From positions 1 to 64,000 of the IMG/VR virus record IMGVR_UViG_3300043827_000628: 64,000 nucleotides of DNA; one strand, 5' to 3'. The first letter of the stretch is position 1, and every line of letters starts with the position of its first letter. The translations under genes and the position numbers were made by a program. Below, in pieces: positions 1-64,000 of this stretch. The notes beneath the pieces were generated by a model, which was not told the DNA's origin, searched no databases, and was given only the letters and a program-made list of their open reading frames with translations. This DNA is from a virus.

Positions 1-1110
1 TCATATTTTGCCATGCGCAAAACTTTCATACATGCTGTTAGAGCTAACTTTTACAATTTTAATCTTATTCGTCCAAATTCCACCTCTCATTTCTTCTATC
101 GATCTAAAACCAAGATAACTCATCGCGCTTCTAAGACCATTTACAAAATCATATACAACATCCTCTAATGATTTGTTTTCTATAAGAGGAATAAGAGTAT
201 TGTCACCCTCAACAAAAAGATTCTTTTTGGTTCCGTCATATAATTCATAATCTTCAACAACGTCTTTGCTTGCCATTCCTCTATATTTTACAAATAATTT
301 GCCATCTTTTTCTATTATGTTTTCTTCATCTACGATATCTGCTAAACCTGCAAATATTCTACCGCAAATCGCTCCATCTGCACCCGCTGCAACAGCTTTA
401 ACTAAATCTCTTGGGTTTCTAATTCCTCCATCTGCAAGAATACTTGGTCTACTTTCTTCTTTAGGATTTTCATGTCTAAAGTAATCTAAATTTGCTAGTT
501 GAAAGTTTCTAACAGCTTTCCATGCATAGTATAGACCTGTAATGCTAGGGCATCCTATACCAGTCTTAATCTGAGTAAGACACATACTTCCTGGGCCGAT
601 TAGATGTCTAAATCCATCCGCCTCTAAATTTGCAAGACGATAAACGCTTTCTTTTGTAAGAGTATTTCCTACAATAATATCTTGGGTATAAGAAGATTGC
701 TTATACCATATAAGCAAATCTTCTACATTTTGAGATAATCCATTAGCTGTATCTAAGAAAAATATATCTGTATATGGTGCAATTATTGGCAACCTTGTCG
801 GAAAATCTTTTAGACCAATTGCGTTAATACAAAAATTACTCTGGTCTTTTATGTATTTTGATTTATTAGCTTGCTGCTCTGGAGTCATAAATCTATGCAA
901 TACTCCAGCGCCGCCAATTTTATTTATTTTTATGCAAGACTTAACAGAAGATACTGTATCCATAGGAGAAAGAATAATCGGTATATCAATATATTTGTTC
1001 TTGCATATTTTTGTGATTGTGCTGACTTCTTTTCTAGATGCTATATTAGAAAAGTTTGGTAATAACGCTATATCATCATAGCCTAATCCTTCTTCAATGT
1101 GTATTTTCAT
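1..1110 (-). CDS. IMP dehydrogenase / GMP reductase family protein (no CBS domains)
   Basis: LGYDDIALLP, SPMDTVS, GGAGVLHR, catalytic loop IGPGSMCLT, ADGGIR and YRGMAS motifs. GuaB versus GuaC cannot be decided by eye. Confidence 0.9.
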   Translation of the reverse strand: MKIHIEEGLGYDDIALLPNFSNIASRKEVSTITKICKNKYIDIPIILSPMDTVSSVKSCIKINKIGGAGVLHRFMTPEQQANKSKYIKDQSNFCINAIGLKDFPTRLPIIAPYTDIFFLDTANGLSQNVEDLLIWYKQSSYTQDIIVGNTLTKESVYRLANLEADGFRHLIGPGSMCLTQIKTGIGCPSITGLYYAWKAVRNFQLANLDYFRHENPKEESRPSILADGGIRNPRDLVKAVAAGADGAICGRIFAGLADIVDEENIIEKDGKLFVKYRGMASKDVVEDYELYDGTKKNLFVEGDNTLIPLIENKSLEDVVYDFVNGLRSAMSYLGFRSIEEMRGGIWTNKIKIVKVSSNSMYESFAHGKI

Positions 1111-1111
1111 A

Positions 1112-1408
1112 TTAAAACTCTAAGATAGACTTATCCTTTCTTTTCACATGTATAATCTGCACTTCTTCCTCTTTCTTAATCTTTTGTATGTCTTCTTTTG
1201 TTAAAAACTTATCTAAATTATTTCTAATATTATCTAAATAAGCTATAGAATTCTTATGGCAAGGGCATGACGGATTTTTAGAAATTTTTTCATAGAGTTC
1301 AGCAAAAATCTTCAATTGTCCATCTATACCTTTAAGGTTATAGGAATGGATCATTATAACTAATTCCCAGTGATGCTCTATTAAAAGTGTGTCTTTATCT
1401 GGATTCAT
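1112..1408 (-). CDS. hypothetical protein (SCPC motif)
   Basis: 98-aa ORF tightly packed in the minus-strand operon. Confidence 0.7.
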   Translation of the reverse strand: MNPDKDTLLIEHHWELVIMIHSYNLKGIDGQLKIFAELYEKISKNPSCPCHKNSIAYLDNIRNNLDKFLTKEDIQKIKKEEEVQIIHVKRKDKSILEF

Positions 1409-1733
1409 ATTTTGATAATAGTAGTATTATTTTAAAGTATACTATACTTAATATATAAATCAAGCCAAAAAATTTTAAATCTATAAAATATACAAATGGC
1501 AATACTAACCAAAAATTTAAACAATAGGTACATGTAACTAATCTCACAAAAAAACAATTATAGTTAATAGATAAAAAGTTTACGAAAGAACTTACAACTC
1601 CAGCATTTTGAGCTTTTTTGTATTGCTTAACAATTGGTAAAAAGAAAAAATATTCAACAAAAACATTTGTCTGAAACCACACTAATAAAACGAAAGATAT
1701 AAAGAAAGATGCCAAAATTGCGTCAAGAATCAT
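1395..1733 (-). CDS. membrane protein with CxxC motif (DUF1360-like)
   Basis: Several hydrophobic segments and LVTCTYCLNFW. Confidence 0.6.
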   Translation of the reverse strand: MILDAILASFFISFVLLVWFQTNVFVEYFFFLPIVKQYKKAQNAGVVSSFVNFLSINYNCFFVRLVTCTYCLNFWLVLPFVYFIDLKFFGLIYILSIVYFKIILLLSKYESR

Positions 1734-2224
1734 TCTGGTGTTTCTGGATTATAAGACGGCTTGGTATCTCGTCTTAATGATTTTGAATATGTATAGCTAG
1801 AGCCTTCTATTGCGCTTGATTTCATATTTTGTTGTCTAGGCTCAATTGAAGTATGATTATAGATTAGTTTATCTGTGGGTTTTTCTTCTGCGGGTTCTAA
1901 AGCTGAAATATATCTATCTGGAAATTGTCTAGGAAAAACGCTATTAGTACTTGTAGTTCTATAAACTCCCCATTTTTGATTTGGATGATTGATTCCATAG
2001 TTTTCTTTACGAACGATATAAGTTGGAAATTGTCTATGAAAAATTGTGTTTGTACCAAAAGATTCAAATATCCAATATTCCTTGTCGCTCATCTTTCTAA
2101 TAGTCATTGATGGAAATTGTCGAGGAAAAACGCTATTTGTAGATGTTGTTCTTGTTATATAAGCTTCTTGATATTGCGCAAAAGTAGAATTTACAAATAT
2201 TAAAAATAATAATATATATTTCAT
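1730..2224 (-). CDS. secreted protein with three internal RTTSTNSVFPRQFP-type repeats
   Basis: Start moved to the ATG at 2224 (ATGA overlap with the upstream stop). MKYILLFLIFVNSTFA|Q looks like a Sec signal peptide. Confidence 0.7.
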   Translation of the reverse strand: MKYILLFLIFVNSTFAQYQEAYITRTTSTNSVFPRQFPSMTIRKMSDKEYWIFESFGTNTIFHRQFPTYIVRKENYGINHPNQKWGVYRTTSTNSVFPRQFPDRYISALEPAEEKPTDKLIYNHTSIEPRQQNMKSSAIEGSSYTYSKSLRRDTKPSYNPETPE

Positions 2225-2646
2225 GTTGTATCTTTTATTGAGTATTTTGTTATAGGAAATATAAGTAGCCAAGCAATTCTATCTCCGACATAAATATCAA
2301 TTTTAGTTTTTTCTCCAAAAAATCTTTCATGATCTGACATCATAATTGGACCTTTAGGTATATTAACATTCATTACCGCTAATTCCAATTCTTTTTTATC
2401 AGATGGTAATAAAATTTCTGAAAATGCATATAGTCCATTTTTAATATATAAATCTTTTTTAGATTGTACCAAACCAAAATATCCTTCTGGAACCTCTATC
2501 TCTAAAAAGGTTTTAATAAGTTTTCTTTCTCCTGGTGGAATATAACATCTTTCAGCACTAGATATAGAATATATAAATTCATCATGATCTTCTGTAAGAT
2601 TTTTTGCTTTGTCGTATAATCTTTTAAATTTAATTTCAGGATTCAT
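2221..2646 (-). CDS. degenerate trimeric dUTPase-fold protein
   Basis: IPPGERKLIKT, IEVPEGYFGLV and GDRIAWLL scaffold present; catalytic motifs II, III and V are altered or absent. Confidence 0.7.
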   Translation of the reverse strand: MNPEIKFKRLYDKAKNLTEDHDEFIYSISSAERCYIPPGERKLIKTFLEIEVPEGYFGLVQSKKDLYIKNGLYAFSEILLPSDKKELELAVMNVNIPKGPIMMSDHERFFGEKTKIDIYVGDRIAWLLIFPITKYSIKDTT

Positions 2647-3052
2647 ATTTTATTAAATTAATATTGTGAAATTTAAATACATCTTTAGATATGCAATCTC
2701 TTTCGTAATCTTCTAAGTATAAAACTTTTGAAATATTGTGTGATGCTATCATATTAGCGCAACTTGGGCAAGGTAAAAGAGTAACAGCTAAAAGATATGC
2801 CTTATGAATATCAACATTAGCTAGGGCATTTACTTCAGCATGAATTATATAATTTCTTCTATTCTCCCTATCACTCCAAAAATCTTGGCCTTTCGTATGA
2901 CCAGTCCTAATCCCATTATAGCCAACTCCAAGTACTCTGCCATTTTTATCTAATACACAAGCCCCCACTTTCTTATGAGGATCTTCTGATCTTTTAGATG
3001 CAGTAATAGCTATCTTAATTGCCATTTGATCAAATGATATTCTATTTTCCAT
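2636..3052 (-). CDS. dCMP deaminase
   Basis: KVGAC, GYNG, HAEVNAL and PCPSC zinc motif. Confidence 0.92.
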   Translation of the reverse strand: MENRISFDQMAIKIAITASKRSEDPHKKVGACVLDKNGRVLGVGYNGIRTGHTKGQDFWSDRENRRNYIIHAEVNALANVDIHKAYLLAVTLLPCPSCANMIASHNISKVLYLEDYERDCISKDVFKFHNINLIKYES

Positions 3053-3125
3053 TAAGACCCCTACAGTTGTTTAAGATTAAGTAAAGAAATATACTAAATA
3101 ATATTATATTCGATAGAGCTTCCAT
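3042..3125 (-). CDS. 27-aa single-TM peptide, first gene of the leftward operon
   Basis: ATG at 3125 lies 8 nt below a TTGCAT-N17-TAAGAT promoter; sequence MEALSNIILFSIFLYLILNNCRGLNGK. Confidence 0.5.
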   Translation of the reverse strand: MEALSNIILFSIFLYLILNNCRGLNGK

Positions 3126-3133
3126 ATTTAAAT

Positions 3134-3177
3134 ATCTTAACATTTTTATTATAAAAATGCAAGTATTTTTATATAAT
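3134..3177. promoter_or_regulatory. overlapping divergent sigma70-type promoters with a central palindrome
   Basis: Minus strand TTGCAT(3162-3157)-N17-TAAGAT; plus strand TATAAT 3172-3177; palindrome CATTTTTA-TTA-TAAAAATG at 3141-3159. Confidence 0.6.
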
Positions 3178-3185
3178 ATAACTGG

Positions 3186-3614
3186 ATGACTATTGTTGAG
3201 GCTGCAAATAAGATTATAGAACATTTCAATAAAAAAGAGTCTTTTTGCATGGAAGAAGACTACAGAGACTTGATGCAAATATCCGAAACTCCAGATGAAG
3301 ATAAGATAGCTTTTATACTGGCCTTAGAAGATCTAGAGAAGAATGATTTTGTAAAATCTCATAACTATAATAAAAAAAGAATTTATATATTAAAAAAACC
3401 TTTAAATTCATTTGATCAAAACATTACTCTCAGTGGTTTTACTTGTAATATGATAGGCAAAGTTATAAATGATTTCTGCGATAAGATAAAAGATAAAAGA
3501 GATTATTGTGATACCAGAAATATTAATGAAAAAGATATAAGAAATTTAATATTTTTAGCTTCTTTAAATACAACAACTAACCAAGGAAATGAAAATGTAA
3601 TTGACAAAGTCTAA
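3186..3614 (+). CDS. hypothetical protein
   Basis: 142-aa ORF with a -10 box 8 nt upstream. Confidence 0.75.
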   Translation: MTIVEAANKIIEHFNKKESFCMEEDYRDLMQISETPDEDKIAFILALEDLEKNDFVKSHNYNKKRIYILKKPLNSFDQNITLSGFTCNMIGKVINDFCDKIKDKRDYCDTRNINEKDIRNLIFLASLNTTTNQGNENVIDKV

Positions 3615-3629
3615 AAGATGTGGTAGTAT
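3601..3629 (+). promoter_or_regulatory. sigma70-type promoter (leaderless transcript)
   Basis: TTGACA-N17-TAGTAT with extended TG; ATG 9 nt downstream. Confidence 0.7.
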
Positions 3630-3638
3630 ATACTACTA

Positions 3639-4232
3639 ATGCAAAATAAAATTATTGGGGTTTCTGGATGTGCAAGATCTGGCAAAGATACGTTCTTTAA
3701 TATATTAAAAAAATATATTCCGGAAGTAGAACAAGTTGCATTAGCTTTCGAATTAAAAAAAGACTTAGATGATTTTTTGAAATCTAAAATAGGAATATCT
3801 GTATTTACAGACGATACAAAAGAAAAAAACCTAATTCGTGGTTTAATGGTAGAATACGGAAAAATAAAAAGACAACAAACTGAAGGAACTTATTGGACTT
3901 GCTTAGCTCAAAAGAAAATTAATGAAATATTAAGGAGTGATAAGATTCCTGTTGTTACAGATGTAAGATATGACATTTACCCAAAAGATGAGTTCTTTTG
4001 GTTGAAAGAGCAAAACAATGGGGCGCTAGTACATATTACTCGGATGTTTGGAAATGATGAAATTCCACCTGCTAACGAAGAAGAATCTATTAATAATGAA
4101 AAGTTAAAAACTAAAGCTGATTATTCTATAAGATGGAATACTGTAGAACCCAATCATAAAGCTTTAGATGATAATCATCTTAATGAAAATGTAAAAGGGT
4201 TTATAAAATACTATGCAAAATTTAGAAAATAA
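3639..4232 (+). CDS. deoxynucleoside monophosphate kinase
   Basis: IIGVSGCARSGKDT P-loop and VVTDVRY motif typical of phage dNMP kinases. Confidence 0.85.
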   Translation: MQNKIIGVSGCARSGKDTFFNILKKYIPEVEQVALAFELKKDLDDFLKSKIGISVFTDDTKEKNLIRGLMVEYGKIKRQQTEGTYWTCLAQKKINEILRSDKIPVVTDVRYDIYPKDEFFWLKEQNNGALVHITRMFGNDEIPPANEEESINNEKLKTKADYSIRWNTVEPNHKALDDNHLNENVKGFIKYYAKFRK

Positions 4233-4818
4233 AACTGATAAATATTTAGTACGAAAAGTCCAAAAAGAAAACTGCGAAGATAGTTTAAAGATATTAATAA
4301 ATAGACATACGCCGATATGTTTTAAAATATATAAAAAATATATTGCATCTTTTAATATTAAAAATATAGATGTAAATGAAATATATCAGCAAAAAGATTA
4401 TATAATATATAGAACTATTAAGTCTTTCAAAAATAATAAAAAAACTAAATTTTCTACTTGGTTAGCTAATCAAATAAGATATCAATGTTTAAACGCTATC
4501 AATAAAAAAGAAGATCTTACATATATGAATTATCCTGAACTTCAATTTATCATAGATAAAGCGCAACCTAAAGATAATAACAATGAAAAATTAAACGAAT
4601 TAAGAGAATATATCAATTCATTGCTGCAGCAATTAAAAGATAGAAGAATATCAAAAATATTTAATATGCGTTATTTTGAAACAGATTTGAATCAGACGTG
4701 GACTAAAATTGGTAAAAGAATGAATATGAGCACTCAAAATGCAATCAATCTTCATAATAAAGGCGTTCGAATATTAAAAAATAAATTGACAAGTAAGGAT
4801 TTGTTTGATAGAATTTAA
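4213..4818 (+). CDS. phage RNA polymerase sigma70-family factor
   Basis: Region 2 signature KTKFSTWLANQIRY and region 4 HTH (MRYF...TWTKIGKRMNMSTQNAINLHNKG). Confidence 0.85.
   Translation: MQNLENKTDKYLVRKVQKENCEDSLKILINRHTPICFKIYKKYIASFNIKNIDVNEIYQQKDYIIYRTIKSFKNNKKTKFSTWLANQIRYQCLNAINKKEDLTYMNYPELQFIIDKAQPKDNNNEKLNELREYINSLLQQLKDRRISKIFNMRYFETDLNQTWTKIGKRMNMSTQNAINLHNKGVRILKNKLTSKDLFDRI
4786..4814 (+). promoter_or_regulatory. sigma70-type promoter
   Basis: TTGACA-N17-TAGAAT followed by SD TAAGGAG before 4840. Confidence 0.7.
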
Positions 4819-4839
4819 AAATAAGGAGATACAAAATAA

Positions 4840-5160
4840 ATGAAAGAAAATAACAAAACTGATTGGTCGAAGTTAGAACTAGGTGCTCTTTGGAAGAGAA
4901 AGAGCGCGACCCAAACATATCTAAGTGGATATATTAAAGTCGATGAGCTTGGTACTCAAAAAGAAGTTAAGGTTATAGTTTTCTCTAATAAGAGTAAAAA
5001 GGATAATGAGAAAGCTCCAGATTTTAGAGTATATCTATCTGAGCCAAGAAATACTTCTTCTGAAGATTCAACAAAAGCTCCAGTAAAGAATCAAGTAAAA
5101 CTTGTTCAAAAGAAAGCACCAGTTACTGTATCGGAATTTGAAGACGAAGATATTCTGTGA
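4840..5160 (+). CDS. DUF736-like protein with acidic C-terminal tail
   Basis: LGALW...YLSG and KAPDFRVY motifs; C-terminus EFEDEDIL. Confidence 0.7.
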   Translation: MKENNKTDWSKLELGALWKRKSATQTYLSGYIKVDELGTQKEVKVIVFSNKSKKDNEKAPDFRVYLSEPRNTSSEDSTKAPVKNQVKLVQKKAPVTVSEFEDEDIL

Positions 5161-6245
5161 GCAAAAACTTAGCATTACATTTACCTGTTAATGCTGTAAG
5201 TTTCGGGCAGGTTTCAGTTGGTATTCTTAGAGAATTCTACAGAAGAAAACTGGAGCCTTGCCTATTTTTAATTGGTAATCAAGCAGATCTTGGCGTCTAT
5301 AATGTAGATTCTGATTTTTCACAGTGGATACAGAATTGTATTAATAAATCTCTAAAAGATCACAAAAGATCAAATCCTATATTTAAACTATGGCATATCA
5401 ATGGATCTTTTGAGTCTTATAGTGATAAGCAAATTCTTTTATCATTTTACGAGCTTGATTCTCCAACCGCAGAAGAGATTAATATTCTAAAGAATAATCA
5501 CAAGGTATTAGTATCATCAGAATATACGAAAAAAGTTTTTGAAGATAGTGGAAGTTTAAATGTTGATTATCTACCATTAGCGTTTGATTCTCATAGTTTT
5601 TCCGTAAAGGATACTGCTAAAGTTCTTAATGACAGAATCACTTTTAATGTAGTTGGTAAATTGGAAAGAAGAAAGCATCATGCAAAAATAATTAAATCTT
5701 GGGCAAGTAAATATGGTAATAAAAAAGATTACTATTTAAATTGCTCTATCTATAATCACTTTATTAAACCAGAGGATCAACAGAAGCTAATTGCATCTAT
5801 TTTAGAAAATCAGAAGTTTTTCAATATTAACTTCTTGGGCTTTATGCCTACAAATAGCATTTATAATGATTATCTAAATTCAGCAGATGTTATTATTGGC
5901 ATGAGTGGAGGCGAAGGTTGGGGATTGCCAGAGTTTAATAGTCTATGCTTGGGTAAGCATGGAGTTATATTAAATGCTCATGCATATAAAAGCTGGGCTA
6001 ATGAAGAAAATTCTGTTCTAGTAAATCCCAGCGGTAAAATTCAATCTTATGACAACCTGTTCTTTAAGAAAGGTACTCCATATAATCAAGGCAATATCTT
6101 TGATTTTAATCATAATGAATTCCTTTCCGCCTGTGATAAAGCTGTAGAAAGAGTTAAATCTAATAGAGTAAATCAAGCTGGTTTAAAATTACAAAATAAA
6201 TTTACTTATCAAAAAATGGTTGACTCCATATTAAGTTATGCCTGA
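5157..6245 (+). CDS. GT-B (GT4-like) glycosyltransferase
   Basis: VGKLERRK and SGGEGWGLPEF (Ex7E-like) motifs. Confidence 0.85.
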   Translation: MSKNLALHLPVNAVSFGQVSVGILREFYRRKLEPCLFLIGNQADLGVYNVDSDFSQWIQNCINKSLKDHKRSNPIFKLWHINGSFESYSDKQILLSFYELDSPTAEEINILKNNHKVLVSSEYTKKVFEDSGSLNVDYLPLAFDSHSFSVKDTAKVLNDRITFNVVGKLERRKHHAKIIKSWASKYGNKKDYYLNCSIYNHFIKPEDQQKLIASILENQKFFNINFLGFMPTNSIYNDYLNSADVIIGMSGGEGWGLPEFNSLCLGKHGVILNAHAYKSWANEENSVLVNPSGKIQSYDNLFFKKGTPYNQGNIFDFNHNEFLSACDKAVERVKSNRVNQAGLKLQNKFTYQKMVDSILSYA

Positions 6246-6588
6246 GTATCTCTATCAGAATCCAGATACTGAAGAAGTTAAAAGTATTATTCAAAGTATT
6301 CATGATGTCCATGAGTATATTGATAACAAAGGAGTTAAATGGCTTAGAGTATATACTGTCCCACAGATGGGCGTAGATACAAAGATGGATTCATCAACAG
6401 ATTCTAAAACATTTTCAGAAAAGACCAAGAATAAGAGAGGTACTTTAGGAGATCTTTTTGATCAGAGCAAAGAATTATCTGAGGCTAGGAAAAAGATGTA
6501 CGGAAAAGATCCAGTCAAGAAGAAGTATTGGGATGACTGGAGCAAAAAGCGTAAAGGCAAAAAACATCCAGAGATGTTTAAGGATTAA
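6238..6588 (+). CDS. FmdB-like small protein (cysteines lost)
   Basis: MPEYLYQ N-terminus and RVYTVPQ resemble FmdB zinc-ribbon proteins. Confidence 0.5.
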   Translation: MPEYLYQNPDTEEVKSIIQSIHDVHEYIDNKGVKWLRVYTVPQMGVDTKMDSSTDSKTFSEKTKNKRGTLGDLFDQSKELSEARKKMYGKDPVKKKYWDDWSKKRKGKKHPEMFKD

Positions 6589-6590
6589 AT

Positions 6591-6854
6591 TTAAACAAAA
6601 TTTAAATCTAATTCTAGCTTACTTACTGCTTGTCCTCTATCAAATCTTTTGATAAAATTTGTTCCTTCTTTTGGGATTTCAGCATGATAAGATTTACCAT
6701 TATTAAGACTAATCTTAATGTGATCTGCTAAAACAGAAACAGTTTTTAGATTACGAATATTATCTTTAAGAGAACGAGCTATTGCACAATTTTCTGGATT
6801 AGCTAATTCGCCTTCTTTAATATTCTTATTTGTTACTTTGATTTGTTTATTCAT
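6591..6854 (-). CDS. hypothetical protein
   Basis: 87-aa ORF, ATGA-coupled to the upstream gene. Confidence 0.7.
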   Translation of the reverse strand: MNKQIKVTNKNIKEGELANPENCAIARSLKDNIRNLKTVSVLADHIKISLNNGKSYHAEIPKEGTNFIKRFDRGQAVSKLELDLNFV

Positions 6855-7492
6855 TCTTTTACCTCCTCTATTTTATACTCATAGTTATCATTATCTTCTG
6901 TTACCCATTTTGGGCAATTCTCTACGGTATAAATCTCACTATTGACTTTACGCTCTATTAAATTTTGGCCTTGTTTTGTAACATAATTTGGATCATATAC
7001 TTTGATTCTATTATTAGGCTGTATTCCAAAATTACCATTATCTAATTGTATTACATGCCCACATTTATGTTGTCCAGGATTTTCACTAAATCCAAAATTG
7101 AGTTCATTGAAATCACTATGAGCCCAATCTAAAGTAAATAAATAGGTTCCTAAATATTCTTTGCCACTTCTAGCTAAAAATTTAATTTTTTTATTTTGTA
7201 ATAATGAGAATTTTGTTACGGCTATATGATAGCTAAAACTATCCCATAGTTCTAATTCATGAAGATCTTGCTCTAGTGTTCCTTCTTTTGTGCAAAACGC
7301 ACTAATAGGTGCATGCCACCAAATCCCACCGTCTTCCATCAAAAAATTAAAAAGTGGTACTTGACTTGGCAGACTAGTGACTCCAAAGATTAGGCATGAA
7401 AAATATTTATCGTGAGAATCCTTTTGATTTCTTAAGTAATTTCCGCGAACAAAACATTCAATCGGGGGTATGTTAGCGTTTAAAAATGCCAT
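6851..7492 (-). CDS. phage protein of unknown function (LFTLDW / QHKCGH / QPNNR motifs)
   Basis: 213-aa ORF preceded by the GTGTAA motif. Confidence 0.75.
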   Translation of the reverse strand: MAFLNANIPPIECFVRGNYLRNQKDSHDKYFSCLIFGVTSLPSQVPLFNFLMEDGGIWWHAPISAFCTKEGTLEQDLHELELWDSFSYHIAVTKFSLLQNKKIKFLARSGKEYLGTYLFTLDWAHSDFNELNFGFSENPGQHKCGHVIQLDNGNFGIQPNNRIKVYDPNYVTKQGQNLIERKVNSEIYTVENCPKWVTEDNDNYEYKIEEVKE

Positions 7493-7503
7493 CGTTAATT
7501 TAT

Positions 7504-7530
7504 TTACACATTATTTAGTATTTCGTGTAA
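7504..7530. promoter_or_regulatory. back-to-back GTGTAA phage promoter motifs
   Basis: TTACAC 7504-7509 serves the minus-strand gene and GTGTAA 7525-7530 serves phoH; both lie in a 56-nt divergent gap. Confidence 0.65.
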
Positions 7531-7548
7531 ATATGAATATAAAGTTTA

Positions 7549-8292
7549 ATGTCTAAAAAACACAAGCAAAAGTCACAAGACAAGTCGCCAATAGTTCCTC
7601 AAAGAGATAAAATTGAAGGTTTTTTAGATGTTCGCGAATTACAATGGACTCATAACCAAAAAAAATTCATAGAATTAATACAGAATAAAGAAACAAAAGT
7701 CGTATTCTGTAAGGGACCAGCGGGCACAGCTAAGAGTTTATTATCTGTATATTCTGCTTTAAAAACCCTTAGTGATAAGAAAATAGGCGAGATTTTCTAT
7801 ATACGTAATCCAGTAGAGAGTTCTACCCACAATCTTGGATTTTTAAAAGGCGATCTGCATAGCAAGTTAGACCCATATTTACAACCATTAATGGATAAAT
7901 TACATGAATTATTGCCAAAACAACAAGTTGAGAGATTATTAAGGGAAGAAAGAGTAAAGGGTCTTCCCGTAGGATTCCTTAGAGGATTAAGCATAAATGC
8001 CAGTTATATAATATGTGACGAAGCTCAAAATTTAAGTATACATGATCTACTATTAATAACTACGAGAATGGGTAGATTTAGTAAATTAATACTAATTGGC
8101 GACATTAGACAATCAGATATTAAAAATAGTGGTTTTGAAAATATATATAATTTATTTGATGATAAGAAAAGTAAAGATAAGGGAATATATACATTTAAAT
8201 TTGGTACAGATGATATTATGAGAAATGATATTCTTGGCTATATTATTGAAAAATTTGAAGAACTATCTGCCAAGAACAGTACACGTAAATAA
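7549..8292 (+). CDS. phoH: PhoH family ATPase
   Basis: GPAGTAKS, LGFLKG, FLRG, DEAQN and TRMG...GDIRQSD motifs. Confidence 0.95.
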   Translation: MSKKHKQKSQDKSPIVPQRDKIEGFLDVRELQWTHNQKKFIELIQNKETKVVFCKGPAGTAKSLLSVYSALKTLSDKKIGEIFYIRNPVESSTHNLGFLKGDLHSKLDPYLQPLMDKLHELLPKQQVERLLREERVKGLPVGFLRGLSINASYIICDEAQNLSIHDLLLITTRMGRFSKLILIGDIRQSDIKNSGFENIYNLFDDKKSKDKGIYTFKFGTDDIMRNDILGYIIEKFEELSAKNSTRK

Positions 8293-8338
8293 AGTTTAAA
8301 ATTAGAAAAAAGTATATTTAGAACCTATAATCTTACAT

Positions 8339-8710
8339 ATGCCAAAAATATATTGTAGTAATTGCGGTAATCTAATCCAATATAATGATGTTAAACCCAA
8401 TTTTTGTCAAAAATGTGGAGCAAATATAGCTTCTGGAAAAGTACAAATTAGTGCACAACCGCAAATAAAAATTATTCAAGAGTCTAGACCAAGAGTCAGC
8501 AATTTAAATTGGGATATAGAAATACAAAAACCTAGAGGCGAAAAACTAAAAGATTTAGCTAAAGGGGAAAAGGTTAATATTGATTTTAGGCAGACAGATG
8601 AAAATCTTTCTAAAGAAGAATTTCTAAAACAATTTCAAAAAGAAGCAGGTACTTTACGCAGAGGAAATCAAAATTATCAAGCTTCTGATGAAGAACCAGA
8701 AGATGCGTGA
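8339..8710 (+). CDS. zinc-ribbon protein
   Basis: YCSNCG...KPNFCQKCG. Confidence 0.75.
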   Translation: MPKIYCSNCGNLIQYNDVKPNFCQKCGANIASGKVQISAQPQIKIIQESRPRVSNLNWDIEIQKPRGEKLKDLAKGEKVNIDFRQTDENLSKEEFLKQFQKEAGTLRRGNQNYQASDEEPEDA

Positions 8711-9384
8711 AAAAACCAACATTTGAAAATAAATTCAACGAAATAAATACTGAAATCTACAAGCGAAAGCATAAGTGGAATTTAACATCACTTGCTTGGA
8801 TGGACTTTGATGATGTTGCACAAATTTTAAGAATACATATACATAAAAAATGGAATATGTATGATCCAAAACAGCCACTTGCTCCTTGGATTAATAGAAT
8901 TGTTAGTAATCAAATCAAAAATCTTATTCGTAATAATTACGGAAATTATTCTCGTCCATGTTTAAAGTGTGCAGCTGCAGAAAATGAGGAACATTGTAAT
9001 ATTTATGGCAAACAATGTAATGCTTGTCCACTTTATGCTGCTTGGGAAAAGAATAAGAAGAACGCGCATGATACTAAATTACCACTCGCTTTAGAAAATC
9101 ATACTAAAGAAGTTCATGAGATGCAAGATGGTAAAATTAATATTGAAGAGAGTGCAAATAACATCCATCGTAAAATGCAGCAAGTATTAAAACCAACTGA
9201 ATGGAAAGTATATAAACTTTTATATATTGAACACAAGGATGAAGATCAAGTCGCTGCAAGCATGGGTTACAAAACTAATGAAAAAAATCGTGCTCCTGGA
9301 TATAAGCAAGTACAGAATATTAAAAAAACTATAATGACAAAAGTAAAAAAATATATTTATAGCGATGAAATAGACATTCAATGA
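8707..9384 (+). CDS. sigma-factor-like protein with Cys-rich insertion
   Basis: DFDDVAQ..., YDPKQPLAPWINRIVSNQIKNLIR (region 2) and a C-terminal HTH; CLKC...C...CNACP insert between them. Confidence 0.7.
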   Translation: MKKPTFENKFNEINTEIYKRKHKWNLTSLAWMDFDDVAQILRIHIHKKWNMYDPKQPLAPWINRIVSNQIKNLIRNNYGNYSRPCLKCAAAENEEHCNIYGKQCNACPLYAAWEKNKKNAHDTKLPLALENHTKEVHEMQDGKINIEESANNIHRKMQQVLKPTEWKVYKLLYIEHKDEDQVAASMGYKTNEKNRAPGYKQVQNIKKTIMTKVKKYIYSDEIDIQ

Positions 9385-10460
9385 ATGATGTAATTTTAAC
9401 AGATGATCATAAAAAGAAAATTCTTGATGAATGGAATTCTAGACCTTCTAATCCTCCTTCTCTTGCAGAATTAACTAAATTAATATTTGGAGAAGGATTT
9501 GATGGTCGAAGTCAGCAAGGCAAATTAATTAAAAATTATCTTGCTTCAAGACAGATCATTCCAAAAAAAAGCCATGAATATGAAGCTAAAGGATTAATTG
9601 AGCTTACTGAAGAGCAAAAAGAATATGTAAGTAATAATTGCTCCACAATGACAGCTGTAGAGATGGCTAGAATAATATTTAAAAATAATGATCTTACAAA
9701 TTTAAACCAAGAAACAAGAACTGTGGGCGAATATATTAAAACTTTAGATACTAAAATAGTATATTCTAATCCTAATGAAATACCAGAAGGAAATTATAAA
9801 CCTCCAACAACCCAAAATAGATGTTTAGCTAGAATTAATAAATATGTTCATGAAGGTATTGATGAGGCTAAATTAACAGGAAAACAAAAAAGAGATATAC
9901 AATCTTTAATTGGATATCTTCATACGTATCGCTTTTTACATCAAATTAATACGTATCAGGACGAAAGTGAAAGAGAATTATTTGAGAGTAGTTTTATAAG
10001 ATACACTTTTGATAAAAATGATCTTACTCAAGAGGAAGTAGATCAATATATTGTTCTTGCTACAGAGGTGGTTATATCATCTAATATACAAGAAACAATC
10101 CAAGCTCTTCAGTTACAACTTGATCAAGCTGTAGAATCTGGAGATAGAATTTCAATGTCTCTCGTAGAAGCTATTAGCACTGCTCGAAATGAATATAATC
10201 AATCTGTTACTAGACAACAGAAACTTTTAAGCGATCTTAAAGTAAAACGAAGCGAAAGATTAAGTAGGCAAGTAAAAGAAAATGCATCAATATTAAATCT
10301 TGTTGAACTTTGGAAAGAAGAAGAAAGTAGAAAAGAAATGATCCGATTAGCAGAGATGCGTAAAGAATTGCTTGCTAAAGAAGTAGAAAGACTAAGTACC
10401 ATAGATGAAGTTAAAGCTAGAATTATGGGTATATCTAAGGATGAAGTCTTGAACGGCTGA
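9381..10460 (+). CDS. HTH / coiled-coil protein, possible terminase small subunit
   Basis: Position upstream of terL and long C-terminal coiled coil; function is an inference from position only. Confidence 0.45.
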   Translation: MNDVILTDDHKKKILDEWNSRPSNPPSLAELTKLIFGEGFDGRSQQGKLIKNYLASRQIIPKKSHEYEAKGLIELTEEQKEYVSNNCSTMTAVEMARIIFKNNDLTNLNQETRTVGEYIKTLDTKIVYSNPNEIPEGNYKPPTTQNRCLARINKYVHEGIDEAKLTGKQKRDIQSLIGYLHTYRFLHQINTYQDESERELFESSFIRYTFDKNDLTQEEVDQYIVLATEVVISSNIQETIQALQLQLDQAVESGDRISMSLVEAISTARNEYNQSVTRQQKLLSDLKVKRSERLSRQVKENASILNLVELWKEEESRKEMIRLAEMRKELLAKEVERLSTIDEVKARIMGISKDEVLNG

Positions 10461-10461
10461 A

Positions 10462-11394
10462 ATGCAAATTGAATGTAAAATTTGTAATGAAATTTTTGCA
10501 GTAGATAAATTTCTTCATCTGCATTTAAAAGCTCATAAAATAACTACTGCAAAATATTATCAAAAGTATTATCCAAGACATGACATTTTGTCTGGAGAGA
10601 TGATTAATTTTAAAAATAAAGATCAATATTTTATAGATGATTTTAATAATAAAAATAATCTAAAAGCTTATGTAAAAAATTTAGAACCAGAAAAGTTAGA
10701 AGAGTTTCTAAAAGGTTTACTGCTTAAAAGAAAAGAAAGAAAGAATCTTATTTATTCTCCAACTCAAGTAGAATTAAGGTCTTTAATTATGCCCTCCATT
10801 GTTACTTTTAATAAATATAAATTAAATTATTATAAAATATGTGAAGATATTGGTTTGAAAAATAAATTTCAAAAATATAATAATGAAGAGTTAAAATTTG
10901 AAGAATCTGACAAATATCAAATAATGATTGATACTAGAGAGCAAAATCCTTTAAGATTTAGATATCAGCAACAAGTAGTTAAATTAGATTTTGGAGACTA
11001 TACATTAAATGATATTGAAAAGTGTTGCTTTACAGCTATAGAAAGAAAGAATTTATCTGATTTCATCGGCACTATGAGTGCAGGTTACGATAGATTTAAT
11101 AATGAGATAGAACGAGCTAAAAACGCTAATTACTACCTTGTAATACTAATTGAAGAGTCTTTAGCAGATTCTCTCTCATTTAATTATTTACCTCATATAT
11201 CCAAAAAGATTAAAGCTACTCCAGAGTTTATATTTCATAGAGTAAGAGAATTAAATCAAAGATATGATAATATACAATTTGTATTTGCTGATGGCAGAAG
11301 AAAGGCTTCTGAATTGCTTGTCAAAATATTGACTGGCAATTGCTTTCATAAAAAATATGATTTGCAATTATTAGTTGATCTGGGTATAATTTAG
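10462..11394 (+). CDS. C2H2 zinc finger + ERCC4/XPF-type structure-specific nuclease
   Basis: CKIC..HLKAH, IDTREQ, GDY and IERKNLSDF (ERKxxxD) motifs. Confidence 0.85.
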   Translation: MQIECKICNEIFAVDKFLHLHLKAHKITTAKYYQKYYPRHDILSGEMINFKNKDQYFIDDFNNKNNLKAYVKNLEPEKLEEFLKGLLLKRKERKNLIYSPTQVELRSLIMPSIVTFNKYKLNYYKICEDIGLKNKFQKYNNEELKFEESDKYQIMIDTREQNPLRFRYQQQVVKLDFGDYTLNDIEKCCFTAIERKNLSDFIGTMSAGYDRFNNEIERAKNANYYLVILIEESLADSLSFNYLPHISKKIKATPEFIFHRVRELNQRYDNIQFVFADGRRKASELLVKILTGNCFHKKYDLQLLVDLGII

Positions 11395-11395
11395 T

Positions 11396-13228
11396 ATGTG
11401 GCATTGTCCAGAAAAATATATTAGAAAAGATTTAATAGACATCAATAAACAGTTATTGCAAATCAAAGGGCCCATGCTGGATAAAGAAGCTAAAGTAAGT
11501 TTAGCTAAATTTTTAAGAGCAAATCTAGGATTAACTACGGAGTTAATTAGTGGAATAAAATTATCTCCTTATCAAGAAGTTAATTTAAAAGCTTTTTTTA
11601 ATCGTAATTTTAATATGTGCGTATGGGGCCGAGGATGTTCTAAATCATTTATTGCAAGCGTATATTGTTTCTTACAATGCATATTTGAACCTAATTCAAA
11701 AATATTAATTGCTGGTCCAACATTTCGAACAGCTAGAAATATTTTTACTAACTTAGAAAAAATTGTTAATAGCAAAGAAGCTCAATTACTACAACAAGCT
11801 TTTGGTATTAAAAGCAAAAGAAACGATCTATTTGAATGGGAGATTAATGGCGGTAATATTGTGGCTATTCCTCTCAATGGTGAAAAAGTCCGAGGTTTTC
11901 GAGCTAATGTTCTTGTGCTTGACGAGTTTTTACTTATACCAGAAGATATCATTAAAAATGTATTGATGCCATTCTTAGTAGCGCCACAGAATATGAAAGA
12001 GCGTATTCAAATTAGAGAAATGGAAGATAAACTTATACAGGAAGGTATAATGAAAGAAGAAGACAGAATGGTATTTCCAAATAAATCAAAGATGATAGCA
12101 TTATCTTCTGCTAGTTATACATTCGAGAACCTTTACAAGACATACAAAGAGTGGATTGCAAATATTTATTCTGAAGAAGCGGTTAAAGATGCTACATACT
12201 TTGTAAGCCAAATGGGATACGAAGCTTTGCCAGAAGAAATGGTTGATAAAACAATTATTGAAGAAGCTCAAGCTGGTGGCTTAAGTCATAGTGGATTTCT
12301 TAGAGAATATTGCGCTCAATTTACAGATGGTAGTGATAGTTATTTTTCAGCTAAAAAAATGCATGAATGTACTATACCAGATGGTGATTCTCCTACTTCA
12401 AAAATTTATGGCGATAAAGATAAAAAATATATACTCGCTATTGATCCTAGTTTTAGTAATAGTCCAAGCTCAGATTATTTTGCTATGAGTATTATTGAAT
12501 TGGATGAAGAAAAGAAAGATGGCATACTTGTACATTCTTATGCTGTAGCTGGTGGAGATTTAAAGAATCATATAATATACTTTCATTATCTTATGACAAA
12601 CTTTAATGTAGATATGGTTATCATTGATAATGCAGGTTATCAGTTTATTGATTCTGCAAATGAAAATGAATTATTCCGCAAGTCTGGAATAGAATTAAAA
12701 TTCTTTGAAGTTAACTCTGATACTGAAAGCGTTGAGTATGATCGCATGATTAAAGATGCAAAAAGACAATACAATAAAGAAACAAAAAGAATTTGTTTTA
12801 AACAGATGTTTACTACTGATTTCATACGCAAAGGAAATGAATATCTACAAGCATCTATAGATCATAAAAAGATATGGTTTGCTAGCCGTATATGTGCTAA
12901 TGGAGAAGCTTTTGGAAGAGTCACGGGTTCGAATCTAAATATTGAAACAACTGGTTTTGATAATTTGATAGATTTTGTGGAAAATCAAGATGATATGATA
13001 TATGGTACTAAAAAGGAATGCAATCTTATAGAAGTAAGAAGTACAAGCCGTGGAATCCAATCATTTGATTTGCCTCAACACCTTAAACGAAATACCAGCG
13101 CACACAGAGCTAGAAAAGACAGATATACAGCTCTTATGTTGGGAAATTGGGCAAGTAAAATTTTCTTTGATATGGCTAAAGTACAAGATAAAGTTGAAAA
13201 TGAAACATTTAGACCTATAATGTTATAA
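11396..13228 (+). CDS. terminase large subunit
   Basis: Walker A GRGCSKS, RGFRANVLVLDEF Walker B, FLREYCAQF, and RNase H-like AIDPS...KDRYTA nuclease domain. Confidence 0.9.
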   Translation: MWHCPEKYIRKDLIDINKQLLQIKGPMLDKEAKVSLAKFLRANLGLTTELISGIKLSPYQEVNLKAFFNRNFNMCVWGRGCSKSFIASVYCFLQCIFEPNSKILIAGPTFRTARNIFTNLEKIVNSKEAQLLQQAFGIKSKRNDLFEWEINGGNIVAIPLNGEKVRGFRANVLVLDEFLLIPEDIIKNVLMPFLVAPQNMKERIQIREMEDKLIQEGIMKEEDRMVFPNKSKMIALSSASYTFENLYKTYKEWIANIYSEEAVKDATYFVSQMGYEALPEEMVDKTIIEEAQAGGLSHSGFLREYCAQFTDGSDSYFSAKKMHECTIPDGDSPTSKIYGDKDKKYILAIDPSFSNSPSSDYFAMSIIELDEEKKDGILVHSYAVAGGDLKNHIIYFHYLMTNFNVDMVIIDNAGYQFIDSANENELFRKSGIELKFFEVNSDTESVEYDRMIKDAKRQYNKETKRICFKQMFTTDFIRKGNEYLQASIDHKKIWFASRICANGEAFGRVTGSNLNIETTGFDNLIDFVENQDDMIYGTKKECNLIEVRSTSRGIQSFDLPQHLKRNTSAHRARKDRYTALMLGNWASKIFFDMAKVQDKVENETFRPIML

Positions 13229-13257
13229 ATAGGTGTAATTTTTAAAAATAACTAAAA

Positions 13258-15138
13258 ATGGCTAAAAAAGACGAAAATAACCCAAAACTAACTAACTTTA
13301 CTACTAGCACAGAGCCTCTTATGGCTGGATCTGGATTTAAAGAAATAAAAGCTAGTGATAAAGCTCGTAGAAACAGAGCTGGTACTATAGAGAGAACAGA
13401 TAAATACTCTAATATATCGAATGGATTAATACCATTTAATAGAGCAGCTAACAATATTTATAGTGCTTCTAATATGGACATAAGAGACGCTGTTATTTTA
13501 TGTCAAAAATGCTATTATAATTTTGCTATATTTAGAAACACAGTTGATTTAATGACAGAGTTTAGCAGTAGCAAAATATATTTTAAAGGCGGTAGCCAAA
13601 AGAGTCGTGATTTTTTTGAAGCATTATTTGATAAAATTAATCTATGGAGTTTCCAAGATAAATTTTTTCGCGAATACTATCGCTCTGGAAATGTATTTAT
13701 ATATCGCTTTGATACTAACATTAAAGAAGATGATTTAATTAAAATTACTCAAACCTTTGGAGTTAGTAAAGCTGCTTCTGTTATTCTTCCTGCTAGATAT
13801 ATAATTATTAATCCTGCTGATATTCAAATTGGCGGTAATATAAGTTTTGTTACAAATAGATTTTATAAAGTATTAAGTGATTATGAATTAGAAAGACTTC
13901 GTCATCCAAGAACAGATGAAGATAAAGAAGTCTATGATTCTCTTCCTCAAGAAGTAAAAGACAACATTCAAAAGAAAACTAGTACAGCTACTATGCCTCT
14001 TGATACTCATAGACTTGTAGCTGTATTCTACAAGAAACAAGATTATGAACCATTTGCTGTTCCAATGGGATATCCTGTGCTTGAAGATATTAATGCTAAA
14101 GCTGAGATGCGTAAAATGGATATGGCAGTTACAAGAACAACTCAACAAGCAATTCTTCTTGTTACTATGGGAACAGATCCAGAAAAAGGCGGCGTTAATC
14201 AAAAAAATCTTGAAGCTATGCAATCTCTGTTTCAAAATGAAAGCGTTGGCAGAGTTCTTATAGCAGACTATACAACAAAAGCAGAGTTTGTTATTCCTGC
14301 TATTGCAGATATTCTTGATCCTAAAAAATATGAAGTAATTGATAAAGATATTCAAATTGGATTAAATAATATTTTAATTGGAAGTGAAAAATTTGCAAAT
14401 ACTAGCATTAAAGTTCAAGTATTTATTGAAAGATTAAAACAAGCTAGAGAAGCATTTATTAATGAGTTTCTTTTTCCAGAGATTGTAAGAATAAGTAAAG
14501 GTTTAGGATTTAAAAATTATCCCACTCCATACTTTGAAGACATTGATCTTAAAGATGATATTCAATATGCTAGAATATATAATAGATTAGTTGAGCTTGG
14601 AGTATTGACGCCAGAAGAAGGTCTTAAAGCTATTGAAACTGGTAGATTACCAGATCCAGAATCTTCTTTTGAGAGCCAAGTTAAATACAAAGAATTTCGT
14701 GATCAAGGATATTACAATCCAGTAATTGGCGGCAATCAGTCTCAATCTGGAAGACCTAGCGGTACAAATGGCATATCTCAAACATCTAAAAATATTTCTC
14801 CAGTTGGTACTGGAAAACAATCCAAAGCTGAATTTAGTTCTAAAAAAGTCACAGATAATTTCGCATTAGCTTCTTTGTTAGAAGACCATGTGACAGATTT
14901 AGTTAAGCAAAAATTTAAAATTAAGAGACTTAATAAGCAACAAAAATCCATCATAGACGATATTACAAAAATGATTATTGTTAATGAAAATTCAGATAAA
15001 TGGATTGAAAGTGCAAGTAGCTATGTAGAAAATCCAGTAGATAAGAATGAAGATAATATTAAATCTACAATTGAAATAGCTTCAAATCATCAAGTAGACA
15101 GCTATATAGCTGGTATATTAAGAAATAGTAAAGTTTAA
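13258..15138 (+). CDS. portal protein
   Basis: Directly follows terL; CYYNFAIFRNTVDLMTEF and FREYYRSGNVF portal-like motifs; 626 aa. Confidence 0.8.
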   Translation: MAKKDENNPKLTNFTTSTEPLMAGSGFKEIKASDKARRNRAGTIERTDKYSNISNGLIPFNRAANNIYSASNMDIRDAVILCQKCYYNFAIFRNTVDLMTEFSSSKIYFKGGSQKSRDFFEALFDKINLWSFQDKFFREYYRSGNVFIYRFDTNIKEDDLIKITQTFGVSKAASVILPARYIIINPADIQIGGNISFVTNRFYKVLSDYELERLRHPRTDEDKEVYDSLPQEVKDNIQKKTSTATMPLDTHRLVAVFYKKQDYEPFAVPMGYPVLEDINAKAEMRKMDMAVTRTTQQAILLVTMGTDPEKGGVNQKNLEAMQSLFQNESVGRVLIADYTTKAEFVIPAIADILDPKKYEVIDKDIQIGLNNILIGSEKFANTSIKVQVFIERLKQAREAFINEFLFPEIVRISKGLGFKNYPTPYFEDIDLKDDIQYARIYNRLVELGVLTPEEGLKAIETGRLPDPESSFESQVKYKEFRDQGYYNPVIGGNQSQSGRPSGTNGISQTSKNISPVGTGKQSKAEFSSKKVTDNFALASLLEDHVTDLVKQKFKIKRLNKQQKSIIDDITKMIIVNENSDKWIESASSYVENPVDKNEDNIKSTIEIASNHQVDSYIAGILRNSKV

Positions 15139-15590
15139 GATTCTGGAGTAGGTTCTACAATAGATTGTGGCGCTGGTTCAATAACCGGTATAACTGGCTT
15201 AGGATTATTTGTTTTAACTTCTAAACAGGCTGCTACATAAGAATTCATCTGAGAACTATCGCCATTTTGCATTTTTACAAAAGCATCTGCAAATTCACCA
15301 AGAGGAGGATAATTCTCTCTTCTTTTATTCAAAACATAATTTAATTTTCCTTCATAACTAATTTCATCTTTTTTATAAATTTTATAGCATTCTTTTTCTG
15401 TTAATTCATAATGACTAAAAGATACTGATTCTTTAGATGGGTCGTTAAATAATTGATTATCATAAAATTCTCTTAATACATAACCACCATCAAAATTTTT
15501 TGATATTAATCCCCAATTTTCAATTTCTTCTCTATAATGAGGTTCTCCTATGCTACCATTTGAAGATATATAAACATATAGTTTTTGCAT
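15135..15590 (-). CDS. tail-fibre-associated / assembly-like protein
   Basis: RRENYPPLGEFADA...VKTNNPKP motif, commonly seen in genes next to phage fibre genes. Confidence 0.6.
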   Translation of the reverse strand: MQKLYVYISSNGSIGEPHYREEIENWGLISKNFDGGYVLREFYDNQLFNDPSKESVSFSHYELTEKECYKIYKKDEISYEGKLNYVLNKRRENYPPLGEFADAFVKMQNGDSSQMNSYVAACLEVKTNNPKPVIPVIEPAPQSIVEPTPES

Positions 15591-15608
15591 ATAATATATT
15601 ACACTCCT

Positions 15609-17933
15609 TTAGCGTGCATTTGCATATTTGAAGGGTGTTTCGGCGAAGGCGGCGAAGATGTAGGTACCGCCGGTTGCGTTGCCGTCATTTCCTGCTAGTC
15701 TTAACTTAAATCCATTAGAAAGAAAATCAATAGTAGCGGTTGATCCACCAAAGTTTTCAGTATTAGGGATTCTCGAGACTAAATAATTCTTCCCAACATT
15801 GAAGCTATCCCTTGCGCTGTCATAAATAAGCCATCCAAGCGTGTCTGCGGCATCTGTGCGCTTGTGCATAACCCACCTCGGCCTAAACCCGCAATACACA
15901 AACGGTCCGTCAGCCAACCCGTTGCCAGCATAGCTTCCAAACTTGCTGAAGCCTTCGACTTCGGCGAAGAGGTAAGCGATCATATTATTTCCATTGCCAT
16001 TTGAAGACAAATTTGTTCCAACGCTAAATACCGAACTTGTCGGCGCAGTGCTATTCCATACGTTTGGATAGCTCGCCTGTGAGTCTGGAACATCCAAAAA
16101 CACTGAATTTTGAGGAGACGAAAGAGATGAATGGTAAACGCACCAATTAGTTGCCCCAGAAAAATTTCTGTTTTTTACGATTATCATCTTTGGCGCAACC
16201 CCAAGATTATGAGCAATCGTCCTGCTCGTCGCATTACCCGTATAGTTGACAATATCCATCCCCGCTATCGGAGCCTCGTCCCAAGCCCAAGCGACAAAGG
16301 TTGATCCGTTATTATTGTTTTCTGATTCTGTTCCTAGCGTAAACCCAGACGAGTCAAGAGTTACTGTTGTGGATGCCTCTGCGCCAGTTGTGTCGGATCG
16401 GAGCCTCTTCCCGCTTCTTTGCGTGTCAAATATATTGTGGCTTTGGGCTAGGTTTCTTCCTTTTGTCCAAAGAAGGTCAGGGGAAAAGCCAAGCCCCGAA
16501 ATTGTTTGCGTGGCTCCCGTCCCCGTGTACGTCACCACATCCATGTAACTGCTGGGCTTCTTGATAACTGGCGTGGGCAGGTTGGTCGTGCAAAGGGCCT
16601 TGAAGCCGGAGGGGGCGGGGTAGGCGAAGGGGCGTTGGCCGAAGTTGAGGACTGTTGCTCCAGCCGATTGGAAGACACCAACAACAGGAAAGACGGTATT
16701 GCTCAAAAGATTTGAAAAAGCTACGCCCTGACTAGCGCCATTTTTGTAAAATGTTATCTCCCCAGCATCCATGTTTAGCGCAATGCCTATAACATCATTT
16801 GTTGTCCATGGCTCACCATAGGAACTAGAAGACCCACCACCATTTCTCTTTGTACCATCGTCCGACCTGTATCTCCAAGCTGTTGATGCTATTCCGGGTT
16901 CGGTTGATATATCATATAAATTTGTTGCAACTCCAACAATACCGGCCGTCCCACCGCCATAAGTAAGCTCCCAATACCATTTTCCGCTTGAAACTGCCAT
17001 TGTCCCAAGGACTCCATTCCAAACATTTGCTTGAGTTAAGTTTAAATTTCCATTTGCAAGTGTTATTACGCTTCCCTTGGCCAGCGGATTCAAGGTGCAA
17101 TAATTATTAGTAGGACTATCACTCTTTTGATTTAATGAACTCATATTATTAAGAGTCCAATTATTATTATTCCCAGAACTATCTGTTCCGAGTGCAGCCG
17201 AATTATTAAATTTTAAATTAAATCCTGTTGTTCCGTAAGTACCGAGATATCTTTTAGGAACCCAAGTATTTGTGCGGTTACTAGCGGTAGCAAAAGCTGT
17301 TGGAGGAAGTGCTTGACCATCTATAAAATGAGTTTCTGCAACATATCCATCCAAATAATAATCAAAACCATGAAAGTAAAAACCTATAATATGAGGTATT
17401 GCAAGATTAAAAGCACTTTCCCAAGAGTAATTTAAAGAAAAAGTTGGATCAGTAATAAATGTACCTCGGACTCCATTAACATAAAATCTAAATCTTTCAG
17501 ATTGAGCTAAATTTGAACTGTCCCAATTTACTACAAGATGATACCAAGCGCTAGGATCACGAAAAACTTGATTAGAATAAAAAACATTATACCTAAAATG
17601 AAATACTAAACGATCTGTATTGCCAGTAGAGGTACCTGCAATAAAGAAAATATTATAATTTCCAGGAGAGTTACCAACTCCAGTATTGTAACTGTGCCAT
17701 AACATATCTCCATAATTTGTTCTTGAAATGTTTCCTCTCTTAAACCACATGCTAAGAGTTGCAGTAGTTGAACTTCCAGCAGAAGTAAAAGTTCTACTTA
17801 AATATTGATTTGATCCATTAAAAGAGCAACTATTATTTATAGGTTCAGTAATTGTAGGAGCAATACCAACTTCTCCTGGTGATCTTATTATTTTTGGCTC
17901 ATTTGGCGGTACTATATATTTAAAATCACTCAT
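15609..17933 (-). CDS. virion protein, LamG/ConA-like + SPRY(B30.2) + C-terminal beta domain (paralog A)
   Basis: FRDPSAWYHLVV (LamG), SSGKWYWE...DVIGIALNMDAGEITFYKNG...NFGQRPF (SPRY) and C-terminal GFKLR...YIFAAFAE. Confidence 0.8.
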   Translation of the reverse strand: MSDFKYIVPPNEPKIIRSPGEVGIAPTITEPINNSCSFNGSNQYLSRTFTSAGSSTTATLSMWFKRGNISRTNYGDMLWHSYNTGVGNSPGNYNIFFIAGTSTGNTDRLVFHFRYNVFYSNQVFRDPSAWYHLVVNWDSSNLAQSERFRFYVNGVRGTFITDPTFSLNYSWESAFNLAIPHIIGFYFHGFDYYLDGYVAETHFIDGQALPPTAFATASNRTNTWVPKRYLGTYGTTGFNLKFNNSAALGTDSSGNNNNWTLNNMSSLNQKSDSPTNNYCTLNPLAKGSVITLANGNLNLTQANVWNGVLGTMAVSSGKWYWELTYGGGTAGIVGVATNLYDISTEPGIASTAWRYRSDDGTKRNGGGSSSSYGEPWTTNDVIGIALNMDAGEITFYKNGASQGVAFSNLLSNTVFPVVGVFQSAGATVLNFGQRPFAYPAPSGFKALCTTNLPTPVIKKPSSYMDVVTYTGTGATQTISGLGFSPDLLWTKGRNLAQSHNIFDTQRSGKRLRSDTTGAEASTTVTLDSSGFTLGTESENNNNGSTFVAWAWDEAPIAGMDIVNYTGNATSRTIAHNLGVAPKMIIVKNRNFSGATNWCVYHSSLSSPQNSVFLDVPDSQASYPNVWNSTAPTSSVFSVGTNLSSNGNGNNMIAYLFAEVEGFSKFGSYAGNGLADGPFVYCGFRPRWVMHKRTDAADTLGWLIYDSARDSFNVGKNYLVSRIPNTENFGGSTATIDFLSNGFKLRLAGNDGNATGGTYIFAAFAETPFKYANAR
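15873..15977 (+). repeat. second shared block (also at ~18210-18256 and ~20557-20660)
   Basis: ggcctaaacccgcaatacacaaacggtccgtcagcc is identical in all three paralogs. Confidence 0.9.
16249..16648 (+). repeat. GC-rich dispersed repeat, copy 1 of 3
   Basis: Near-identical to 20939-21338 and largely to 18660-18964. Confidence 0.95.
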
Positions 17934-17947
17934 AAAATATTTACACT

Positions 17948-20302
17948 TTAGCGAGCAAGAGCATATTTTAAAGGAGTCTCGGCGAAGGCGGCGAAGATGT
18001 GCTTTCCGCCAGCAGAATTCCCATTAAATGAATTTGTTGACCTAAACTTAAATCCATTTGAATTAAAGTCTATTAGCGCATTTCCAGTAAATTCAGCGAT
18101 AGATCCGTTTGGTTGTAATTGAGCAGAAGCAACATTAAAAGAATCTCTCGATGTGTCGTAAATAATCCAGTTTTCCATCGCATCAACTCTTTTCCCAATA
18201 ATAAGTTTTGGCCTAAACCCGCAATACACAAACGGTCCGTCAGCCGACCCGTTGCCGGTGTAACTGCCAAAAAAAGAGTACCCGGCTACTGGGGCGAATA
18301 CATAAGCAACAAAGTTATTGCCGACGACAACTGGACCATCTCCCACCAAAGAAAATGTTGTCGAGGTGGACGCTGCCCACATGGTTGCATACGTTTGTTC
18401 TCCAAAAACGTTGAACTGTAAATACGCAATTGTTTCATTACTCAATCCTTGGTGCCAAATTTGCCAGTTTTGAGAGTTTGATAGGTTTTTAACAATGTAC
18501 ATTGCAGGCTTAACGCCCAACCCATGACCGTAGGAATTTGTGCCACCTGCACACGTCGCGGTAACAATCGAGAACCCCGCACTGATGTTAGCCCTCACCT
18601 GACTAGTGATGGAGCCTTGTGTGTTGGATACGGTGGAGCTGCCGGCATCCCAGCACCAGGCGACAAAGGTTGATCCGTTATTATTGCTTTCTGATTCTGC
18701 TCCTAGCGTAAAGCCATTTGCCCCAAGCGTAACGGTTGTCGAGGCTTCGGGAAACATTTGGTCAGATCGGAGCCTCTTACCGCTTCTTTGCGTGTCAAAT
18801 ATATTGTGGCTTTGGGCGAGGTTTCTTCCTTTTGTCCAAAGAAGGTCAGGGGAAAAGCCAAGCCCCGAAATTGTTTGCGTGGCTCCCGTCCCCGTGTACG
18901 TCACCACATCCATGTAACTGCTGGGCTTCTTGATAACTGGCGTGGGCAGGTTGGTCGTGCAAAGAGCTCTAAATCCAGACGGTGGAGTATATGTAAAAGA
19001 TCTTTGGCCAGCATTAAACTGAACTTTTTTGCTATTTGCTGATGCTTCTGCACCAAACATCCAATTACCAGAATAAGTTGTGTAAGATGATCCGCTAACA
19101 GTAAATTGTAAAGAATTACCTTTATAAAAACTAACAGATCCATTATCTGCATCCACAGCAACGCCAATAACATCATTGAGTCCATATGTTGCTCCGCCAG
19201 AAGATCCTATTGTGCCATTAACATTTCTATTTGCGTTATCTATATATGCAATAGTTTGTATGCCACTAGTAGTAGTTATCATGCTAATACTACCGCCAAT
19301 AAAATTAGTATCTACTCCAATAACTCCTACAGCAAAAGTTCCTCCTACTCCAACAGAATCTAATGGAGTAAATTCAGCATACCATTTTCCAGTTCTTGGT
19401 ATAGCAAAAGTTGTGCCTTGAGCACGATTATTTGTAGAAACTAAAACTATATTATTATTTGATAATGTAATTGCTGAATTTTTACTTAATAGATTATAAG
19501 TAGGATAATTATTGGTTGGACTATCAACAAATATATTACTAGTATCCATTCCTCCGTTAATTGAAAAATTATTTCCATTACCAGAAAAATCTCTTCCGAT
19601 TGTGGAAGAACTAGTATTATCGCCAAAATTAATATAGTATCCATTTATACCATATAAACCAGTATATTTTTTTGGTTTCCAAACAAAATCTCTTTGATTA
19701 TCAAAATATCCAAAACTATGTGCATCTAAAGACTGATTATCTATAAAATTAATTTCAGTCATATAGAATCGACTTGTATGACTCAAATACTGCACATAAG
19801 AAGCTCTATTAATACCATAAGATGTCTCTGCTGTATATGATTCTGTGGAAAATGATCTTATTCTTTCACCATTAACATATAATCTTTGTCTTTCTGAAGA
19901 TATAGAATTATTTGAATCCCAAACTGCAACTATATGATACCAAGACGATGGGTCTCGAAATACTCGGGTAGTGATTAATCTTCCATAATATGCTCCTGCA
20001 AAATTATAAAGATCCAACGCATCATCTATTGTAAATTGTAACACTGTGCTAGTTGATGCTCCATCCCAACCAGTAATAATTTGTTGCGCAGATTGATTTA
20101 TTGTTTTTTTAATCCAGCAACTAAAAGTCCATGATTTTAGATTTCCACTAACGCTTGGTGTTCTTGTAAAATATTGGTTATTATTAAAAATACAACTTCT
20201 TCCTATCTGATAGTTATTATATAATCCTTTTGAAATATTAGCTTGACTAGTTTTTTCAACATAACTCTTGGTATTTGCATCGATATAAAAGAAATCGCTC
20301 AT
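17948..20302 (-). CDS. virion protein, LamG + SPRY + C-terminal beta domain (paralog B)
   Basis: Same architecture and shared motifs as paralog A. Confidence 0.8.
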   Translation of the reverse strand: MSDFFYIDANTKSYVEKTSQANISKGLYNNYQIGRSCIFNNNQYFTRTPSVSGNLKSWTFSCWIKKTINQSAQQIITGWDGASTSTVLQFTIDDALDLYNFAGAYYGRLITTRVFRDPSSWYHIVAVWDSNNSISSERQRLYVNGERIRSFSTESYTAETSYGINRASYVQYLSHTSRFYMTEINFIDNQSLDAHSFGYFDNQRDFVWKPKKYTGLYGINGYYINFGDNTSSSTIGRDFSGNGNNFSINGGMDTSNIFVDSPTNNYPTYNLLSKNSAITLSNNNIVLVSTNNRAQGTTFAIPRTGKWYAEFTPLDSVGVGGTFAVGVIGVDTNFIGGSISMITTTSGIQTIAYIDNANRNVNGTIGSSGGATYGLNDVIGVAVDADNGSVSFYKGNSLQFTVSGSSYTTYSGNWMFGAEASANSKKVQFNAGQRSFTYTPPSGFRALCTTNLPTPVIKKPSSYMDVVTYTGTGATQTISGLGFSPDLLWTKGRNLAQSHNIFDTQRSGKRLRSDQMFPEASTTVTLGANGFTLGAESESNNNGSTFVAWCWDAGSSTVSNTQGSITSQVRANISAGFSIVTATCAGGTNSYGHGLGVKPAMYIVKNLSNSQNWQIWHQGLSNETIAYLQFNVFGEQTYATMWAASTSTTFSLVGDGPVVVGNNFVAYVFAPVAGYSFFGSYTGNGSADGPFVYCGFRPKLIIGKRVDAMENWIIYDTSRDSFNVASAQLQPNGSIAEFTGNALIDFNSNGFKFRSTNSFNGNSAGGKHIFAAFAETPLKYALAR
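18660..18964 (+). repeat. GC-rich dispersed repeat, copy 2 of 3
   Basis: Shares ...ggtttcttccttttgtccaaagaaggtcagggg...gttggtcgtgca verbatim with the other two copies. Confidence 0.95.
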
Positions 20303-22638
20303 TATCTTGCCCTCGAATATTTAAATGAATGTTCTGCAAAGGCGGCGAAGATGTATGTGGCATTTGTATTGAGCGAGGCTCCTAAATTCCGCAGTTTGAA
20401 CCCGTTAGACAAAAGATCCAAGCCAAGATAGGTTGACTCGGAGCCTGGGGTGCTTGCGTTAAGATATGGGCCCATAACGTTATAACCTTGTCTGGTGGAG
20501 TCGAATATGTTCCAGTGAGTATCAAAAGAACTTACGGAGCTACTTTTAACCATCAACCACCTCGGCCTAAACCCGCAATACACAAACGGTCCGTCAGCCG
20601 ACCCGTTGCCAGTATAGCTTCCAAACTTGCTGAAGCCTTCGACTTCGGCGAAGAAGTAAGCTATAAAACTTTCTCCACTAGCAACTACATCATTATGTAA
20701 TCCTATATCAATTGCGCTTGCTCCTCTTCCTATCCAATTGTTGTAAAATGATACAGTTCTTGATGCGGTTCCGTTTAAAAGAAGATAATAATATTCAGAA
20801 TCTGTAGGAGATGATCCTACTCCTTGATGATAAACATACCAACCTCTTGCGCCAGTTAAACTTTTGATAATAACCATAGCTGGAGCTTTTCCCAAATTAT
20901 GGGAAATATTATTTGAATAACCATTACCAGTATAAGAAACAATATCCATCCCCGCTATCGGAGCCTCGTCCCAAGCCCAAGCGACAAAGGTTGATCCGTT
21001 ATTATTGTTTTCTGATTCTGTTCCTAGCGTAAAGCCATTTGCCCCAAGCGTAACGGTTGTCGAGGCTTCGGGCAACGTTTGGTCAGATCGGAGCCTCTTA
21101 CCGCTTCTTTGCGTGTCAAATATATTGTGGTTTTGAGCGAGGTTTCTTCCTTTTGTCCAAAGAAGGTCAGGGGAAAAGCCAAGCCCCGAAATTGTTTGCG
21201 TGGCTCCCGTCCCCGTGTACGTCACCACATCCATGTAACTGCTGGGCTTCTTGATAACTGGCGTGGGCAGGTTGGTCGTGCAGAGGGCCTTGAAGCCGGA
21301 GGGGGCGGGGTAGACAAATGGGCGTTGGCCGAAGTTGACGGTTAGACCAATGTTGGCGGAAATTGTATCATCGCCTACCACAGGAAAATATGTCCCGGCG
21401 GCAATACTCGTGTAAGCATTGCCTTGAGATACATTGTTTTTGTAAAAAGTTAACGTACCGTTATCTGCATCAAAGGCGATCCCAACTATATCGCCATTAG
21501 CAAGTATTGAACCATATGAAGACAAGGTGTTATTGTTTCTTTTGTTGCTGCCACCTGAATACGAAGCCCATACCCAGGAATACGCGTCAACACCCCCGTA
21601 ACTTGCAAGATTTGCTTGATTTGTGGCTATACCGGTTGCACAGTGATTGGATGTGGTAGTAACTTCCCAATACCATTTTCCGCTGGACATTCCAATTGTC
21701 CCAAGAATCAACCCATATCCGCTTCCGCTGCTGGTGACCTGCAGGTTTCCATTTGCCGGAGCTTGTATGTCTCCACCCTTTGCTAACGGATTGAGCGTGC
21801 AATAATTATTAGTAGGACTATCACTTACAACAAAATTATTTATCCCATCAGAACTATAACCATTTAATTTCCAGTTATTACCGTTGCCACTTTTATCTCT
21901 TATTAATTCACTAAAACTAGAATCATTTAGTGGCAAATAAAATCCATTTGTTCCATATGTTCCAGAGTACCTTTTTGGTTGCCAAATGCCAATACTATCA
22001 GTATAACCAAAATTTTCTGGACCAAGGGCTTGGCCTTCAATCCAATGCATTTCTGCAATATATCCATCGTAATACAGGTTTCTTGGCACGGATGAGGCAC
22101 CAATACTGTGGTCATACATTTGATTGTAATGAGTCTGTGTATTTTGATTTGGATATGTTGAGACAGAAAAAGATGTAACTTTAACTCCATTTACATACAT
22201 CTTAAGCCGCTCTGTGCTTGTGGCATTTGCCGTGTCTATTACATATACTAAGTGATACCAAGCTGATGGATCTCTTAAAACCTGATTTGACTGAAGAGTA
22301 TAATTGCTTGTAAGGCCAGCAGAGTTCATAAACAAACAATCGTCCTGAATCCCCATTTGGCTTGTTGATAAATAGATGTGGTTTCCAGCACAAAATATTC
22401 TTGGATAATATGCCGATCCTAAAACACCCCTCTTGATCCAGACAGAAAGTGTTGCTGTTTGAGCGTTTGAGCTTGTCGCTGGCGTTCTATTCAAAAATTG
22501 AGAACTGCCACTATTAAAAATTAAACTCTTATACTGTTTTACTGATGGTCCAAGAACACTATTAACGCCAATTGCTCCAAGACTTGAGCCACTTTTAACA
22601 CTTCCTGATATATCAAATAATTTAAATGGTTTAAACAT
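20302..22638 (-). CDS. virion protein, LamG + SPRY + C-terminal beta domain (paralog C)
   Basis: Same architecture and shared motifs as paralog A. Confidence 0.8.
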   Translation of the reverse strand: MFKPFKLFDISGSVKSGSSLGAIGVNSVLGPSVKQYKSLIFNSGSSQFLNRTPATSSNAQTATLSVWIKRGVLGSAYYPRIFCAGNHIYLSTSQMGIQDDCLFMNSAGLTSNYTLQSNQVLRDPSAWYHLVYVIDTANATSTERLKMYVNGVKVTSFSVSTYPNQNTQTHYNQMYDHSIGASSVPRNLYYDGYIAEMHWIEGQALGPENFGYTDSIGIWQPKRYSGTYGTNGFYLPLNDSSFSELIRDKSGNGNNWKLNGYSSDGINNFVVSDSPTNNYCTLNPLAKGGDIQAPANGNLQVTSSGSGYGLILGTIGMSSGKWYWEVTTTSNHCATGIATNQANLASYGGVDAYSWVWASYSGGSNKRNNNTLSSYGSILANGDIVGIAFDADNGTLTFYKNNVSQGNAYTSIAAGTYFPVVGDDTISANIGLTVNFGQRPFVYPAPSGFKALCTTNLPTPVIKKPSSYMDVVTYTGTGATQTISGLGFSPDLLWTKGRNLAQNHNIFDTQRSGKRLRSDQTLPEASTTVTLGANGFTLGTESENNNNGSTFVAWAWDEAPIAGMDIVSYTGNGYSNNISHNLGKAPAMVIIKSLTGARGWYVYHQGVGSSPTDSEYYYLLLNGTASRTVSFYNNWIGRGASAIDIGLHNDVVASGESFIAYFFAEVEGFSKFGSYTGNGSADGPFVYCGFRPRWLMVKSSSVSSFDTHWNIFDSTRQGYNVMGPYLNASTPGSESTYLGLDLLSNGFKLRNLGASLNTNATYIFAAFAEHSFKYSRAR
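20939..21338 (+). repeat. GC-rich dispersed repeat, copy 3 of 3
   Basis: Offset 4690 nt from copy 1. Confidence 0.95.
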
Positions 22639-23677
22639 TTATGCCAGTCTCTCCGAATACCATTAGATTAACAGCGCCAGATGTAGTTGTAGAGAACTGA
22701 AGACTATCATTAGCACTTTCTAATCTATTCAAAATCATATTATATTCTTCTCCAAGAATTAATGTGTCTGCACCAGATAGAGTCAATTCAAGAATCTGAT
22801 TTCCACTGTTCGCGGTTCCGATAGAGCCAGCAACATTACGAACATCATGAACTTTTACCGTTTCAACACTTGATGAAGTGTTATGAAATAGCATATTATA
22901 TATATTCATCTTTGATGTATTGCTAACATAACCAGAAGGAATACTTGATATTCCAGTTATACTAACAATATCTCTCATACGAATACTTGATGCTGTTCCT
23001 GTTTCACCTATCATCTTTATATTTAAAGATCCATAAATACCTGCAGCATCAATAATTGCTTGTATTGTATCGTTTGTTCTAGAAAGAACAATACCATTTG
23101 GAACCAGTAATCTTAAAGCAGATTTTCCTGGTAAATCAACGTCTAAAATTTTGTATTGCACTTCAGATACATTAACTTGACTGCCTGTTGATGGTACATA
23201 AAACATTTGAGTATTAACAAGAGTATCATTGCTATTCATTATATCAATTCTACGCAATAAAGAAATTGTGTTACTCGGATTTGTATATAATCTATGACCA
23301 CCAGTAGTAATTCCAGTAATTTGATTAAAAATAAGATTATTAACAGTAAAGTTGCCAGCTGTAGAAGTTTCACCAACTATGCCTGTAAGAAGTGACCCAT
23401 CACCAGAAAATTTAGTAGCTTTAAGAACTCCAACCACTTGCATCTTAACACCAGCATCAGGAGTTGGAATACCAACAGTAATAAATCCTGTAACATCTAA
23501 ATCGCCAGTAATATCAACAGAATTTAATTTAGTACTACCAGTGATGTCAATATTATTAAAGTAACTGGTACCAGTGGTGTTAATATTATTAAAGTAACTG
23601 GTACCAGTGGTGTAAATATTATTAAAGTAACTGGTATCAGAGGTGCGGATAGATTCAATCTGTAGCGTTCTTGGCAT
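22631..23677 (-). CDS. tail-fibre-like virion protein
   Basis: Beta-repeat shaft motifs (ITGDLDVTG, KATKFSGDGSLLTG); heads the fibre-like gene cluster; GTGTAA upstream. Confidence 0.7.
   Translation of the reverse strand: MPRTLQIESIRTSDTSYFNNIYTTGTSYFNNINTTGTSYFNNIDITGSTKLNSVDITGDLDVTGFITVGIPTPDAGVKMQVVGVLKATKFSGDGSLLTGIVGETSTAGNFTVNNLIFNQITGITTGGHRLYTNPSNTISLLRRIDIMNSNDTLVNTQMFYVPSTGSQVNVSEVQYKILDVDLPGKSALRLLVPNGIVLSRTNDTIQAIIDAAGIYGSLNIKMIGETGTASSIRMRDIVSITGISSIPSGYVSNTSKMNIYNMLFHNTSSSVETVKVHDVRNVAGSIGTANSGNQILELTLSGADTLILGEEYNMILNRLESANDSLQFSTTTSGAVNLMVFGETGINV
23549..23640 (+). repeat. 33-nt tandem repeat, ~2.8 copies (TTGTSYFNNIx)
   Basis: aatattattaaagtaactggta(c/t)cag begins at 23549, 23582 and 23615. 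Confidence 0.95.
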
Positions 23678-23815
23678 ATAGGAATATTACACCATCTTTC
23701 CAGACTTAATCTAAAAATACACTTAAAAAAGTAAAAAAGAATTTATTGTTGATAACAGAAAGTTTTTTACTTTCCTTATCTATAAGAACGCTGTAATATA
23801 GAATTTAGTCTCTTT

Positions 23816-26077
23816 ATGAATAAAAATATTTTAGTAAAAAAACGCAACGGCATAACAGAAAAATTTGATATAGAAAAAATTCACAGAATCATAAGTTGGG
23901 CAATAAAAGATCTTTCTGGAGTAAGTCTAACCGATATAGAAATAAATGCAAAAATCAATCTGCATGAAGGAATTAGCACAAAAGAAATCCATAAACTACT
24001 AATAGAAAGTGCTGCAAATCTTGTATCTATATCTAATCCAAATTATCAATATGTAGCTAGTAGACTTTTAAACTATCAATTAAGAAAAGAAGTATGGAAA
24101 GGCAAGCATGCTCCAAGACTTTTAGAATTTATACAAAATGGTATAAAAAATAAAACATATGACCCTATCCTACTTCAAAAGTACACAGAAGATGAATTGA
24201 ATAAAATTGGTGAATTTATAGATCACGATAGAGATTATAATTTTACTTATGCTGGTATAAAACAATTATGTGATAAATATTTAATTAAAAATAGAACTAC
24301 GGGAATTATTTATGAGACTCCACAATTTGCTTACATATTAATAGCATCTTATGCTTTTATAAATTATCCAGTTGAAACTAGATTAAATTATGTACGCAAA
24401 TTCTATGATGCTATCAGCAAGCATAAAATTAATCTTCCAACGCCAGTAATGGCTGGAGTAAGAACTAGTAGTAGAAATTATGCTAGTTGCTGTCTTATTG
24501 GAGTAGATGATACAAGAGAAAGTATTACTGCAAGTGCTACTGCTGTTAGTATGGCTACTGCAAATAGATGTGGTATTGGAATAGACGTAAGTAAAATCCG
24601 AGCACTTGGTTCTCCTATTAAAAATGGTGAAGTTGTACATACTGGTTTAATTCCATTCTTAAAAATCTATGAGAGTAGCGTTAAAGCTTGGCAACAAAAT
24701 GGATTAAGAGGCGGTAGCGCAACTTGCAATATTCAATGGTGGCATTATGAAATCGAAGATATAATTGTACTAAAAAATAATGCTGGTACAGATGATAACA
24801 GAGTTCGTAAATTAGATTATACAGTTGGTATGAGTAAATTATTCTATGATAGAGTTTTGAAAGACGAAGATATAACTTTATTCAATAATGCAGAAGTTCC
24901 AGAGTTATACGAATCATGGGGCACAAAAAACTTTGATAAAGTATACAAAGAATGTGAAAGTAAAAAATTAAAAATCAAAAAGAAAGTATCTGCTCGTAAA
25001 CTTTTCTCATTAATCATCAAAGAAAGAGTAGAAACAGGAAGAATTTATATTTTAAATGTAGACCATGCTAATGAACATGGAGCTTGGTCTGATAAAGTTA
25101 CCATGAGCAACCTTTGCACAGAAGTTATTCATCCAACCATTCCATTAAATGATTATCATGATAAAGAAGGCGAAATTGGAATGTGTATCCTTTCGGCAGT
25201 CAATATGCTAGAAATTAAAAACTGGCAAGATCTTGAAAAGACTTGCGATCTTATCGTAAGATTTCTTGATGAAATCATTGAACTTCAAGACTATTTTAAT
25301 ATCGCTGCTGAAAATTTTGCTAAAAAACGTCGTAGTTTAGGAGTAGGAATTACTAATCTTGCAGCTTATTTTGCTAAGAATGAATTAAAATATAACTCTG
25401 ACAACACATTATCAGTTTTAGATGAATGGATGGAATATTTTCAATATTATCTTTTAAAAGCTAGTCTTCAATTATCTAAAGAAAAAAGCAAATGTGAAAA
25501 ATTTAATCATACAAAATATTCAAAAGGTATTCTTCCTATTGATACTTATAAAGATAAATTAGATGAAATTTGTAAAAGAAAATTATCTCTTGATTGGGAA
25601 TCTCTTAGAAAAGAAATAAAAGAACATGGACTAAGACATTCAACATTATCTGCTTGTATGCCTTGTGAAAGCAGTTCTGTTATTCAATCCTCAACAAATG
25701 GAGTTGAACCTATCAGAAGCTTAATTACTTATAAAATGAGTAAAATGGGTAAGCTTCCAGTATTAGTTCCAGGAATAGGAAAATATGAAGGTAATTACGA
25801 ACTTGCTTATGATTTTAAAGATAACTCTGGATTATTAAAAGTAAATGCAATTATACAAAAATATATTGACATGGCTATATCAACTAATGTGTACTATAAT
25901 TATTCTCATTATGAAAACAATGTTCTTCCAGATGCAAAAGTCATGAAAGAGATTATACAAGCATATTCTTTAGGCCTTATTAGCCTTTATTATAATAATA
26001 CCGATGATGGCGATAAGGAACAATTGGTAAATCAAAAAGAAGATCGCGATTGTTCATCAGGCGCGTGTAAATTGTAA
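23816..26077 (+). CDS. nrdA: class Ia ribonucleotide reductase alpha subunit with ATP cone
   Basis: VKKRNG ATP cone, PTPVMAG, SCC, SNLCTE, MPCESSS and C-terminal CSSGACKL. Confidence 0.97.
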   Translation: MNKNILVKKRNGITEKFDIEKIHRIISWAIKDLSGVSLTDIEINAKINLHEGISTKEIHKLLIESAANLVSISNPNYQYVASRLLNYQLRKEVWKGKHAPRLLEFIQNGIKNKTYDPILLQKYTEDELNKIGEFIDHDRDYNFTYAGIKQLCDKYLIKNRTTGIIYETPQFAYILIASYAFINYPVETRLNYVRKFYDAISKHKINLPTPVMAGVRTSSRNYASCCLIGVDDTRESITASATAVSMATANRCGIGIDVSKIRALGSPIKNGEVVHTGLIPFLKIYESSVKAWQQNGLRGGSATCNIQWWHYEIEDIIVLKNNAGTDDNRVRKLDYTVGMSKLFYDRVLKDEDITLFNNAEVPELYESWGTKNFDKVYKECESKKLKIKKKVSARKLFSLIIKERVETGRIYILNVDHANEHGAWSDKVTMSNLCTEVIHPTIPLNDYHDKEGEIGMCILSAVNMLEIKNWQDLEKTCDLIVRFLDEIIELQDYFNIAAENFAKKRRSLGVGITNLAAYFAKNELKYNSDNTLSVLDEWMEYFQYYLLKASLQLSKEKSKCEKFNHTKYSKGILPIDTYKDKLDEICKRKLSLDWESLRKEIKEHGLRHSTLSACMPCESSSVIQSSTNGVEPIRSLITYKMSKMGKLPVLVPGIGKYEGNYELAYDFKDNSGLLKVNAIIQKYIDMAISTNVYYNYSHYENNVLPDAKVMKEIIQAYSLGLISLYYNNTDDGDKEQLVNQKEDRDCSSGACKL

Positions 26078-26080
26078 TCA

Positions 26081-27145
26081 ATGAAAAGCGTTTTAAATCT
26101 AAAAAATATAGATCATACTAAACAGCCCCTATTCTTTGGAGAAGATCTTAATCTACAAAGATATGATAAATTTAAGTATCCTATTTTCTTTGAATTATTT
26201 AAGAAGCAAGAGGAATTCTTCTGGTGGCCCCATGAGATAGCTCTTAATAAGGATAGAAGCGATTATAAAGAATTAGCTGGTCAAGAAAGATTTGTATTTG
26301 ATACTAATTTAAAATTCCAAACTCTTGGAGACTCTATGCTTTCAAGAAGTATCCATTCTCTTAAAGATTATGTAAGTAATCCAGAACTTGAAATTTGTAT
26401 GAATACATGGCAAAGATTTGAAGGAATCCACAGCTATTCTTACTCTTATTTACTTAATAATGTACATCCAGATGCCAGCAAATTTTTTGATAGTATAATG
26501 GATGACAAAGAAATTGTATCAAGAGTAGAGCTTATAAGAAATAATTTTGATAAAATACTTGGCGATGATGATAAAAAAGATTTAAAACAAAAAATATTTG
26601 ATTGCATACTTTCAGTTAATGTAATGGAAGGTCTTGTATTCTATGCGAGTTTTGCTTGTTCATTTTATTTTGGATATAGAGGTAAAATGGAAGGTAATGC
26701 AAAGATTATTAAGTTTATTCAAAGAGATGAAGCTTTACATTTTGCTACAACTCAAAACTTAATTAAAATATTAAGAGAAGAGGATAAAGAAGGATTTACT
26801 TCTATAGTTAAAAAAAGTGAAGATAAAATATATGCATTTTATGAACAAGCAGCTAAGAGTGAAATATCTTGGGCAGAGTACTTGTTCAAAGATGGTTCTT
26901 TACTTGGATTAAATTCTGAAGTTTTAGGAGGTTATGCAAAATGGCTTTGCGATGCTAGATTACGAAGTTTAGGTTATAAGAAAATTTTTAATTGCAAAGA
27001 TAATCCTATATCTGGATGGTTAGACAGTTATCTTGATAGTAGTAAAGTCCAAGTGGCACCACAAGAAACGGAAATTTCTGCATATAAAATAGGGGCAAGA
27101 AAAACTGATATTTCTGATGATGATTTTAGCGATATGAAATTATAA
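26081..27145 (+). CDS. nrdB: ribonucleotide reductase beta subunit
   Basis: FFWWPHE, EGIHSYSY, EGLVFYASF, RDEALH and VAPQETEISAY. Confidence 0.97.
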   Translation: MKSVLNLKNIDHTKQPLFFGEDLNLQRYDKFKYPIFFELFKKQEEFFWWPHEIALNKDRSDYKELAGQERFVFDTNLKFQTLGDSMLSRSIHSLKDYVSNPELEICMNTWQRFEGIHSYSYSYLLNNVHPDASKFFDSIMDDKEIVSRVELIRNNFDKILGDDDKKDLKQKIFDCILSVNVMEGLVFYASFACSFYFGYRGKMEGNAKIIKFIQRDEALHFATTQNLIKILREEDKEGFTSIVKKSEDKIYAFYEQAAKSEISWAEYLFKDGSLLGLNSEVLGGYAKWLCDARLRSLGYKKIFNCKDNPISGWLDSYLDSSKVQVAPQETEISAYKIGARKTDISDDDFSDMKL

Positions 27146-27170
27146 TACAGTCTAAAGTGTATTGTATAGT

Positions 27171-27371
27171 GTGATAGAAAATAAAAAAAAGAAAAAAGTA
27201 AATCAACTTACTATTAAAGAATGTGAAGCTATTTTACAAAGATTGGCTAGACAAGTCGAATGTAAATATTATCAACATATTCTAGAGCATTATAGAAGGC
27301 TTTTACCTCCTCATTCTGCAGCTTTTGAATTAGTAAAAATACCAAATGATGGTTATGCTACTTTACCGTAA
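27171..27371 (+). CDS. hypothetical protein
   Basis: Start placed at GTG 27171, 8 nt after a GTGTAT motif. Confidence 0.6.
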   Translation: MIENKKKKKVNQLTIKECEAILQRLARQVECKYYQHILEHYRRLLPPHSAAFELVKIPNDGYATLP

Positions 27372-27411
27372 TTTTAATTAAAAATAATAAAATACAAGTG
27401 TAAATATATAT

Positions 27412-27750
27412 ATGAATTTCGACATGGGCACATTATTCAATATAGTTCTTGGGGCTCTCACATTTTTAGGAGGATGGTTATTTACTAGAGTATTTTCGCT
27501 TATTGATAATCAAGACGAATTATTAAATAAACTAAATGAAAAAATATTTTCTGATTTTATAACTTTAAGAAAAGAAGTAGAGTCAGAAGGTCGTAAACAT
27601 CAACAAGAAATAGCTGATTTGGCTCTTAAAGTAAGCACAACTTATGTGACAAAAGAATCATTTGAAGCTTATTTTGATAGAATCGAAGCAAAACTTGATC
27701 GTAATTTTGAGACTATTCAACAACATTTAATTAATAAAAATAAAAATTAA
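27412..27750 (+). CDS. single-TM + coiled-coil protein (holin-like candidate)
   Basis: N-terminal TM FNIVLGALTFLGGWLF, then a coiled coil ending YVTKE..RIEAKLD. Confidence 0.5.
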   Translation: MNFDMGTLFNIVLGALTFLGGWLFTRVFSLIDNQDELLNKLNEKIFSDFITLRKEVESEGRKHQQEIADLALKVSTTYVTKESFEAYFDRIEAKLDRNFETIQQHLINKNKN

Positions 27751-27764
27751 CTGTAATAGTTAAT

Positions 27765-28280
27765 GTGATCGTTTCCGAAATAGATATAAATTTCTTCGCT
27801 AAAAAATTAAATTTGTCAGAAGAAAAAACTTTTCTTCTTTTGCAAGACCCAGATTGTCTACCAGAAATTTTGAATAAAATATCAGATCAAGATATAAATG
27901 GAATAATTGATATAAGTTTTCCAGTTTTTACAGAGCTAACAATATTCAAGTATTCTAAAGACATAGAATGTTCTTTTCAAGAAAAAGAATACGTTTCAGA
28001 AGCTGTAAGTAATAAATTTTATAATTTAATAGAATATCCATTACAAAACAAATATTTCTTTCAGTTAGAGCATAATGAAGATACTGCAAAATCTGTTTTA
28101 GTATTTCTAGGATTTTTCTATAAGAGTTTAGAAAAGCTCAGAAGATCATACCCCTCTGAAAGTATATATTATGGTATAGCTAAGAGTGGATTTGAGAATG
28201 CAGAAAGAGATGAAGTATCTTATCATTTAAAAGATTGGATCAAAGTCTTAAGAAGAATACATAATGAAGTCTGGTACTAA
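27765..28280 (+). CDS. hypothetical protein
   Basis: 171-aa ORF with GTG start 8 nt after CTGTAA. Confidence 0.7.
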   Translation: MIVSEIDINFFAKKLNLSEEKTFLLLQDPDCLPEILNKISDQDINGIIDISFPVFTELTIFKYSKDIECSFQEKEYVSEAVSNKFYNLIEYPLQNKYFFQLEHNEDTAKSVLVFLGFFYKSLEKLRRSYPSESIYYGIAKSGFENAERDEVSYHLKDWIKVLRRIHNEVWY

Positions 28281-28314
28281 TATCTTAACATATATTATTA
28301 TACTTTTCTTTGAT

Positions 28315-28622
28315 ATCCCATAGAAGACTTTCCCTCAGAAATTTCTTGAAGTTATGTTTAGTCTTTTGTCTCTACTTTTCTTTTGACTCCCATTTCCTTC
28401 TTTTGAAGGAACAGACTACGGCACTTATAGATGGGCGAGGTGGCTTGCCCCTGTACATACTGCCGTCCCATACAGCCACACATTAACTTCTAAGCCATCT
28501 TATGCACAAAGAAGGTTTTCATAGTTGCAAGTCTTCACAGCATTGCTATCTCTGTAGACAAAGGACTAAATAATTTTCTATAAAACTATCAAAATTGCCT
28601 ATAATTAGAAGGCTATGTCAAT
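28315..28622 (-). ncRNA. putative ~300-nt highly structured ncRNA of unrecognised class
   Basis: No ORF of 60 aa or more in the gap, which is GC-richer than its flanks and has many complementary segments; a TTGACA-N17-TATTAT promoter points into it on the minus strand. Strand and ends are uncertain. Confidence 0.6.
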
Positions 28623-28627
28623 AGCTT

Positions 28628-28671
28628 ATAATACAAAAATCTTTGAATTTTGTCAAATGTTTTTATATAAT
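28628..28671. promoter_or_regulatory. overlapping divergent sigma70-type promoters
   Basis: Minus strand TTGACA(28656-28651)-N17-TATTAT(28633-28628); plus strand TTGAAT(28643)-N17-TATAAT(28666-28671). Confidence 0.65.
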
Positions 28672-28678
28672 TTTTTTT

Positions 28679-28894
28679 ATGGAAGCGATAAGAAATGAAA
28701 AAGCTTGGATAAAATATAAAAAACAAAAAGCTTTAAATTATAATATTGATGAAAAAGATATAGACGCTAATTATTATCCAGATCAATATCCATGCCTAGC
28801 ACAACAGTACTTGAGTTCAGATGCGAATGGAATTAGATTAAAGTTTATATTTGTTTATAAAAAAGATTGTCAAAAGTTGATAGGTAAAGTATAA
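28679..28894 (+). CDS. hypothetical protein
   Basis: Start moved to ATG 28679, 7 nt after TATAAT; YPDQYPCLA motif. Confidence 0.6.
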   Translation: MEAIRNEKAWIKYKKQKALNYNIDEKDIDANYYPDQYPCLAQQYLSSDANGIRLKFIFVYKKDCQKLIGKV

Positions 28895-28927
28895 TTTGTG
28901 TAAGTAATTTTATAGTTCTTTCTCATT

Positions 28928-29346
28928 GGGCCAGACTTGGTTTCGATTTTAGGAATCGAAATTAAAATGCAAGTAGAGTTGAAGTGGACTCTTTAAACAA
29001 CTTCAAAATACTTAACTGCCAAACCAGCTAAGTTAAAGGGCAGCTTCTCCTTGAGAGTTTCTCACAAGAAGAACTCCCTAATCGCAGCCTAAAACTCTGC
29101 GACCTGTTACCTACGACACATCTACTAGGATAATGGGTATTTAGATGTATTAATTTAAATCCTTTTTATTTAATTTTTAAATTAATTATATTGGGTAGAT
29201 TTGACCAAGGTTAGATCTATTATAAAATAAATAGCTATAGCCCGATTGCCTGTTCGACACTATAGCGAAAAAACGGAATAGGCTAAACTTGTAGTATTTT
29301 AATTTAAGTTCACTAAAAGACGGGGATTCAATCTCCCCCTGGTCCA
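28928..29346 (+). ncRNA. ssrA: tmRNA
   Basis: Acceptor stem GGGCCAG/CTGGTCC-A with G3:U pair, GGTTTCGA loop, T-arm GGGGA-TTCAATC-TCCCC, long helix 2, PK1, and resume context TAACT-GCC. Tag ORF 29018-29092 encodes AKPAKLKGSFSLRVSHKKNSLIAA*. Confidence 0.95.
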
Positions 29347-29414
29347 AGTAAACGATTCCTTTGCTCTCCAATTTTATTAGTATACTTTTTAGTTATAAGT
29401 GTAATAAATATATT

Positions 29415-29816
29415 ATGGCCAATATTAACATTAACGATCATTCAGAAAAACGTATATCACTAGCTTATGATCCTACTACAGATTCTTATAAAGCTCAAGA
29501 AATATTAACCATAGACGACCTTACTTCTAAAGGTTCAACAATATCTAATTTTGCTATTAGTGGTGCAAATGGTACAGTTTTATTAGCGAATAAAAACAGA
29601 GAAGAATTTTATGTCCAAAACCTTGCTACTGGAGCACTATATGTTAAATATGGCGCTAATGCACATAGTAGTAGTTTTAATTTTCTGTTAGCTGGAAATA
29701 CATCTGCTAACGCTGGCGATGGTGGAAGTTTAAGCGATCTTAATTATAGTGGTATAGTAAGTGTTAGCGGGGCAAATGCATCTACTCCAAGTTATATAGT
29801 TTGGGAACGTTTATAA
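29415..29816 (+). CDS. small beta-rich protein, probably structural
   Basis: Start moved to ATG 29415, 10 nt after GTGTAA; pattern VLLANKNREEFYVQN...LYVKYG. Confidence 0.65.
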   Translation: MANININDHSEKRISLAYDPTTDSYKAQEILTIDDLTSKGSTISNFAISGANGTVLLANKNREEFYVQNLATGALYVKYGANAHSSSFNFLLAGNTSANAGDGGSLSDLNYSGIVSVSGANASTPSYIVWERL

Positions 29817-29817
29817 T

Positions 29818-31086
29818 ATGAATAGAAAGGAACTAGAAATTGATTTTAGTTCTAGTCTAAGTGCTAAAAAAAAGAAAGCACCTCTTAATAAACCATTTCG
29901 TCTTCCCTCTGGAAGCAAAAAGAAATTTGGCGTATATGTAAAAAATGATAAGGGTAATATTGTAATGGTAAAATTTGGTGATCCAAATATGTCTATTAAA
30001 AGAGATAATCCAGCCAGAAGGAAAGCGTATAGGTCAAGACACGGTTGCGATAATCCAGGCCCAAAAACTAAAGCAAATTATTGGAGCTGTAAGATGTGGA
30101 GCGCAAAACCAGTTAGCAAAATTACTGGAAGCGAAGAAATTACTTTAGAAGTAGAGATTCAAGCTAAAAGCAAAGGTCTTTGGTATAACATTCAACAAAA
30201 AAAGAAAAGAATGGGCAAAAACTATCGTCCAGCACCAAAAGGCTCTAAAGACCGTCCAACTCAAGAAGCTCTTAAAAAAGCCCAAGCTAATGATTATTTA
30301 AATGAAGAATATGAATGGGATGGTGAAACAGAATTTGATCAAGCCGAACTTATAAAAATGGACGCCTCATTAGCTCAAGTTGAAGAAGTAGAAGACGAGC
30401 TTGAAGACTATAAAGAAGATTTTTATGGCATGATAGTTGGATCAATTAATTCTATTTACCAACATGCCAAAAATGTAATGGATAAAGTTAATGACCCAAT
30501 GGTTAAAGAAAATCTTACCGAACCATTTTTACAATCTATGGCCGCTTTAGCAGAAGACTACATGATTACAATTCATAATTATGTAATGTTTAATAAAGAA
30601 AATGAAGAACCTGAAGAAATGGAAGAAATGAAAGGCGCAACAATGTTTAAAGTTGGAGATAAAGTTCGCAATGTAAATTCAGATTGTAAGCATTATGGTA
30701 GTGAAGGAGTCGTTAAAGAAATACGTACTCTACCAGAAGACATGGGATATGCAGTACTTTACGAATGCACAAACGAAGGCTCAAATTGGAAAAAAGGCGA
30801 TATGCTTGGCAAAACAGAGATTCAATTACAGAAGATTGAAGCCAAGTGGAGTGTCAAATATAAAAGAAGCATAGATTGTAATAATCCAAAAGGATTCAGT
30901 CAAAAACAATACTGCAATAATAAAGCCTCAGAATGTGAATACGAGAATGATGAAGAATATAAGAAAATGATAGCAGCAGACGGTAAAAAGTTTAATGAAT
31001 TTTTAAAGCAATGCATTCCAACAAAACAGGGGGATGATAAAGCCAAGTTTAAATCTTGCCTACAAGACTACAAAAATAAAAAATAA
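29818..31086 (+). CDS. multi-module protein, putative head-internal polyprotein
   Basis: String of small basic/Cys modules (KFGDPNMSIKRD...YWSCKMW; GLWYNI; KVGDKVRNVNSDCKHYGSEG; KWSVKYKRSIDCNNPKGFSQKQYC) separated by acidic linkers. Confidence 0.65.
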   Translation: MNRKELEIDFSSSLSAKKKKAPLNKPFRLPSGSKKKFGVYVKNDKGNIVMVKFGDPNMSIKRDNPARRKAYRSRHGCDNPGPKTKANYWSCKMWSAKPVSKITGSEEITLEVEIQAKSKGLWYNIQQKKKRMGKNYRPAPKGSKDRPTQEALKKAQANDYLNEEYEWDGETEFDQAELIKMDASLAQVEEVEDELEDYKEDFYGMIVGSINSIYQHAKNVMDKVNDPMVKENLTEPFLQSMAALAEDYMITIHNYVMFNKENEEPEEMEEMKGATMFKVGDKVRNVNSDCKHYGSEGVVKEIRTLPEDMGYAVLYECTNEGSNWKKGDMLGKTEIQLQKIEAKWSVKYKRSIDCNNPKGFSQKQYCNNKASECEYENDEEYKKMIAADGKKFNEFLKQCIPTKQGDDKAKFKSCLQDYKNKK

Positions 31087-31124
31087 ATTGAACACAATCT
31101 CCCTTGTGTAATCTATAGGAGATA

Positions 31125-31658
31125 GTGAATAAGCTTAAAAATTTATTCAATTGGTTTGGATGGAAAAGTAAACTAACATTAGCACTTTTAATAAATGGGA
31201 CAATAGCTTATTATGGAATTCAATTTGGGTTTTATTTAGCAAAAGATCATAGTATATCTAAACTTCCTAATTCTTGCTTTGTTGATTCTGTGGCATTTGC
31301 TTCTTATGCTAATTATATATTATCTAGTAAAAATACATGGGCTCAAATTTATGCTTTTCAATATCATTATACAGATGAATTAAATAATTTTTCAACTATT
31401 TTTAATAAAAATTTAATAGAGTACACAGCTTCTATACCCAAGTATAGAGGACACTCAATATGCGTTTTCGAATATAAAGGTATACTTTGGGTTTATGATA
31501 GTAATCATGGAACAATGCCAGTTGGTGTTGCTGGTAATAGATCAGAGTATCAAATAAGAATAACAAAATGGATTGAAAAGAAATACAAAGCTATAGTTTT
31601 CCACAGCATACTAATAGACGATGATGCAGAAAGAACTAAAGCATGGATAGAAGAGTAA
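31125..31658 (+). CDS. membrane-anchored protein with putative Cys-His-Asp (transglutaminase/papain-like) triad
   Basis: TM segment followed by NSCFVDS, GHSICVF and VYDS. Confidence 0.5.
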   Translation: MNKLKNLFNWFGWKSKLTLALLINGTIAYYGIQFGFYLAKDHSISKLPNSCFVDSVAFASYANYILSSKNTWAQIYAFQYHYTDELNNFSTIFNKNLIEYTASIPKYRGHSICVFEYKGILWVYDSNHGTMPVGVAGNRSEYQIRITKWIEKKYKAIVFHSILIDDDAERTKAWIEE

Positions 31659-31828
31659 CCAAATTAATAAGAGATGTTAAATTAATAGCGCCGTCTTGTA
31701 ATAACACAGAGCATTTTATAGCTGAATTTTGGAAATATCACAAAAGAAAAAACAAGAAAAGAAACATCTTCTGGTTTTCTGTTTTGGCTGTAATCTTCTT
31801 TATATGTTGGATTTTATCAAAAAATTAA
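31643..31828 (+). CDS. small C-terminally anchored membrane protein
   Basis: Basic patch followed by a hydrophobic C-terminus. Confidence 0.55.
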   Translation: MDRRVTKLIRDVKLIAPSCNNTEHFIAEFWKYHKRKNKKRNIFWFSVLAVIFFICWILSKN

Positions 31829-32079
31829 AGGATTGGTGGAATGAACTACAACATTACAAGAAGTTCTTTTTTATTGTTTTTATTCCAGCTATTTTGTTTA
31901 CAATTTACGGAGTCAGCGATTTTTACCTTAATTATTTTGATCTTTTGTCTAAAGAGCACCATATGGGATTTTTTCTTAGGTTCTTTTTTCCGATCTCTTT
32001 AGGTCTTTTAGTTACCAGTTTAGAATATAGAAAAAGAAAAAGATTAATAAAAGACATTAAAGACTATCTTGATAAATAA
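31804..32079 (+). CDS. two-TM membrane protein
   Basis: Start moved to ATG 31804; two hydrophobic helices and a basic tail. Confidence 0.6.
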   Translation: MLDFIKKLKDWWNELQHYKKFFFIVFIPAILFTIYGVSDFYLNYFDLLSKEHHMGFFLRFFFPISLGLLVTSLEYRKRKRLIKDIKDYLDK

Positions 32080-32154
32080 TTATTTAATTCTCTCTTTTAA
32101 ATAAAGTATATAAACTAAAACTGTACCACAAATTAGCCAAGAAGCCAGTGTCAT
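32080..32154 (-). CDS. 24-aa single-TM peptide, absent from the ORF track
   Basis: MTLASWLICGTVLVYILYLKERIK*; ATG 9 nt below GTGTAA (32169-32164); fills the gap exactly. Confidence 0.55.
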   Translation of the reverse strand: MTLASWLICGTVLVYILYLKERIK

Positions 32155-32168
32155 ATAAAAAGATTACA

Positions 32169-32199
32169 CTTAGCACCAAGGCTTGAACTTGACGCTAAG
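32169..32199 (-). terminator. 12-bp hairpin downstream of hsp20
   Basis: CTTAGCGTCAAG-TTCAAGC-CTTGGTGCTAAG pairs fully (two G:U) only on the minus strand; followed by TGTAATCTTTTT. Confidence 0.55.
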
Positions 32200-32206
32200 A
32201 TTATTA

Positions 32207-32557
32207 TTAGTCTATTTTAATTTTATTTTGTAGTTTTTTATTTTCTTTAACGAAGGTAATAGTTAGCAAACCATCCTCATGCTTTGCTTTAACTTCAAAA
32301 AGATCTACTTTTCTAGGCAAGTAAAAAGATTTTTCATATTTTACTTTGCCTTCTTTTCTAGTTGCCTTAATTGTTAGATATTCTTGATTTGTTGTAATAT
32401 CAATATTTTCTTTCTTGAATCCTGCGAGAGGAATTTCAAGAGAATACTGATCATTTTCTAAAACAAAGTCAGAATAATTATTATAACTTAAAGTCTCATT
32501 TAATATATTATCAAATATATCTAGTGGACTTCTTCCATTTCTTAGTGTCAATAGCAT
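32207..32557 (-). CDS. small heat-shock protein (Hsp20/alpha-crystallin)
   Basis: LAGFKKENIDI, SFYLP and AKHEDGLLTI motifs; strong SD AAGGAGG. Confidence 0.93.
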   Translation of the reverse strand: MLLTLRNGRSPLDIFDNILNETLSYNNYSDFVLENDQYSLEIPLAGFKKENIDITTNQEYLTIKATRKEGKVKYEKSFYLPRKVDLFEVKAKHEDGLLTITFVKENKKLQNKIKID

Positions 32558-32589
32558 ATTTTTCTATGCCTCCTTTATTTATATTTATA

Positions 32590-32684
32590 AGCAAGATCTA
32601 TGCCAAGTCTCTACAGAGACAAAATAGTAATATAGAGTCAAAATGACATAATAATTAATTTGGCTACATTGACAAAATGGCTCA
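32590..32684 (-). promoter_or_regulatory. sigma54 (-24/-12) promoter plus candidate upstream activator sites
   Basis: TTGGCATAGATCTTGCT (32606-32590) matches TGGCAC-N5-TTGCW; G(A/T)CAAAAT repeats at 32618, 32637 and 32671. Confidence 0.75.
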
Positions 32685-32721
32685 CTTCGAGTTTGAAATA
32701 TTTTATGTGTATATATTATAT

Positions 32722-33147
32722 ATGCCAATACCCCAAAAAAAAGATAACGAAAAACAAGGTGATTATATGGGGCGTTGCATGGAATTCATGAAAGATGAGA
32801 AATATCCTCAAAAACAAAAAGTCGCAATTTGCTTAAATACATTTAATTCTCCAAAAAAGAAAAGTAAAGGCACAAATGTAGAAATCGACTTTACTGAACA
32901 GATTAAGGAATTGAAAGAGAAGAAAGCAAAAGAAGAAGCAGAAAAACAAGCAAAATCAGAGCCAGTAACTGAACCAGTTGTGGAACAAAAAGTAGAAGCT
33001 CCTGCACCAGTTGTAGTAGAGCAAAAAGTTGAGCCAGAATCAGAAGTTAAAGTAGAAACCCCAGTTGTTGAACCAACACATAATGCAGTAACTGCACCAG
33101 CTAAACAAGTATCAGAAGTCAAAGTAGAAGAAAATAAAACTTCTTGA
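32722..33147 (+). CDS. small Cys-pair module protein with low-complexity P/E/V/K tail
   Basis: Start moved to ATG 32722, 9 nt after GTGTAT; MPIP...YMGRCM...VAIC module and EIDF motif. Confidence 0.7.
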   Translation: MPIPQKKDNEKQGDYMGRCMEFMKDEKYPQKQKVAICLNTFNSPKKKSKGTNVEIDFTEQIKELKEKKAKEEAEKQAKSEPVTEPVVEQKVEAPAPVVVEQKVEPESEVKVETPVVEPTHNAVTAPAKQVSEVKVEENKTS

Positions 33148-33179
33148 TTTATTAATATAAATATCCTATAATACAGGAT

Positions 33180-33250
33180 ATGTTTTTAATTACCGGTGGA
33201 TCAGATTTAATAGAATAAGCTTAAAGAAGGCATTTTAAATAAATGTTGAT
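33180..33250 (+). pseudogene. remnant of an NAD-dependent epimerase/dehydratase
   Basis: TTGATT-N17-TATAAT promoter, then MFLITGGS(DLIE*) and, in another frame, KLKEGIL: these resemble the two ends of an SDR gene with the middle deleted. Confidence 0.45.
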
Positions 33251-33253
33251 AAT

Positions 33254-34195
33254 ATGAATATAGCAGTTCGACTTGAAGGTGGTCTGGGTGATTGTCTGCT
33301 AGGCAATAGATTTGTTCCAGCCATCAAAGAAAAATACAAAGAAGCAGCTGTAACCGCCTATATAGACAGCGAAGGTAAAACCTTTCAAAAAGAGGGATTA
33401 AGCATATTATATCCTTCTATGTATAAACAGATAAATATTATAGAAAGAAAAAAATATAAATCATTTTGGGTGGACTGCCAATTTGGTACAGATAATTATT
33501 ACGGAGCATTAGAAAATGTTCCAGACAATATTCAAGAAGAATTTAAGAGCTATGATAAATTTTACGATTTACATATAGATTCTTTGAAATGGATAGATAT
33601 GGATTTTGATTGGCTAAGATATTATAGATTTTTTCCAAAACCAGAGCTGCAAATAGAAAATAATAAAGGAGATTATATTGTATTTCATTTAATATCTTCT
33701 ACATCTGTAGGTCATAGGTTAGAAGATTGGTATATAGAGAGATTAGTTAAAGAAGCAGCATTAAAAAATAAAGTATATCTGATATCAACCGAAGACACAA
33801 ACTGTTTTTACGATAAGGTTAAAGATATAGAAAATGTGCATTTGTTTAACGGCTCAATTAAAGAGGTCTGTGAATTAATATCAAATGCAAAATTAATGCT
33901 ATCAACAGATAGCGGATTTAGATATATAGCCTATGGATATGGTATTCCCACGTTAACTTATTCAAAACAATCAACTCAACCATTCACTTCTATACCAAGT
34001 CATCAAATAAGATGGCTAATGTTTCCAGAAACATGCTTTCCACTAAATTACGATGCAATAAATATCGTAGATATAATTAATAAAATAATTGAAAATAGAG
34101 GATATATTTTACTTCCATACTTTAAAGATTTTAATATACAAGCAGTGAAAAGAATTTATGCAATTAATAAAGAAAAGAGTATAATTACAAAATAA
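33254..34195 (+). CDS. GT9 (heptosyltransferase-like) glycosyltransferase
   Basis: GGLGD N-terminal motif and LMLSTDSGFRYIAYGYGIPTL. Confidence 0.8.
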   Translation: MNIAVRLEGGLGDCLLGNRFVPAIKEKYKEAAVTAYIDSEGKTFQKEGLSILYPSMYKQINIIERKKYKSFWVDCQFGTDNYYGALENVPDNIQEEFKSYDKFYDLHIDSLKWIDMDFDWLRYYRFFPKPELQIENNKGDYIVFHLISSTSVGHRLEDWYIERLVKEAALKNKVYLISTEDTNCFYDKVKDIENVHLFNGSIKEVCELISNAKLMLSTDSGFRYIAYGYGIPTLTYSKQSTQPFTSIPSHQIRWLMFPETCFPLNYDAINIVDIINKIIENRGYILLPYFKDFNIQAVKRIYAINKEKSIITK

Positions 34196-34199
34196 ATTT

Positions 34200-34847
34200 A
34201 TGAATGAATTTGATCTATATAAAGATTATATAAATAGAGGATGTGTAGCTTATGATATTGGAGCGCATATTGGACAAATAGCCGTCCAGATGTTACAAAA
34301 AGAAGCTAAAGTTTACGCATTTGAACCTTCTCCAAATAATTTTCCAATCTTAAAAGCAAATTGCGAAAGATTGGGAATTAAATGTTTTGATGTAGCCTTA
34401 CATGACAAAAATTATTCATGTTTAACTCAATTTAAAGATTGTAGAACTGATTATACAGACAGTAATGGCAAAAAGAACGACACAATACAGCAAATTTATT
34501 ATGTTATTTTAGAAGATTTTATAAAAAGTAACGATCTAGAACTTCCAGATTTTATTAAACTCGATATCGAAGGTATGGAAAGTCTAGTTCTTAAAACTTT
34601 TAAATTTCTATTTGAAGGTAAGAGACCAATTCTATATGTAGAAATTCATGCTCAATCAAGGAACTTAGACAATCAAAATTATCCAGATAATCCACATTGG
34701 GTATGGCCAGAAGATGGAGGTTTCAATTTCAATAATTTAAAAAATTATAATTATAATATAATTATCAATAATAAAATTTTAGACATTAATCAAGATTGGA
34801 ATCCTAAAGAAAATTCTCATTCAAATATGATATTAAAACCAATATGA
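34200..34847 (+). CDS. FkbM-family methyltransferase
   Basis: DIGAHIG, VYAFEP and PDFIKLDIEGME. Confidence 0.9.
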   Translation: MNEFDLYKDYINRGCVAYDIGAHIGQIAVQMLQKEAKVYAFEPSPNNFPILKANCERLGIKCFDVALHDKNYSCLTQFKDCRTDYTDSNGKKNDTIQQIYYVILEDFIKSNDLELPDFIKLDIEGMESLVLKTFKFLFEGKRPILYVEIHAQSRNLDNQNYPDNPHWVWPEDGGFNFNNLKNYNYNIIINNKILDINQDWNPKENSHSNMILKPI

Positions 34848-35218
34848 TATACGATAAAAAAAGAATATGTATCGCATCGATTCATACAGCGAATATGAAT
34901 CCTTTAGCGGAAATCACTTGGGATAAAAATAAAAAGATCTATTGTGATTTTAAAGGATATAGTTACGAAGTCAGAGAGCAAGCTACATGGAGAAAAGAAG
35001 AATATAAAGATTTAATTAAGATTATTCCACAGAAATATATGAATGCTTATCCATATAGTGAAATTAGAGAGCATCCAAATGGTCTAGAAGATGCAACAGG
35101 AATAAATGGAGATTGGAAACCAGGAGACTTAATTATCCATGTGGCAGGATTTGGAATTGATTTTTATAAAGAGTGCGTAAATCATTTAAGAAGCTATAAT
35201 AGTAGGGTAGTAAAATAG
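34844..35218 (+). pseudogene. internally deleted GT34 (GMA12/MNN10-like) galactosyltransferase
   Basis: Has NKKIYC..KGY start and PQKYMNAY...WKPGDLIIHVAG end but lacks the central WxDxD region; only 124 aa. Confidence 0.55.
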
Positions 35219-35254
35219 TAGAAGTTTATCTTATAGATAATATAATATTAATAT

Positions 35255-35917
35255 ATGGAGTTGAGTTTTTTTAAAAGATATGAGAACGGAGATCGAGCTC
35301 TAGGTTCTAGATTATCTACATTTAAGATTGCTCTTTCTCTTTTAGATCATACTAAAAATAATAATTTTATTGAAACAGGCACTACTAGAAAAAATTATTT
35401 AACCACCCCAGACGTATGTGAAAGAGCAGCAGATGGTGGATCTACGTTAATCTTTGCCGATTATGTTTCTAGATTTGGAGGGCATGTTTGGACCTGTGAT
35501 ATAGAAAAAAAGAATATAGAGAATTGTAAAATAGCTACAGAACAATATCAAAAATCTATTACTTACGTAGTTGATGATTCTTTAAATTTTTTAAATAATT
35601 TTAATCAGAAAATAGACTTTTTATATTTAGATTCTGTAGATAGTCATTTGCCGAATGCTAATGAGCACCAATTAAAAGAAATAAAATTAGCGTATAAAAA
35701 TTTACATAATAAAAGTATAATTCTTTTAGATGATCTTGGAAGTAAAACTAATTTATCAATACCTTTTCTTAAAGATAAAAATTGGTGTCAAATATTAATT
35801 GATGTGCCAAGACCAGCACGATATAATAATCTTATGCAAGGGATATTCGTAAAAGAAGAATTTTTATATATAGATCATAGTTCAATTCCAGAAGATAAAA
35901 GATTTAAAGATGTGTGA
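35255..35917 (+). CDS. class I SAM-dependent methyltransferase
   Basis: FIETGT, DFLYLDS and IILLDD motifs. Confidence 0.8.
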   Translation: MELSFFKRYENGDRALGSRLSTFKIALSLLDHTKNNNFIETGTTRKNYLTTPDVCERAADGGSTLIFADYVSRFGGHVWTCDIEKKNIENCKIATEQYQKSITYVVDDSLNFLNNFNQKIDFLYLDSVDSHLPNANEHQLKEIKLAYKNLHNKSIILLDDLGSKTNLSIPFLKDKNWCQILIDVPRPARYNNLMQGIFVKEEFLYIDHSSIPEDKRFKDV

Positions 35918-35941
35918 AAATAGCTGTAATAAATATATAGT

Positions 35942-36124
35942 ATGAATTTTATTAATAAATATCAAAAACATAATCTAGGTAAATATAGTTATCTAGAGCC
36001 TATTATAAATTCTAATATAGATAATTTTGTACAATTTGGCAAAAACAACAACTATAAAATTTTAAAAATTCATGTAGGAGATTCTCAGCCTGTAGATTCT
36101 TTTATTGTATACGAAAAGATATAA
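35942..36124 (+). pseudogene. short, probably chimeric fragment
   Basis: 60 aa; GKYSY start joined to a C-terminal-like segment. Confidence 0.3.
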
Positions 36125-36127
36125 AAA

Positions 36128-36310
36128 ATGAAAGTAGCATTACAGATGGCTGCAAATCCTAGATCTTTTAAAAGATGTTACGCTTCTCTTAAAGATAATA
36201 TATTAAACACATTAAATCCAGATATATTTATTCATACTTGGAATTTAAAAGGTCGAGAAAGACCAGACGTTGTTACTGATGGTTCTTGCGAAGAATATAT
36301 AGAATTCTAA
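36128..36310 (+). pseudogene. truncated glycan-island protein (N-terminus only)
   Basis: MKVAL...PRSF...DIFIHTW resembles the start of longer proteins seen in phage glycan islands; stops at 60 aa. Confidence 0.55.
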
Positions 36311-36348
36311 AAGTTTAGGAATATACCGCCTCATGTTTCTATAAATTT

Positions 36349-37149
36349 ATGATTTACGATTGTTTTACATTTTTTAATGAATTAGATTTATTAGAAATAA
36401 GATTGAATACCTTAAACGATATTGTGGATAAATTTATTCTTGTAGAAGCATCAAAAACGCAATCTTTACTAGATAAGCCCTTTTATTTTGAAGAAAATAA
36501 AGACAGATATTCAAAATTTTTAGACAAAATCATCCATATAAAAGTCACCGATTATCCCAAGAAAGATGGATGGGCCATGGAAAATTATCAAAGGAACTGC
36601 ATTGTTCATGGTCTAAAGAAGGCGGATTTAAAAGAGAACGATATTATTGGTATTTCAGATCTAGACGAAATTTGGGCACCAAAAATTAAAGATAAATTTG
36701 AAGAGTATTTTAGTCAAGTAAAATTTTTATCTGTAGGTATGAAATATATAGTCTTTTATCTTAACCTAGAAACTGTGGACAAGAATTGGATAGGGACGAT
36801 ATTTGTTCAAGCCAAAGATTTAATTCATTATAGCCCTCAGAATCTTCGAAATATAAAAGATCACGTTTCTCATGTCGAAGAGGCAGGATGGCATTTTGGA
36901 TATCAAGGAGGCAAAGAAAAGGTATATCAAAAGTATCTTTCATGTATAGAGCCTTTAGATAAATCTAAACTACCAACTAAAGAAGTATTTTATAAAGAAT
37001 TTGAAGAAAGAATTAAAAATGAAGGCAGTTTTATATATTCAGATAATTTATCGGATCAATCTATTAAATTAAAAAAAATAAATATAGAAGAAAATCTTCC
37101 AAAATATTTAATCGAAAACCAAGAAAAATATAAACACATGTTTGTATGA
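36349..37149 (+). CDS. GT17-like (beta-1,4-GlcNAc transferase) glycosyltransferase
   Basis: IYDCFTFFNELDLLEIRL, ENYQRN, SDLDEI and GWHFGY. Confidence 0.88.
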   Translation: MIYDCFTFFNELDLLEIRLNTLNDIVDKFILVEASKTQSLLDKPFYFEENKDRYSKFLDKIIHIKVTDYPKKDGWAMENYQRNCIVHGLKKADLKENDIIGISDLDEIWAPKIKDKFEEYFSQVKFLSVGMKYIVFYLNLETVDKNWIGTIFVQAKDLIHYSPQNLRNIKDHVSHVEEAGWHFGYQGGKEKVYQKYLSCIEPLDKSKLPTKEVFYKEFEERIKNEGSFIYSDNLSDQSIKLKKINIEENLPKYLIENQEKYKHMFV

Positions 37150-38003
37150 AAATACTTCTTTTAGGATATAGAGGATATGTAGGTAATAAGTTTTTTATTT
37201 TCTTAAAAAGAAAAGATTTAGAAGTATTTCCGTTAAGCAGAGAGAACTTTAATCTTTTAGATGAGAATAAATTATATAATGTAGTCAAAAATGTAAATCC
37301 AGACTTCATTATAAATTGTGCGGGATATACTGGTAAGCCAAATGTTGATGCTTGCGAATCAAACAAACAAGCCTGCTGGCACGGAAATGTTACATTACCA
37401 AAAATTATTTCAAAAATTTGTAATTCGTTAAAGATAAAATATATACAATTATCCAGTGGTTGTATATATAGCGGGTCAAAAAATGGACAAGGTTTTACGG
37501 AAGAAGATCCGCCTAATTTCTGTTTCGATAAACCTCCCTCTTCTTATTATAGTGGTACAAAGGCCGTAGCAGAGGATATTTTAATAAAAGATCCATACGC
37601 TTATATATGCAGATTACGTATACCTTTTAATAACGAAAAAGATCAAAAGAATTATATAACTAAATTATTGAATTATGATATCCTTTTGAATGCTCAAAAT
37701 TCGCTATCAAATATAGATGAATTTATTGAAGCATGTTTTTATTTACTAGAGAAGAATTGCGATACAGGTATATATAATATAACTAATTCTGGGTGGATTG
37801 ATACAAAACAAATTACTAGTATGTTAAACGAATATAAGACAAAAAAACAATTTAAATTTTTTGAAAATGAAAATGATTTTTACTCAAAAGTAGCAATAAC
37901 TCCAAGGTCTAATTGCATTTTAGATAATTCCAAGCTTATAAAGACGGGATATAAAATGAAAGGCATTAAAGATTCTTTATTAGAATCAATAAAAAAATAT
38001 TAA
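37146..38003 (+). CDS. NDP-4-keto-rhamnose 3,5-epimerase/4-reductase (RmlD-like)
   Basis: LLGYRGYVG, INCAGYTGKPNVDACE, SSGCIY and YSGTK. Confidence 0.85.
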   Translation: MKILLLGYRGYVGNKFFIFLKRKDLEVFPLSRENFNLLDENKLYNVVKNVNPDFIINCAGYTGKPNVDACESNKQACWHGNVTLPKIISKICNSLKIKYIQLSSGCIYSGSKNGQGFTEEDPPNFCFDKPPSSYYSGTKAVAEDILIKDPYAYICRLRIPFNNEKDQKNYITKLLNYDILLNAQNSLSNIDEFIEACFYLLEKNCDTGIYNITNSGWIDTKQITSMLNEYKTKKQFKFFENENDFYSKVAITPRSNCILDNSKLIKTGYKMKGIKDSLLESIKKY

Positions 38004-38015
38004 TATAATAGATAT

Positions 38016-39065
38016 ATGAGTAAGAATATTATTATTACTGGTATTACAGGTCAAGACGGATCTTATATGGTAGATTATTTATTGAAAAATACAGATTACA
38101 ATATTGTTGGAATTAGGCGCAGAAGCTCAAATCCAAATTTACAAAACCTCAAACATAATTTAAATAATAGTAGATTCAAGATGTTGATTGCCGATCTTTC
38201 CGATAGCAATTCAATAGATGAGATTGTTAAGGAAATTATACCACATTATTTTATTAATTTTGCCGCCCAGTCTTTCGTTGGAAGTAGTTGGCAAATACCA
38301 CTTCAAACATTTGACGCCACAGCTTTAGGAGTTTTAAGATGTTTGGAAGCGATTAGAAAATATGCGCCAAAATGTAGGTTTTATTCTGCAGGTTCAAGCG
38401 AGGAAATGGGAGACGTTTTATATACACCTCAAGATTTAAATCATCCAATTAGACCTAGAAGCCCTTATGGAGCAGCAAAAGCAGCGGCAAGACATATAAC
38501 TAAGGTCTACAGAGAATCTTACGATCTTTTCGCTATACATTCTATACTTTACAACCATGAAAGCGAAAGAAGGGGCGAAGAATTTGTTACGAGAAAAATA
38601 TCTAAAGGGGTAGCAAATATTTTTAAAGCAATAAAAAACAATGAAGAAATAAAGCCAATAGAATTGGGAAATCTTGACTCAAAAAGAGATTGGAGTCATG
38701 CAGAAGATTTTATCGAAGGAATTTGGCTGATGTTAAATCAATCAAGCCCAAAGGAATATATTTTATCTTCTAATGAAACTCATACCATAAGAGAGTTTAT
38801 ACAAGAAGCATTTAAAGTAATTGATATTGAAGGGCATTGGATATATACTGGAGATGGCAGAGCAGAAGATGAAGCCTTTTATTTAAAAACAGAAAAAGAA
38901 AATTATATATCACTTGTTAAAGTAAATCCTAAGTTTTATCGTCCAGCAGAAGTTAATTTATTACAGGGAGATTCTTCAATCGCTAGACAAGAACTAAATT
39001 GGACACCAAAAAATTCGTTTAAAGATCTAGTTCGCAGGATGGTCAATTCAGACTTAAATCAGTAG
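38016..39065 (+). CDS. gmd: GDP-mannose 4,6-dehydratase
   Basis: ITGITGQDGSY, AAQSFV, SPYGAAK, NHESERRGEEFVTRKI, LGNLDSKRDW and YRPAEV. Confidence 0.95.
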   Translation: MSKNIIITGITGQDGSYMVDYLLKNTDYNIVGIRRRSSNPNLQNLKHNLNNSRFKMLIADLSDSNSIDEIVKEIIPHYFINFAAQSFVGSSWQIPLQTFDATALGVLRCLEAIRKYAPKCRFYSAGSSEEMGDVLYTPQDLNHPIRPRSPYGAAKAAARHITKVYRESYDLFAIHSILYNHESERRGEEFVTRKISKGVANIFKAIKNNEEIKPIELGNLDSKRDWSHAEDFIEGIWLMLNQSSPKEYILSSNETHTIREFIQEAFKVIDIEGHWIYTGDGRAEDEAFYLKTEKENYISLVKVNPKFYRPAEVNLLQGDSSIARQELNWTPKNSFKDLVRRMVNSDLNQ

Positions 39066-39081
39066 TAGTGTAATTCTTAGT

Positions 39082-40047
39082 GTGGATAATTTATTAAAAA
39101 GATTTGAAGTAAATAAATTTTTTTTTAAAAATAAAAATAAATATAAAATATATGATTGCTTTCTATTTTTAAATGAGAATGATCTACTAGAAATTAGATT
39201 AAATGAGTTGTCAGATGTAGTAGATTATTTTATTATTGTGGAGTCAAAGTTAACATTTACAAAACATGCAAAGCCATTTAATTTTGATATACAAAGATTC
39301 GCAAAATTTAAAGATCAAATTATTTATATTCAAGATGAACAATATATCAAATCCCCAAACCCATGGGAAACAGAAAAATATCAAAGAAATAAATTAATAG
39401 AAGGATTAAATTTGCCATATTTAGATATAAAAGCCTCACAACAAGATCTAATAATATTGAGTGATTTAGATGAAATTCCCAAGAAAGAGTCAATAAAAGA
39501 TGTCTTTTTTGAAATATATAAAAATAATAAAAAGTATGTTAAATTAAATCTTAAAAGCTTTAGATATGCAATTAACAACCAGATGATTACAGATCAAGAA
39601 TGGGCTGGACCAACCTGTACAAAAAGAATTGATATATCTACAATGCAAGAATTAAGAAAAGAGAATAATGCATTTTATATTAAAAATTCTGGTTGGCATT
39701 ATTCATGGATGGGAAATCCAGAAGATATTATATACAAGCTTAGATCCTATTCTCATAAAGAAAACGACAAATGGCCTAATAATGATGTAAGTTTTATTAA
39801 GGAAAGGATTAGTAAAGGATATTCATGCCTAGGGCATGAAGAATGTCTATTTAAAATTATAGATTTAAACAAGAAAAATTGCTCAAAGTATGTCTTGAAA
39901 AACAAAGAAAAATATGATAAACTAATATTTAAGCATGAAAAAAGTTCCATCTGGGCACAAATTACTTCATTATATCATAAAAAAGTTTGTGAAATCAAAG
40001 AATATTCCTTGGGGATACGAAATAAATCAAGCAAAAAAATTAATTAA
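39082..40047 (+). CDS. second GT17-like glycosyltransferase
   Basis: IYDCFLFLNENDLLEIRL, SDLDEIP and GWHYSWMG; has its own GTGTAA motif. Confidence 0.88.
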   Translation: MDNLLKRFEVNKFFFKNKNKYKIYDCFLFLNENDLLEIRLNELSDVVDYFIIVESKLTFTKHAKPFNFDIQRFAKFKDQIIYIQDEQYIKSPNPWETEKYQRNKLIEGLNLPYLDIKASQQDLIILSDLDEIPKKESIKDVFFEIYKNNKKYVKLNLKSFRYAINNQMITDQEWAGPTCTKRIDISTMQELRKENNAFYIKNSGWHYSWMGNPEDIIYKLRSYSHKENDKWPNNDVSFIKERISKGYSCLGHEECLFKIIDLNKKNCSKYVLKNKEKYDKLIFKHEKSSIWAQITSLYHKKVCEIKEYSLGIRNKSSKKIN

Positions 40048-40279
40048 ATTTGAAGAGAACGCTTGGTTTTGGCTCAAAATTAAATCAAAAGAATTAAAAT
40101 CTTTAGATTGGCTATTATCTTATAAAGGAAAAAAGTTTCTTTTAAAAGAAAAAGCGTTATTAGATGTTGACAAAACTAATAAAATCACATATAATTTAAA
40201 AGATGATAAAATCGGAAATGATAAACCTATCGTAAAAAAACCAAAAACATTAAAGGAGTTTTTAAATGGCAAGACCTAA
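39935..40279 (+). CDS. hypothetical protein
   Basis: 114 aa, coupled to the recA-like gene; overlaps the upstream ORF by 113 nt. Confidence 0.6.
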   Translation: MKKVPSGHKLLHYIIKKFVKSKNIPWGYEINQAKKLIKFEENAWFWLKIKSKELKSLDWLLSYKGKKFLLKEKALLDVDKTNKITYNLKDDKIGNDKPIVKKPKTLKEFLNGKT

Positions 40280-41408
40280 AGCAGTTGTAGAAGAAGTAGC
40301 TCAAGGACCTATATCAAATGATAGGTTAAAAGCATTTTTAAAAGATAATAAAGAAGACCATTATAATTTTGAAGATGAAATTTACTATAAAGTATCATCT
40401 GGCAGCTTAAATTTAGATTTTGTAATGGGAGGAGGATTTAGTCCGGGGTTACATAGATTTCTTGGAATGAATGAAGGTGGAAAAACATCCGAAGCCTTAG
40501 AAGTCATGAAAAACTTCCTTAAAACAGTTACAAATGCAAGAGGAGTTTTAATTAAAGCTGAAGGTAGACTCTCAAAAGAGATTCAAGAAAGGTCGGGAAT
40601 CGAATATATAACAGATCCGGACAAATGGAAAGACGGAAATTGTTTTGTATTTGAATGTAATATATTTGAAACAGTTTCAGAATTGATGCTTGAACTTGTA
40701 AAAAATAACCCTGAAAATAAAAAATATTTATTCATTTTAGATTCTGTAGACGGATTAATGCCAAAAAATGACGTAGGGAAAACTCTATCAGACGCAACGA
40801 AGGTCGCTGGTGGAGCAGTAATATCCTCAGTTTTAATGAAAAAAATGTCTATCGCCTTATCTAAGAGAGGTCACATGGCAATCTTTATTAGCCAAGTTCG
40901 ATCAGATATTAAACTTGATCCATATGCAGTAAATAAAGATATCAGACAAACTACTGCTACAGGCGGAAATGCATTATTACATTTTGCAAATTGGATTATT
41001 GAATTTGAGCCACGTTTTAATAGAGATCTTATATTAGAGAAACCAAACGAGAAATACGACTCAATTAAGAATAAAATTATTGGTCATACAGCAAAACTTA
41101 CAATTAAAAAGTCGACAAATGAAACAACAAATCATAAAGTAGAGTATCCAATTAAGTATGGACGTAAAAGCGGAACATCTATTTGGAGAGAATATGAAAT
41201 TATTGATCAACTTATCGCTTGGCAATTTGTTACAGCAAAAGGAGCTTGGATTACAGTAGGTGATGATCTAATCAAAGAATTAAAAGATGCAAATCTAGAT
41301 TTAACTAAACAACATCAAGGAATAGATAATTTTAGAAAATATTTAGAAGAAAATCCAAAGATCACAGAATATTTATTTGATAAATATAAAAAATTAATAC
41401 CTGCATGA
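40266..41408 (+). CDS. RecA/UvsX-like recombinase
   Basis: SGSLNLD...GGG, GMNEGGKTS, ILDSV, ISQVR and TGGNALLHFA. Confidence 0.9.
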   Translation: MARPKAVVEEVAQGPISNDRLKAFLKDNKEDHYNFEDEIYYKVSSGSLNLDFVMGGGFSPGLHRFLGMNEGGKTSEALEVMKNFLKTVTNARGVLIKAEGRLSKEIQERSGIEYITDPDKWKDGNCFVFECNIFETVSELMLELVKNNPENKKYLFILDSVDGLMPKNDVGKTLSDATKVAGGAVISSVLMKKMSIALSKRGHMAIFISQVRSDIKLDPYAVNKDIRQTTATGGNALLHFANWIIEFEPRFNRDLILEKPNEKYDSIKNKIIGHTAKLTIKKSTNETTNHKVEYPIKYGRKSGTSIWREYEIIDQLIAWQFVTAKGAWITVGDDLIKELKDANLDLTKQHQGIDNFRKYLEENPKITEYLFDKYKKLIPA

Positions 41409-41824
41409 GGTTATATAGCGTAAACGGAAAGCTTGTAAACAAAAATGTTTCAAGATATCTTGTTGATTGGGATAAATCCAGCAGAAGTAAAATTCAATTT
41501 AATATAAAAAAATTTTTTGAACAATACTGGAAAAGTCATATTGTATATGAAGAGTTTCCTGTTTATGGATCTTTAATGAAAGTTGATTTACTTAACGCTA
41601 CAAAAAAAATCGCAATTGAAGTTAATGGCGAGCAACATGAAAATTTTAATGAATTTTTTCACGCAAATTCGCGGATAAATTATTTGCAAAGCATAAAAAG
41701 AGATTGCAAAAAAGCAGAATGGTTAGAAAAAAATAATTTTAAATTTATTGAATTGTATCAAAAAGATTTAAAAAATTTATCGCCAAATTTCTTCTTAGAA
41801 AATTTCGATATAAACATATTTTAG
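41405..41824 (+). CDS. Vsr/DUF559-like endonuclease
   Basis: EEFPV...VD...IAIEVNGEQH...RD..K motifs. Confidence 0.75.
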   Translation: MRLYSVNGKLVNKNVSRYLVDWDKSSRSKIQFNIKKFFEQYWKSHIVYEEFPVYGSLMKVDLLNATKKIAIEVNGEQHENFNEFFHANSRINYLQSIKRDCKKAEWLEKNNFKFIELYQKDLKNLSPNFFLENFDINIF

Positions 41825-41837
41825 TGTAAAATTTTAT

Positions 41838-42086
41838 GTGCAGAAAGATTTTCCGAAGTCGTTGCTTGAATCATTAAATGAAAATTCATTTGGAGGATTT
41901 ATTTTATTTAATTTTAATGCGGAAGGTGATCCTCAAGTAATGACAAAATTTGATAATCAATTAAATGCTATGGCTTTACAGCAATATGTTAATTATTGGG
42001 CAGAAGCTATGAACTCATTAAATATAGAATGCACAATACAAAATATTGCAGAGATCGGCAAAAAGAAACGCAAGAAAAAAGATTAG
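41838..42086 (+). CDS. hypothetical protein
   Basis: GTG start 8 nt after GTGTAA. Confidence 0.65.
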   Translation: MQKDFPKSLLESLNENSFGGFILFNFNAEGDPQVMTKFDNQLNAMALQQYVNYWAEAMNSLNIECTIQNIAEIGKKKRKKKD

Positions 42087-42115
42087 TTGACTTAAAAATA
42101 AATGCAAGATAAACT
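42087..42115 (+). promoter_or_regulatory. sigma70-type promoter (leaderless)
   Basis: TTGACT-N17-TAAACT with ATG 8 nt downstream. Confidence 0.65.
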
Positions 42116-42123
42116 TATATAGT

Positions 42124-43614
42124 ATGCCTATATATTCTATTCAAGTAGAGCGTCATGTTTTAGGAGGACTGATTAGAAATCCAGAAATATTTTTTGATGT
42201 TTCAAGATTTATATCTGAAAAAGATTTTTTTAACGATGTTCATACAACAATATTTTCTTGTATTAAAGATGAGCTTAATAAAAATAATAAGATAGATAAA
42301 GTTTTATTGGCGCAAAAGATAAAAAATCTTGGAATATCCTTTAAAGATGAAATTGACATTTTCTCTTATATAGAGGCTTTATTTTTAACACAAATAAACG
42401 TACAAGGAACATTGAATGCTTGCAAAGAGCTTAGTAAAATAAAGGTTCGTAGGGAACTGTTTGAAACAGCAGAAAATGTTAAGAAATATGTAAAAGATAA
42501 TCCAGAAGATGGAATTGATTCAATAGTATCAAAAGTAGATGAAATCTATAATAATAAAGTATCTCAATATTATATTGAAGGCGAGCCAGTAAATCTTTTT
42601 GAAGAAATGGAGAATATTATTGAAGAGATCGGTAACAATCCAAGAGAAGAGACGGGTTTAAAGACCCCTTATAATAATTTTAATAATTTATATGGAGGAC
42701 TAAAACAAGGGAATATTTATTCTATAGTAAGTAGACCTGGACAAGGAAAATCAACTTGGCTTAATGATATTGCATATAAAACAGCTAATATGTGCAATAA
42801 AAATACAAAAGCCTTAATTCTAGATACCGAAATGTCTACTCTTGATACGCAAATGAGATTAGTAGCAAGTATTTCTGGAGTACCCTTATGGTTTATTGAA
42901 ACGGGCAATTGGAGAAAGAATCCAGAGATGATTCAAAAAGTAAGAGATGCTTGGCCAAAGGTCAAGGGAATGACGCATTATCATTATCATGTTGCAAATA
43001 AGAATATTGATGAAGTTGCTTCAATTATTCGCAGATGGTATTATACCAAAGCCGGTAGAGGTAAGCAAGCCTTGATTGCATATGACTATATAAAATTAAC
43101 TGGTGAAAAAGTTAGCCAAAATTGGGCAGAGCACCAAGCGATTGGTGAAAAGATTGACAAGCTTAAAAGAATTTCAGAGGAAATTAAATGTCCAGTTATT
43201 ACTGCGATGCAATTAAACAGAACTGGAGAAAACTTTAATAGAAGTGCAAATCAAGTAACAGACGATAGTTCTGCTATTGCATTATCAGATCGTATGCAAT
43301 GGTTCGCTTCATTTGTAGGCATCTTTAGAAGAAAAACTCAAGACGAAATCCAAACAGATGGAGAACAGTTTGGCACACATAAATTAATTGCAATTAAAAC
43401 AAGATTCCAAGGCAGAGAAGGCACAGGGCATCATGATTTAGTTCGCCGAAGAACTGGCGAAAATGAATTCAAATACTTTAATAATTACATAAACTTTGAA
43501 GTAGGTAATTTTAACGTAGAAGAAAGAGGAACTTTGCGTGAAATCGTAGATGCAGAAAATGAAAGACTAGATTTTGATCAAGGCGGTCAAAATGAAGATG
43601 GAGAATTATTATGA
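42124..43614 (+). CDS. dnaB: replicative DNA helicase
   Basis: ERHVLG N-domain, SRPGQGKS, DTEMS, DYI and QLNR. Confidence 0.93.
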   Translation: MPIYSIQVERHVLGGLIRNPEIFFDVSRFISEKDFFNDVHTTIFSCIKDELNKNNKIDKVLLAQKIKNLGISFKDEIDIFSYIEALFLTQINVQGTLNACKELSKIKVRRELFETAENVKKYVKDNPEDGIDSIVSKVDEIYNNKVSQYYIEGEPVNLFEEMENIIEEIGNNPREETGLKTPYNNFNNLYGGLKQGNIYSIVSRPGQGKSTWLNDIAYKTANMCNKNTKALILDTEMSTLDTQMRLVASISGVPLWFIETGNWRKNPEMIQKVRDAWPKVKGMTHYHYHVANKNIDEVASIIRRWYYTKAGRGKQALIAYDYIKLTGEKVSQNWAEHQAIGEKIDKLKRISEEIKCPVITAMQLNRTGENFNRSANQVTDDSSAIALSDRMQWFASFVGIFRRKTQDEIQTDGEQFGTHKLIAIKTRFQGREGTGHHDLVRRRTGENEFKYFNNYINFEVGNFNVEERGTLREIVDAENERLDFDQGGQNEDGELL

Positions 43615-44267
43615 ATGTAAAATTAATATCTATAACTCAACCATATATTGATGGCATCAATAATGCCGAAGACTTGGTTGCTTATTGTGCAAGAGTCAGC
43701 AATCCATCCAATCAAATGAATACGGAGACTGCACCAAGATTGTTGAGCTTCTTAATCAAGCATAAGCATTGGTCCCCTTTTGAACTTGTAGATATGACAG
43801 TAGAAATAAAGACAAGTAGAGCTATAGCTGCACAAATTTTGAGGCATCGCTCATTTTCTTTTCAAGAATTTAGTCAAAGATATAGCGTAGCTGCAGAGTT
43901 TGAGGATATTGAATTAAGATTACAGGGCGATAAAAATAGACAAGTTGGTGAGAATCTTATGCCAGTCACAAATCCTGCATACAAAAATATTAGCAATTTA
44001 ATTGGAGAATCAATAGCATTATCTCATCATTGTTATGAAACGATGATTGAAAATGGCGTAGCGAAAGAAGTAGCAAGAATGGTTTTACCACTTACAACAG
44101 AAACAACAATGTATATGAAAGGTTCTCTGCGAAGCTGGATTCATTATCTTGAGCTAAGAACAGAGCAAAACACGCAAAAAGAACACAGAATAATTGCAGA
44201 TAGATGTAAGAAAATCTTTATTAAAGAATTTCCTCTCATTAGCGAAGCTTTACAATGGAAAACATAA
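43611..44267 (+). CDS. thyX: FAD-dependent thymidylate synthase
   Basis: HWSPFE, RHRSFSFQEFSQRY, EVARMVLP and TQKEHR. Confidence 0.97.
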   Translation: MNVKLISITQPYIDGINNAEDLVAYCARVSNPSNQMNTETAPRLLSFLIKHKHWSPFELVDMTVEIKTSRAIAAQILRHRSFSFQEFSQRYSVAAEFEDIELRLQGDKNRQVGENLMPVTNPAYKNISNLIGESIALSHHCYETMIENGVAKEVARMVLPLTTETTMYMKGSLRSWIHYLELRTEQNTQKEHRIIADRCKKIFIKEFPLISEALQWKT

Positions 44268-45163
44268 AAGAAATTTTATCGAATCTTGGATATAACCTTA
44301 AGGAATATTCTAAGGAATATCGTACAAGACCATTGTATAGAGATTCAGATAATGAAAATGTATTAGTTATTTATAAAGATTCTGGAAGATGGGTAGATTT
44401 TAAAGAAAATTTAACTGGTAATTTACAAGACCTAGTTAGGATTACCTTAAATTTATCTAATAATGTAGAAGCAAAAGAATGGATTAGTCAAAAAGCCCCA
44501 AATACAAATACTTATACTGTATATAAAAAACCAGAAATCAAACAAGTAAAATGCTATTCTCCAGAAGTTTTACTTAAACTTGTCAAAGACCACGGTTTTT
44601 GGAACAAACGAAGTATATCAAATGAAACAATGGAAGCATTTGAAGGAGGAATCTTGCAAGAAGGCAGAATGAAAGGCAGATATGTTTTTCCAATTTTTGA
44701 TAAGGAAAGACAATTGATTGGAGTTGCGGGTAGAGATATTCTTAATAGAAGCGAAAAAATATGTCCTAAATGGAAACTTGTGGGTGATAAAATTAATTGG
44801 AAATATCCATTACAAGTAAATTTAAAAATATTATCTGAATCAAAAAGTGTTATTTTAATTGAAAGTATTGGAGATATGTTGGCCTTATGGGAAGCAGGAA
44901 TTAAAAATACAATTGTTACATTTGGATTAAATTTAAATACAGGAATATTAAATACTTTATTAATATTGAATCCAAGTAAAATCTATATATCATTTAATAA
45001 TGATTCAACTAAAAATAATGCTGGCAATTTGGCAGCCGAAAAAGCAAAAGAAAAATTATTGAAACATTTTGATAAACATCAAATATCAATAATATTACCC
45101 ACACAAAAAGACTTTGGAGAAATGACAAGACAAGAAATTATTCAATGGAAAACAAATCTATAA
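44255..45163 (+). CDS. dnaG: DnaG-type primase
   Basis: GRYVFPI...GVAGR, TOPRIM ILIESIGD and FNND, KDFGEM. Confidence 0.85.
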   Translation: MENIKEILSNLGYNLKEYSKEYRTRPLYRDSDNENVLVIYKDSGRWVDFKENLTGNLQDLVRITLNLSNNVEAKEWISQKAPNTNTYTVYKKPEIKQVKCYSPEVLLKLVKDHGFWNKRSISNETMEAFEGGILQEGRMKGRYVFPIFDKERQLIGVAGRDILNRSEKICPKWKLVGDKINWKYPLQVNLKILSESKSVILIESIGDMLALWEAGIKNTIVTFGLNLNTGILNTLLILNPSKIYISFNNDSTKNNAGNLAAEKAKEKLLKHFDKHQISIILPTQKDFGEMTRQEIIQWKTNL

Positions 45164-46137
45164 AAATTTTATCGGCTTCAAGAATTAAAACTCTAGAAAC
45201 ATGCTCTTGGGTCTATTGGAATAATTATCACACTAAAGTTCCTCAAACCCAAAATGATGGGGCATTAAGAGGCATAGTATGTCATAAGATATTTGAAATT
45301 CTATCAAATAAAAAGCATAAAAAACATTTTAACTCAATAATAAAAAAGAACTCTATAAAAGGTAGTAAAGCTATAGAAAGATTAACTAAAAAATTAATAA
45401 ATCAGGCTCCGTTAGATATGAACAATTTTGAAATAATTGATGAAATGATTCTAGTTGGATTAAAACATGATTTTTATGGTGAAGACGGCAAAATCGTATC
45501 TCCAGAATATGCTTTTGAGATCAAAAGTGAAAATCCAAAATACCATGTTAAAGGATTTATTGATAAGCCTATTAAAATCAAAAATAAAATGCTTATAATT
45601 GACTACAAGAGCTCCAAAGCTAAATTTAGGGGTGATGACCTTGAAGCCAATATTCAAGCAATGATGTATAGTTTAGCTAGTAAAAAATTATGGCCTAAAC
45701 TTAAGCCTATAGTTCGTTTTTTATTTTTAAGATTTCCAAAACAACCAGTCCAAGAACTTGAATTTGATGATAATCAAATAAAAGGATTCGAACATTATCT
45801 TGAATATGTCAATGCCCATATTAATAATTTTAATATTGATAGTGCACAATCTAATTTTGCAGTAGACAATCCTAAAAGCAAATGGATGTGCGGTGTTGGT
45901 AATTGGAAATGTCCATACAAAGATTTATTTGAATATTACGTTAAATTAAATGATAAGGATGAAATCATTGAATCTAATTTCGATGGTAAATTTAAAGTTA
46001 TAGAAGGATTTAAAATAGAAAAAAGAAAATACGCTGGATGTCCAAGGTTTAATAATGTTTCCATCAATCAATCAACAGATGATATTTTAGATGAAATTAC
46101 ATCAAAATCAAAAGACGCATTTGATGATTTATCTTGA
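45145..46137 (+). CDS. PD-(D/E)XK exonuclease (RecB/AddB/Cas4-like)
   Basis: LSASRI...C, GIVCH, KGFID, IIDYKS, QAMMY and C-terminal cysteines. Confidence 0.85.
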   Translation: MENKSIKILSASRIKTLETCSWVYWNNYHTKVPQTQNDGALRGIVCHKIFEILSNKKHKKHFNSIIKKNSIKGSKAIERLTKKLINQAPLDMNNFEIIDEMILVGLKHDFYGEDGKIVSPEYAFEIKSENPKYHVKGFIDKPIKIKNKMLIIDYKSSKAKFRGDDLEANIQAMMYSLASKKLWPKLKPIVRFLFLRFPKQPVQELEFDDNQIKGFEHYLEYVNAHINNFNIDSAQSNFAVDNPKSKWMCGVGNWKCPYKDLFEYYVKLNDKDEIIESNFDGKFKVIEGFKIEKRKYAGCPRFNNVSINQSTDDILDEITSKSKDAFDDLS

Positions 46138-46168
46138 CATATCAACTAAAATATAGTATAAATAAAAC

Positions 46169-46930
46169 ATGTGTAATATAATACCTTTATTTAAAAGTCA
46201 TTTTTCAATAGGTAAAAGTATATTGACTCTTGAAGAAAAAAATGAAGAAGAGAATGAACCAGATTCAATCATACAAATTGCTAGAGACAACAAGTTAAAA
46301 AAGGTATTTCTTGTCGAGGACTGTTTTAGTGGTTTTCTGCAAGCTTATAAAAATCTAAAAGCAGTGAATATTGATCTCGTATTCGGTATTAAATTTGTAT
46401 TTTGTGATAATATAGCAAATAAGAACGAGGAAGAATTAAAAAAGCATCATAAATTAATATTATTTGCTAATGGTGACGAAGGATACACAACATTAATTAA
46501 ATTATGGACAAAAGCTAATACTGATGGTTTTTACTATACGCCTAGATTGGATATGAATATTTTAAAAGAAAACTTTAATGATGGTATTAAAATTGCTATA
46601 CCATTTTATGATAATTTTATATTTAACAATTCTTTGAAAGGATATCAATGTCTGCCTTTTATTGAAAACTATAAACCATTTGTTTTTATAGAAAATAATA
46701 AATTAATTTTTGATGGTTTAATCAAGAATAAGATGGAAGATTTTGCAAAATTAAACAAATTAGATTTAATAAAAACAAAGAGTATTTATTACAAAAATAA
46801 AAAAGATTTTAAAAGTTTTCTAACTTTTAGATGCATTAATAATCGAACCACCTTGAACAAACCAGAAATGGAACATATGTCTAGTAATGAATTTTGTTTC
46901 GAAAGTTGGAAGGAGCAAAATCATGGATGA
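46169..46930 (+). CDS. stand-alone PHP domain of DNA polymerase III alpha
   Basis: SHFSI.KSI, LILFANGDEGYTTLIKL and GFYYTPRLD align with the DnaE N-terminus; metal ligands are degenerate. Confidence 0.85.
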   Translation: MCNIIPLFKSHFSIGKSILTLEEKNEEENEPDSIIQIARDNKLKKVFLVEDCFSGFLQAYKNLKAVNIDLVFGIKFVFCDNIANKNEEELKKHHKLILFANGDEGYTTLIKLWTKANTDGFYYTPRLDMNILKENFNDGIKIAIPFYDNFIFNNSLKGYQCLPFIENYKPFVFIENNKLIFDGLIKNKMEDFAKLNKLDLIKTKSIYYKNKKDFKSFLTFRCINNRTTLNKPEMEHMSSNEFCFESWKEQNHG

Positions 46931-47564
46931 ACATCTTTTAAGATTTGATAAAAGTAAGACTTTTTTATTTATAGATTGCGAGACATTTAATTTATGTTTG
47001 AATTTTTGTCATAATCTACCTTGGGAAATTGCTATGTTAAAATGTCAAAGCGACAGAATCATAGATTCTAAAGACATTTATTTAAAATGGAAAACTCATT
47101 TAAAAATAAGTAAAGATGCAGCAAAAATTACAAGATTTGATCCTAAAACAATAAAAAAAAATGGTATTGATCCCGAAGCATTTTTTCCTACATTAAAAGA
47201 TTGGATAGATAAGACAGATTATATTGTTGGTCATAATATAATAGGATTTGATCTATATATAATAAATGAATATTATAAATTTATGGGTATAAATCCAATT
47301 GATTTTTTGTCTAAATCTATAGATACGAATTTATTGTATAAAGGAATCAAGACGGGAATATCTTATGATTCTAAAAAAGAAAGTTTACAAGAATATATGT
47401 ATAAACTTTACCATACGAAATTTAAAAATGTAAGGACAAATTTAACTGCTGCTGGAAAAGATTTAGATATTCAGCATGATTATGAATCTTTGCACAATGC
47501 GCTCTCAGATCTAGAGTTGAATTTCAAAGTCTGGAATAAAATTAAATATATGGTCAACATTTGA
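46923..47564 (+). CDS. DEDDh 3'-5' exonuclease (Pol III epsilon-like)
   Basis: IDCET, VGHNIIGFD, IDT and HNALSD motifs; start moved to ATG 46923. Confidence 0.88.
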   Translation: MDEHLLRFDKSKTFLFIDCETFNLCLNFCHNLPWEIAMLKCQSDRIIDSKDIYLKWKTHLKISKDAAKITRFDPKTIKKNGIDPEAFFPTLKDWIDKTDYIVGHNIIGFDLYIINEYYKFMGINPIDFLSKSIDTNLLYKGIKTGISYDSKKESLQEYMYKLYHTKFKNVRTNLTAAGKDLDIQHDYESLHNALSDLELNFKVWNKIKYMVNI

Positions 47565-47601
47565 TTGCGTTCTAGATAAAAAAGGAATATAATAACTAAT
47601 T

Positions 47602-47856
47602 ATGGCATCAATGGATTTTATATACGATATTCTCAATAAATTTGAGAAAGAAAATATTGATTATCTTTTAATAACATTGCAACATGGAAAAACTAATAGT
47701 AAAGCAGATGTATTTTATTCATTGAACAATGAAGAAAAATCATTTATAGCTCTTAAACAAGGACTAACAGAGTTTCAATCAAATTTAGATAGATCTATCA
47801 ACAGACACAGTTCAAACAAAAAACGTAAAAGAAAAAAGGATGATGACGAATATTGA
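47602..47856 (+). CDS. hypothetical protein
   Basis: Preceded by TTGCGT-N17-TATAAT (47565-47593). Confidence 0.65.
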   Translation: MASMDFIYDILNKFEKENIDYLLITLQHGKTNSKADVFYSLNNEEKSFIALKQGLTEFQSNLDRSINRHSSNKKRKRKKDDDEY

Positions 47857-50377
47857 TTTTATAAATTCATTTAAAAAGATTGAATTGCCTCTCTATGGGG
47901 TAAGACTTCCGGAATTTAAAGTTAAATCAGAGTACAAAAGGAATCTAGGTTTATCTGAAGATGCCTCTAATACCAACTTTTTAAAGAAATTGGCATATTC
48001 AAAATTGCCTATAGGTAAAGAATATAAAAAGCGTCTTGATTATGAGTTCGAGATTATCGAAGACTTAGGATTTATTGATTATATTATTTTGGTTTGGCTG
48101 GTCATCAATTACTGCAAAGAAAATAAAATTCCTACAGGTCTAGGAAGAGGAAGCGCAGCTGGAAGTCTTATTTTATTTTTAATAGGAGTAACTAAAATTG
48201 ATCCTATTAAACATGATCTTTACTTCGAAAGGTTTATATCTAAAATTAGAGCGAAAAAGCAAACTGTAGATGGAATAACATATTTGGACGGAAGTTTGAT
48301 GTGTGATGTTGATTTGGATATCTGTTATTATAATCGTCATAAAGTAATTGATTTCTTGAACGAAATATTTCCAAATAGAATTAGTAAAATACTGACATTT
48401 AACACGCTTAGTGGAAAATTATTAATCAAAGAGTGTGGAAAAATAGTAGAAGAAAAAAGTGAAACAGAGATGACTAGTGTTAGCTCCTTGATTCCAAAGA
48501 TATTCGGGCAGGTAAAAGACATTTCTGAAGCTTATCAAGATGTTGGAAAATTTAAAGAGTGGTGTGATGAAAATCTTGAGATTTATAGTATAGCTCTGAA
48601 ATTAAGAAACTTAATTAAGAATAAAGGCGTTCACCCTTCTGGAGTTCAGATTTCTCATAGTCCTTTGTCAGAAACTTGCCCATTAGAATTATCCTCAGAC
48701 AAAGAACAAGTAAGTGCTTTTGATATGAATGATATCAGTCAGTTTAATGTTAAGCTAGACCTTTTAGGCTTAAGAAGTGTTTCTGTAGTTTATGATGTAT
48801 GCAGTATGATAAATAAAAACATTGAAGATATAGATACAGAAGATAATTTTATATATCAACAATTACAATTTTTAAGAAATCCACATGGACTATTTCAAAT
48901 TGAAGCAGACACAAATTTTAAAGTTTGCAAAAAAGTTAAGCCAAGAAATTCAGAAGAGTTAAGCGCGGTACTAGCTTTAGCAAGACCTGGAGCTTTGCAA
49001 TTCGTAGATCAATATGCAAAATATGTAGAGACTGGAGAATTCCAATCTATCCATCCATTCTTTGATGATATTTTAAAACGAACAGGTGGAGTAGCTTTGT
49101 ATCAAGAGCAGCTAATGCAAATGGCGAGTAAGATAGGTTTTACTTTAGACGAAGCAGAAATATTGAGAAGAATTGTAGGAAAGAAAAAGACCGAAGAGAT
49201 CAAAACCTGGAAAGAAAAAATCGAAAAGAAATGCGTTAAAAATAATTTACCAAAAGAAGTAGGTGAAGTTCTATGGAAAATTCTAGAAGACTCTGCAAAC
49301 TATTCTTTTAATGCAAGTCATAGTCAAAGTTATGCAGCACTAGCTGCAATTACTATCTACTTAAAATTTAAGTATCCTAAAGAATTTTTCTTATCCCTAC
49401 TTAAAATGACTAGATTTGAACCCGATCCAATAACTGAAATATCTAAGATCCATAAAGAGATGGATTTGTTTGATATTAAATTATTACCTCCACACATCAT
49501 TAAATCTGAAATGGACTTTAGTGTTGAAGAAAATAATATAAGATTTGGACTTCTTTCAATAAAAGGTATTTCAGACAAATCAATTGAAAGACTAAATAAT
49601 TTTAGAAATAAGTATGCTACAAAATTTGACGTATTTAAATCTGCGCAGCAAGCAAAATTATCTATTAGAGTTTTATCTCCTCTCATACAAGCTGGAGCGT
49701 TAGAAAACTTTAAACAATCAAGAAGCAAAGTTGTATTAGAAGCTCAATTATGGAATATACTGACTCAAAATGAGCAAAAATATGCTATGATGTATGGAGA
49801 AAAGTTTGATTACGATTTATTCAAAATTATTAAATTTCTTAGCGCCACAAAAGACGAAAAAGGTAAATTCATAATTAAAGAAACCAGACTTGAAACAATT
49901 AGAAAATCTTATGATCCATATAAAAAGATATATGAGCAGAATAGCAAGAATGAAAGATTCGCTAATTGGTATTATGAAAATAAATTATTAGGTTATACAT
50001 ATAACACCACACTAAAAGATATTTTTTCAGATCAAAAGCCAGATCTTCTTAATATAAGAGAGATCAATGAAGCTCCTCAAAATCTACCAGTATTATTTAT
50101 AGGAGTTATTAAAGATCAATATTTAGGTACATCTAATAATAGTAAGAAAACAAGGTATTTAAGATTAAATGTTCAAGATGAGACATCAACAATCAATACT
50201 CTTATATTTAATGATAAGATTGAGGAATGTAAAGAGATGAACAGTTTTCTACCTAAAGAAAATAATATTGTTATTGTAAAAGGCAAAAAGAAAAGTGAAG
50301 ATGCTGTTTTTGCGGATCTTATAGCTGTTCAAGATCATAAAATATTTATGAAATTAGGCGAAATTAAAGAAAAATAA
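47840..50377 (+). CDS. dnaE: DNA polymerase III alpha catalytic core lacking the PHP domain
   Basis: GRGSAAGSL, LYFERF, DVDLD, KLDLLGL, YQEQLM, YSFNASH and a C-terminal OB fold. Confidence 0.95.
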   Translation: MMTNIDFINSFKKIELPLYGVRLPEFKVKSEYKRNLGLSEDASNTNFLKKLAYSKLPIGKEYKKRLDYEFEIIEDLGFIDYIILVWLVINYCKENKIPTGLGRGSAAGSLILFLIGVTKIDPIKHDLYFERFISKIRAKKQTVDGITYLDGSLMCDVDLDICYYNRHKVIDFLNEIFPNRISKILTFNTLSGKLLIKECGKIVEEKSETEMTSVSSLIPKIFGQVKDISEAYQDVGKFKEWCDENLEIYSIALKLRNLIKNKGVHPSGVQISHSPLSETCPLELSSDKEQVSAFDMNDISQFNVKLDLLGLRSVSVVYDVCSMINKNIEDIDTEDNFIYQQLQFLRNPHGLFQIEADTNFKVCKKVKPRNSEELSAVLALARPGALQFVDQYAKYVETGEFQSIHPFFDDILKRTGGVALYQEQLMQMASKIGFTLDEAEILRRIVGKKKTEEIKTWKEKIEKKCVKNNLPKEVGEVLWKILEDSANYSFNASHSQSYAALAAITIYLKFKYPKEFFLSLLKMTRFEPDPITEISKIHKEMDLFDIKLLPPHIIKSEMDFSVEENNIRFGLLSIKGISDKSIERLNNFRNKYATKFDVFKSAQQAKLSIRVLSPLIQAGALENFKQSRSKVVLEAQLWNILTQNEQKYAMMYGEKFDYDLFKIIKFLSATKDEKGKFIIKETRLETIRKSYDPYKKIYEQNSKNERFANWYYENKLLGYTYNTTLKDIFSDQKPDLLNIREINEAPQNLPVLFIGVIKDQYLGTSNNSKKTRYLRLNVQDETSTINTLIFNDKIEECKEMNSFLPKENNIVIVKGKKKSEDAVFADLIAVQDHKIFMKLGEIKEK

Positions 50378-50414
50378 CTTGATTTATAATTTAGTAATTG
50401 ATATCATATAATAT

Positions 50415-50996
50415 ATGATACAAATTTATAAACCTACTCCTCGTAATACTGGCACTGCTTGTAGCTTTTCCTTTAATAATTTAGATGGTAATTTTTATTT
50501 AAATTTAATTAAACAAGCTTCTTGGAATGACCAAAAAAAGATAGGTAGCTTTTCCGAGAACGCCCAAAATCCAGAAAAGAAGGTCGTTGTAAAACTGTCT
50601 AAGATCGAAGTATGTGGTATTCTAGATGCATTAGATAATAATAGAACTACAGATTTCTTTCACAATTCTGAAAACCAAAAATTAGGTATAAAATTTTCTC
50701 CATATATTCGCGATGATAAACAAGTGGGATATAGTTTAAACGTTATTAAAAATTCTAAAACACAGACTACTCAACCTGCGGTTAGCTTTCTCATTGGTTT
50801 TACATTTGCTGAAGCTAGAATGGTAACAGAATATATTAAGTTTGGGCTAAGTCATATATTTTCTACAGAACGCAGTGAAGAGATTAAAAAACTTAAAAAT
50901 GCAAAATCAAAAGCTATTGAGAACAAAAAGCAAAAGGATCAAGTAGAAGATATTGCAGAAGACGGTGATCTTTCTGAAGAAGAAGATCTCTGGTAA
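50415..50996 (+). CDS. putative Whirly-fold ssDNA-binding protein
   Basis: IYK, LSKIEVCGI, FFHN, GYSLNV and FTFAEARMV fall in the order of plant Whirly motifs as I recall them; acidic tail EEEDLW. Confidence 0.55.
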   Translation: MIQIYKPTPRNTGTACSFSFNNLDGNFYLNLIKQASWNDQKKIGSFSENAQNPEKKVVVKLSKIEVCGILDALDNNRTTDFFHNSENQKLGIKFSPYIRDDKQVGYSLNVIKNSKTQTTQPAVSFLIGFTFAEARMVTEYIKFGLSHIFSTERSEEIKKLKNAKSKAIENKKQKDQVEDIAEDGDLSEEEDLW

Positions 50997-51001
50997 GAAT
51001 A

Positions 51002-52921
51002 ATGCGCAAAAAAGTAGTTTTTCAATCTGATTTTGCTTTGGCAAAAACAGGTTTTGGAAGAAACTCTAAAGCAATATTAAAGTATTTATACAAAACTGGT
51101 AAATATGATCTTATTAATTATTGCTGCGGCATGCAAAAAGGTAATGATCAATTAGATAGAACTCCATGGAAAAGCTTAGGATCATTGCCTAATACTCAGC
51201 AAGAAATAGATAAATTAAACAAAGATCCGCACTTAGCTAGAATAGCAAGTTACGGAGCGTATCTTATTGATGAGATTATTAAAGAAGAAAAACCAGATGT
51301 TTATATTGCTGTGCAGGATATATGGGGAGTAGATTTCGCAATAGATAAACCTTGGTTTAACAAAATCAATTCTGTCATATGGACGACATTAGATTCTTTG
51401 CCCATCTTAGACTCAGCAGTAAAATATGCGCCAAAAATTAAAAATTATTGGATTTGGAGCGATTTTGCAACCCAAGCTTTACATAAGCTTGGACATAAAC
51501 ATGTAAAAACTGTGCATGGAGCATTAGATATAGAAAACTTTTACAGACTATCAAATGAAGATAGGTTAAAACTAAGATCAAAATTTGGCATTGATAAAGA
51601 TAAATTTATAGTAGGTTTTGTATTTAGAAATCAGTTAAGGAAAAGCGTTCCTAATTTATTAGAAGGATATGCTTTATGGAAAAAGAATAACAACATTAAA
51701 AATTCTGGATTATTATTGCATACTCATTTTGGAGAAGGTTGGAACATTATCAAACTTGCAAAAGAGTATGGTATTGATACTAAAGAGATATATACAACTT
51801 ATATTTGTAAAAGTTGCGGCTCTTACGAAGTTAAAAGTTTTGAAGGACAAGATTTAAATTGCAAATTCTGCGACACAGAAAAATCGCAGGTAACTACAAA
51901 TGTAGGTTTAGGTATATCAGAGAAAGAATTAAATGAAGTATACAATCTTATGGATGTATACTGTCATCCATTTACAAGTGGTGGTCAAGAAATACCAATT
52001 CAAGAAGCGAAATTGACAGAACTAATTACCCTTGTAACAAATTATTCCTGTGGCGAAGAGATGTGCAAAAATGAAGCAGCAAGCTTGTCTCTTAATTGGT
52101 TTAAATATAGAGAGCACGGGACAGAATTTATTAAAGCTTCAACTGATCCAAAATCAATAGCAGAAAATATACAGAAAGTATATTTCATGGATCTGGAAAG
52201 TAGATTAAAGCTTGGTAAACAAGCAAGACAATGGACAATAGAGAACTATTCTGTTGAAATTATAGGAAAAATTATTGAAGAATTTATCGACTCTTGTCCG
52301 TTTATTGATAAACAAATGTCTTTCAAGATAGAAGAAAAAAATCCTTATCACACCGTTCCCGAAATTAAAGATGATTCTGAATGGGTAAAATATCTTTATC
52401 ACAATATCTTAAATACAAAAAATGTAGATGAAAAAGATGAAGGACATAAATACTGGATGCAAGAGATAAAGAAGGGAATGAAACGAATAGATATTGAGAA
52501 TTATTTTCGTCAAATAGCTCTTCAAGATAACAATAAAAATAAGACGGTATCTTTTGACGATGTCTTAGATAAAGATGACGCTGGTAAAAGATTACTTTTT
52601 GTCATGCCAGAAAGCATTGGGGATGTATTCTTGTCAACAAGTTTATTCAAATCAATTAAAGAACAATATCCAGAATATAATTTATATGTTGCTACAAAAC
52701 CAGAATATTTTGAAGTATTAGAAGGAAACCCATATATACATAAAACCATACAATACATTTCTCAAATGGATAGTCTAGTTTGGTTAGAAGGAATTGGCTC
52801 ACATAAAGGATATTTTGAAATTGCTCTTTTACCTTATTCTCAGACTCAAAGATTCTTGACATATCTTCATAATGGTAAAACAAATATAGCTTATAAGGAT
52901 TATAAATATGCATCTAGTTGA
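51002..52921 (+). CDS. multi-domain glycosyltransferase (GT4-like + partial GT9-like)
   Basis: KTGFGR, RNQLRK, SGGQEIPIQEA, a CxxC/CxxC insert and C-terminal SIGDVFL...LEGNPYI. Confidence 0.85.
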   Translation: MRKKVVFQSDFALAKTGFGRNSKAILKYLYKTGKYDLINYCCGMQKGNDQLDRTPWKSLGSLPNTQQEIDKLNKDPHLARIASYGAYLIDEIIKEEKPDVYIAVQDIWGVDFAIDKPWFNKINSVIWTTLDSLPILDSAVKYAPKIKNYWIWSDFATQALHKLGHKHVKTVHGALDIENFYRLSNEDRLKLRSKFGIDKDKFIVGFVFRNQLRKSVPNLLEGYALWKKNNNIKNSGLLLHTHFGEGWNIIKLAKEYGIDTKEIYTTYICKSCGSYEVKSFEGQDLNCKFCDTEKSQVTTNVGLGISEKELNEVYNLMDVYCHPFTSGGQEIPIQEAKLTELITLVTNYSCGEEMCKNEAASLSLNWFKYREHGTEFIKASTDPKSIAENIQKVYFMDLESRLKLGKQARQWTIENYSVEIIGKIIEEFIDSCPFIDKQMSFKIEEKNPYHTVPEIKDDSEWVKYLYHNILNTKNVDEKDEGHKYWMQEIKKGMKRIDIENYFRQIALQDNNKNKTVSFDDVLDKDDAGKRLLFVMPESIGDVFLSTSLFKSIKEQYPEYNLYVATKPEYFEVLEGNPYIHKTIQYISQMDSLVWLEGIGSHKGYFEIALLPYSQTQRFLTYLHNGKTNIAYKDYKYASS

Positions 52922-54080
52922 AACATACGCCTTAAATTGTGGATTAAAAATTGATAAGCCTTTTATATATGAAAAGTATTGCCCAATACCATTCAATAAA
53001 TATATATCTTTTCAACCGTGCAGTAAATATGATTCTAAAAGCTATGATCTTTGGCAAGAAGTAATTAATCAAATTCATCCAAAATTAATAGAAAAAGATA
53101 TTCATATCATTCAAATTGGCGGAAAAGATGAAAAGCCAGTAGATAATTGTTACCACTTGCAAGGGAAAACAACGATTAATCAAGCTGCTTACATTATTAA
53201 AAGGGCAATAATGCACTTTGGAGCAGATAGCTTCGGAGTACATATCGCTAGTAGTTATGATAAACCTATTGTGGCTCTTTATTCTAATGGTAGGCCAGAA
53301 AATGCAGGGCCTTATTTTGGTAATAAAAATAATGTAAAATTAATAGAAATTGACAAGAAAGACCGTAGACCTAGTTATTCGGCCCAAGAAAGTCCCAAGA
53401 CTATTAATGAAATTGATCCAATTGAAGTGGCTAATTCAATATTGAAATTTTTAGATCTAGAAGATGTTAAATTAAAAACATTGTATATTGGGAATGAATA
53501 TCATAGAAAATTAATTGAAGCTGTTCCAGACTCTGTTATATCTGATATCTCTAAACTAGGAGTAAATTCCTTGATTATGAGATTAGATTACGAGTTTAAT
53601 GAAAATGCGCTAGTAGAACAACTGAAAAGAAATAATTGTTCAATCTATACTAATAAGCCAATTAAATATAGTATATTAAATCAATATAAAAATAATATAG
53701 CGCAAATCATTTATAATTTAGATGAAAATCATGATATTAACTTTGTTAAAGATCTGAAAAAATTAGCAAAACCATTTGTGGTTTTGACTTATCTTTCTGA
53801 TGATTTCGTTCAGTCTATTAAATATGATTATATGGAGTATAGTAAAATATTAAAATTAAATAAAACAATTAAAAATAATATACCTCAGTTAAAGGATCGA
53901 GACCTAACAAATGTATATTATAAATCTAATAAAATTACTATAAGTAAAGGAAAAGTATATAATTCTAAAGCTACTTATAAAACTGGTATAATATATGAGG
54001 GTAAACCTATAAAAGTAGTAGATAATCCGGACTTTTGGGAAGAAGCAAAATATTTTTACATATTTGAGTTGACAACTTAA
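52908..54080 (+). CDS. GT9-like glycosyltransferase
   Basis: IIQIGG, LQGKTTINQAAYII and GADSFGVHIASSYDKPIVALY. Confidence 0.82.
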   Translation: MHLVETYALNCGLKIDKPFIYEKYCPIPFNKYISFQPCSKYDSKSYDLWQEVINQIHPKLIEKDIHIIQIGGKDEKPVDNCYHLQGKTTINQAAYIIKRAIMHFGADSFGVHIASSYDKPIVALYSNGRPENAGPYFGNKNNVKLIEIDKKDRRPSYSAQESPKTINEIDPIEVANSILKFLDLEDVKLKTLYIGNEYHRKLIEAVPDSVISDISKLGVNSLIMRLDYEFNENALVEQLKRNNCSIYTNKPIKYSILNQYKNNIAQIIYNLDENHDINFVKDLKKLAKPFVVLTYLSDDFVQSIKYDYMEYSKILKLNKTIKNNIPQLKDRDLTNVYYKSNKITISKGKVYNSKATYKTGIIYEGKPIKVVDNPDFWEEAKYFYIFELTT

Positions 54081-54097
54081 TAAAATAGTGGTACCAT
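54069..54097 (+). promoter_or_regulatory. sigma70-type promoter (leaderless)
   Basis: TTGACA-N17-TACCAT with extended TG; ATG 6 nt downstream. Confidence 0.7.
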
Positions 54098-54103
54098 TCT
54101 TAA

Positions 54104-54895
54104 ATGGAAGAATCAATATCTATTAATAGTACAGAGTTAGCTAAAGCGACAATCCAGAATGTTGATGATCTTACTGTTGTTCAACCTAGAGTTAGTCCAC
54201 CAAAGTTCTTTGTAAGAAATTGTTATGGTCTTATTGAAAATGATAATATCAACTATGTATTCAATGATGATGGATCTATCAATTGGAGAGGAATGGTTAA
54301 GCAGCAATATCTTGTACCAAATCGTCAAAGAACACAAGAAACAGATGTTTCAAAATTGGAGGATAAAGATCTTCTTATCCTTTTGGGTGGGATTAAAGAG
54401 CTAGCTCAAATCAGAGGTTTTACAAGTGTTGAATATAAAGTCGTTACAGCAACAGACAATTATTTTGCAACATCTTGTAAGATTACATGGGCTCCTAACT
54501 ATGAGACAGAGAATCGTCCAGTAGTGTTCGAAGCCCTTGCGGATGCTTCTCTTGTGAACACAAAAGACTTTGCTCGTTACTTCTTGGCGGCAATCGCAGA
54601 GAATAGGGCATTTGTTAGATGTGTCCGTAATTTTTTAAAGATTAATATTGTTTCCCAAGAAGAGCTTGGAGATGTAAAACTTGGGCTTGTAGCAAAAGAA
54701 AACTTTGAAAAAGAAAACCCAATGAATCCAACACTTCTTCTAGAGAAGATTATGCAGGATAAAGGGATCACTTTTGATGTTCTAAAAAAGAGATTAGTAA
54801 AAGAAAAATTTGACAGTGCAGATAATTTTAATTCAATTAAAGATGTACCAAAAAGTAAAGTTTTTGAATTAATTGAAAGAATTAAAAAGGTTTAA
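54104..54895 (+). CDS. Rad52-superfamily single-strand annealing protein
   Basis: ALADA...IAENRAFVRCVRNFLKINIVSQEEL resembles the AExRAxxRAxR...SxEE signature. Confidence 0.6.
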   Translation: MEESISINSTELAKATIQNVDDLTVVQPRVSPPKFFVRNCYGLIENDNINYVFNDDGSINWRGMVKQQYLVPNRQRTQETDVSKLEDKDLLILLGGIKELAQIRGFTSVEYKVVTATDNYFATSCKITWAPNYETENRPVVFEALADASLVNTKDFARYFLAAIAENRAFVRCVRNFLKINIVSQEELGDVKLGLVAKENFEKENPMNPTLLLEKIMQDKGITFDVLKKRLVKEKFDSADNFNSIKDVPKSKVFELIERIKKV

Positions 54896-57800
54896 CTAAC
54901 AATTTTTAGCGTACCACTTTGGACGTAAATTGCTCCTCTTGGTAAACCTACCGAAGATGTAGGAATATTATTAACATCAAAATGGATTGGAGAAACTCCA
55001 GGATTTACCCCAGTTATATAAATACCACTAGCAAAATGCATAGTTAATGTATTTGTACCAAGATTTCTTTTTGTAGAAGTTGTGCTATCTCCAAGAACTA
55101 AACACCCACTCTGATTAATATTAATATTTCTACCAACTCCATAACTGTAAGAACCATTGATAATATTATCACTTCCACCAACTATTGCAGAATATGATCC
55201 AGATATGACATTAGATTTTCCTCCTAATATTGCTGAACTTAAACTTTCATTAGGAGTAGATCTATCAGTATTTTGAATATAATTTCTTTCTCCACCTACG
55301 ATAACTGCATTTTGAACACTACCAGTAATTATATTTAAATTACCAGCGAGAACACCGCAGAAAGCAGTCTTTGGGGCTTCAATTTCGCTAACGAAATCAG
55401 AGATAATATTTGAACGACCACCAGGAATAACATTATAATCTCCAAAAATTATATTTTTAACGCCTCCTCCAATAACAGAAACAAGTCCTTTAATATAATT
55501 ACCTGTTCCTCCACCAATTGTAGAACTTCCTACGTCATCAAATCCAAATCCTGCAAGTCTTCCGTATGAACTTTCGCCTAAAAAGTTTCTTGTTAATACT
55601 AAATCTCTTGTTAAGTCTGTTATAATATAATCATAATTTAAATCTAATAATTCTTGACCAGATATATTATCAGAAATTTTTATATTAAATCTGGAACGAT
55701 TAGCAGAAGTAAAGATATTATAATATAAATTATTATTCGAAGTTGCACGACCAAATACTTTGACTTCTGCAGATGCAGAATTTTCAGTACCAATTACAAT
55801 TTCATTCGATAATGTATAATTCTCATAGCCTAATATCTTGCTAACAGCAGAATATTCTTGATATCCTGTGCCCTCTACAGCAAGATAATTAACTCTTACT
55901 CGTTCTCCACTATTTAAATTTTTTGATAATTTTATAGAGAATCCTGTTTTTGTTATATCTTGAATATTAACAATATAATAATTTGTTTCATTTATATTTT
56001 GTAAATTAAATAATACCTCTGGTTTTTTATTCAATGTTAAATTAAATGGAATGTCAAATGTATTTTCTACTCCTGATATAATTGTTGAAGAAGCATAATG
56101 ATATCCAGAGTCAAATGGGTATCGACCAGATCTATAAATACCTATATTAAATCCAATATTTTCAAGGAGATTTGCGCCAAAATTAATATCAAAAGTGTTT
56201 GTACCATGATTTGACGTAGAATAAGGATAGAAATTTTCTCCTGTTATCATCTCATCAATAATTGGAATATATTCAACGCTACTATATCCAGAAAGTAGAT
56301 CTATAGTATAACTTGAATTTCCAAGAGATAATCCAGTACTATATACTTGTAGATTATCATTAATAATCGTACCAGTATAACTTACAGCATCCAAAAAGAT
56401 ATATTCATTCGAAGAATCAATATCATTATTTAATTTTATTTTTAAAATATTTTTTCCTGTTTCACGTATCTTGGCTATATAAAGATCATTTGAATCTGGT
56501 TTGAAAACATTTTGGAAAACATGTGAAGCTCTTGCTATAGGAATATCAAAATGAACTCCAGTACCGAATATCATATTATTAAAAGGTTTAATACTACCGA
56601 TTTCTAAAATTTTGCCGCTATTTTCGTTAACACCTGTAAAGTAGCCTTTGTTTCCTGCGAAGAAATGAACTATAACATTTTCATCTAGATTCTTAGAAAA
56701 TACTATATTAAATCCAGATCTATCAATACCTGTAATGTAATTTTTATAAAAATCTTGAGATTGTATGGTATTTAATACAATTAGATCGTCTGTATCAACA
56801 AAAGGTGTATTAAAATTAATTTTCACATCTTTATTTCCAGCATTAATTCCAGTTTTAAATACTTTAAATTGACAAACCTTATCATCTTCTTGGAAAGACC
56901 CAGAATAAAGATTTTCAGATAAAATGCTTACCCAAGACAATAGATTAATTGTTAAATCTTCTGTATCAAGAATATTAGCAAATTCAACATCATAGCTTGT
57001 AGATGTAATATTACCATATTTAATATCATAGAAATCTTCTTCACCAGTTTTTTCTATGTTATGTAATACAGCTAATTGATTGGTATAAAGAAATAATGGA
57101 TATTTAATATTTAGAATTTGTTGACCTGTTACTGGCACAGAAAAGATTTGATTTCCAATTCCAGCAAGACCAGTTGATAAAGCATCTACAACATTTGCTC
57201 TACCTCCACCAATATTACAAAACGATCCGATAATTTTATTATTCTTTCCGCCAACAATATTAGAGTCTTCAGAATTAAATACGTCAAGACCAGTAATTAA
57301 ATTGTCTTGTCCTGCTACGATTGAAGATCTTTTGGTTCCTGTAGCAAAATTACTTGTGCCGAATATAAATACGTTATCAGAACCAGTTTCAATAACGTTA
57401 TTTAGTCCGAGAGCTACAGAATGGTTAGATCTAACAACATTGTTCGCATTTGTAATATCTCTAGAAGTTGTAAGAATACCAGAAAGTGGTCCAACAATAT
57501 CTAAACCAAGACCATTAAATTTAATATAATTTTCTGAATTTCCAACTCTAAATTTTGGTTTATAAGGATTATCAGTATTGTCATAACCTAAAAAGAATCC
57601 ACTTCCAAGATTTGAATCTATATCATTTACGCTTTTTATAATACCACTAGGAATTCCAAGTCTTCCTACATTAACTAACGATGTGATATTAGACTGTTCT
57701 GCAAGTAAAATTTGAGTAGCTGTAGCGCTGAACTCATTTGAAAAAGCAATCCAATTTATATTTGAAGGACCAGGAATTGAATTAATATTTGTAATTGCTG

Positions 57801-60318
57801 CATACCAGTAATTTGCTCCATTAGGATATTTTACAACATCTCTACGCACATTATCTGCTACATATCCAATAGATGGGTCCCACTCTCCACGATAAACAAT
57901 TCCAGGTCCAGCTAATGATCTTCCAGAAGATCCAAAATTAGCTTGCAATATCATTCCCTCGTTAGGCTTCTCTCCATCAAGAGCTCTTATTTTAATATAA
58001 TAATTTCCACCGCTAGTTGGTACACCATAAATTTGATTAGATGAATTTAAGCTAGGACTTATTCCTGGAGGAAATATTTCTTCTCCAACGCCAGATAAAG
58101 TTGTTGCAGAAATTTCAAAACTTGTTGCTCTTGAAGTTGTTTGAATTTGATAAAAAAATGCTTGGTCCAATGGATTTGTAACAATACTTGGACTTGTAAA
58201 TATATCTGAATTTGGTGGACGATATCCACTAATATTTGCTATTTTAATTTTACGATCTCTAGTTATAATTAAATTTTCATAACCAATACCTGTATCGTAA
58301 TAAGTATTATATAAAAATAACTCTCCGCTCCCTGTAATATCTCCACCTAATTTTGCCTCGATTACTGTATATCCAGTTGTATTATCTCCACCAGTAATCT
58401 GTATTACGTTTTTGCTTACTATTTCTAATGGGTAATAATTTATGTCTTTAAAGCCAAAAATATTTTTTGTGCCACTATAACCACTAAAATAAATCTGATT
58501 AACACTAGAAGCATTGATTCCAGAAATGGTAATATATCCTAAACTATTGTATAACGTATTAGAAGGGGTAACATCAAAGATTGTAGGAAAAATATCTATT
58601 GATTTTTCTGAAGATAAAAGGTATTCATCATTAAATTTATTTCTTTTGATTTTAATTCTTGCTTGAGGATTTTTTACTTCTTTTGGAATTCTGATTCTTA
58701 TACCAGTTGCAGTATTAGATTCTTTTATTCCACTAACTAAATATGAACCTGTAACTGTTGCTAATCCAGTTATTGAAAGAAAATAAATATCTGAATTTGA
58801 AAGATTACCATAATCGCCAGAGGTTGCAGTTGGAGAATAAATTTCTATTTGATCTAAATATTTTGCTCCTTGTACACCAGATAAATATCTTATATTAACA
58901 TTAGCAGGATTAAGTTTAACCGATGCTATAAGTAAATTATTTGTATTTGATGAAGATATTAATGTACCAGAGTTTGGAAAATCCTGAGAAAAAAGTCTAA
59001 GTTCTGTGGTTTTATAATTATCTGGAAGTGAAAAACTAGCACGAGTACCCGTATTGACTACAGAAATTTTATTTCTTAATAGATTTTGTTGCCCTATATT
59101 AATGTAGTTTGTTCTTTGAAGATATTTTCCAGAAATTGAGATAGAAGCTCCTGTACCTAGCAATATATCATTAGGGCTAAATCCACTAACAATAACAGAT
59201 GGATATAAAACATTTAATACTGAAACGCTTTCTGCAGAGCCATATTTTCCAGAAATAAAAATTTTATTAGTCTCTGCATAATTAGGTAATAAGAAATTTA
59301 TTCCTGTATTACCAACTTTATTAAATTGTATATCAAGATCATCTAAGTAAACTTTATCTATAAAACTTAAATTATCTCCAGAGATAGTAATGCTTGTTGA
59401 ATCTACCGTTCCAGTTCTAGGAAAAAATTCGTCAAGATAAGGAATTCCAATTACTTTAAATCCTGTAAATGTATTCTGAACAATATCTTTATATTTTAAA
59501 TTTTCTACTACACCAGAAATCTCCCCTCTTATATTTAAAGGAACTTGGAACTCTATAAATTCTATTTGTTCAGTTGTTAAATATTTTTCATACTCTAAAC
59601 TAACCTTGGCATCTCTACCATTGGCTCCTACCAACTCAATAGGCATAGATAAATCTGGAATAGTAAATATACCTGAATTTAATATATTAAAACTAGCTAA
59701 AGATCCACTGATTCCTGTTGTAGTTACTTCTAAACTAGCCGCTGTATTGGGTAAATAAGTTTTTAGCCCAGAAAAGTATATTATTTCTCCAACATTATAA
59801 CCAGTCCCAAAATCTGTTAATTCTACAGAGGATAATTTATATAATCCACTATCTTGATAAGTAGGTGATACTTCTACACCTTCATTATCAAATAATTTTA
59901 GATTAGGAGAAGGATAAAAATTTGTTCCGCTAACTCGAATATATTGAAAAGGAAAACCAGAAATAAAGTCAATTCCAGAAACTCTTGGTCTATCAACAAT
60001 ATGTAAATCAACAAAATTAGAAGATTTACCATAACTATTAAATAAATATAAATTATATTTCGATGGACTAACACCAGTAGGGATAGTAAACTCTATAGCA
60101 TCTTCATAAATTGTATTATTAATTCCAGAAATATTTTGTTTGTCTTGACCGTAAACATTAAAAAATAGGTCAGAATTGAAAATACTTTGACCAGAAATTT
60201 GTAGAATGTTCTTCTTAAACGCTTCTCCAGAAATAATAATTTTTTCACCAGTAATACCAAATAAATTATTTGATGATATTATTGGCTCGGCTTGTCTTAA
60301 TTCAAAAAATGTACTCAT
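54892..60318 (-). CDS. large tail/fibre protein (IPT/TIG repeats, Ig-like domain, H-type-lectin-like repeats, Gly-rich head repeats)
   Basis: 1808 aa; ITISGxN IPT motifs, YRGEW motif, GFSIK repeats and GG.xN repeats near the C-terminus. Confidence 0.75.
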   Translation of the reverse strand: MSTFFELRQAEPIISSNNLFGITGEKIIISGEAFKKNILQISGQSIFNSDLFFNVYGQDKQNISGINNTIYEDAIEFTIPTGVSPSKYNLYLFNSYGKSSNFVDLHIVDRPRVSGIDFISGFPFQYIRVSGTNFYPSPNLKLFDNEGVEVSPTYQDSGLYKLSSVELTDFGTGYNVGEIIYFSGLKTYLPNTAASLEVTTTGISGSLASFNILNSGIFTIPDLSMPIELVGANGRDAKVSLEYEKYLTTEQIEFIEFQVPLNIRGEISGVVENLKYKDIVQNTFTGFKVIGIPYLDEFFPRTGTVDSTSITISGDNLSFIDKVYLDDLDIQFNKVGNTGINFLLPNYAETNKIFISGKYGSAESVSVLNVLYPSVIVSGFSPNDILLGTGASISISGKYLQRTNYINIGQQNLLRNKISVVNTGTRASFSLPDNYKTTELRLFSQDFPNSGTLISSSNTNNLLIASVKLNPANVNIRYLSGVQGAKYLDQIEIYSPTATSGDYGNLSNSDIYFLSITGLATVTGSYLVSGIKESNTATGIRIRIPKEVKNPQARIKIKRNKFNDEYLLSSEKSIDIFPTIFDVTPSNTLYNSLGYITISGINASSVNQIYFSGYSGTKNIFGFKDINYYPLEIVSKNVIQITGGDNTTGYTVIEAKLGGDITGSGELFLYNTYYDTGIGYENLIITRDRKIKIANISGYRPPNSDIFTSPSIVTNPLDQAFFYQIQTTSRATSFEISATTLSGVGEEIFPPGISPSLNSSNQIYGVPTSGGNYYIKIRALDGEKPNEGMILQANFGSSGRSLAGPGIVYRGEWDPSIGYVADNVRRDVVKYPNGANYWYAAITNINSIPGPSNINWIAFSNEFSATATQILLAEQSNITSLVNVGRLGIPSGIIKSVNDIDSNLGSGFFLGYDNTDNPYKPKFRVGNSENYIKFNGLGLDIVGPLSGILTTSRDITNANNVVRSNHSVALGLNNVIETGSDNVFIFGTSNFATGTKRSSIVAGQDNLITGLDVFNSEDSNIVGGKNNKIIGSFCNIGGGRANVVDALSTGLAGIGNQIFSVPVTGQQILNIKYPLFLYTNQLAVLHNIEKTGEEDFYDIKYGNITSTSYDVEFANILDTEDLTINLLSWVSILSENLYSGSFQEDDKVCQFKVFKTGINAGNKDVKINFNTPFVDTDDLIVLNTIQSQDFYKNYITGIDRSGFNIVFSKNLDENVIVHFFAGNKGYFTGVNENSGKILEIGSIKPFNNMIFGTGVHFDIPIARASHVFQNVFKPDSNDLYIAKIRETGKNILKIKLNNDIDSSNEYIFLDAVSYTGTIINDNLQVYSTGLSLGNSSYTIDLLSGYSSVEYIPIIDEMITGENFYPYSTSNHGTNTFDINFGANLLENIGFNIGIYRSGRYPFDSGYHYASSTIISGVENTFDIPFNLTLNKKPEVLFNLQNINETNYYIVNIQDITKTGFSIKLSKNLNSGERVRVNYLAVEGTGYQEYSAVSKILGYENYTLSNEIVIGTENSASAEVKVFGRATSNNNLYYNIFTSANRSRFNIKISDNISGQELLDLNYDYIITDLTRDLVLTRNFLGESSYGRLAGFGFDDVGSSTIGGGTGNYIKGLVSVIGGGVKNIIFGDYNVIPGGRSNIISDFVSEIEAPKTAFCGVLAGNLNIITGSVQNAVIVGGERNYIQNTDRSTPNESLSSAILGGKSNVISGSYSAIVGGSDNIINGSYSYGVGRNININQSGCLVLGDSTTSTKRNLGTNTLTMHFASGIYITGVNPGVSPIHFDVNNIPTSSVGLPRGAIYVQSGTLKIVS

Positions 60319-61976
60319 TCAAATAAACTCCCATCTTCAGAGATCATTTGAATTGCATATCTTCCTGATGGAAAATTTTCAAATGGTATAAGACCGCTTA
60401 ATGTATCATGGCTCATGAGAAGGAAATCTGTTGAAAAACTATTGTTATTCTGTTGATATATGTTATCGGCATATCTAAATTTTACAGATACATAGTTGTA
60501 ATCTCCAGTTCCATCATTTAAAATTACTTTTTTGAAACTTTTGCCAGAAATTATTATGTTTGTTCCTCTTGTTCCAAAAGGAGGGAAAACCCCTGTTGGT
60601 AAAGGACTTTCAAAAAATTTATCATTAGTTTCTACATTGATATCTATAGGTCCTAAAAATCCTATTTTTCCATTTATATAAGACTCTGTATATGGAACTT
60701 TTAATCTAGAAGCATTTTTATTTAAAATTTCGTATTCTGCAATAGGAATTCTTTCAACAAATGTTTCAGCATTTCCGCTATAAAGATATATTTTTTTATA
60801 AAATCCAGATTTTCCAACGTAGCTAAATGTATTATAATCAATTTGATTATTGATAATCGTACAATAATTTAATTTTAAATTATAATTTCCTGTAGCAAAT
60901 GGTATGTTTAAATTAAATCTATCTTTACTTAAATTTGATACATTAGTTTTATATGCATTACCTTGTCCAGAATACTCTACGCTTGTTATAAGAAATGGAG
61001 GATAATTTTTATTTGTAGATAAATTGATACCGGTTATATAAATTCCAGTTCCTATGTTAATACCTGTACTATTGTAAATTCCATTATCAAAATTAATTCC
61101 TGTATTTTGTAATACTAAAAAATTTACATATCCAGTTTCATTAATATTTTTATCAAAATTAATATAAAAATTGTTTACGTTTTTGCCAGATATATATGAA
61201 TCATAATTTAGTCCAGTCATTTCTTGAGTATAAAAAACGGAATAATTTGTATCAGGTAAACTTATGGGTAAATTAACTAAATACGATTGAAAACCTGTAG
61301 GTATAGTATAAGAAAAGGTTTGAAATCCAGTTACTCTTAAAGATGGAAAAGTGAATATATGATTTTCATAATATTTAGAATTTATCAGAGAAATTTGCAC
61401 ATTGATATTTTTACCGCTTGCATTATCATAATCAAATATTTTTTTAACACCATAGAAGCCAGTAGAATTATTTAAATTAATATTTTGAGCGTAAATAAAT
61501 GTTGAATTTTTTAATTCACTTGCGTTAGTAATATTAAATTGACCATTAGAACCCGTAAATATATATTCTATATCATCAAAAATAGGCTGTGCATATAAAT
61601 ATGCCCCAGTTGCTGTATTTATAGCTTTGCCTATTATGTTAATCCATTCTCCAGAAGCAGAATTATTTGGAGTAAAATTTTCAATAAAAGGTATTGGATA
61701 AAAAGTTATAGGATTACCAGTTACTGTAAATTCCGTAGAACTAGCTACGATATTTCCAGATTCTGGATCGTTAGGAATAACTATATTTAAGGTATTAATA
61801 TCAATTAAATTAAAATTACAATTCATTCCTGCTAAAGTAATAGAATCAATATAATCTAAATCATTTCCAAAAATTTGTATATTTTCATTTATATTACCAG
61901 TCGGACTTGAAACTCCGTTGATAAAAGGATTAGGAGGTATAAACTGAAATATTCCTGTAGAAGTTACTAGTCCCAT
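60315..61976 (-). CDS. tail protein with IPT/TIG and lectin-like repeats
   Basis: Paralogous motifs to the 1808-aa gene. Confidence 0.7.
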   Translation of the reverse strand: MGLVTSTGIFQFIPPNPFINGVSSPTGNINENIQIFGNDLDYIDSITLAGMNCNFNLIDINTLNIVIPNDPESGNIVASSTEFTVTGNPITFYPIPFIENFTPNNSASGEWINIIGKAINTATGAYLYAQPIFDDIEYIFTGSNGQFNITNASELKNSTFIYAQNINLNNSTGFYGVKKIFDYDNASGKNINVQISLINSKYYENHIFTFPSLRVTGFQTFSYTIPTGFQSYLVNLPISLPDTNYSVFYTQEMTGLNYDSYISGKNVNNFYINFDKNINETGYVNFLVLQNTGINFDNGIYNSTGINIGTGIYITGINLSTNKNYPPFLITSVEYSGQGNAYKTNVSNLSKDRFNLNIPFATGNYNLKLNYCTIINNQIDYNTFSYVGKSGFYKKIYLYSGNAETFVERIPIAEYEILNKNASRLKVPYTESYINGKIGFLGPIDINVETNDKFFESPLPTGVFPPFGTRGTNIIISGKSFKKVILNDGTGDYNYVSVKFRYADNIYQQNNNSFSTDFLLMSHDTLSGLIPFENFPSGRYAIQMISEDGSLFE

Positions 61977-61977
61977 A

Positions 61978-62946
61978 TTATGCTAATGTTAATAGTTTAA
62001 TCTTATTTTCTAGTTTTTTTAATCTAGGTATTTTTACTTTTAATCCAGTCGTACCTATAATTTGAAAATTTGTTGCTTCTGCATCTTCAAAAAAGATTCC
62101 AGCAACACCTTGAAAATTTTCTCCTTTGATAAAAACTTCGTCATTATATCTACCGGATATAGGAAAAAAATCTTCAATTACTGCTTCTTCTAATTGATTA
62201 AATTGACGTATTGTTATTTCAGTAGTTAAATTTTCTTCTACTCTTGCGCCAAAACTTTTCTTTATTAGAAATCCAGTGCAACTATAAGTTTCTGTTATGG
62301 TTGGAGAACTTAATGGTTTTAAACCAAAAGCAATAGCTACTCTTTCTCCAGACACTTTTACAAGTGGATTTAAATTATCGCAATTTATAGTTGCAATTGT
62401 CTCTCTTATACCAAACACTCCACGTTCTTCTTGAATTTTATCTATATGAACTTCTGGACGAATATCTGTGCTATAAATAATATTTGCATTTAAGTAAGAT
62501 CCTGTTATATATTCATTATTAAAGTTGAAAATACTAATATTATTTAAATGAACAAAATTTCTTGCATCATTATTTGTGTCATAAACTGGAACAAAATTTC
62601 CAGTTGGAGATCTAAAAAATATTATATCTGCAGCGCATAAAACAGGATTGTGAGGATTAAATCTTACATTTAAATTTCTTAAATAACCAGTTTGCTTGAT
62701 ACCTCCAAAATCAAACATTAAGCCGTTATCTTCATGAATGTATTTTTTAAGAGGATCTTGCCCACTATAATAGTAACTAAAACTAAGATTTCCTTGAATT
62801 AAGTTATCTGGGCTAATTGTATCTGCGTGTCTTTGATCAACTTCGATATAAGGAGTTACTTGAGCTTCATAAGATAATTGAGCTTCTGTAGCCGTTATAG
62901 GCACATCATTTATTTTGATTAAAAGATTTTTTGCAGAATAGAACAT
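61978..62946 (-). CDS. tail protein (tube-like fold + C-terminal IPT domain)
   Basis: Paralogous to 62948-63736; C-terminal FFPISG...IKGENF IPT motif. Confidence 0.6.
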   Translation of the reverse strand: MFYSAKNLLIKINDVPITATEAQLSYEAQVTPYIEVDQRHADTISPDNLIQGNLSFSYYYSGQDPLKKYIHEDNGLMFDFGGIKQTGYLRNLNVRFNPHNPVLCAADIIFFRSPTGNFVPVYDTNNDARNFVHLNNISIFNFNNEYITGSYLNANIIYSTDIRPEVHIDKIQEERGVFGIRETIATINCDNLNPLVKVSGERVAIAFGLKPLSSPTITETYSCTGFLIKKSFGARVEENLTTEITIRQFNQLEEAVIEDFFPISGRYNDEVFIKGENFQGVAGIFFEDAEATNFQIIGTTGLKVKIPRLKKLENKIKLLTLA

Positions 62947-62947
62947 T

Positions 62948-63736
62948 TTAGTAGTGCTGAGTTATAGTCTTAGTTGTCCTTACGATATCATCAAGATTTG
63001 ATTCAATCGTAGAATTGTTAATATAAGCGTCTGGCATTTCAATGCTAAATGTGTTTGAGTCTAAAATACCAGAGATATTTATACGTAATGGTATGTTTTC
63101 ACCAGTATAAACTAGTTTTGTAAATAAATTTTCTGTCATATTTACTGTTTCTTGTGCTCGTATTGGTTTTACTTCTATTGGATCTTCATTTCCTAAAGTA
63201 TAAATAGGATTTAAATTAACAGCAAATGTGTAAGTTAGATTATATGTATCTCCATTTAAAGCTTTACCTGAGATAACAGCGCTTTTAGAACTATGAGCTA
63301 TACTATCAGCTGAAGCAGTATTAGGGTTTGTTTTTGTATTTAGATTACCACTTATTTTATTATAAGTAACATAAGTCGTTTGAGCAACGATAACATTATT
63401 AGGTTCAACTTTTAAATTATAATTATTTAAATAACAATTATATCCTGTAATCCCAGCTAAAGCTATAGTTACTCCATTATAAGAAGAGGGAGCAGAAATT
63501 AAATTTTTTATTTCTTTGACTATATTAAACCCAGGGTCACCTGTTGGATTTATAAGATAAGAGAATTGAAATGTACCATTTTTTGGTCCAGTTGTGACTT
63601 GTCTTTTAAAAGGTTTTCTTTTCCCTAAAGTGTAAACTGGGCCTAAAGTTATATCAGTATTTAGACTTGCTGTTGTAGCTAAAACTCCAGTATTGTTAAT
63701 GCTAATTTCACATTGATCGTAATATATTCTTGACAT
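62948..63736 (-). CDS. tail protein (internally duplicated tube-like fold)
   Basis: PVYTLG / PIYTLG internal duplication; GTGTAA and SD upstream. Confidence 0.6.
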   Translation of the reverse strand: MSRIYYDQCEISINNTGVLATTASLNTDITLGPVYTLGKRKPFKRQVTTGPKNGTFQFSYLINPTGDPGFNIVKEIKNLISAPSSYNGVTIALAGITGYNCYLNNYNLKVEPNNVIVAQTTYVTYNKISGNLNTKTNPNTASADSIAHSSKSAVISGKALNGDTYNLTYTFAVNLNPIYTLGNEDPIEVKPIRAQETVNMTENLFTKLVYTGENIPLRINISGILDSNTFSIEMPDAYINNSTIESNLDDIVRTTKTITQHY

Positions 63737-63771
63737 AACCTTTTACCTTATTCCTTTCATAAATTACACTA

Positions 63772-64000
63772 TCATCTTGATATAACACTTTCGTAAGTTA
63801 ATTGAACCAAAGCGCTTCCATCGGTGTCAGCATTATAATCTTCTTTTATAAGATTAGCGTCTTTGATATTAAAGCTATTAACTACAGTTGAAGTGTTGTG
63901 CTTGTTTAAATTGATATTAAAATCAAAAATATGCTCATTTTTTGGGTAATCAAATAAATTCTTCATTTTATAATCATGTAAAGATATACCAAAGGTTGTG
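63772..64000 (-). CDS. 3' end of a tail-region gene truncated by the window edge
   Basis: The frame stays open from 63966 to the window end (TTFGISLHDYKM...). Confidence 0.7.
   Translation of the reverse strand, partial: TTFGISLHDYKMKNLFDYPKNEHIFDFNINLNKHNTSTVVNSFNIKDANLIKEDYNADTDGSALVQLTYESVISR

What the first reader, a model, noticed from the sequence alone, without database searches (positions are those of the whole stretch)
28315..28656. Unrecognised ~300-nt, multiply pseudoknotted non-coding element next to the tmRNA
Seen: the largest gap in the window without an annotated gene is GC-richer than its flanks and full of complementary segments. Long-range pairs are TTTAGTCTTTTGTCT (28357-71) / AGACAAAGGACTAAA (28556-70), GAAGACTT (28323-30) / AAGTCTTC (28529-36) and GAAGTTA (28348-54) / TAACTTC (28484-90); the first crosses the other two, giving a pseudoknot. 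A second knotted core pairs ACGGCA (28418-23) / TGCCGT (28461-66) and GTGGCT (28440-45) / AGCCAC (28474-79). Local hairpins include TTCCTTC-TTTT-GAAGGAA (28394-411) and GCTAT-GTCA-ATAGC (28612-25). A TTGACA-N17-TATTAT promoter fires leftward into it with no ORF to serve. Inference: a large structured phage RNA (ribozyme, scaffold, or replication-primer/origin RNA) that matches no class I recognise. G:U evidence is split between strands, so a DNA-level or origin structure is also possible.
Basis: partly seen in the sequence, partly recalled or inferred. Interest (0 to 1): 0.85.

Follow-up and report, generated by a model that had tools for sequence, protein, structure and literature searches.

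The report
New knotted RNA gene, lake phages
The gene-free gap beside this uncultured lake phage's tmRNA is a separate gene, read from the opposite strand, for a roughly 320-base tightly knotted non-coding RNA that matches no catalogued family; two exposed purine-rich tracts that always change together are the best clue to its unknown job.

Summary
Rfam 15 gives no match, even at E<=10.

Corrections:
- The strand is no longer ambiguous. In 3734 helix cells, wobble pairs fit the minus strand 167 times and the plus strand 25 times.
- An exact TTGACA-N17-TAnnAT promoter sits 6-10 nt before the conserved 5' end in all three clades, so this is a minus-strand RNA of about 320 nt (window about 28620 to 28300).
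- The GCTAT/ATAGC hairpin is not conserved.

The fold has 12 helices, two well-supported pseudoknots and a tentative third. Two 17-nt single-stranded purine tracts are invariant apart from one position, which is C in both or U in both in all 95 sequences.

tmRNA adjacency is not obligatory: in one clade the gene lies just upstream of nrdA instead. The function is unknown. My best guess is a trans-acting scaffold or decoy that presents twin binding sites to a co-evolving partner.

This scan has already flagged the same family in at least seven other genomes. It is not in Rfam and I found no paper describing it.

The parts
28628..28656 (-). Sigma-70-type promoter of the RNA gene: -35 TTGACA (28656->28651), 17-nt spacer, -10 TATTAT (28633->28628)
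   Evidence: 11 of 12 match. The exact TTGACA with a 17-nt spacer and TAnnAT was scored in 39 of 45 distinct upstream regions; in the other 6 my anchor slipped, but TTGACA can still be read in them. The promoter is also present in clade B, in a different genome context.
28300..28621 (-). The roughly 320-nt structured non-coding RNA. The 5' end is inferred at about 28621-28618 (conserved ACAUAG). The 3' end is undefined; conservation ends just after purine tract 2, at about 28300.
   Evidence: Alignments A3/A4; promoter spacing; no conserved terminator.
28597..28613 (-). S1: 5' hairpin (GCCU/AGGC). Its loop may pair with the 5' flank of tract 2 (tentative PK3: 28606-28610 with 28316-28320).
   Evidence: helix 1 is 100% paired, with 3 of 4 pairs covarying; 82.9% paired when read as the plus strand.
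28570..28589 (-). S2: hairpin
   Evidence: Its sequence differs in each clade and it is compensated within clades A, B and C.
28556..28570 (-). S3 5' strand. Pairs with 28357-28371, closing the multi-branch body.
   Evidence: 15 bp in clade A with 6 compensated positions; 9 bp in clade C; 12 bp with a bulge in clade B.
28521..28549 (-). S11+S4: two-part hairpin (AUAG/CUAU, then UGC/GCA). Its loop, 28529-28536, is the 5' strand of PK1.
   Evidence: helices 2 and 3. AUAG/CUAU becomes AUGG/CCAU in clade B.
28323..28330 (-). PK1 3' strand (AAGUCUUC). Pairs with the S4 loop at 28529-28536 and crosses S3.
   Evidence: helix 4: 99.2% paired, 4 of 7 pairs covary. Within clade B the pairing is CAGGCU/AGCCUG, GAAGGCU/AGCCUUC or AUAGGCU/AGCCUAU.
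28487..28514 (-). S5: hairpin (CUUC/GAAG) with a conserved loop of about 20 nt
   Evidence: helix 1: all 5 pairs covary..
28418..28479 (-). Knotted core. S7 is 28461-66/28418-23. S8 is 28447-50/28433-36. S6 (= PK2) is 28474-79/28440-45, and its 3' strand lies in the S8 loop.
   Evidence: helices 2-4: 98-100% paired, each with 2-3 pairs changed on both sides.
28394..28411 (-). S10: hairpin (UUCCUUC/GAAGGAA). It ends in a GNRA-type tetraloop in most of clade A.
   Evidence: helix 5: 7 of 8 pairs covary..
28374..28390 (-). Purine tract 1, GGAGUCAAAAGAAAAGU, single-stranded
   Evidence: Invariant in 95 distinct sequences except for one C/U position, which always matches tract 2.
28357..28371 (-). 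S3 3' strand
28333..28351 (-). S9: hairpin (CUUCA/UGAGG), followed by the conserved nAAAG linker into PK1
   Evidence: It is 8-10 bp in clades B and C, with compensated changes.
28302..28318 (-). Purine tract 2, GGAUAUCAAAGAAAAGU, the 3' tail
28412..28417 (-). Segment (i), AGUCUG, directly after S7. It is also complementary to the S4 loop in all three clades, so it may be an alternative or transient partner.
   Evidence: Only between-clade covariation supports it; unexplained.

Best explanation
SHOWN. The gap holds an autonomous gene on the minus strand for a roughly 320-nt RNA. Its fold has twelve helices, two pseudoknots (PK1: S4 loop with the 3' region; PK2: S6 into the S8 loop) and perhaps a third. 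The fold is maintained by compensatory substitutions across three clades of uncultured lake phages of about 130-170 kb.

INFERRED FROM SEQUENCE. Host sigma-70 RNA polymerase transcribes it from an invariant TTGACA-N17-TAnnAT promoter, so it is probably made early. It acts in trans, because the gene has moved and inverted relative to its neighbours between clades.

INFERRED MECHANISM. The rigid knotted body serves as a scaffold that displays two nearly identical single-stranded purine tracts (GGA-N2-3-CAAA(A)GAAAAGU). These are twin binding sites for one dimeric or duplicated partner. Because the two tracts change in step, that partner probably co-evolves with the phage and is likely phage-encoded. 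The RNA would then be either the RNA subunit of a phage ribonucleoprotein or a high-affinity decoy. The identity of the partner and the downstream effect are unknown.
For: - Structure: 94% Watson-Crick plus 4.5% G.U in 3734 cells, with 46 of 81 variable pair positions compensated within a clade. The tool controls agree.
- Strand: 167 G.U against 25 A.C. The same seven helices are 97.4% paired in minus sense and 95.2% in plus sense, and S1 is 100% against 82.9%.
- Promoter: invariant -35, fixed 17-nt spacer length with variable spacer sequence, and a position 6-10 nt before the conserved ACAUAG. It is present in clade B in another context.
- Autonomy: in clades A and C the gene converges on the 171-aa gene and diverges from the small ORF and tmRNA. 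In 11 clade-B loci it lies about 120-150 nt upstream of nrdA, in the same orientation.
- Tracts: identical in 95 distinct sequences apart from one position that is C/C (72 sequences) or U/U (22), never mixed. U/U arose in part of clade A and in one subclade of C. No complementary segment exists inside the RNA.
- No coding potential: 1-2-nt indels between clades, and AUG-UAG in clade C.
- Phage-only distribution: 60 viral and 76 metagenome contigs, and none in 185,579 prokaryote genomes.
Against: - No transcript has been observed, and no 3' end or conserved terminator was found.
- The single-sequence folding z-score is better for the plus strand (-3.5) than for the minus strand (-1.7).
- The concerted C/U change rests on only two or three evolutionary events. 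Chance or gene conversion could explain it.
- No partner was identified. The neighbouring 71-aa ORF travels with the tmRNA, not with the RNA.
- A sponge would normally carry more than two sites. So elaborate a core suggests more than display of two tracts.
Confidence: 0.45

Rival explanations
1. A self-assembling, RNA-only complex of the ROOL/GOLLD type. One of the covarying 'pseudoknots' (PK1, or the S1 loop with the tract-2 flank) would really be an intermolecular kissing contact that joins copies head to tail into a ring or cage. The A-rich tracts would make A-minor contacts.
For: - The RNA is phage-borne, large and multiply knotted, has no protein gene attached, and sits beside tmRNA/tRNA genes, as ROOL and GOLLD sit near tRNA islands (PMC12286853).
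- That paper shows that a covarying ROOL 'tertiary' contact is in fact quaternary, so covariation cannot separate intramolecular from intermolecular pairing.
- The S4 loop has two complementary partners in every clade.
Against: - There is no sequence or structure match to the ROOL or GOLLD models.
- The RNA is about half the size of ROOL.
- The parallel C/U change in both tracts is not what A-minor contacts predict.
- Nothing tested here bears on oligomeric state.
Confidence: 0.17
2. A pre-primer or origin RNA in the manner of ColE1 RNA II or T4 R-loop origins. The folded transcript would leave its polypurine tracts hybridised to the pyrimidine-rich template strand as RNase-H-resistant R-loops. 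Its 3' end, made by RNase H rather than by a terminator, would prime leading-strand synthesis.
For: - A strong promoter with no terminator.
- Two invariant polypurine tracts, one of them at the 3' end. Purine-RNA/pyrimidine-DNA hybrids are the most stable kind (established knowledge).
- The phage carries its own DnaB, DnaE-type polymerase and UvsX.
Against: - GC skew simply follows gene orientation, with no extremum at the element.
- Twelve covarying helices and two pseudoknots are far more structure than known primer RNAs need.
- The gene is inverted and displaced by 4.6 kb between clades.
- An R-loop with its own template would not require the two tracts to stay identical to each other.
Confidence: 0.12
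3. A ribozyme, for example a reduced or rearranged RNase-P-like enzyme that processes the phage tmRNA and tRNA precursors.
For: - It is of catalytic-RNA size, with a knotted core that has invariant joining strands.
- A hairpin, then GAGGnAAAG, then a long-range pseudoknot strand recalls the P3-J3/4-P4 layout of RNase P. This is from memory and is a lead only.
- RNA substrates (tmRNA, tRNA-Thr) are encoded nearby.
Against: - No RNase P model of any type scores, even at E<=10.
- The order of the look-alike motifs does not fit a simple circular permutation.
- In clade B the tmRNA lies 6-10 kb away.
Confidence: 0.07
4. A cis-acting or antisense regulator of its neighbours (the nrdAB block, the 171-aa gene, or the small ORF and tmRNA promoters).
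For: - The gene always borders the nrdA-nrdB-112aa-171aa block and is transcribed into it.
- Its -35 element overlaps the spacer of the divergent TTGAAT-N17-TATAAT promoter.
- In clade B it could act as a leader of nrdA.
Against: - It is sense to nrdA in clade B but antisense to the 171-aa gene in clades A and C, so no single cis logic fits.
- The conserved part stops about 20 nt short of the neighbouring stop codon.
- No riboswitch family matches.
Confidence: 0.05
5. A DNA-level structure, or a plus-strand RNA (3' UTR of the 171-aa gene).
For: - The plus strand has the better folding z-score.
- The window's own S3 helix has one T.G on the plus strand.
Against: - The G.U-to-A.C ratio is 167:25.
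- S1 loses 17% of its pairs when read as the plus strand.
- The minus-strand promoter is invariant.
- In clade B no gene lies upstream on the plus strand.
Confidence: 0.03

Closest known systems
ROOL (RF03087) and GOLLD (RF01998) large ornate RNAs
   Same: All are carried by phages or prophages, are large and multiply pseudoknotted, have no dedicated protein gene, lie next to tRNA-type genes, and have unknown function (PMC12286853).
   Different: There is no model match. This RNA is about 320 nt, against roughly 580 and 800 or more. Its helices and conserved strands are unrelated to theirs. It carries twin invariant purine tracts. So far it is known only from one lineage of lake phages. Multimer formation has not been tested.
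ColE1 RNA II / T4 origin R-loop RNAs
   Same: It is promoter-driven and structured, has no terminator, and contains purine-rich segments that could form a persistent hybrid with the template.
   Different: It is far more elaborately folded and knotted. There is no origin signature in the skew. Its location and orientation change between clades.
Protein-sponge RNAs (CsrB/RsmZ with GGA motifs; CrcZ with A-rich Hfq sites)
   Same: It has exposed GGA-containing, A-rich (ARN-type) single strands displayed on a structured RNA.
   Different: It has only two sites rather than 6-22. The sites are 17-nt invariant sequences, not short degenerate motifs. No Rfam match. The body is a knotted core rather than a string of hairpins.
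Bacterial RNase P RNA
   Same: The size class is similar, and a long-range pseudoknot is preceded by a GAGGnAAAG-like strand after a hairpin.
   Different: No covariance-model hit. There are no CR-II to CR-V equivalents, and the motif order is incompatible.
phi29 pRNA (RF00044)
   Same: A phage-encoded structured RNA made from a host-type promoter, in which covarying loop pairing could be intermolecular.
   Different: No model match. It is twice the size. The phage lineage is unrelated and has a terminase of ordinary type.

Membership tests
ROOL (RF03087) | Match to the Rfam covariance model at or near its gathering score | tested here: not met
   cmscan of the whole window at gathering thresholds, and of 28200-28950 at E<=10, gave no ROOL hit.
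ROOL (RF03087) | Assembles into an RNA-only multimeric cage | not testable with these tools
   Needs native gel or cryo-EM. Covariation cannot separate intramolecular from intermolecular pairs (PMC12286853).
GOLLD (RF01998) | Match to the Rfam covariance model; conserved 3' domain; length of about 800 nt | tested here: not met
   No hit. The conserved length is about 320 nt.
Bacterial/archaeal RNase P RNA (RF00010, RF00011, RF00373, RF02357) | Covariance-model match, with a P4 helix flanked by CR-I and CR-V | tested here: not met
   No RNase P family appears among matches up to E=10. Only a short look-alike recalled from memory remains.
Bacterial/archaeal RNase P RNA | Cleaves pre-tRNA 5' leaders | not testable with these tools
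   Needs an in-vitro assay.
tmRNA (RF00023) | tRNA-like domain plus a tag reading frame | tested here: not met
   The tmRNA model hits only 28928-29347. The element has no tRNA-like end.
CsrB/RsmZ- or CrcZ-type sponge RNAs | Many repeated short protein-binding motifs in hairpin loops or single strands | tested here: not met
   Only two conserved GGA/A-rich tracts. No Rfam match.
ColE1-type primer RNA | Persistent RNA-DNA hybrid at an origin, with RNase H processing to a primer | not testable with these tools
   Only indirect features are available: no terminator and skew uninformative.
Riboswitch / cis-regulatory leader | Fixed position upstream of, and co-oriented with, the regulated gene | tested here: not met
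   It is co-oriented with nrdA only in clade B. It is convergent with its neighbour in clades A and C.

The most novel reading that the evidence does not exclude
The RNA is the nucleic-acid subunit of a previously unrecognised phage machine: either a ribonucleoprotein built on twin co-evolving tracts with a phage-encoded dimeric partner, or a compact self-assembling RNA-only ring or cage. It would be made early from a host promoter to redirect host translation or RNA metabolism alongside the phage's own tmRNA and tRNAs.
Probability: 0.3. Interest if true: 0.85.

Novelty: categorically new. Interest (0 to 1): 0.72.

Why it matters
Bacterial and phage RNAs of this size and complexity have almost always turned out to be ribozymes, ribonucleoprotein cores or, recently, self-assembling cages, and new classes are now rare. 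This one is compact enough for direct structural work. It has clean covariation support, a defined promoter and an obvious functional handle in the twin tracts. It comes from an abundant but uncultured lineage of lake phages that also carries its own tmRNA and translates mostly Shine-Dalgarno-less or leaderless mRNAs. Finding its partner could reveal a new way in which phages take over host RNA or translation machinery.

One caveat on novelty: the class is new relative to Rfam 15 and the searchable literature, but this scan has already reported it from several other genomes. Fragments of 151 nt or less might also be listed in the catalogue of candidate viral structured RNAs (PMC10690425), which I could not check.

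Tried and rejected
- blastn of the element against 50,697 phage records: no match. No cultured relative; the best DnaE identity is about 27%.
- Rfam at a permissive threshold: only four chance-level hits.
- The look-up of sequencing runs: no RNA holder listed. The holders are lake-water DNA metagenomes.
- Core 19-mer scan of viral contigs: nothing. The single 16-mer scan was mostly noise.
- A relaxed pattern with a mis-set gap returned only unrelated A-rich loci. The corrected relaxed pattern and the metagenome scan found no fourth clade.
- RNA-tmRNA duplex energy is no better than with shuffled tmRNA (one search timed out).
- Sites complementary to the tracts elsewhere in the window: 13 against 4.7 expected, but all the others carry a mismatch and lie mostly inside ORFs; none is convincing.
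- A search for an intramolecular partner covarying with the C/U tract position found none. The associated columns are ordinary subclade markers and helix compensations.
- The 71-aa ORF as a partner protein: it has no Pfam or PHROG family, and in clade B its relative stays beside the tmRNA, not beside the RNA.
- Cumulative GC skew as an origin test: it follows gene orientation only.
- The L035 343-aa neighbour is unrelated to the window's 348-aa gene.
- Supplements of PMC10690425 are not held, so I could not check whether fragments of this RNA are among its catalogued candidate structured RNAs (DNAVirus_X).
- Literature searches found no description of this RNA.

Full report
**What is in the window.** The stretch 28281-28642 has no ORF of 60 aa or more. 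It is richer in GC than its flanks, 0.43-0.45 against 0.23-0.30. Rfam 15 finds one family in the whole 64-kb window, the tmRNA at 28928-29347 on the plus strand (101 bits). A permissive scan of 28200-28950 gives only four chance-level hits for the element. The window belongs to a 91-kb IMG/VR record. That record comes from a phage with class I ribonucleotide reductase, DnaB, a DnaE-type polymerase, a UvsX-like recombinase and terminase. It has no cultured relative closer than about 27% DnaE identity. DNA runs that hold the stretch are lake-water metagenomes.

**Relatives.** The 171-aa gene upstream recruited 23 related viral contigs. Seventeen of them carry a homologous gap at 64-85% identity. 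A scan for the two most conserved 17-mers at the right spacing found 60 viral contigs and none in 185,579 prokaryote genomes. A relaxed scan of 241 million metagenome records found 76 contigs. A profile search sorts all of them into three clades and no fourth:
- Clade A, which includes the window.
- Clade B, the most divergent.
- Clade C, the majority.

There are 95 distinct full-length sequences. The absence from cellular genomes argues against IMG/VR's 'provirus' label.

**Strand.** I defined twelve helices on one reference per clade and counted pairs on within-clade alignments of 52 distinct sequences. Of 3734 cells:
- 3518 are Watson-Crick.
- 167 are G.U if the RNA is the minus strand.
- 25 are A.C, which would be G.U on the plus strand.
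- 19 are other.

Counting each pair type once per position, the ratio is 43 to 9. With the counting tool, seven helices that align cleanly across clades are 97.4% paired in minus sense and 95.2% in plus sense. The 5' hairpin S1 falls from 100% to 82.9%. The exact TTGACA, a spacer of exactly 17 nt with variable sequence, and TAnnAT were scored in 39 of 45 distinct upstream regions, 6-10 nt before the conserved ACAUAG. In the other six my anchor slipped, but TTGACA can still be read. Clade B has the same promoter in a different genomic setting. The single-sequence folding z-score favours the plus strand (-3.5 against -1.7), and I weigh it below the comparative data. I conclude that this is a minus-strand RNA running from about 28620 to about 28300. 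Transcription itself was not observed: no RNA run is listed as holding the sequence.

**Structure.** Read 5' to 3' on the minus strand, the elements are:
- ACAUA, then hairpin S1 and hairpin S2.
- S3 5' strand, then GAGAUAGCAA.
- Two-part hairpin S11/S4, whose loop is the PK1 5' strand, then ACUAUnAAAAC.
- Hairpin S5, with a conserved loop of about 20 nt.
- S6 5' strand and S7 5' strand, then S8, whose loop contains the S6 3' strand (PK2), then S7 3' strand.
- Hairpin S10.
- Tract 1.
- S3 3' strand.
- Hairpin S9, then nAAAG.
- PK1 3' strand.
- Tract 2.

A covariance model of the core (S5 to S10) realigned 46 distinct sequences at 85-154 bits. On that alignment 97.1% of cells pair, against 82.8% in shuffles (0/500) and 31-49% when partners are slid. 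Nineteen of 29 pairs change on both sides, and each of the five helices, including the pseudoknot S6, has at least two such pairs. PK1 is 99.2% paired with four of seven pairs covarying. Within clade B alone it reads CAGGCU/AGCCUG, GAAGGCU/AGCCUUC or AUAGGCU/AGCCUAU. S3 is 15 bp in clade A, 12 bp with a bulge in B and 9 bp in C, with compensated positions in each. S8 slides through GGGC/GCCC, GGAG/CUCC, GAGG/CCUC and AGGG/CCCU within clade A.

**Corrections and open points on structure.**
There the two local hairpins S5 and S9, which use the same segments, remain intact and covary.
- The hairpin 28612-25 exists only in part of clade A and straddles the start site.
- A possible third pseudoknot joins the S1 loop to the NNGGA flank of tract 2. 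It is UUCUA with UGGGA in clade A, UCCUA with UAGGA in B, and UCCAA with UUGGA in C. It rests on one covarying position and is weakened in L083.
- A short segment directly after S7 is also complementary to the S4 loop in all clades. I cannot say whether it is an alternative, transient or intermolecular partner.

**The tracts.** GGAGUCAAAAGAAAAGU (28390->28374) and GGAUAUCAAAGAAAAGU (28318->28302) are the most conserved parts of the RNA, and nothing within the RNA can pair with them. In the 95 distinct sequences the only variable position is the pyrimidine before the A-run. It is C in both tracts (72 sequences) or U in both (22), never mixed. The window is the only C/C member of clade A. U/U also marks one subclade of C. 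So both tracts changed together at least twice. No column inside the RNA switches G to A in step with this, and sites complementary to the tracts elsewhere in the window are unconvincing. Two identical sites that evolve in concert are the pattern expected when one partner reads both and co-evolves with them, as with iterons or operator repeats. That points to a phage-encoded partner rather than a fixed host partner. This is an inference from few events.

**Context.** In clades A and C the order is nrdA, nrdB, small genes, the 171-aa gene, then the RNA gene (opposite strand), a 71-aa ORF, and the tmRNA with its own promoter. The tmRNA lies about 290-300 nt away, or about 110 nt where the small ORF is missing. 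In eleven clade-B loci the RNA gene lies 120-150 nt upstream of nrdA in the same orientation, and the tmRNA is 6-10 kb away or outside the locus. The gene with its promoter is therefore a mobile, self-contained unit. tmRNA adjacency is not a defining feature, and no single cis-regulatory logic fits both layouts. No conserved terminator follows tract 2. The phage's protein genes are mostly without a Shine-Dalgarno sequence (12 of 52), and many have a -10-like box a few bases before the ATG. This agrees with earlier notes on this genome about leaderless mRNAs.

**Interpretation.** That this is a real, independently promoted, highly structured non-coding RNA gene I hold at about 0.95, and that it is on the minus strand at about 0.9. 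For function I favour a trans-acting scaffold that presents twin sites to a co-evolving dimeric or duplicated partner, either as a ribonucleoprotein core or as a decoy.
- The main rival is a ROOL/GOLLD-like self-assembling RNA. The cryo-EM study of those RNAs showed that a covarying contact thought to be tertiary is really quaternary (PMC12286853), so PK1 or PK3 could be intermolecular.
- A pre-primer or origin RNA is also possible, given the polypurine tracts and the missing terminator. The skew gives no support, and the amount of conserved structure seems excessive for that role.
- A ribozyme cannot be excluded. The RNase-P-like look of hairpin, GAGGnAAAG and pseudoknot strand is a memory-based resemblance that fails the model test.

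**Novelty.** The RNA is not in Rfam 15, not in 50,697 phage records, and not described in the papers I could search. A 2023 catalogue of more than 10,000 candidate viral structured RNAs, none longer than 151 nt, could contain fragments of it; its supplements are not held. This scan has already flagged and followed up the same family in at least seven other genomes, with the same verdict. I reached the structure, strand and tract observations independently and then found that they agree.

Noticed in passing
window 28928-29347 (+): Phage-encoded tmRNA (Rfam, 101 bits) with its own TTGTCA-N17-TATAAT promoter at 28867-28895. The ARAGORN tool found nothing in the window but does call the orthologues in relatives, with unusually long 24-residue tags ending LIAA or SVA.
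   Followed up: partly
window 28679-28894 (+): Conserved 71-aa ORF between the RNA promoter and the tmRNA, with no Pfam or PHROG family and 107 tblastn hits among the fetched loci. It is missing in L142 and L158. In clade B a 30-residue relative lies just beyond the tmRNA on the opposite strand, so it travels with the tmRNA rather than with the RNA.
   Followed up: partly
window 28628-28671: Back-to-back overlapping promoters. The -35 of the minus-strand RNA promoter (28651-28656) lies inside the spacer of the plus-strand TTGAAT-N17-TATAAT promoter of the small ORF, so polymerase binding may be mutually exclusive.
   Followed up: no
window 28137-28160 (-): Terminator-like hairpin plus T-run on the minus strand inside the 171-aa gene, about 140 nt beyond the conserved end of the RNA. 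It is not found at the equivalent place in a clade-C or a clade-B relative, so it is probably not the family's 3' end signal.
   Followed up: partly
whole window (52 ATG-start ORFs): Only 12 of 52 genes have a GGAG/GAGG/AGGA motif upstream. Many have TATAAT- or GTGTAA-like boxes 6-10 nt before the ATG, which suggests leaderless mRNAs and a host that makes little use of Shine-Dalgarno pairing.
   Followed up: partly
G000 record as a whole: IMG/VR labels the record 'provirus', yet the family's double motif occurs in 60 viral and 76 metagenome contigs and in none of 185,579 prokaryote genomes. The label is probably wrong.
   Followed up: partly
L035 8855-9306 and eleven other clade-B loci: In clade B the RNA gene has moved to the other end of the nrdA-nrdB-112aa-171aa block and is inverted, so it is co-oriented with nrdA and only 120-150 nt upstream. 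In both layouts it is transcribed into the nrd block.
   Followed up: yes
window 15609-22638 (-): Three tandem paralogous genes of about 780 aa, matching a virion structural / tail-fibre PHROG. Their region has a higher GC (about 0.40) than the rest of the window.
   Followed up: no
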